Positions 1-64,000 of a DNA stretch of 64,000 bases are shown piece by piece; the first letter of the stretch is position 1; each line of letters starts with the position of its first letter. A program made the position numbers and the translations under genes. The DNA is from Magallana gigas. Its lineage: Eukaryota. Below the pieces are notes generated by a model. It saw only the letters and a list, made by a program, of their open reading frames with translations, did no database searches and had not been told where the DNA came from. The stretch spans positions 4,588,001 to 4,652,000 of the forward strand of contig NC_088855.1 in NCBI RefSeq assembly GCF_963853765.1, written 5' to 3'.

Positions 1-12960: not shown

Positions 12961-13853
12961 ATGAATCCAAAACAGAAAGTAGCAGCAGGTTTCCTTGTAT
13001 TCAGACGACTTGGAAAAGAAATACAGTATTTATTGCTTCAGACTTCATACGGTGAAAATCACTGGTCACCGCCAAAAGGTTAGGAATCGCGTTCAATTCT
13101 CTGTTTAATCTTCAGTCAGATTTAGAAGTCATGGAATAAGGATGTGATGTTGATTCCTCTTTGGCCGACAGGGATGGGATCCCTCGCCCATTTTAAGGAA
13201 ATGAATGCATAAGAGACGCAGTGGGCCCTCTCTTTCTTTCTCTGTCTGTCTCTCCTTTAGGCACCTAAACCATTTCTTGTCAACTTCTACAAGAAAATCT
13301 TGTCATAATTTTGCCAGTGGAATGGTTACTTTTCATCGCAGGAGAGAATTGGTCCCAGAAGCAATTTAAATTTTAAACTCTGGTCCAAATTGATTAAAAT
13401 ATCCATCCACAATGAAATGATATTGAAGATAAAATGTTCACACCGAAATCAACCTTTCAAATACTGAAAAAAAAAAACCCCAGTTACATCAGAAATGAAG
13501 CATTGATTTCTGATTTTTTTTTTCTAATTTTTTCAGGTCATGTTGACCCTGGCGAGACTGAATTACAGACTGCTTTGAGAGAGACCGAAGAAGAGGCAGG
13601 ACTGAAAGAGAGTGATTTTACCATGTATACAGAATTTCAAAGGACACTTAACTATGAAGTGCAAGGGAAGCCAAAACGAGTAGTGTACTGGCTCTCAGAA
13701 CTAAAGAATCCCAGTACCCCTGTGACACTATCAGATGAACACATAGATTTCAAGTGGCTAAATCTACCACAGGCTTTAAATTATGTTGAAAAATACAAGG
13801 ATTTTCAGCAAGTGTTGAATGATGCAGATACTTTCATTAAGTCTAATTTATGA
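12961..13853 (+). CDS. NUDT2: Bis(5'-nucleosyl)-tetraphosphatase (asymmetric Ap4A hydrolase), 2 exons, 144 aa
   Basis: Exons 12961-13078 and 13537-13853 join in frame: MNPKQKVAAGFLVFRR...[40 protein letters not shown] (Nudix box)...LSDEHIDFKW. Confidence 0.95.
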
Positions 13854-14406
13854 TAAATAATATTTATGTAAATGTATAAAGATTTTCAGTTTTGATTAAA
13901 TGTGAACATTCTATAGTTTTTTATTTTCATTTATTCATTGTGTTGATGAATATATTAATTTTAAACTGTAGCATGTTTTGTACACAATTATGTTTTAATA
14001 AAATGCCCAGAAGCTTAAACATTACAGCAATGTAATTGTTTATTTAAATTAGCAATAAAAATACTTTGACCAGGAGTATTTATTTAAATCTTTATTACAT
14101 GAATTAAAACAGCACCATTCAACGATCTTTTTTGTAACTTTGTTTTATACATATTTACCGGTATTTCTCTGTAATTTCTCCTCTTTTTCTTATAAAAAAT
14201 CCCGATGATATATGTTACAGGCTATAAAAACTGACAGGGCTGAGATCAACACAATCCTGTTCTAACCAGTATAATATATATTGATCAGTTGAAACCTTCA
14301 GCAACCTTGAAAAAATCACGGACTGCATGAAATAATCATAATGATGTCAGACTCAAAATCCCATATTAAAAGACTTAGCTGTTTCTTTATCTAACGTACT
14401 GATGTG

Positions 14407-14498
14407 CACATCGTCGGATACCCATGGGTGATCGCGTTTTTTACTTACATGATATATTGTGATAAGTAAAAGATCACCCGTGGGTATCCGACGATGTG
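14407..14498. repeat. 92-bp hairpin (27-bp near-perfect inverted arms), likely a small MITE
   Basis: cacatcgtcggatacccatgggtgatc ... gatcacccgtgggtatccgacgatgtg, with a further inner pair ttttactta/taagtaaaa. Confidence 0.85.
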
Positions 14499-15044
14499 AT
14501 GTGCAATAAGAACAATTTTGTTAATTTTACCTTTTTTGGCACTTTATTTATTAATTTGTTCAAAGAAAGATGTAAACATTAACAATATAATGTTTTGTTT
14601 GATTATTCATGCGGGTAATGAAAGTAGCTACCTTCATATCCTGCATGAACCACCAAAGAATGCATTTTACTGTTTAATTATGCACAAAACGTGCCTATCC
14701 TACACGACAAAATTGGGGTGAAGTTGTACATGTGTTTCCCCTGCATTAGAACTTATTTTCTATGGCGTGCTCAGGTTGATCTAGTAGGTGGTCACTTCAT
14801 GTTGTGTGTTGAGTCAAATTGAATTAATGATCATAAATTATGAAACTTATACATGTAAAAGGTTTTCATTTTTGGCTTACCGAGATGAAGTCGGGGGGAG
14901 CTTATGCTTTCAGCATCAGGACCTGGTTAAGGGTTTTATTGCAAGTCCTGTATCTAAGTTATTACTTGTCCTATTTTCACCAAACTTGCATGGATGATAG
15001 ATCATCTGGACCTACTTATGAACTCACTGTCTTACAAGATATTG

Positions 15045-16230
15045 TATAATATGATATTGTTTTATATAATATAGAAAATTGTATCATATGATAATGTAAA
15101 ATATAATACTCTATCAAATGCTATGACATTGTACTATATGATATTGTATTATATAAAAAGATACACTGTTGTATCATATTATATTGTATCATATGATACA
15201 ATATCATATTACTATCATATATAATACAATACCATGATACAATATTATAATTTTTATCATTGTAAATATTTTATTAAATCATGATTCATTATGGTATAAT
15301 ATAATATTGTATAATAAAATATATTATTATATCACATAAAATTGAATCATATGATAATGTAAAATATAATACTCAATCAAATGCTATGACATTGTACAAT
15401 ATGATACTGTATTATATAAAAAAAATACACTGTTGTATCATATCATATTGTATCATATGATACAATATCATATTACTATCATATATAATACAATATCATA
15501 CAATACCATGATACAATATTATTATTTATATCATTGTTATCATATCATACAATATAATATCATATGTTACAATATTGTGATGTATTTTGTGATATAATAT
15601 TGTATCTTATAATACTATGTAATATTATATTATGATATTTAAGAAATGAACTCAATGTCTACCCAAGTTATACGAGTATAACCTGGGTTGGGGCAATTTA
15701 CGCTTTATAATCCGCGAAGCAGATTATAAAAAAGTGTAAATTGCTCCAACCCAGGTTATACTCGTATAATTTGGGTAGATATTGAGTTCATTCCTTATAA
15801 TTTAATTTTCTGTAATTTGCTGTACAAAATGAGTCCGTTTACTTTTAGAAATGATATTAATCTATTCAAAATTCAAACGTAACGTCAAGCGGATTAGTAC
15901 GTTTTTGACGTTAGTGCATTGTGACGTGTCTTGTGACGTGCAAACCAGGTTATACAAATTTAACTTAATTTTTCTATCCAATCAAATGCCGCGTTACAAC
16001 CAGAATTAAAAAAAATTATAATTGTATATATGATGAAATATAATAATATAACTTGATACAATACAATATTATGTTTTATGATACAATATCATATCTTGAT
16101 ACAATGTCATATGTAACAATATCATATTGTTTCATTCTAAATTACAGTATTAAATTGCATCATATGATATATTATGACAATATTGTATAGTTTTATAAAC
16201 AATTTTTAACATATGATATTATATGCTATT
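15045..16230. repeat. AT-rich low-complexity repeat (tatcatatgatacaa motifs) with a ~290-bp direct duplication, split by an insertion at 15640-16008
   Basis: 15075-15330 is repeated at ~15340-15600; the motif resumes after 16010. Confidence 0.7.
15640..16008. mobile_element. Element with a terminal ~158-bp palindrome (15640-15797) and a GCGAAGC loop; Crypton-like non-autonomous element (class inferred)
   Basis: Arms taagaaatgaactcaatgtctacccaagttatacgagtataacctgggttgg... and ...ccaacccaggttatactcgtataatttgggtagatattgagttcattcctta; it interrupts an AT-rich repeat. Confidence 0.6.
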
Positions 16231-16952
16231 GTGTCAAACCACACTAGAGTATCCATGAATATCCAAGATCATTAACTTGTCTATGATTTTCATATAATAT
16301 GACAAAGGTGGTCTCATAAAGGTGATGCCCCGTCTTGGTGAGCTGTGTAATCTGTGATTACCTATGTTTATATTAAAAATTTTATTATCTAGAGCTGATG
16401 ATTGTGTTGATAAATGGGTTTTTTTTTTCAATGTGAACCTCAATATATGTGGTAAATGTAACCAATGAATTTTATTAGTGCGCGATAAAAAATCCGTTTG
16501 TTTAACCTCATCAAACTCATTGTCTGAACTTTGGTTTTTTAAAATAGTAGGCAAAAATATAATTTTCATCTTTTAAAGTTATGTGAAAATTTTAATTTAG
16601 ATCCTTTCATTGAACTATTTAGCAAACAGATATGCAAACTTTATCAACTGTATATAGAAATAAAAATTATGATGCTTAGACTGTTATCAAATTATGAAAA
16701 TAACTGAGTCTGGGATATTTAATCTGTGGGAAGAAGGAAATCAAACTCTTTCTGGTGACCTCGAGCATTTTTCTTATCATACGGTTAATTAACAAAGAAC
16801 AAAACTTGTTTGAATATTTTCATTGACAAGATATATAAAGAATTTCAAAGATATAATTCACACCCACTCTGACTTTCAAAATTTATATAAATGTTCACCA
16901 CAAATACATTTCATCACATTTAATGTAGATGTAGAACTGATTCAACAATTCA

Positions 16953-25204
<8,252 letters not shown>

Positions 25205-25445
25205 TCTTCTCACGTTACCGAAGTTGAAAATGTTTACACTTTACCCTTGCCATTCCATAAGCGGCCTAATGGTAAATTTATACGATATCTGCATTCAGAC
25301 AATATTTTCCATCTTCATTTATAATTATTGTTATTTATCTTTAGAAATGACCAAAGGCAGGTTTTTAAAGAAAAATATTAGAAATTCAACACTTTGAATG
25401 TTTATTTTCAACATCATAAGCTTATAAGGCTGGCGTCTGGTTAAC

Positions 25446-27891
25446 GAATGCTGGTGAACCCGGCACCTGGTAAACCCGGCACTTGGTGAACTCGGCACCG
25501 AGAATAGTGAACTCGGCATCCGGTAAACTCGGCACCTGGTAAACCTGGCACCTGGTAAACTCGGCATCTGGTGAATTCGGCATTTGCATAGCATTCATTT
25601 ATCTCTTTGTTTCTAGACACACATTTTTGAAAAAAAAATTGATTACACAATGTATACGACTGCATCTTTATCATATAAATGTCTGTTTATGAAGAAAGGT
25701 GAGTTTTTCAATGTAACTTATTAATTACGACCACATTTATCAACTGATACGAAATAATTCACTAGCTACTGGCTTAACATATATTTTGAATTGATATACT
25801 TTTTGTAAGAATTTATCTTTCTAAATATCATTTGCACATTTGGTTGTTATATGACCAGTTTAGTTTCATCTTGGCGCATGTTCTTCACATTCATCAATGA
25901 GCATATCAGAGGCGCTCCCAAGCTAATTACGGAGAAAATAGGCCTAGTTAAAAGATGAATTGAGACAATTAATCCATATAACCATATTATTGCTAAATGT
26001 AGTAAAAATACATACAATAATTACTATAGGCAGAAATAATTAAAGGAGACAGATTGAATATCAGAAATGATTATTTTGTGGTTTTTAAATCATTTTCTTA
26101 TCATGTCCTTAATTTCTTGCATTGTAGTATGTTTACTACATTTTTTTTACCATTAAAGAGCAACTTTTTCACTTGCCACTGAAATTATTGATTCTGTGTG
26201 AACTATTATATTGCTTGTAGTTGTATATTCAATTAACTCATTTTGCAATTTTGTCTAATTTAATTCATTAAAATCCTTTCAAGAGCAACAACGATTATTA
26301 TATATTATTTAGAAAGAAAGAAGCATTTGTACACTTGTTTTTAAGAAAGACACACAAAAATTATATAAAACTATACTTATGATATGAACTGCCAGTTTTT
26401 CTTTCAGGGAAAATATCCGAACATGGAAATCATTTGCAGGCAATTAAAGGATATGTTGTTTGGTACTGACGTTGGATAACTTGTAAAATGCTTTTTCAGG
26501 TGTAAACAGAATTCAATATGGTATCTTATTGTTACATGAATATAAACAATATGTGAATTTAAGTTTTTTTTACTTACCACCCATTGCTGTTGTCTTCTTG
26601 AAGTCGCAAGAAAAAGTGACATTGGGAAATCAAACAATATGTACATGTAGTTATAACTGGCTTAAGTCAGTAGTTAAGGAAATATTACAAAATCAATTTG
26701 TACAAGATTGGAGAAGTATAGTTACTGTAGATAACTCACCAAAATGCATTAATTATAGAATTTTTAAAACAAATCTCAATTTAGAAAAGTACTTGTTGAT
26801 TTTACCTACAGATCTACGGATCACGTTTACAAAATTACGAACATGTAATCATCGATTCCCCTTTGAAACAGGTAGATGGTATAATATTGAAAAACATTTA
26901 AAAGAAAATGTACAATGTGTGATTCTAATAATATTGGGGATGAATTTCATTATGTTTTAGAATGTACACATTTTGTAAACGACAGAAAAATGTTTTTACC
27001 CAAGAGATATTATGAAAACCCAAATATTATAAAATTTAACGAGCTCATGAATACTTTTAATGTAGAAAAACTAAAAAACTTGTCAATATTTATTATGAAA
27101 ATTTTCAAAGTCTGTTCTTCCAGAAACCAACTTTAACAACCTATTGTATTGTGATTTTAACTTTTTTTGTCATTATTACTTCTACTGTACATGTGATCCT
27201 TGACTGTATTCGTGTACATGTGTATATACTGATTTTGAACCTCAAATACCAGTGAACTGGTCTTGAGTGAATAAAGAATTGAATTGGAAGCCCATGTGTT
27301 GACAGGGTCTCTTCATTTACATTAACCTCCTCATAATTAGTACCTCACCCCTTCTATGTGTACGGGTAATACACGGTCTAATAGCACCTGGTAGCCCCTT
27401 CCATGTGTATACTAGGAATACCCCGCTGTCATCTTGTTGTTTTAGCAATTTAAACAAGGTACACACTGGATAACACATGCTTAAGTACAGTACGTTGTGG
27501 ATACGTAATTATATTAATATGTTTACAAATCCACCTTATTTCTTCGTTTTTATATTTAATTATTATATTAATCATAAGTATCCTCTTTGTAGTTAGTTGT
27601 TTTTAACTGCTTTTATTCACGGTATACGTGAAATTTTTATTTGTCACAATTGCATCATGGTTTTGTGTTTCTTCGATGTTTTTTTTTATATATCTGAGTT
27701 ATGATAATAAAAAAATAACGAGGTTTTGTATTTCTTCTATGTTTATTTATAGTTATGATAAGAAAAAAATATCGAGGTGCCGAGTTCACCAGATTCCTGA
27801 TGCCGAGTTTACCAGGTGCCGAGTTTACCAGGTGCCGACTTCACTATTTACGCAGGTGCCAAATTCACCAGGTGCCGAGTTCACTTGTTAC
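25446..27891. mobile_element. Foldback/MULE-like non-autonomous element, ~2.45 kb, with inverted arrays of ~19-bp subterminal repeats and a 9-bp flanking direct repeat
   Basis: (tggtaaactcggcacc)n at 25450-25585 and its inverse (ggtgccgagtttacca)n at 27775-27885; ctggttaac at both 25437-25445 and 27892-27900. Confidence 0.75.
26400..27287 (+). mobile_element. 3' fragment of a CR1/L2-like LINE nested in the foldback element
   Basis: Frameshifted ORFs KCINYRIFKTNLNLEKYL...TKLRTCNHRFPFETGRW...C..C.SNNIGDEFHYVLEC; ends with aataaa + gaattgaatt tail. Confidence 0.8.
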
Positions 27892-28129
27892 CTGGTTAAC
27901 CATGATTGTCTTCGGAGCGTTTGTAAATAATGTAAACACATGTAATAATCTGAAATCAATACAAATTGATTTGAAATTCTTTTAAAGACGTTTACTGAAA
28001 AACTGTTTTGGAAATAATGGTGAAAACGTTGAAAAATTTAAAGCTATCAAGTTTTCTGTATATGGACGATTAATAATACAGGAAACGTTGTTTTCTTCGT
28101 AGCTCGAATTATCTCAGTGTTTTGTAATC

Positions 28130-30561
28130 ATGAACGATTCGGTAATTTCATCGGTATCAAAACTGATTCTTTCCTCAGATGAAGTCATTCAGAATTATTT
28201 GACCAACTACTCTATCAAACTGCCAAACGTATTTTTTCTAGCTCTTACTTTCTGTGTGAGTTTTGTGTATTTATGGCGGAAACAATTATTGAATTATCCT
28301 CCGGGACCAATATCGCTGCCATTCATTGGAAATTTGGACTTCTTTAAATCTAAATCACATATACGAATAGCAAATTTAAAAGAAATTTATGGAGATATAT
28401 TCAGTTTGAAAGCAGGTAAATGGGATGTGGTAGTTGTGTGTTCAAAAGAAGGAATCACTGAGGGACTGACAGATCCTGAGAATAACTTTGATGGCAGACC
28501 AGATTTTTTAGCATTCCATAAATTGTTCATGGGAAATAGACAATTAGGTAGGTCAATCATTAGCTGCAGATCTATAGCTCTGGGAGAAACTTTGGTTTGA
28601 CAGAGCATAGAATACTACCAATAATAAAGGTTAATCAGTTGAAACCTAGTGCAAATTTTTTCTATACTGTGAATTGCAAGTTTTTTTTTAATGCAAGACA
28701 CTGTAGCTCTATGGTCTGTTAACCTGAATTTTTAGGTAGAACTACAGATTAATTAATTAATGTTACTCATGCATATCAATATTTTCTTCGTCGTGCGTAT
28801 TATCAAATATTTATATAAATTCCAGGCATTTCAACAGCTGACCTTGATCTGAAAACACAAGTGAAGAAGGAATATATAATACAAAGTCTGATCAGCCATT
28901 GGAATCCTGAGCCGGGGCAAGGCCAGTTATCATATTCAATAGAAAAGTTGATAGTGAAGGAGATCCTCAGTTTAATGTGTTTCTTTATCAATGAAGAAGG
29001 TGCTTTTGATCCCGCAGAGTGCTTTAAATTTGCTCATCTACATATCATGATGTCATTACTTTTTGAGGATGCATATGATGTAGATGATCCCATTACACAT
29101 GAAATATATGATTGTTTAGAAAACAGGAAAGATGCCATGAATGTTCAACTTTATAATTATTTTCCAATTTTGAAAACCATCTTTAAGCAAAAGATAAGCC
29201 AACTTGAGGAGAGGAATGCCCTACTGACCAGATACCACCGAATTCTATTGAACCAGCACAAGGATACTTACAATCCCACTGAATTACGGGACTTGGTTGA
29301 TCAGCTCCTGATTTTTATTGAGACAGGAAATGATCGTGAGTTATTTGACTCCGATGACATGGACAGCCTCATTCTAGAGTTAGCAGGGTGTGGCTTCTCC
29401 TCAGTTCCCGCTCTGTTGACCTGGCTGATGGGATATATGGCAGTTTTTCCCGACATTCAAACAAAAATGCAGGAAGAGATGGACCAAGTTGTTGGCAGGG
29501 ATAGATTTCCAACCTTAGCAGATCAACCCTTCCTTCCCTACACAATGGCTGTGATATTTGAAGTTCAAAGAAATGTTACCTTATTTCCATTTCTGCATCC
29601 TCACAGAGCGATAAAAAACTGTGAATTTTTAGGTATTACTGTGGAATCATTAATTTTTGTGGTGGCTCAATTTTTGTGGAATTCGTGGGTACCTCTCGTC
29701 CACGAATTGACATTATCCAGGAATTACTAAATTAGAATTATTAAGTCATATTTCCTTTTTAGATATAAAACACAAAATTACGTCCCCACGAACATGTCAA
29801 ATTTAGACAATCCATGAAAATTGGCCCCCACAAATTTAAATGATTCCACAGTATATCAATTAATATTTAAATTTTAAATACACTGGATGTATTAATTTTT
29901 TTTTAGTTAGATATATTTATACATTGTACACCTCTTTTTGCATTAAACATGTTATAATTAAGCCTTTTTCAGATTCATGGCAGCCTTTTTCATTAAAATG
30001 ATTAAAAAAATTTCCTGTATTTTTCATTAATAGGTTATAACATCCCAAAGAACACTGTCATGCTGTTTAGTGTTTGGAGTCTTCACCATGACAAGAAACT
30101 CTGGAAAAATCCATCAAAGTTTGACCCATGCAGGTAATAAACATGGTTTCATTATTTATTACTTGTACAACATTTTGCACCCGTAAAACTGTATTGTCGA
30201 CCCTTCAGAAATCAAGGAAAATTGAGTCTCAAAGTGCTGACAAATAATACTTTGTGTACATGTTCCCTGATTCTTTTATATTGGTTTAAGGGCTTTTTGT
30301 AAATATTTGTCCATTTTTGTCAGGTTTCTAGATTCCTGTGGTAGATTGACCATCCCTGAGCACTTTATCCCCTTTGGCCTGGGGGAGAGACGGTGCCCGG
30401 GGGAGGCACTGGTCGATATGGAGGTGTACCTGTTCTTTACACACATCATGCATCAGCTCAATGTCCGGGCAGAGGGAACTATCCTGAATCTGGAGTCGGA
30501 CTACAGACTGGCCATCCAGCCCAAACCTTTCAAGATTAGGATCAGTAGTAGGGAAGATTGA
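28130..30561 (+). CDS. Cytochrome P450, clan 2 (CYP1/CYP17-like layout), 4 exons, 520 aa; the only complete copy
   Basis: Exons 28130-28547, 28826-29632, 30034-30133 and 30324-30561 join in frame. Membrane anchor, PPGP hinge, EVQR (ExxR), FDPCRF (PERF-like) and heme motif FGLGERRCPG are present. Confidence 0.92.
29639..29851. mobile_element. Tc1/mariner-type MITE (TA TSD) just after the P450 exon 2 donor
   Basis: ta|ctgtggaatcatt ... aatgattccacag|ta; same family as 58454-58671 in the opposite orientation. Confidence 0.9.
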
Positions 30562-32195
30562 AGCATATGTCATAGGCAGTAGTTGTAGCTACATTTAAAA
30601 TAAAATGGGTTAAGATATTTAAGAATCTATTTTAGTAAAAACTCTCACCAGAAAAATAGTGAAAGGAATGTGCCTTGTTAACGTTTAACCCATCTACTGG
30701 CAATGCTTGAGATCAAAGTTATGTTAATGTTGTAATCGTGTCTTGTATTTTGTTTCATTTACTTGTGGACATCAGTTTGTCATAGATTTTGTGAAATCCA
30801 CATTTCAAGAATAGATGTATTCATCATGTTCATGAGCAATGGCTCTCCCAATACAATTTTTTGTCGTGTTTCTTACTTTGATGGAAATCAAATTTTGTTG
30901 ATTGCTTAAATCATGTATGTTGTACATGAAAAAAGATTCATACTGGTAATTCAGAGCATTATCAGTGAGCTTTGAAAATATCAAGTCACTGGTTCAAAAC
31001 CAGTTGTGGCCACTTGATGTTGCATGGTTTATTTTTGGACAAGGTCCATCAAGGGGTAGTCACGGACTCTTACTGACCCAGCACGTCAGACACAGGGTTA
31101 CAGATCTGACCATTTGTACCTCATGGCTTGGAAAGGATTAAATTAATTGAAGACACCACTACTGGTTTTATTTAGAAGTTACATGTAGCTACTATTGAAG
31201 ATGTACTTAGGATTTAGTCAAACATTTTACAGAAATTGTACTGTGTATCATGGATGTTCATCAACCAATCATAGGATTTTTCTTAACCTGTAATAAATTT
31301 TATATAGAGAATCAATTGCCTGATGTGTGTTTGAAATGTAAGGCTCAGGGGCTCCAGCAATTAAGTGCAATAGGCTGAGGGATGTCTTTCCGTCCAAAAC
31401 TTTAAGAATTAACAAAGGAAAAATAATGAGAGAGAATATAAGATGTTCCCATACTGGTATATTGTTGACCGCATCATTAACGGTAATACATGTATTTTGA
31501 TACATAGTGAACTATTTAATTAATCAGTTAACCAAAGACATATCAAAACTACATGTATTTTGATGTTTTGTTGTCCGTATTTCATAAAGATTTTGTGATA
31601 GCTGAATTTATTGAAGTTTGACTGTGATAGCTGTAATATATAAATACAGGAGTATTACAAACTGGAGTATACTCATGTTGAAGTGTTATCATAGATCTTT
31701 TGATATACGTATGATGGTAGATGTTTATATACAATGATCTCCAATCTGATTAAAATTAGAATTGAGTCTAATTGTAATTAGATTGCAATGACCTTATAAA
31801 GGTTTGAGTTTATATGTCTATGGAAAATATGTTTGTGAGTTGTGTAGATATAGTTACCCCCAAGATACGGTCATTTATCGACACAATAACTTCTAGTCAT
31901 TTTTTTCTGTTTACACTACAGTCATTTTTGAGTTTATATATGAACATGAAATATGTTTTAATTTGTGTATATGTAGTTATCCCCGAGATACGGTAAATTT
32001 TTGACATAGTAACTTCTAGTCATTTTTCTGTTTACACTACAGTCATTTTTAAAAATGATTTATTTGTATTGGTTTAGTAACACAAATTGTAATTGTTGAA
32101 TAAAGTGTTTAATAAATATAACAAAATCTACGTGTAAAGCTTTAATATGGTTATCTTTGTGAAAACTGAGAATGAAGCACGAATAGTATCTAATT

Positions 32196-32230
<35 letters not shown>

Positions 32231-32473
32231 AACTCAGCATGCATTCTCATTGTTTTGAAGTTTGCGTTTTTGTTTAGTTGTTGCCACCAGGTAAAACAAT
32301 GGAAACATTTCTGACCATGCTGTGGTTTTTAGCAAGTTTTACGGGTTTTTTTCACTATTCATTTATATTACAACTCTTGGTTATTATGCATGAAAATGTA
32401 TATATATAATAATGGAATGCCTTTGATTTAATATCACAAGTGTATCTGGTGGAGTCCAGAAGGAGGCTGTGAT

Positions 32474-35400
32474 TCAGGTATCCATGGGATACACAGCCGA
32501 CGCTGTCCCTGGCGTGGCGAAGGACAATCCCGCACGTCTCTAAAAATGAACAAAGCACTGATTATAACAAAATCTGTAGGCAGTGTTACATTGTAAAAGG
32601 TTTAGCCTTAATAAAAAGCGACACAGGGAATCATAAATCTATAAATAAGTGCACAATTACCAAAAGGAAAGGAAAGACGCAGTACTTGTGAATCATTCAC
32701 CGGCATCGCGAGGTTAATGGTCGGATGACCGAAATCCAGAACATGCAAAGTTTCCTTACCCTAATTGTGACGTCCTCCTGCTCCTTCGAGCGGGAATCCT
32801 TCCAATGACCGCCTAGTAACTTCTCCGCCTTCTCCTACAAACAGATCATAACATAGTGCAAAAATAACACTTAACGCCTGATTGGAATGCATTCATATTG
32901 CGACGTATAACACTAGGTGTTCCCTACCTCGTATATCTTCAGCTTTGATTGTAGTTCTTTATTTCGTGACACATACTGAAAGAAAACGAATCAATAAAAA
33001 TCATAAAGAACGTTGATAGATTACACGTAAATTACTTCTATATTAAAACCATAAATCGCATGTATTACAGCTAAATTGACTGTATGGAGTATCCTTACTG
33101 TAATGAGCACTAAGGAAACAAAGACGACTAGGAAGAGCCCGTATGCAATGAGGAAGACGAGGAAAGCCCATTTGTCCATTGTCGCTTGTAGGTCATCGTC
33201 GAACCTCGTTATGACCGCGTGCCAGGCTATCACCAGCCAGTTAAAGAACATGTTGGCTAGGATAAACTTGTCCTACAAACATTACTACTTTGAATTTTAC
33301 ATACAAAAACACGTTAATTTATTATTATTAAAAAAATTTGTTACTTATTTAGGAAAAGTCCTTAAAATCAATATTTAGTGACAGACCAGATAGCATACGA
33401 TTTTAAGCTGACACTTGTAAAATTACCGATAAATATAGTATAATATGATTAAACATTTAGAGAATTTACAGCACTGAAACACTGACCAGGCAGGTGTGAT
33501 AGGATATTTTGGGGGAGATTAGCGTTCGTCGTCAGACGGAAGGTGACCGCCGTCAACATGAGAGTTATGGACAGCCCTAACCGGTTCTGAGTTAGGAAAT
33601 GTGGCGAAGGAAGTGACACATATAAGAGTCTGAAACAAAATAAACCTCGTGTTAACCTCAGAAAGATGAGACATAAAAGCTAAGATATACCAAGAAAGTT
33701 AATGAAATTCTTGCCATGATGACGATAACGTTCAAGACGAAGAATCCCGCGCGTCTGACTGCGCAACATACGACGGAAATGCCGGGAAATTTGGTGTTGA
33801 CGTTCCGTTTCTGAGAGAAGACTTTGGATTATGTGTAGGGTACGGAGGCCACGTAGTCACACAGGGACCACTCCTGGACGTCCACGAAGCATGACACATT
33901 GATGGTACTCAGCTCGTCCTTGTCCTCCTGGAACTCCAGATCAGTGGCGGGGAGCTCAGAGGTAATGACCAGGTTCAAATACTGCAAAAACACAAACAGA
34001 AACAAATCATATAGCATAGTTTCTGTCAAACCATTCAGTAGTGTATCGACCTGTACACATGCAGTAAAATACTAAATGCTAAATGGTAACAAACACAACC
34101 AAAAATCACGTTTATTTTTCATAACTATCAGCTTAATTGATGGTTGCGATTTAGAAGATTGATTTCTATATCTGGTACTTGGAAGTTTACGAACTGTAAT
34201 TCATTAACAGGGCAGCACAAATTAAACGCCACATTCTATGATTGCAATAGAGAGGGTATAGTTAATTAAAGTATTTAGCTCTTCCCTGTATTTAAAAAAT
34301 TAGCTAGAAAACATTCTGTTTGGTCATGCCCTGGTTGTGATAGAGAACAATCTGTTTGGTTATGCCCTGATTGTGAAAGAGAACATACTGTTTGGTCATG
34401 CTTTCAGTTTGATAGTGAAAGAGAACATTCTGTTTGGTTATGCCCTGATTGTGATAGAGAACATACTGTTTGGTCATGCCCTGAATGTGATAGAGAACAT
34501 ACTGTTTGGTCATGTCCTGATTGTGATAGAGAACATACTGTTTGGTCAAGTCCTGATTGTGATAGAGAACATACTGTTTGGTCATGCTCTTATTGTGATA
34601 GAGAACATTCTGTTTGGTCATGCTCTTATTGTGATAGAGAACATACTGTTTGGTCATGCTCTTATTGTGATAGAGAACATACTGTTTGGTCATGCTCTTA
34701 TTGTGATAGAGAACATTCTGTTTGGTCATGCCCTGATTGTGATAGAGAACATACTGTTTGGGCATGCTCTTATTGTGAGAGATTATATACCTGATATTGT
34801 TCTTATTGTTATAGAGGATACACTTTTGCACTCTCATTATGTGGTTTATAACAAACCTGGTGATCAAACGGAAAGTCCATCAGCTCTAGCTTCTCCGAGA
34901 ACTGTCCGCTAATTTTTCTTTTCTCCGTAATGAAAGCCTCACCATGGGGGTTAAAATTCAACTCTTTTAATACTTTCTTCTTCTTAGAGTCGATTACATT
35001 CTGAACAGATATTTTGGGACAAGTTCCTGTTTTCCAGATGCTGCAAAAAACGATTTACAAGAAAGAATAGTTATCTGCTTCTTATGATGTATTATATTGT
35101 TAAGCATATTTTTGAAAAAAAAAAATTTGAACTGCACATACTTGACTGTGATCCAATGCCGGTTCCCGCCATCTTGCCTGCACAAAGACATCGGCAAAGT
35201 ATTTCTCCTTGACCATGTCAATCTCCCCCACCTTCAGGAACTCCACGCGGATATAGACCGTTCTCTGTAACATGCAATAAAGAAAAGGTTAAAAAATCAT
35301 AAAGTGTAAACAGGAAGAACGGTAAAGCATGCACATGTAATAAGTCTGTAATCGTTATATCAAGGAAGTGACTATTTTTATCTACGAGACTTACCATGTA

Positions 35401-35559
35401 GCAGAGCAAAACAGTATATTACCAAACCTGAATAAATTTGATTAAAATCATTAAATACTGATGAGTAAACAACACTTTTCTTTACCAAACAGGATTTTAT
35501 CTGATTAAGGAAGTTTGTAAATATTTTGATCAATACAAAAGTCAGATTACCTTTACCAT
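32474..35559 (-). pseudogene. Cys-less pentameric ligand-gated ion channel, copy 1 (disabled)
   Basis: Same nine exons as copies 2 and 3, but with a 14-bp deletion in the loop-A exon (~35020), a premature TAA (~33831), and a 14-bp net deletion in the M1-M2 exon (~33590). Confidence 0.85.
34305..34800. repeat. 36-bp intronic minisatellite, ~14 units
   Basis: Consensus atagagaacatactgtttggtcatgccctgattgtg. Confidence 0.95.
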
Positions 35560-35791
35560 GGCTTCTTTTTCCTGATATATTCAGCTGAGATCAGTTCATT
35601 ACTAGGAAGTGGTTAAAATCAATATCTTTTCACCAGTATCAAACATTCCATTCAATATGTCCCTGAAAAGCAAGATTGGAACGATTATGTTAGTATGTGA
35701 ATATTTATATGACATGAAAACCAATCAAATATACCTAACGTTGATGACATTTCAAGGGGATTACTGAAAAAATTAAAAGGATTTAGAATCG

Positions 35792-38323
35792 ATTTTCCGA
35801 ATCCCCACTCCTCAATTAAAAATAATAATTGGTCAAGACAATTATGGGGCCCTCTAAGGGGACACAGGTAGACTTTACCTGTATATACTTTGGGACACCG
35901 GTAGACTTTACCTGTATATACTTTGGTTCAAAGGTAGACGACATTGTCTTATTTTTAATTTAAAAAAAATAAAAAACTGCAATAAATAGTGATAATGGCT
36001 GCATTTTCCTGACATTATATTAAAAGTACCATATCATTTAATAACCTAAATGTTTCAGTGAAATAAAATAATCATTAAATATTATTAAAAAAAATTAAAT
36101 ACATTTCTTCATTTTTAAAATTACATCTTAACAAAATAAAAATAAAACATTATATCTTAAGGTATAAATTAATATCAGAGATTTTAAATGATGATTATTT
36201 AAATTATGACGGAGATAAAATTATGATAAAAAAATCACTTTCTCAAACAAATCAGTCCAAGCTGTGAATAAATGAATGACATAAGCTTAAATATATTTTA
36301 ATTAATATGTCATAAAACCAAGTAATTGAACATCATTATGGTAAAAAAAATTACTTTGATATTTTTTAAATATTAGTTTTAAAATCAATTACTGTAAAGA
36401 TGTTGAACTGAACTCATCCAAGCTGTAAATAAATGATGTTAAACTGAACTCATCAAAGCTGTAAATAAATGATGTTGAACTGAACTCATCAATGCTGTAA
36501 ATGAACACAAGCTACAGAATTGTATAAAAGAAGGAAAGAATCCAAACATCATTACTTTTCACTCACAATGGCAAATGCACAGATCAACGTTAAGTTCATC
36601 ACCAGCAGACGAGGGGGACGTAATATCGCATTCAATGGCTACATTTACTGGGTAAATCGAAGGACGGACAACAAGATCTTCTGGAGGTGCATTACATCTG
36701 GATGTTTCGCCAGTATCTTAACAGAGAATGACACCCCCAAAGGTTTTGGACGACAGCAACACACCTATGCAGGGGACCACACTGAAGTTGTTGCCAAACA
36801 AATTATGACAGCCATCTCCAGAAGATGTACAGATAAAGTTAGGCCTATCCCCTCCATTTTCAGCGAAGAACTCAACAAACTCCGAGACAACGAATGGGAC
36901 GACACCAGCAGAGATCTCATCGAGAGGCTGCCGACTTTCAACACCGCCAGGTCATCACTCTACAGAGCCCGCAGGAAACAGACACCACCACTTCCAAAGA
37001 CTTCAGCAGACATCAGACTGGAGAGGAAATGGACAGAAACAGAGACGGGACAACCATTCCTTCTACTAGATGACATCTTCCAGAACATCAGGATACTTGC
37101 GTTTGCGACAACAGACAACCTTCAAGACCTCCCTGCCTCCGAGACCTTCTTCTGTGATGGAACCTTCTACACCTGCCCCAGCCTGTTCTACCAGATCTTC
37201 ACCATCCACATCATGACTGACGACCAGATGACGCATGCTGTGTATGCCCTCTTCCAGGAAAGAACCAAGCCACCTACACAAGACTCTTCACTCTCCTTTC
37301 CGACAAGATGAACGACCTCAGCCTACAGTTCTCTCCCACCAGTGCCCTTGCGGACTTCGAAACTGCAGTTCATAACTCCATCAGAGATGTTTTCCCCGGA
37401 ATCACCACCAAAGGATGTTTCTTCCATTTCACACAGGCTGTTTGGCGCAAGGCACAGATCACAGGTTTACAGATCCCCTACAGAGAAGATGACAACGTGA
37501 ATAAACTGATAAGGAGAGCAGCCGTCCTACCCCTAGTTCCTCTAGACAGCATCGAAAACGTGTGGTTCCAAGCCCTGGACGACCGCAATAAAGCCGACCT
37601 GACGGAAGTGACAGAGACCTTTACAGACTTTGTGACAGAACAGTGGGTGAATGGTGACAGACTTATTTGGAATCACTTCGGAACCAATGGACCACGGACC
37701 AATAACAACTTAGAAGCATGGCACGGGAAGCTGAAGAGGATGGCCCTACACGCGCACCCAAACATCTACACTGTCATCAAGATCTTTAAGGACATCCAGA
37801 ACAGCAAAGAAATTCTACAGATCCAGAAACAAGCAGAAGGAACCATTCGTCAACCGACAAAGAAGTACGCGAACATCAAGAGGAGACTGCAGACCCTGAA
37901 GGAGCGATACCATAATCGGCATTATGAATTATGCTTTTTAAAACTTTTTAAATATTTTGAATTGTTTTTTATGTTTTAGTCAACCATGTATTTATAAGTT
38001 AATTATAAAACAGAGCTATGTGTCAAAATAAAAGGAAAATTGTATATAAAATGTTATGCAATTTTAAAACATTATCTTAATGTTTAAAATTATATGTAGA
38101 GCCAATAAATTAAATAAATATATTAAAATTGATTCAATGTTTTCTTTTTATTTATGCAACAATTTTAATTATAAAGACATTCAACATTTAACAAAAAAGA
38201 CAAACTGTTATATTATTTTTCATGAAAACACAGGTAAAGTCTACCTGTGCCCCTTTAGAAGGCCACATAATTGCTTAGTATAATTGAATAATGATAATCG
38301 GGCAGAAGGCGTTCGGAGATGCC
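35792..38323 (+). mobile_element. Mutator-like (MULE) transposon with FLYWCH-MULE transposase pseudogene, copy 1
   Basis: ATG at 36568. FLYWCH-like GYIYWVN...FWRCITSGC...H; DDE core CDGTF / ADFE / NLEAWH plus CFFH. Frameshift ~37250 and a 3' deletion ~37910. Imperfect TIRs: ...caattatggggccctctaaggggacacaggtagactttacctg (left) versus caggtaaagtctacctgtgcccctttagaaggccacataattg...ggcgttcggagatgcc (right). Confidence 0.92.
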
Positions 38324-39521
38324 CAGATGTTTTAGCATTCCATAAATTGTTCATGGGTAATAGACAATTAGGTAGGTCATTCATTAGCTGCAAATCTATA
38401 GCTCTGGGAGAAACTTTGGTTTGACGGAGCATAGAGGACTACCAATTATAAAGATTAATCAGTTGAAAACTAGTCCCAAATTTTTGTATACCTAATAGAA
38501 TTGCAAGTTTTTTGTATGCAAAACACTGTAGTTCTATGGTCTGTTAACCAGAATTTTTAGGTAGAACTACAAATAAATTAATGTTACTCACGCATATCAC
38601 ATTTTTTTGGGTGCTGATCATCAAATATCTAATATATAATTGTCAGGCATTTCAACAGCTGACCTCGATCTGAAAACACAAGTGAAAAAGGAATATATAA
38701 TACAAAGTCTGATCAGCCATTGGAATCCTGAACCAGGGCAAAGACAATTATTATACTCAATAGAAAAGTTGATAGTGAAGGAGATCCTCAGTTTAATGTG
38801 CCTCTTTATCAATGAAGAAGGTGCGTTTGATCCCGCAGAGTACTTTAAATTTGCACATCTACATATCATGATGTCATTACTTTTTGAGGATGCATACGAT
38901 GTAGATGATCCCATTACACATGAAATATATGATTGTTTAGAAAACAGAAAAGATGCCATGAATGTTCAACTTTATGATTATTTTCCAATTTTGAAAACCA
39001 TCTATAATCAAAAGATAAGCCAACTTGAGGAAAGGAATGCCCTATTGACCAGATACCACCGATTTCTGGTGAACCAGCACAAGGATTCTTACAATCCCAC
39101 TGAATTAAGAGACCTTGTAGATCAGCTCCTGATTTTTATTGAGACAGGAAATGATCGTGAGTTATTTGACTCCAATGACATGGACAGCCTCATTCTAGAG
39201 TTAGCAGGGTGTACTTTTGTGTACATGTTCCCTGATTCTTTTATATGGTGGGTTTTTTGCAAATATTTGTCCATTTTTGTCAGGTTTCTAGATTCCAGTG
39301 GTAGATTGACCATCCCTGAGCACTTTATCCCCTTTGGCATGGGGGAGAGGCGGTGCCCGGGGGAGGCACTGGTCGATATGGAGGTGTACCTGTTCTTTAC
39401 ACACATCATGCATCAGCTCAATGTCCGGGCAGAAGGAACTATCCTGAATCTGGAGTCGGACTACAGACTGGCCATCCAGCCCAAACCTTTCAAGATTAGG
39501 ATCAGTAGTAGGGAAGATTGA
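38324..39521 (+). pseudogene. Cytochrome P450 copy 2 (5'-truncated, internal deletion)
   Basis: Only the last ~48 nt of exon 1 (38324-38371) remain. Exon 2 runs from 38647 to 39212, where an ~857-bp deletion removes most of helix I, helix K and exon 3. Exon 4 is 39284-39521. Confidence 0.9.
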
Positions 39522-41150
39522 AGCATATTTGATCGGCAGTAGTTGTAGCTACATTTAAAATAAAATGAGTTAAGATATTTAAGAATCTATTTTAGTAAAA
39601 ACTCTCACAAGAAAAATAGTGAAAGTGATGTGCCTTGTTAACGTTTAACCCATCTACTGGCAATGCTTGAGATCAAAGTTATGTTAATGTTGTAATCGTG
39701 TATTATATTTTGTTTCATTTACTTGTGGACATCAATTTGTCATAGATTTTGTGAAATCCACATTTCAAGAATAGATGTATTCATCATGTTCATGAGCAAT
39801 GGCTCTCCTAATACAATTTTTTGTCCTGTTTCTTACTTTGATGGAAATCAAATTTTGTTGATTGCTTAAATTATGTATTTTGTACATGAAAAAAGATTCA
39901 TACTGGTAATTCAGAGCATTATCAGTGAGCTTTGAAAATATCAAGTCACTGGTTCAAAACCAGTTGTGGCCACTTGATGTTTTTGGACAAGGTCCATCAA
40001 GGGGTACTCACTGACTCTTACTGACCCAGCACGTCAGACACAGGGTTACGGATCTGACCATTTGTACCTCATGGCTTGGAAAAGATTAAATAAATTAAAG
40101 ACATCAGTATTGGTTTGATTTAGAAGTTACGTGTAGCTACTATTGAAGATGTACTTAGGATTTAGTCAAACATTTTACAGAAATGGTACTGTGTATCATG
40201 GATGTTCATCAACCAATCATAGGATTTTTCTTAACCTGTAATAAATTTTATATAGAGAATCAATTGCCTGATGTATGATTGAAGTGTAAAGCTCAGGGGT
40301 TCCAGCAATTAAGTGCAATAGGCTGATGGATGGCTTTCCGCCCAAAACTTAAAGAATTAACAAAGGAAAAATAATGAAAGAGAATTTAAGATGTTCCCAT
40401 ACTAGTATATTGTTGACCGCATCATTAACGGTAATACATGTATTTTGATACATAGTGAACTATTTGATTAATCAGTTAACCAAAGACATATCAAAACTAC
40501 ATGTATTTTGATGTTTTGTGTCCGTATTACGTAAAGATTTTGTGATAGCTGAATTTATTGAAGTTTGACTGTGATAGCTGTAATTTATAAATACAGGAGT
40601 ATTACAAACTGGAGCATACTCATGTTGAAGTGTTATGATAGATCTTTTGATATACGTATGATGTTTATATACAATGATCTCCATTCTGATTAAAATTAGA
40701 ATTGAATCTAATTGTAATTTGATTGCAATGACCTTATAAAATTTTGAGTTTTTATGTCTATGGAAAATATGTTTGTGATTTGTGTAGATATAGTTACCCC
40801 CAAGATACGGTCAACTATCGACATAGTAACTTCTAGTCATTTTTTTTTCTGTTTACACTACAGTCATTTTTGAGTTTATATATGAACATTACATACATGT
40901 TTTAATTTGTGTATAATTATGTAGTTATCCCCAAGATAGGGTAATTTTTGGACATAGTAACTTCTAGTCATTTTTCTGTTTACACTACAGTCATTTTTAA
41001 AATGATTTATTTGTATTGGTTTAGTAACACAAATTGTAATTGTTGAATAAAGTGTTTAATAAATATAAAAAAAATCTACGTGTAAAGCTTTAATATGGTT
41101 ATCTTTGTGAAAGCTGAGAATGAAGCACGAACAGTATCTAATTATTGAGA

Positions 41151-41200
<50 letters not shown>

Positions 41201-41442
41201 CATCAGCATACATTTTCATTGTTTTGAAGTTTGCGTTTGTGTTTAGCTGTTGACACCAGGTAAAACAATGAAAACATTTCTGACCATGATGTGGTTTTTA
41301 GCAAGTTTTACGTTTTTTTTACCATTCATTTATATCACAACTCTTGGTAATTATGCATGAAAATGTATATATAAAAATAAAAGGAATGTCTTTAATTCAA
41401 TATCACAATTGTATTTGGTGGAGTCCAGACGGAGGCTGTGAT

Positions 41443-44400
41443 TCATGTATCCATGGGATACACAGCCGACGCTGTCCCTGGCGTGGCGTAGGACAATCCC
41501 CCACGTCTCTAAAAATAAACAAAGCACTGATTATAACAAAATCTGTAGGCAGTGTTACATTGTAAAAGGTTTAGCGTTAATAAAAAGCGACACAGGGAAT
41601 CATAAATCTATAAATAAGTGCACAATTACCAAAAGGAACGGAAAGACGCAGTACTTGTGAATCATTCACCGGCATCGCGAGGTTAATGGTCGGATGACCG
41701 AAATCCAGAACATGCAAAGTTTCCTTACCCTAATTGTGACGTCCTCCTGCTCCTTTGAGCGGGAATCCTTCCAATGACCGCCTAGTAACTTCTCCGCCTT
41801 CTCCTACAAACAGATCATGACATAGTGCGAAAATAACACTTAACGCCTGATTGGAATGCATTCATATTGCGACGTATAACACTAGGTGTTCCCTACCTCG
41901 TATATCTTCAGCTTTGATTGTAGTTCGTTATTTCGTAACACATACTGAAAGAAAACGAATCAATAAAAATCATAAAGAACGTTGATAGATTACACGTAAA
42001 TTACTTCTATATAAACACCATAAATCGCATGTATTACAGCTAAATTGACTGTATGGAGTATCCTTACTGTAATGAGCACTAAGGAAACAAAGACGACTAG
42101 GAAGAGCCCGTATGCAATGAGGAAGACGAGGAAGGCCCAGTTGTCCATTGTCGCTTGTAGGTCATCGTCGAACCTCGTTATGACCGCGTGCCAGGCCGTC
42201 ACCAGCCAGTTAAAGAACATGTTGGCCAGGATAAACTTGTCCTACAAACATTACTTCTTTGAATTTTACATACAAAAACACGTTAATTTATTATTATTAA
42301 AAAAGTTTGGTACTTATTTTTGGAAAAGTCATTAGAATCAATATTTATTAACAGAACGATTTTAGGTTGACATAAGAAAAAATTACCAATAAATATAGTT
42401 TTCATAATTAACATTTAGAGAAAATACACCACTAAAACACTGACCAGGCGGGTGTGATAGGATATTTTGGGGAGATTAGCGTTCGTCGTCAGACGGAAGG
42501 TGACCGCCGTCAACATGAGAGTTATGGACAGCCCTAACCGGCTCTCAGTTTTGTCGCAACTGACTGCGAATGTGGCGAAGGAAGTGACACATATAAGAGT
42601 CTGAAACAAAATAAACCTCGTTTAACCTCAGAAATTTGAGACATAAAAGCTAAGATATACCAAGAAAGTTATTGAAATTCTTGCCATGATGACGATAACG
42701 TTCCAGACGAAGAATCCCGCGCGTCTGACTGCGCAACATCCGACGGAAATGCCGGGAAATTTGGTGTTGACGTTCCGTTTCCGTGAGAAGACTTTTGATT
42801 CTGTGTAGGGTACGAAGGCCACGTAGTCACACAGGGACCACTCCTGGACGTCCACGAAGCAGGACACATTGATGGTACTCAGCTCGTCCTTGTCCTCCTG
42901 GAACTCCAGATCAGTGGCGGGGAGCTCAGAGGTAATGATCAGGTTCAAATACTGCAAAAAACACAAACAGAAACAAATCAAATAGCATAGGTTGTGTCAA
43001 ACCATTCAGTAGTGTATCGACCTTTACACATGCAGTAAAATACTAAATGCTAAATGGTAACAAACACAACCAAAAAATCACATTGCAACGTTTATTTTTC
43101 ATAAAAATCAGCTTAATTGATGGTTCCGATTTAGAAGATTGATTTCTATATCTTGTACTTGGAAATTTACGAACTGTAATTCATTAACAGGGCAGCACTA
43201 ATCAAACGCCACATTCTATGATTGCAATAGAGAGGGCATAGTTGAATAAAGTATTTAGTTCTTCCCTGAATTTAAAAGATAAGCTAGAAAACATTCCGTT
43301 TGGTCATGCCCTGGTTGTGATAGAGAACATTCTGTTTGGTTATGCCCTGATTGTGAAAGAGAACATACTGTTTGGTCATGCTCTAATACTGAAAGAGAAC
43401 ATTCTGTTTGGTCATGCCCTGATTGTGATAGAGAGCATACTGTTTGGTCATGCCCTAATTGTGATAGAGAGCATACTGTTTGGTCATGCCCTTATTGTGA
43501 TAGAGAGCATACTGTTTGGTCATGCCCTGATTGTGATAGAAAACATACTGTTTGGCCATGCACTGATTACTGTTTTGGCATGCCCTGATTGTGATAGAGA
43601 ACATTCTGTTTGGTTATGCCCTGATTGTGAAAGAGAACATACTGTTTGGTCATGCTGTAATAGTGAAAGAGAACATTCTGTTTGGTCATGCCCTGATTGT
43701 GATAGAGAACATTCTGTTTGGCCATGCCCTGATTGTGATAGAGAGCATACTGTTTGGTCATGCCCTGATTGTGATAGAGAACATATGATTTGGTTGTACC
43801 CTGATTGTGATAGAAAATAAACTGTTTGGTCATGCCCTGAATGTGATAGAGAACATACTGTTTTGTCTTGCCTTAATTGTGATAGAGAACATACTGTTTG
43901 GTCATGCCCTGATTGTGATAGAGAACAAACTGTTTGGTCATGCTCTGATTGTGACATGGAACAAACTGTTTTGTCATGCCCTAATTGTGATAGAGAACAT
44001 ACTGTTTGGTCATGCTCTGATTGTGATAGAGAACATTCTGTTTGGTCATGCCCTGATCGTGATGGAGAACATACTGATTGGTGTGCTCTTATTGTGAGAG
44101 ATTACATACCTGATATTGCTCTTATTGTTATAGAGGATATACCTTTGCATTCTCATTATGTTGTTAATAACAAACCTGGTGATCAAACGGAAAGTCCATC
44201 AGCTCTAGCTTCTCCGAGAAATGTCCGCTAATTTTTCTTTTCTCCGTAATGAAAGCCTCACCATGGAGGTTAAAATTCAACTCTTTTAATACTTTCTTCT
44301 TCTTAGAGTCGATTACATTCTGAACAGATATTTTGGGACCCCAGTAGTTGTCCAAGTTCCTGTTTTCCAGATGCTGCAAAAAACGATTTACAAGAAAGAA

Positions 44401-44899
44401 TAGTTATGTGCTTCTTATGATGTATTATATTATTGAGCATATTTTTGAGAAAAAAAATTTGAACTGCATATACTTGACTGTGATCCAATGCCGGTTCCCG
44501 CCATCTTGCCTGCACGAAGACATCGGCAAAGTAATTCTCCTTGACCGTGTCAATCTCCCCCACCTTCAGGAACACCACGCGGATATAGACCGTTCTCTGT
44601 AACATGCAATAAAGAAAAGGTTAAAAAATCATAAAGTGTAAACAGGGAGAACGGTAAAGCATGTACATGTAATACGTCTGTCATCGTTATAACAAGGAAG
44701 TGACTATTTGTATCTACGAGACATATATATTTACATTGTAGTAGAGCAAAACAGTATATTACCAAACCTGAATAAATTTGATTAAAATCATTAAATACTG
44801 ATGAGTAAACAACATTTTTCTTTACCAAACAGGATTTTATCTGATTAAGGAAGTTTGTAAATATTTTGATCAATACAAAAGTCAGATTACCTTTACCAT
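41443..44899 (-). CDS. Cys-less (Pro-loop) pentameric ligand-gated ion channel subunit, copy 2, apparently intact, ~371 aa
   Basis: Exons 44891-44899 (ATG GTA AAG), 44474-44596, 44176-44373, 42685-42951 (GC donor), 42445-42600, 42068-42241, 41897-41944, 41729-41803 and 41443-41508, all phase 0 and stop-free. Ligand-domain motifs IDTVKENYFADVFVQARWREP, YWGPKISVQN and LELMDFPFDHQ; four hydrophobic segments with M2 ESRLGLSITLMLTAVTF and M2-M3 LPKISY. The first and last small exons are less certain. Confidence 0.85.
43284..44120. repeat. 36-bp intronic minisatellite, ~23 units
   Basis: Same consensus as 34305-34800. Confidence 0.95.

Positions 44900-64000: not shown

What the first reader, a model, noticed from the sequence alone, without database searches (positions are those of the whole stretch)
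41443..44899. Pentameric channel apparently lacking a signal peptide: possible inverted or intracellular-ligand topology
Seen: the first ligand-domain exon (RTVYIRVVFLK...) has a phase-0 acceptor. The nearest strong upstream donor (aag|gtaatc at 44890) ends an exon reading ...TGA AAA TAT CAG GAA AAA GAA GCC ATG GTA AAG, with an in-frame stop seven codons before an ATG in a strong Kozak context (gccATGG). This is conserved in all three copies (35557, 44897, 56325). The protein would start MVKRTVYIRV, directly in the first beta strand, with no hydrophobic leader. Established: characterised animal Cys-loop receptors use a cleavable signal peptide to put this domain outside the cell. Inference: this domain and the ~62-aa charged C-tail could face the cytosol, which would fit the missing disulfide and the unpaired Cys residues (SCF, LCD, GCC). 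That would be a channel gated by an intracellular ligand, or one using M1 as a post-translational anchor.
Basis: partly seen in the sequence, partly recalled or inferred. Interest (0 to 1): 0.8.

Follow-up and report, generated by a model that had tools for sequence, protein, structure and literature searches.

The report
Oyster pentameric channel without signal peptide
This oyster gene, and the whole invertebrate "Cys-less" branch of the neurotransmitter-receptor channel family it belongs to, has no secretion signal and has charge patterns that predict the normally extracellular ligand-binding domain faces the cell interior; if experiments confirm this, it would be the first such channel gated from inside the cell.

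Summary
The minus-strand gene at 41443-44899 has eight phase-0 coding exons plus a 5' leader exon. That leader carries in-frame stops, then gccATGG, then GTA AAG before the donor. RNA contigs from independent studies and a raw read join the leader (last base 44891) directly to the first ligand-domain exon (44596). The protein therefore starts MVK-RTVYIRV, inside beta-strand 1.

The protein is an ELIC-like, Cys-less pentameric ligand-gated channel subunit. Pfam domains, an AlphaFold model and PDB matches agree. It belongs to the lophotrochozoan "Cys-less" clade described in 2016 and still uncharacterised.

The missing leader is a family trait, not a gene-model error:
- Only 2 of 164 full-length relatives have a signal-like segment.
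- Five of six transcript contigs have in-frame stops upstream of the start.
- No alternative RefSeq isoform adds a leader.

Independent topology indicators agree:
- K+R is a median 16 on the ligand-domain side against 2 on the other side (larger in 163 of 164).
- Charge differences at M1 and at M4 both predict N-in and C-in.
- There is no conserved sequon or cysteine pair.

Bacterial-like relatives have signal peptides, basic M3-M4 loops and no C-tail. An inverted topology is my leading reading (about 0.55), but it is untested experimentally.

The parts
45281..45391 (-). Upstream duplicate leader exon (leader A). It has the same gccATGgtaaag|gtaatc end. When spliced to leader B, its ATG opens only an 8-codon uORF (MVKGHNE*).
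   Evidence: Exact motif copy at 45275-45297. Alignment of leaders. RNA joint 45280->45001/2 in X1, depth 19. Sequence.
44891..45002 (-). Leader exon B: 5' UTR with several in-frame stops, then the start codon and codons for V and K.
   Evidence: Translation TS***TDLS*KYQEKEAMVK. Acceptor ttttcag|gg at 45003/45002 and donor aag|gtaatc at 44891/44890. Both junctions seen in RNA.
44897..44899 (-). Start codon in gccATGG context. The nearest in-frame stop, TGA at 44921-44923, is in the same exon.
   Evidence: The same arrangement is in the Logan mRNA contig L011.
44474..44596 (-). Coding exon 1 (residues 4-44): beta1-beta2 of the ligand-binding domain, with no N-terminal helix.
   Evidence: The Pfam Neur_chan_LBD match begins at profile position 27 of 216. 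AF2 strands 4-19 and 24-36.
44176..44373 (-). Coding exon 2 (residues 45-110), ending in the Pro-loop FPFD (44182-44193). The Cys-loop cysteine positions are E and L.
   Evidence: joints 44373->44474 and 42951->44176. FPFD invariant in the family. Alignment to ELIC.
43285..44109 (.). 36-bp minisatellite (about 23 units) inside intron 2. It is not coding.
   Evidence: The same array sits in intron 2 of the other copies (34305-34782 and 54145-55532).
42685..42951 (-). Coding exon 3 (residues 111-199): rest of the ligand domain, the NVS sequon, pre-M1 RR and the start of M1. The donor is GC (GC-AG intron).
   Evidence: flank gcaaga. Loose ends at 42601/42685 carry the sequence across the junction in X1, X8 and X12.
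42445..42600 (-). Coding exon 4 (residues 200-251): end of M1, M1-M2 loop (SCDKTES), pore helix M2 with 9' Leu, and the M2-M3 loop.
   Evidence: M2 is strongly similar to ELIC M2. X1 and X8 contigs match this copy's own letters at 42550-42555.
42068..42241 (-). Coding exon 5 (residues 252-309): M3, a 12-aa acidic M3-M4 loop (1 K/R, 4 D/E) and most of M4.
   Evidence: Joints.
41443..41944 (-). Coding exons 6-8 (41897-41944, 41729-41803, 41443-41508 including the stop): end of M4 and a 60-aa charged C-tail with 11 K/R. The model shows it as a helical continuation of M4 plus a second helix.
   Evidence: Joints 41944->42068, 41802->41896 and 41508->41729. AF2 helices 279-334 and 338-358 at pLDDT about 80-92.

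Best explanation
The locus is a real, spliced and transcribed gene. It is one of a tandem array of four intact or nearly intact copies and one pseudogene. [quoted passage not shown]

Shown: translation can only start at the ATG in the leader exon, so the protein begins three residues before beta-strand 1 and has no signal peptide. This is a conserved property of the whole invertebrate clade.

Inferred: with about 190 residues of foldable beta-sandwich made before any hydrophobic segment emerges, M1 acts as a type II (N-in) signal anchor. M2 to M4 follow in alternating orientation. The ligand-binding domain, the M2-M3 loop and the basic helical C-tail then lie in the cytosol, while only the very short M1-M2 and M3-M4 loops face the exterior or an organelle lumen. 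The pentamer would be a channel, probably cation-permeable like ELIC, opened from the cytoplasmic side by an intracellular small molecule, ion or pH change. The conserved C-tail helix would serve as a cytosolic regulatory or docking element. Which membrane it sits in and which ligand opens it are unknown.
For: Gene model and start codon: with RNA joints for every intron including leader->exon 1. The minus-strand sense agrees with the read orientation in X21.

Family identity:
- Pfam LBD 1.6e-8 and TM region 1.8e-6, both above their cut-offs.
- AF2 pLDDT 83 and pTM 0.74.
- Foldseek matches to GABA-A, GlyR and ELIC with probability 1.0 and TM-score 0.6-0.77.
- Best PDB sequence match is ELIC, 3e-28.

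No signal peptide across the family:
- Orthologue N-termini are short and K-rich.
- Only 2 of 164 members have a signal-like h-region and 2 of 164 a TM-like segment before beta1.
- Five of six transcript contigs have in-frame stops 1-15 codons upstream of the ATG.
- About 45 RefSeq isoforms with alternative first exons add no leader.

Topology indicators:
- K+R is a median 16 on the LBD side against 2 on the opposite side, larger in 163 of 164.
- Even without the C-tail it is larger in 131 of 164, with 16 ties.
- The M1 flank charge difference is negative in 150 of 164 (predicts N-cytosolic).
- The M4 flank charge difference is positive in 147 of 161 (predicts C-cytosolic).
- The M3-M4 loop is a median 14 aa and net acidic.
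- 89 of 164 LBDs have no N-X-S/T sequon, and the best sequon column is occupied in only 10%.
- There is no conserved Cys pair.
- Paralogue N-extensions are polybasic and Ser-rich.

Contrast group: bacterial-like relatives P0090-P0096 have classical signal peptides, basic M3-M4 loops and no C-tail.
Against: There is no experimental topology, localisation or current for any member of the clade. All topology arguments are statistical rules and can fail. Long N-terminal ectodomains are occasionally translocated without a signal peptide (neuregulin-1 is my recalled example, not tested here).

The M1-M2 loop carries 1-3 K/R, which the inverted model would place outside. A minority of members, such as leech P0118 and P0119, have acidic C-tails after a KK. 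I had no SignalP, DeepTMHMM or eukaryotic Cys-loop control set, only bacterial-like controls.

For this particular copy, Ka/Ks against the neighbouring copy is 0.93 (26 nonsynonymous, 8 synonymous changes), and near-invariant pore residues are changed. Its own functional status is therefore less certain than the family's. Part of the RNA depth comes from paralogues that are 95-99% identical.
Confidence: 0.55

Rival explanations
1. Canonical orientation without a signal peptide. M1 acts as a reverse (N-exo) signal anchor, possibly with help from an insertase, and the whole N-terminal domain is translocated. The ligand domain and C-tail are then extracellular as in every characterised pLGIC. The basic C-tail would be an extracellular or membrane-surface helix.
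For: All known pLGICs have the ligand domain outside. The fold, the Pro-loop, pre-M1 Arg and M2-M3 coupling elements are conserved. The literature treats the domain as extracellular, and planarian homologues act in neurons, consistent with neurotransmitter-like roles (PMC9874803). The M1-M2 loop has 1-3 K/R, as expected for a cytoplasmic loop.
Against: An N-domain of 190 to over 600 residues, often preceded by polybasic tracts, is a very poor substrate for N-tail translocation. The charge difference at M1 favours N-in for 150 of 164 members and at M4 favours C-in for 147 of 161. K+R is 16 on the LBD side against 2 on the other. There is no conserved glycosylation site or disulfide. The signal-peptide-bearing relatives lack exactly these features.
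Confidence: 0.27
2. This particular copy is a young, drifting duplicate with no function of its own, on its way to becoming a pseudogene. The lack of a leader would then have no physiological meaning for this locus, whatever the family does.
For: Ka/Ks is 0.93 against the adjacent copy at Ks 0.033. One array member is already a pseudogene. The near-invariant pore residues Q(-2'), N(-1') and Q(2') are replaced by E, S and G. Much of the RNA depth is attributable to paralogues.
Against: The ORF is intact through eight exons with good splice sites. All 29 invariant family positions that I checked by eye are retained. Contigs in X1 and X8 match this copy's specific letters in exon 4 and are spliced. 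Ka/Ks against the P0001-type copy is 0.21. The counts behind the 0.93 value are small.
Confidence: 0.13
3. A signal-peptide-encoding first exon exists but was missed, through an alternative promoter further upstream, so the secreted isoform is the functional one.
For: The transcription start was not mapped. Only contigs and a 1% sample of raw reads were available. One transcript contig (L016) has a long open upstream frame.
Against: Every RNA record reaching the 5' end of exon 1 joins it to the leader exon or shows matching loose ends in X1, X8, X12 and X21. The leader has in-frame stops. Five of six transcript contigs from other species and paralogues end the frame upstream of the ATG. No RefSeq isoform in eight clusters adds a hydrophobic leader.
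Confidence: 0.04

Closest known systems
ELIC, the Erwinia (Dickeya) pentameric ligand-gated ion channel (e.g. PDB 2VL0, 8D67)
   Same: It is the best solved-structure sequence match (3e-28) and a strong fold match. Both lack the Cys-loop disulfide and the N-terminal helix and have a short M3-M4 loop. The M2 and M2-M3 regions are nearly superimposable (RLQ.SFTL.LT...LP..(S/P)Y.T..D). RefSeq names the animal proteins after it.
   Different: ELIC has a cleavable signal peptide and a periplasmic ligand domain, and it ends right after M4. The oyster protein has no leader, an acidic M3-M4 loop and a 60-aa basic helical C-tail. ELIC's loop-B aromatic residue (Phe in EPF) is not conserved; the family has a TSE(L/H)P motif there.
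"Cys-less" metazoan Pro-loop receptors (Jaiteh, Taly & Henin 2016, PMC4795631)
   Same: It is the same clade. A Crassostrea gigas paralogue found here (P0070 = K1QX27, E 3e-63) is in their dataset. It is dominated by lophotrochozoans, lacks the Cys-loop cysteines and has unknown function.
   Different: Nothing differs structurally. That study trimmed N- and C-termini (K1QX27 as residues 8-319) and never mentions signal peptides. Later papers use the clade as an outgroup or call the domain extracellular. The leaderless start, the basic C-tail and the topology implication are not described in the library I could search.
Canonical animal Cys-loop receptors (GABA-A, glycine, nicotinic, 5-HT3)
   Same: They share the beta-sandwich plus four-helix fold (TM-score 0.6-0.7), the W.P....N loop-A motif, the FPFD Pro-loop, pre-M1 Arg and 9' Leu in M2.
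   Different: They have a signal peptide, an N-terminal alpha-helix, the Cys-loop disulfide, conserved N-glycans, a long basic cytoplasmic M3-M4 loop and a very short C-terminus. All six differ here.
Channels gated from the cytosolic side (CNG/HCN, IP3 and ryanodine receptors, KATP) and the inverted pore of ionotropic glutamate receptors relative to K+ channels
   Same: These are functional analogy and evolutionary precedent only (from general knowledge). A ligand-binding domain in the cytosol controls a pore, and a channel module can be re-used in the opposite membrane orientation.
   Different: They are unrelated folds. No pLGIC has been reported with this arrangement.

Membership tests
Pentameric ligand-gated ion channel (Pro-loop receptor) superfamily | [quoted passage not shown] | tested here: met
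   Pfam PF02931 at 34.7 bits (cut-off 26) and PF02932 at 28.8 bits (cut-off 28.1). AF2 gives 9 strands plus helices at 188-211, 217-241, 250-272 and 279-334. Foldseek matches over 500 pLGIC chains with E<=1e-18 for those listed.
Pentameric ligand-gated ion channel (Pro-loop receptor) superfamily | Conserved Pro-loop (F/Y)P(F/M)D and pre-M1 Arg at the domain interface | tested here: met
   FPFD at residues 105-108 (44182-44193). P106, D108 and R186 are invariant in 30 relatives.
Pentameric ligand-gated ion channel (Pro-loop receptor) superfamily | Pore-lining M2 with 9' Leu and 6' Thr | tested here: met
   R(0')LGLSIT(6')LML(9'), aligned with ELIC M2.
Pentameric ligand-gated ion channel (Pro-loop receptor) superfamily | Assembly as a pentamer that conducts ions | not testable with these tools
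   A two-copy complex prediction gave no verdict. Needs expression and electrophysiology or cryo-EM.
Cys-loop receptors in the strict sense (animal neurotransmitter receptors) | Disulfide-bonded 13-residue Cys-loop | tested here: not met
   The flanking positions are E (7 residues before F of FPFD) and L (4 after D). No Cys pair is conserved in 164 relatives.
Cys-loop receptors in the strict sense (animal neurotransmitter receptors) | Cleavable N-terminal signal peptide placing the ligand domain outside | tested here: not met
   The protein starts MVK, then beta1. RNA joint. Signal-like segments in 2 of 164 relatives.
Cys-loop receptors in the strict sense (animal neurotransmitter receptors) | N-terminal alpha-helix, long M3-M4 cytoplasmic loop and short extracellular C-terminus | tested here: not met
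   The Pfam LBD match starts at profile position 27. The M3-M4 loop is 12 aa and the C-tail 60 aa.
Lophotrochozoan-dominated "Cys-less" metazoan clade (Jaiteh et al. 2016) | Animal pLGIC lacking the Cys-loop cysteines that groups with prokaryote- and protist-like channels rather than with the anionic or cationic Cys-loop clades | tested here: met
   Homologues are restricted to molluscs, annelids and nemerteans among named hits. The nearest solved relative is ELIC. The paralogue K1QX27 is in their alignment. I built no tree of my own.
Prokaryotic pLGICs of the ELIC/GLIC type | Signal peptide with periplasmic ligand domain, and a protein that ends at M4 | tested here: not met
   The bacterial-like hits P0090-P0096 show these features and the oyster protein does not.

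The most novel reading that the evidence does not exclude
The entire invertebrate Cys-less pLGIC clade (at least 829 sequence clusters at 50% identity) is inserted upside-down relative to every characterised pLGIC. The "extracellular" ligand-binding domain and a conserved basic C-tail would sit in the cytosol. These would then be the first pentameric ligand-gated channels opened by an intracellular signal, at the plasma membrane or on an organelle.
Probability: 0.5. Interest if true: 0.9.

Novelty: new variant of a known kind. Interest (0 to 1): 0.75.

Why it matters
Pentameric ligand-gated channels are a textbook example of extracellular chemical sensing. Their topology, with the ligand domain outside, has been taken as invariant from bacteria to humans.

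A large, conserved animal clade that lacks any secretion signal would overturn that assumption if the prediction holds, because its charge distribution predicts the opposite orientation. It would add a new class of intracellularly gated channels. It would also explain why these receptors have resisted deorphanisation with bath-applied transmitters.

The finding changes how to study the flatworm members proposed as anthelmintic targets (PMC9874803), since ligand screens would have to be done from the cytosolic face. The claim is cheap to test with tags, glycosylation scanning and inside-out patches.

Even if the orientation turns out to be canonical, the clade would be an unusual case of signal-peptide-independent translocation of a domain of at least 190 residues.

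Tried and rejected
- Complex prediction of two copies of P0001 gave no verdict. I do not use it as evidence either way.
- Earlier findings of this scan, searched by place and by words: nothing.
- Pfam scan of ten family members with 200-900-aa N-terminal extensions, looking for fused cytosolic domains as "Rosetta-stone" evidence. No domain was found upstream of the LBD. The only extra hit was DUF4706 in the C-tail of a leech protein, so this was uninformative.
- Nine literature searches for a described signal-peptide-less or inverted pLGIC. None was found. The library lacks most subscription-journal papers, so prior description cannot be excluded.
- Gene-model artefact: considered and rejected on the RNA joints and the in-frame stops.
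- Mitochondrial or other N-terminal targeting peptide: rejected for this gene because only three residues precede beta1.
- The minor RNA form through 44737-44767 (X1, depths 15-20, one non-canonical junction): treated as a paralogue or unspliced artefact. If real, it would terminate the frame after MVKVW.
- I could not run SignalP, DeepTMHMM or Phobius.
Full report
**1. What is in the sequence**

The window is A+T-rich animal DNA. The best protein matches are oyster proteins, and RNA runs labelled as oyster hold the locus.

On the minus strand between 44899 and 41443 I rebuilt the gene from consensus splice sites. It has a leader exon ending ...GAAGCC ATG GTA AAG|gtaatc. Eight coding exons follow: 44596-44474, 44373-44176, 42951-42685, 42600-42445, 42241-42068, 41944-41897, 41803-41729 and 41508-41443. 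All are phase 0. One intron is GC-AG.

The product is 371 aa. The leader translates as TS***TDLS*KYQEKEA-MVK, so the frame is closed eight codons upstream of the ATG inside the same exon. Exon 1 translates as RTVYIRVVFLKVGEIDTVKENYFADVFVQARWREPALDHSQ.

**2. RNA evidence**

I laid contigs of three RNA studies and raw polyA reads of a fourth on 41400-47399. Every predicted intron appears as a GT..AG (minus-strand) joint.

The critical joint, 44596->44891, is present in three ways:
- X1 contigs at depth 118 and X8 contigs at depth 131.
- One raw read in X21 with 68 nt on the shorter side.
- Reciprocal loose ends in X12.

No record joins exon 1 to any other upstream sequence. The X21 reads have first mates on the + strand, the usual signature of a minus-strand RNA.

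Many contigs are 95-99% alike and come from paralogues. However, X1 and X8 contigs carry this copy's own letters at 42550-42555, the SCDK codons that distinguish it, and they are spliced. The target copy itself is therefore transcribed.

X1 also shows a joint from 45280 to 45002. A second, upstream copy of the leader exon (45391-45281) can be spliced onto the first. Its ATG then opens only an eight-codon uORF.

**3. Copies**

The 23-nt leader/donor motif occurs four times in the window against none expected by chance: at 35559, 44899, 45289 and 56327.
- Copy 1 (56016-51849) is intact.
- The copy at 35273-32477 is a pseudogene, with an in-frame stop, a frameshift in exon 4 and a partly deleted exon 2.
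- A fourth coding copy lies 14 kb beyond the window end at C3:4666413-4669920. It is nearly identical to the transcript-derived protein P0001.

Ka/Ks of the target is 0.93 against copy 1 (26 nonsynonymous, 8 synonymous changes) and 0.21 against the P0001 mRNA. The lineage is therefore constrained, but the youngest duplicates may be drifting or diverging.

**4. What the protein is**

- Pfam finds Neur_chan_LBD and Neur_chan_memb above their gathering scores. The LBD match starts at profile position 27, so the N-terminal helix is absent.
- An AlphaFold2 model of P0001 (94% identical to the target, folded with a 30-sequence alignment) has pLDDT 83 and pTM 0.74. It shows a beta-sandwich and four helices. 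M4 continues as one helix to residue 334 and is followed by a second helix at 338-358.
- Foldseek returns only pLGICs, namely GABA-A, glycine receptors and ELIC (TM-score 0.6-0.77).
- By sequence the closest solved protein is ELIC (3e-28), with a strikingly similar M2 and M2-M3 region.
- The Pro-loop FPFD, the W.P....N motif, pre-M1 Arg and 9' Leu are conserved. The two Cys-loop cysteine positions are E and L.

The protein belongs to the "Cys-less" metazoan clade of Jaiteh et al. 2016 (PMC4795631). An oyster paralogue recovered here (P0070 = K1QX27) is in their alignment, trimmed to residues 8-319.

**5. Is the missing leader real, and how general is it?**

Orthologues from oysters, scallops, mussels, clams, gastropods, an annelid and a nemertean all begin with short hydrophilic, lysine-rich peptides or with longer low-complexity extensions. 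None has a hydrophobic leader.

A profile search of 1.84 billion representatives finds 829 clusters at E<=1e-30. Among 164 full-coverage members under 700 aa:
- Two have a signal-like h-region in the first 40 residues. One of these is an amphipathic helix.
- Two have a TM-like segment anywhere before beta1. One of these is a partial model.

Six transcript contigs were fetched. Five have an in-frame stop 1-15 codons upstream of the called ATG. About 45 RefSeq isoforms in eight clusters use alternative first exons, for example four different ones in Mytilus. None adds a leader.

In contrast, the most distant hits of the first search (P0090-P0096, 318-355 aa, from metagenomes) begin with classical signal peptides such as MKRVVFLLVVFVAISIQLVRSAE.

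**6. Topology indicators**

I mapped loops through a family HMM and obtained the following.
- K+R on the ligand-domain side (15 residues before M1, the M2-M3 loop and up to 60 residues of C-tail) has a median of 16. The opposite side (M1-M2 plus M3-M4 loops) has a median of 2. The LBD side is larger in 163 of 164 members.
- Leaving out the C-tail, the LBD side is still larger in 131 of 164, with 16 ties.
- The charge difference across M1 (C-flank minus N-flank) is negative in 150 of 164. By the charge-difference rule this predicts a cytosolic N-side.
- The charge difference across M4 is positive in 147 of 161, predicting a cytosolic C-terminus. The two ends give the same answer independently, as a four-helix bundle requires.
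- The M3-M4 loop is a median 14 aa with 2 K/R and 3 D/E. The C-tail is a median 47.5 aa with 12 K/R.
- 89 of 164 ligand domains contain no N-X-S/T sequon. Sequons are no more frequent than in shuffled sequence (0.72 observed against 0.89 expected).
- There is no conserved cysteine pair, and half of the domains have an odd number of cysteines.
- Paralogue N-extensions have a median of 13 K/R. They include tracts such as KKRKKRK immediately before beta1, which would hinder N-tail translocation.
- The bacterial-like relatives have basic M3-M4 loops and end at M4.

For the target itself the tally is 16 K/R on the LBD side against 2 on the other.

**7. Interpretation**

Shown:
- The gene, its splicing and its start codon.
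- Its membership of the ELIC-like Cys-less pLGIC clade.
- The clade-wide absence of a signal peptide.
- The clade-wide charge asymmetry.

Inferred: M1 inserts as a type II signal anchor. The ligand-binding domain, the M2-M3 loop and the C-tail are then cytosolic. Only a 7-residue and a roughly 12-14-residue loop face the other side.

The channel would be opened from the cytoplasm. ELIC-like M2 chemistry, and an acidic residue at -2' in the window copies, suggest cation permeation. Neither the ligand nor the membrane can be named from sequence. I put this reading at about 0.55.

The main rival is canonical orientation through signal-peptide-independent translocation of the N-domain. It keeps about a quarter of the probability, because no pLGIC has ever been shown to be inverted and because rare proteins do translocate long N-domains without a leader.

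**8. Novelty**

The clade is known but uncharacterised. The papers I could search trim the termini, use the clade as an outgroup, or describe the domain as extracellular. None mentions signal peptides or topology, and targeted searches found nothing.

The only functional data I found cited are planarian RNAi phenotypes (seizure-like movement and reduced sensory function) for two homologues (PMC9874803).

I therefore rate this as a new variant of a known kind. The observation (a leaderless pLGIC clade) is solid. The implication (an inside-facing ligand domain) is well supported computationally and directly testable.

Noticed in passing
window 45281-45391 and 44891-45002; also 56331-56525: The 5' leader exon is tandemly duplicated, with a 390-bp period upstream of the target and a 98-bp x2 repeat at 98% identity upstream of copy 1. 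RNA shows leader A spliced to leader B, which creates an 8-codon uORF (MVKGHNE*) ahead of the real start. This could act as translational control.
   Followed up: partly
window 43285-44109, 34305-34782, 54145-55532: A 36-bp minisatellite (unit TAGAGAACATACTGTTTGGTCATGCCCTGATTGTGA) fills intron 2 of every copy, with about 23, 13 and 38 units. RNA-run contigs cover it at depths of 40-110, probably from copies elsewhere in the genome or from unspliced RNA.
   Followed up: partly
window 32477-35273: The third in-window copy is a pseudogene. It has an in-frame TAA in exon 3 (PYT*SKVF), a frameshift in exon 4 and a partly deleted exon 2, yet its leader motif is still perfect.
   Followed up: yes
window 42520-42560 (exon 4) and 53430-53470 in copy 1: The inner pore mouth differs from the family. 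Near-invariant Q(-2'), N(-1') and Q(2') are E, S and G in the window copies (SCDKTESRLGL and GRDKPESRLGL). The copy just outside the window and P0001 keep LPQNRLQL. Together with Ka/Ks 0.93 between copies 1 and 2, this could mean either relaxed constraint or a shift in ion selectivity.
   Followed up: partly
window 46626-47654 (+) and 48527-49938 (+): Two unrelated ORFs lie between the channel copies. One is a 342-aa ORF resembling a MULE-type transposase, judged by eye and not searched, with RNA contigs over 46800-47399. The other is a cytochrome P450 fragment with the FGLGERRCPG haem motif, interrupted by the window's run of N.
   Followed up: no
window 42684 (donor of intron 3); same in copy 1 at 53596: A GC-AG intron is conserved between copies, and RNA confirms its use.
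   Followed up: yes
proteins P0274-P0285, P0040, P0042, P0051, P0272 (other loci): A second oyster and mollusc paralogue group carries a conserved N-terminal peptide (M-T/A-S-V-A-Y-S/N-Y/F-M), then a Ser-rich stretch, then a polybasic tract directly before beta1. Many other members have an amphipathic L..L...L helix in the N-extension. These may be cytosolic docking or oligomerisation motifs.
   Followed up: no
C-tail, window 41443-41944 (residues about 312-371): The tail motif Y-E/Q-E-K-A-x-K-L/I-L/F-G-x-x-W-K is conserved from oysters to mussels and scallops. The model shows it as a helical extension of M4. It looks like a basic amphipathic helix of the kind that binds calmodulin or lipids, which is speculation.
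   Followed up: no
window 44737-44767: A low-depth X1 RNA form (depths 15-20) inserts this intron piece between the leader and exon 1. One of its junctions is non-canonical. If real, it would stop the frame after MVKVW. It is more likely paralogue or unspliced material.
   Followed up: partly

What the first reader, a model, noticed from the sequence alone, without database searches (positions are those of the whole stretch)
42685..44373. Both Cys-loop cysteines are absent: GLIC/ELIC-like Pro-loop receptor in an animal genome
Seen: the signature loop reads GHFSEKLELMDFPFDHQ|YLNL. Aligned to C-x6-FPFD-x-Q-x-C, the two Cys positions are Glu and Leu in all three copies, while the invariant FPFD proline is kept. 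Established: this is the pattern of prokaryotic GLIC/ELIC and of a Cys-less clade reported in some invertebrates. To my knowledge the ligands of the animal members are uncharacterised. The family itself is therefore not new, but this locus gives two intact paralogues and one dead one for comparison.
Basis: partly seen in the sequence, partly recalled or inferred. Interest (0 to 1): 0.7.

Follow-up and report, generated by a model that had tools for sequence, protein, structure and literature searches.

The report
Oyster Cys-less pentameric channel gene cluster
An oyster genome window holds three tandem copies (two intact, one dead) of a neurotransmitter-receptor-like ion channel gene from an already described invertebrate family that lacks the usual disulfide loop; the whole family also lacks a secretion signal, which suggests its ligand-binding domain may face the inside of the cell.

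Summary
On the minus strand, exon B (44176-44373) ends ...FSEKLELMDFPFDHQ and exon C (42685-42951) starts YLNL. The two Cys-loop positions are Glu and Leu in all three copies.

I built the full 9-exon, 371-aa gene. Copy 2 (41443-44899) and copy 3 (51849-56327) are intact. Copy 1 (32474-35559) is a pseudogene. A fourth, better conserved copy lies about 14 kb beyond the window. RNA contigs show copy 2 spliced exactly as modelled, with no extra exon that would restore the cysteines.

The protein belongs to the published spiralian "Cys-less Pro-loop receptor" clade (Jaiteh 2016; Johnson 2023). E and L/I at the two positions are fixed in 193 and 191 of 194 family loops. The family profile scores highest on a bacterial clade (111-157 bits) and ELIC (104). 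It scores lower on GABA-A (94) and the oyster's own nAChR-like genes (19-52). A tree places it with the bacteria, outside the oyster's Cys-loop receptors.

Beyond the finding, the family has no signal peptide, a 13-residue acidic M3-M4 loop and a long K/R-rich tail. Its bacterial sisters show the opposite pattern. I infer a cytosol-facing ligand-binding domain (about 0.6). Another first-stage note on this stretch raised the same idea.

The parts
44891..44899 (-). Copy 2, coding part of exon 0 (ATG GTA AAG, then a GT donor). A duplicated candidate lies at 45281-45289.
   Evidence: Pattern search. The transcript L032 starts MVK|RTVY, has three in-frame stops in its 5'UTR, and maps to this exon in every copy.
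44474..44596 (-). Copy 2 exon A: beta1-beta2 (RTVYIRVVFLKVGEIDTVKE...DHSQ).
   Evidence: Acceptor TTACAG, donor GTATAT.
44176..44373 (-). Copy 2 exon B: loop A to the first half of the Pro-loop, ending FSEKLELMDFPFDHQ. Glu occupies the first Cys position.
   Evidence: Neur_chan_LBD profile positions 81-138. The RNA loose end joins it directly to exon C.
43285..44109 (.). 36-bp minisatellite inside the intron between exons B and C.
   Evidence: Its length differs between copies (34305-34782, 54145-55532).
42685..42951 (-). Copy 2 exon C: second half of the Pro-loop (YLNL; Leu at the second Cys position), beta7-beta10, pre-M1 RR and the start of M1.
   Evidence: (184 relatives found with this exon).
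42601..42684 (-). GC-AG intron between exons C and D.
   Evidence: GCAAGA donor in all four copies. RNA contigs in three runs run from 42600 straight to 42685 (loose ends).
42445..42600 (-). Copy 2 exon D: rest of M1, the M1-M2 loop with the derived patch SCDKTESRLG, M2, and LPKISYHTRL.
   Evidence: (Neur_chan_memb). RNA contigs are identical to copy 2 across the patch.
42068..42241 (-). Copy 2 exon E: M3, the 11-residue acidic M3-M4 loop and M4.
   Evidence: Spliced RNA joints at 42241|42445 and 41944|42068.
41897..41944 (-). Copy 2 exon F: start of the post-M4 tail (YVLRNNELQSKLKIYE).
41729..41803 (-). Copy 2 exon G: conserved tail motif EKAEKLLGGHWK...
41443..41508 (-). Copy 2 exon H and the TGA stop codon.
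   Evidence: RNA joint 41508|41729.
51849..56327 (-). Copy 3, intact gene of 373 aa. Exons: 56319-56327, 55894-56016, 55599-55796, 53597-53863, 53355-53510, 52476-52655, 52311-52358, 52143-52217, 51849-51914.
   Evidence: Same splice sites as copy 2. Its transcription was not tested.
32474..35559 (-). Copy 1, pseudogene. Exons: 35551-35559, 35142-35264, 34857-35040 (14-bp deletion), 33715-33981 (in-frame stop), 33487-33629 (14-bp deletion plus 1-bp insertion), 33099-33272, 32928-32975, 32760-32834, 32474-32539.

Best explanation
The window carries a tandem array of roughly 10-11 kb duplicated units. [quoted passage not shown] The protein has an N-terminal beta-sandwich, the M1-M4 helices and a conserved FPFD Pro-loop, with Glu and Leu where Cys-loop receptors have their two cysteines.

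Shown: the genes belong to the already described spiralian (lophotrochozoan) Cys-less Pro-loop receptor clade. The Cys-less state is fixed across the whole family, so it is not a recent loss. The family is nearer to bacterial ELIC-like channels than to the animal's own Cys-loop receptors. Copy 2 is transcribed and correctly spliced. Copy 3 is intact. Copy 1 is a pseudogene.

Inferred mechanism: five subunits form a channel gated by an unknown ligand that binds at subunit interfaces of the beta-sandwich. An invariant E-W and a nearly invariant D-x-Q lie in the loop-B region. The Pro-loop would be held by packing, as in ELIC and GLIC, instead of by a disulfide.

Further inference, probability about 0.6: the family has no signal peptide, and its positive charges sit on the ligand-binding-domain side of the membrane. 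The ligand-binding domain and the long K/R-rich tail would therefore stay in the cytosol, and the channel would sense an intracellular ligand. That would also explain why a disulfide is absent.

The confidence figure given refers to the identity and gene-model claims, not to the topology.
For: Gene model. The C. virginica RefSeq orthologue P0158 is 87% identical and collinear. Transcript L032 (= P0157) has the same nine exons. RNA contigs from three runs in three studies cover only the exons, show every joint, and are identical to copy 2 in exons D and E.

Fold. The AF2 model has pLDDT 83 and pTM 0.74, with a beta-sandwich followed by four helices. Foldseek top hits are GABA-A, ELIC, GLIC chimeras and GlyR.

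Family. 184 relatives in the representatives search and 166 in the profile search; every named one among those listed is from Mollusca, Annelida, Nemertea, Brachiopoda or Platyhelminthes. Glu occupies the first Cys position in 193/194 loops and Leu or Ile the second in 191/194. No listed protein has a canonical Cys-loop.

Affinity. Family-profile bit scores are 111-157 for the bacterial clade, 104 for ELIC, 94 for GABA-A gamma2, 84 for GlyR and 19-52 for oyster nAChR-like genes. The tree is ((anionic, cationic), (bacteria, family)) with the central branch at 95/89. The family is monophyletic at 100/100. Forcing family plus anionic into one clade costs 7.75 lnL, p-AU 0.042.

Topology. Four of five transcripts from different members have an in-frame stop upstream of the ATG. 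Of 127 full-length members whose N-terminal extension was long enough to score, only 3 show any hydrophobic N-terminal stretch (136 begin with Met). Mean K+R is 9.5 on the LBD side against 2.2 on the other side, larger on the LBD side in 140/140. The M3-M4 loop has a median of 13 aa and is acidic. The tail has a median of 49 aa, with 5.3 K+R in its first 15 residues. The bacterial sister clade has signal peptides (113/123), a K/R-rich M3-M4 loop (4.0) and a 2-aa tail. Oyster nAChR-like ORFs mostly show an N-terminal hydrophobic stretch in the signal-peptide position and all have long M3-M4 loops. The one conserved LBD cysteine (77%) has no conserved partner.
Against: No experiment on any member shows channel activity, a ligand or membrane orientation; the topology rests on sequence rules only. 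Canonical pLGICs also carry 2-4 K/R just before M1, so that flank is not diagnostic.

The tree has only two partial anionic sequences, assembled by me from oyster exons. It has no GLIC, ELIC or protist sequences. The bacterial sample was chosen by similarity to the family. Long branches meet, and the AU rejection is marginal (p 0.042).

Jaiteh et al. found eukaryotic pLGICs monophyletic, which differs from my bacteria-plus-family grouping.

Copies 2 and 3 have dN/dS 0.89 between them and changes at near-invariant pore residues (N219S, Q222G). They may be losing function even though copy 2 is expressed.
Confidence: 0.88

Rival explanations
1. The topology is canonical. Despite having no cleavable signal peptide, the beta-sandwich is translocated and faces outside (or an organelle lumen). 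The channel would then be an ordinary extracellular-ligand receptor, like ELIC or GABA-A, that merely lost its disulfide.
For: All characterised pLGICs have this orientation, and the fold is fully conserved. Canonical receptors also carry K/R before M1. According to PMC9874803, planarian homologues are expressed in mechanosensory neurons and their knock-down gives neural phenotypes, which fits a surface receptor.
Against: No signal peptide in at least 97% of the 127 members whose N-terminal extension could be scored, with the N-terminus closed off by upstream stops in 4 of 5 transcripts examined. A folded 190-aa domain sits ahead of the first TM helix, preceded by up to 328 aa of hydrophilic sequence. 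By established knowledge of signal-anchor insertion, such a domain is not expected to cross the membrane. The charge bias is reversed relative to the bacterial sister clade in 137/140 members against 126/131 bacterial sequences.
Confidence: 0.35
2. The family is a secondary Cys-less offshoot of a conventional anionic Cys-loop subfamily, as nematode lgc-34 and the Dirofilaria channel are.
For: Automatic names call many members GABA or glycine receptor-like. GABA-A and GlyR are the best eukaryotic solved-structure matches.
Against: E and L/I at the two positions are fixed across five phyla. Old paralogue groups each mix molluscs, annelids, nemerteans, flatworms and a brachiopod. ELIC and the bacterial clade score higher than any Cys-loop receptor. 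The two oyster anionic genes group with the cationic ones and away from the family (AU p 0.042). There is no second Cys pair in loop C. Published trees reach the same conclusion (PMC4795631, PMC9874803).
Confidence: 0.04
3. The two intact copies in the window are redundant young duplicates drifting towards pseudogenes. Only the fourth copy, outside the window, carries the function.
For: dN/dS is 0.89 between copies 2 and 3, against 0.08 between copy 4 and its transcript. About 11 substitutions cluster within 27 nt in the M1-M2 loop, changing the nearly invariant N219 and Q222. Neighbouring copy 1 is already dead.
Against: All nine exons, the splice sites and the reading frames are intact in both copies. 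Copy 2 mRNA is present and spliced in three RNA runs. The patch puts a Glu at -2', which flatworm and nemertean members also have, so it could be a change of ion selectivity and not decay. The substitution counts are small (8 synonymous, 25 non-synonymous).
Confidence: 0.3
4. The spiralian family arose by horizontal transfer of a bacterial pLGIC gene into an early spiralian ancestor. Introns were then gained, the signal peptide was lost and the tail was added.
For: Bacterial proteins from Acidobacteriota, Desulfobacterota, Myxococcota, Lentisphaerota and Pseudomonadota MAGs are 23-32% identical over about 290 aa and share LPKISYLTxLD. They group with the family in the tree.
Against: The family is sister to the sampled bacterial clade, not nested within it. 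A language-model look-alike search points to rotifer, xenacoelomorph and diatom clusters (a lead only). Jaiteh et al. tie the clade to protist Cys-less channels, so vertical descent from an old eukaryotic Cys-less lineage is equally open.
Confidence: 0.25

Closest known systems
Lophotrochozoan 'Cys-less Pro-loop receptor' clade (Jaiteh, Taly & Henin 2016, PMC4795631; schistosome Cys-less LGICs, Johnson et al. 2023, PMC9874803)
   Same: Both Cys-loop cysteines are absent and FPxD is kept. There is no second Cys-loop. The taxa match (molluscs, annelids, flatworms). The window proteins sit inside this family in my tree, with Schistosoma, Lottia and Capitella members.
   Different: Nothing excludes membership. 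The oyster copies 2 and 3 carry a derived M1-M2 loop. The papers do not discuss the missing signal peptide, the short acidic M3-M4 loop or the K/R-rich tail; full-text searches for these terms found nothing.
ELIC (Dickeya/Erwinia ligand-gated ion channel) and GLIC
   Same: ELIC is the best solved-structure sequence match (104 bits). Shared features: Cys-less Pro-loop with a polar then a hydrophobic residue, no N-terminal helix, very short M3-M4 loop, and a similar M2 start (RLQ.SFTL.LT).
   Different: ELIC and GLIC are bacterial and carry a signal peptide with a periplasmic LBD (established knowledge, not tested here), and they have almost no tail after M4. The oyster protein has introns, no signal peptide, an acidic M3-M4 loop and a roughly 60-aa basic tail.
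Uncharacterised bacterial pLGIC clade with the LPKISYLTxLD motif (MAGs of Acidobacteriota, Desulfobacterota and others; more than 1,400 metagenomic proteins)
   Same: Highest profile scores (111-157 bits), 23-32% identity, the same M2-M3 motif, and sister position in the tree.
   Different: They have signal peptides, Q and F at the two Cys positions, a K/R-rich M3-M4 loop and a 2-aa tail.
Anionic Cys-loop receptors (GABA-A, GlyR, GluCl)
   Same: Same overall fold at TM 0.6-0.7, and they are the best eukaryotic matches. They share an LPK/R.SY motif after M2.
   Different: They have the Cys-loop disulfide, a signal peptide, an N-terminal helix, a PAR selectivity motif and a long M3-M4 loop. They group apart from the family in the tree.
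Nematode secondary Cys-less channels (C. elegans lgc-34, Dirofilaria immitis Q70GM3)
   Same: They also lack the first Cys-loop cysteines.
   Different: According to PMC4795631 and PMC9874803 they sit inside the anionic Cys-loop clade and keep the second Cys pair. The oyster family has neither feature. I did not compare the sequences here.

Membership tests
Pentameric ligand-gated ion channel (Pro-loop receptor) superfamily | N-terminal beta-sandwich ligand-binding domain (Pfam PF02931) | tested here: met
   Exons A and B hit PF02931 below the cut-off, as expected for fragments. The full-length orthologues P0157 and P0158 carry PF02931 in precomputed annotation. The AF2 model has strands over residues 4-186.
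Pentameric ligand-gated ion channel (Pro-loop receptor) superfamily | Four transmembrane helices M1-M4 after the beta-sandwich (PF02932) | tested here: met
   Exon D hits PF02932. Model helices are 189-211, 217-241, 250-275 and 279-334. Foldseek aligns about 320 columns to GABA-A, ELIC and GlyR.
Pentameric ligand-gated ion channel (Pro-loop receptor) superfamily | Conserved F/YPxD proline loop between beta6 and beta7 | tested here: met
   FPFD is present in all copies. F105, P106, F107, D108 and Q110 are invariant in the 30-sequence alignment.
Pentameric ligand-gated ion channel (Pro-loop receptor) superfamily | Assembly as a pentamer and ligand-gated ion conduction | not testable with these tools
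   A homopentamer exceeds the size limit of the complex predictor. No electrophysiology exists for any member according to PMC9874803.
Cys-loop receptors in the strict sense | Two cysteines 13 residues apart that close the beta6-beta7 loop | tested here: not met
   Glu and Leu occupy these positions. None of the 417 collected relatives matches C-x6-[FYW]Px[DE]-x3-C.
Spiralian Cys-less Pro-loop receptor clade | Groups with lophotrochozoan Cys-less sequences, apart from anionic and cationic Cys-loop receptors | tested here: met
   The family is monophyletic at 98/98 and 100/100 and includes Schistosoma, Lottia, Capitella and Lingula members. The oyster anionic and cationic genes lie on the other side of a 95/89 branch.
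Spiralian Cys-less Pro-loop receptor clade | No second (loop C) Cys pair | tested here: met
   Only one LBD cysteine column is conserved (residue 182, 77%), and it has no partner column.
Prokaryotic ELIC/GLIC-type channels | Signal peptide with a periplasmic ligand-binding domain | tested here: not met
   The protein starts MVK directly before beta1, with stop codons in the 5'UTR. The family lacks hydrophobic N-termini, whereas the bacterial relatives have them.
Prokaryotic ELIC/GLIC-type channels | Short M3-M4 linker and no N-terminal helix | tested here: met
   The M3-M4 loop is 11-13 aa. The first strand starts at residue 4.

The most novel reading that the evidence does not exclude
The whole spiralian Cys-less family, these oyster genes included, is inserted upside-down relative to every characterised pentameric ligand-gated channel. 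With no signal peptide, the beta-sandwich 'extracellular' domain and the basic C-terminal tail stay in the cytosol, and only the short acidic loops face outside or into a lumen. The channel would then be gated by an intracellular ligand. Loss of the Cys-loop disulfide would follow from living in a reducing compartment.
Probability: 0.55. Interest if true: 0.85.

Novelty: new member of a known kind. Interest (0 to 1): 0.55.

Why it matters
The finding as given is a correct recognition of a family that is published but functionally unknown. No ligand, ion selectivity, structure or membrane orientation has been reported for any animal member.

The locus offers a natural comparison series:
- a conserved parent copy just outside the window;
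- two young intact copies with a rewritten selectivity-filter loop, one of them shown to be expressed;
- one pseudogene.

The larger point is the family-wide pattern: no signal peptide, reversed charge bias and a basic tail. It is the mirror image of the closest bacterial relatives. If it means a cytosol-facing ligand-binding domain, this would be, to my knowledge, the first pentameric ligand-gated channel with inverted topology. It would also give a simple reason for the missing disulfide. Because the family is present in schistosomes and absent from vertebrates, it has already been proposed as an anthelmintic target (PMC9874803). The orientation of the ligand site bears directly on that idea.

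Tried and rejected
- Single exons against solved structures by phmmer gave only chance hits. The family profile was needed.
- I first took the ATG at 44605 (MLQRTVY) as the start codon. I rejected it when the transcript showed an upstream 9-nt coding exon (MVK) spliced to the TTACAG acceptor.
- I first read exon E through to a stop at 41993. I rejected this after the orthologue alignment and RNA joints showed a GT donor at 42067 and three more exons.
- An extra exon restoring the cysteines is rejected.
- A recent or secondary loss within a Cys-loop subfamily is rejected.
- I tried to bring GLIC, ELIC, vertebrate and protist sequences into the tree. Profile and bacterial-query searches returned only the two clades themselves among the 120 rows listed. 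No tool delivers solved-structure sequences as usable records. I therefore assembled two partial anionic genes from oyster exons found by a DNA pattern.
- The look-up of sequencing runs was unreachable three times before it answered.
The junction was read from loose ends instead.
- I did not attempt a pentamer prediction because of the size limit.
- Literature searches for an inverted or signal-peptide-less pLGIC found nothing. This is absence in the held library only.
Full report
**Observation**

The gene lies on the minus strand. Exon B (44176-44373) translates to HLENRN...GHFSEKLELMDFPFDHQ. Exon C (42685-42951) translates to YLNLIITSE...VIVIM. The finding's coordinates are the outer ends of these two exons.

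Aligned to the Cys-loop template, the first cysteine position is Glu and the second is Leu, while FPFD is kept. The motif occurs three times in the six-frame translation of the window, once per copy, at 34874, 44193 and 55616.

A self-comparison shows three tandem units of about 10-11 kb that are 86-94% identical.

**Gene model**

I used the Crassostrea virginica RefSeq orthologue P0158 (87% identical) as a guide and inspected the splice sites. Copy 2 has nine exons:
- a 9-nt coding start ATG GTA AAG at 44891-44899;
- 44474-44596, 44176-44373, 42685-42951, 42445-42600, 42068-42241, 41897-41944, 41729-41803;
- 41443-41508, which includes the stop.

The product is 371 aa. The intron after exon C has a GC donor in every copy.

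Copy 3 (51849-56327) is intact at 373 aa. Copy 1 (32474-35559) has a 14-bp deletion in exon B, a stop in exon C, and a 14-bp deletion plus a 1-bp insertion in exon D.

The whole-genome search placed the window at contig 3:4588001-4652000 of a 564-Mb oyster assembly. It also found a fourth copy at about window-equivalent 78.4-82.2 kb.

**RNA evidence**

A public transcript contig (L032, which encodes P0157) maps to copy 4 at 96-100% per exon, with exactly these nine exons. It has three in-frame stops 12-14 codons upstream of the ATG.

I laid RNA contigs from three runs in three studies on 41400-42960. They cover only the exons. They give joints at 41508|41729, 41803|41897, 41944|42068 and 42241|42445. 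Their loose ends run from 42600 to 42685 (the GC-AG intron) and from 42951 to 44176.

The contigs over exons D and E have no differences from copy 2. This includes its private substitution patch and its 6-nt deletion. Copy 2 is therefore transcribed and spliced. No extra exon lies between FPFDHQ and YLNL.

**What it is**

Individual exons hit Pfam Neur_chan_LBD and Neur_chan_memb only weakly. An exhaustive search with exon C found 184 relatives. Searches with a full-length relative and with a 30-sequence alignment found the family in bivalves, gastropods, a chiton, annelids, nemerteans, a brachiopod and flatworms including Schistosoma.

This is the Cys-less clade of Jaiteh, Taly and Henin (PMC4795631) and of Johnson et al. 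(PMC9874803). Both papers state that ligands and function are unknown. The second cites planarian RNAi phenotypes.

An AF2 model of P0157 (pLDDT 83, pTM 0.74) shows the beta-sandwich plus four helices. It matches GABA-A, ELIC, GLIC chimeras and GlyR at TM 0.6-0.78.

**Primary or secondary loss of the cysteines**

- In 194 family Pro-loops, the first position is Glu in 193 and the second is Leu or Ile in 191. None of the collected proteins has a canonical Cys-loop.
- The family profile scores 104 bits on ELIC, 94 on GABA-A gamma2 and 84 on GlyR.
- A scan of prokaryotic genomes found relatives in Acidobacteriota, Desulfobacterota, Myxococcota, Lentisphaerota and Pseudomonadota MAGs. They are 23-32% identical and share LPKISYLTxLD. 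They belong to a clade of more than 1,400 metagenomic proteins.
- That bacterial clade scores 111-157 bits. The oyster's own intronless nAChR-like genes score 19-52.
- A maximum-likelihood tree gives three clean clades. Old paralogue groups within the family mix phyla.
- After I added two partial anionic-type genes assembled from oyster exons, the tree is ((anionic, cationic), (bacteria, family)). The central branch has 95/89 support and the family 100/100.
- Holding family and anionic together costs 7.75 log-likelihood units, p-AU 0.042.

The sampling is thin and long branches meet. I therefore read this as 'not nested in a Cys-loop subfamily', not as proof of bacterial origin.

**Features beyond the finding**

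The protein starts MVK immediately before beta1. Four of five transcripts from different members have upstream in-frame stops. The fifth has only acidic hydrophilic sequence upstream.

Across 136 full-length members that begin with Met, the sequence before beta1 has a median of 53 aa (range 3-328). Only 3 of the 127 long enough to score show any hydrophobic stretch, and those look like mispredictions.

Mean K+R counts in the family:

| Segment | Mean K+R | Note |
|---|---|---|
| Before M1 (15 aa) | 3.1 | |
| M1-M2 loop | 0.8 | |
| M2-M3 loop | 1.1 | |
| M3-M4 loop | 1.4 | median 13 aa, D+E 2.9 |
| First 15 residues after M4 | 5.3 | tail median 49 aa |

The LBD side exceeds the other side in 140 of 140 members.

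The bacterial sister clade shows the opposite pattern:
- a signal-peptide-like N-terminus in 113 of 123;
- 4.0 K+R in a 17-aa M3-M4 loop;
- a 2-aa tail;
- more K+R on the cytoplasmic side in 126 of 131 (pre-M1 flank left out).

Oyster nAChR-like ORFs mostly show an N-terminal hydrophobic stretch where a signal peptide would sit, and all have M3-M4 loops of 54-157 aa and tails of 6-15 aa. The only conserved cysteine of the family's beta-sandwich has no conserved partner.

The positive-inside rule, and the rule that a long folded domain ahead of the first TM helix stays cytosolic, are both established knowledge. By these rules the predicted orientation is N-in and C-in, with the ligand-binding domain in the cytosol.

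This is an inference and I put it at about 0.55-0.6. I found no paper in the held library that mentions it. Another first-stage note on this stretch raised the same idea.

**State of the window copies**

dN/dS values:

| Comparison | dN/dS |
|---|---|
| Copy 4 vs transcript | 0.08 |
| Copy 2 vs copy 4 | 0.29 |
| Copy 3 vs copy 4 | 0.40 |
| Copy 2 vs copy 3 | 0.89 |

Copies 2 and 3 share a dense patch of about 11 substitutions in 27 nt. It turns the conserved SRKLPQNRLQ into SCDKTESRLG in copy 2 and GRDKPESRLG in copy 3. This changes the nearly invariant N219 and Q222 and puts a Glu at -2'. This could be relaxed constraint or a shift in ion selectivity. The data do not decide between them.

**Context**

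Each duplicated unit also carries, on the plus strand, cytochrome P450 exons and a FLYWCH/MULE transposase-like ORF.

**Verdict**

The family is known, so the locus is a new member of a known kind. Its main value is as an entry point to an uncharacterised channel family whose sequence features point to an unusual membrane orientation.

Noticed in passing
window-equivalent 78410-82206 (G000:C3:4666410-4670206; loci L013, L014): A fourth copy of the gene lies just outside the window. It keeps the ancestral M1-M2 loop SRKLPQNRLQ. It is the copy matched by the public transcript P0157/L032 and is under strong purifying selection (dN/dS 0.08).
   Followed up: yes
46626-47654 (+), 57627-58502 (+), 36520-37979 (+): Each duplicated unit carries a FLYWCH zinc-finger / MULE transposase-like ORF between the channel gene and the next unit. 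The copy at 36520-37979 is split into two frames.
   Followed up: partly
28130-29730, 38640-39521, 48527-49324, 59743-60156 (+): Cytochrome P450 exons recur once per duplicated unit, so the array duplicates a P450 gene together with the channel gene. The copy at 48.5-49.3 kb is interrupted by the N gap at 49170-49303.
   Followed up: partly
34305-34782, 43285-44109, 54145-55532: A 36-bp minisatellite (unit TAGAGAACATACTGTTTGGTCATGCCCTGATTGTGA) sits in the intron that splits the Pro-loop. It has about 13, 23 and 38 repeats in copies 1, 2 and 3. It creates long spurious ORFs on both strands.
   Followed up: partly
44838-45132 vs 45228-45517; 56331-56525: The segment holding the 5'UTR and the 9-nt first coding exon is itself duplicated in copy 2, giving two candidate start exons at 44899 and 45289. 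Copy 3 has a 98-bp tandem duplication nearby. Which start exon copy 2 uses was not determined.
   Followed up: no
42532-42561 (copy 2), about 53442-53471 (copy 3; derived by offset from copy 2, not computed separately): About 11 substitutions fall within 27 nt of exon D, at the selectivity-filter end of M2. Copies 2 and 3 share them, and copy 1 shares some. This is far denser than elsewhere in the gene. It may reflect a templated or multi-nucleotide mutation, or selection on the pore.
   Followed up: partly
L033-L044 (bacterial MAG contigs); P0298-P0417: A large uncharacterised bacterial pLGIC clade (over 1,400 metagenomic proteins at E<=0.001) shares the M2-M3 motif LPKISYLTxLD with the spiralian family. 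It is closer to the family than ELIC is.
   Followed up: partly
protein P0005 (public database, 904 aa): A predicted protein consists of many tandem repeats of a peptide (KLPGISVVVCAVRTTVF...) that resembles the beta10/pre-M1 piece of exon C. It looks like a satellite derived from a fragment of this gene family in some genome.
   Followed up: no
G000:C2:53270281-53274201 and 53284401-53286264: Two tandem anionic-type Cys-loop receptor genes sit here: one GABA-A-beta-like with ARVALGITTVLTMTT, and a divergent neighbour. I used them as comparators. The oyster also has many intronless nAChR-like genes in tandem clusters.
   Followed up: partly
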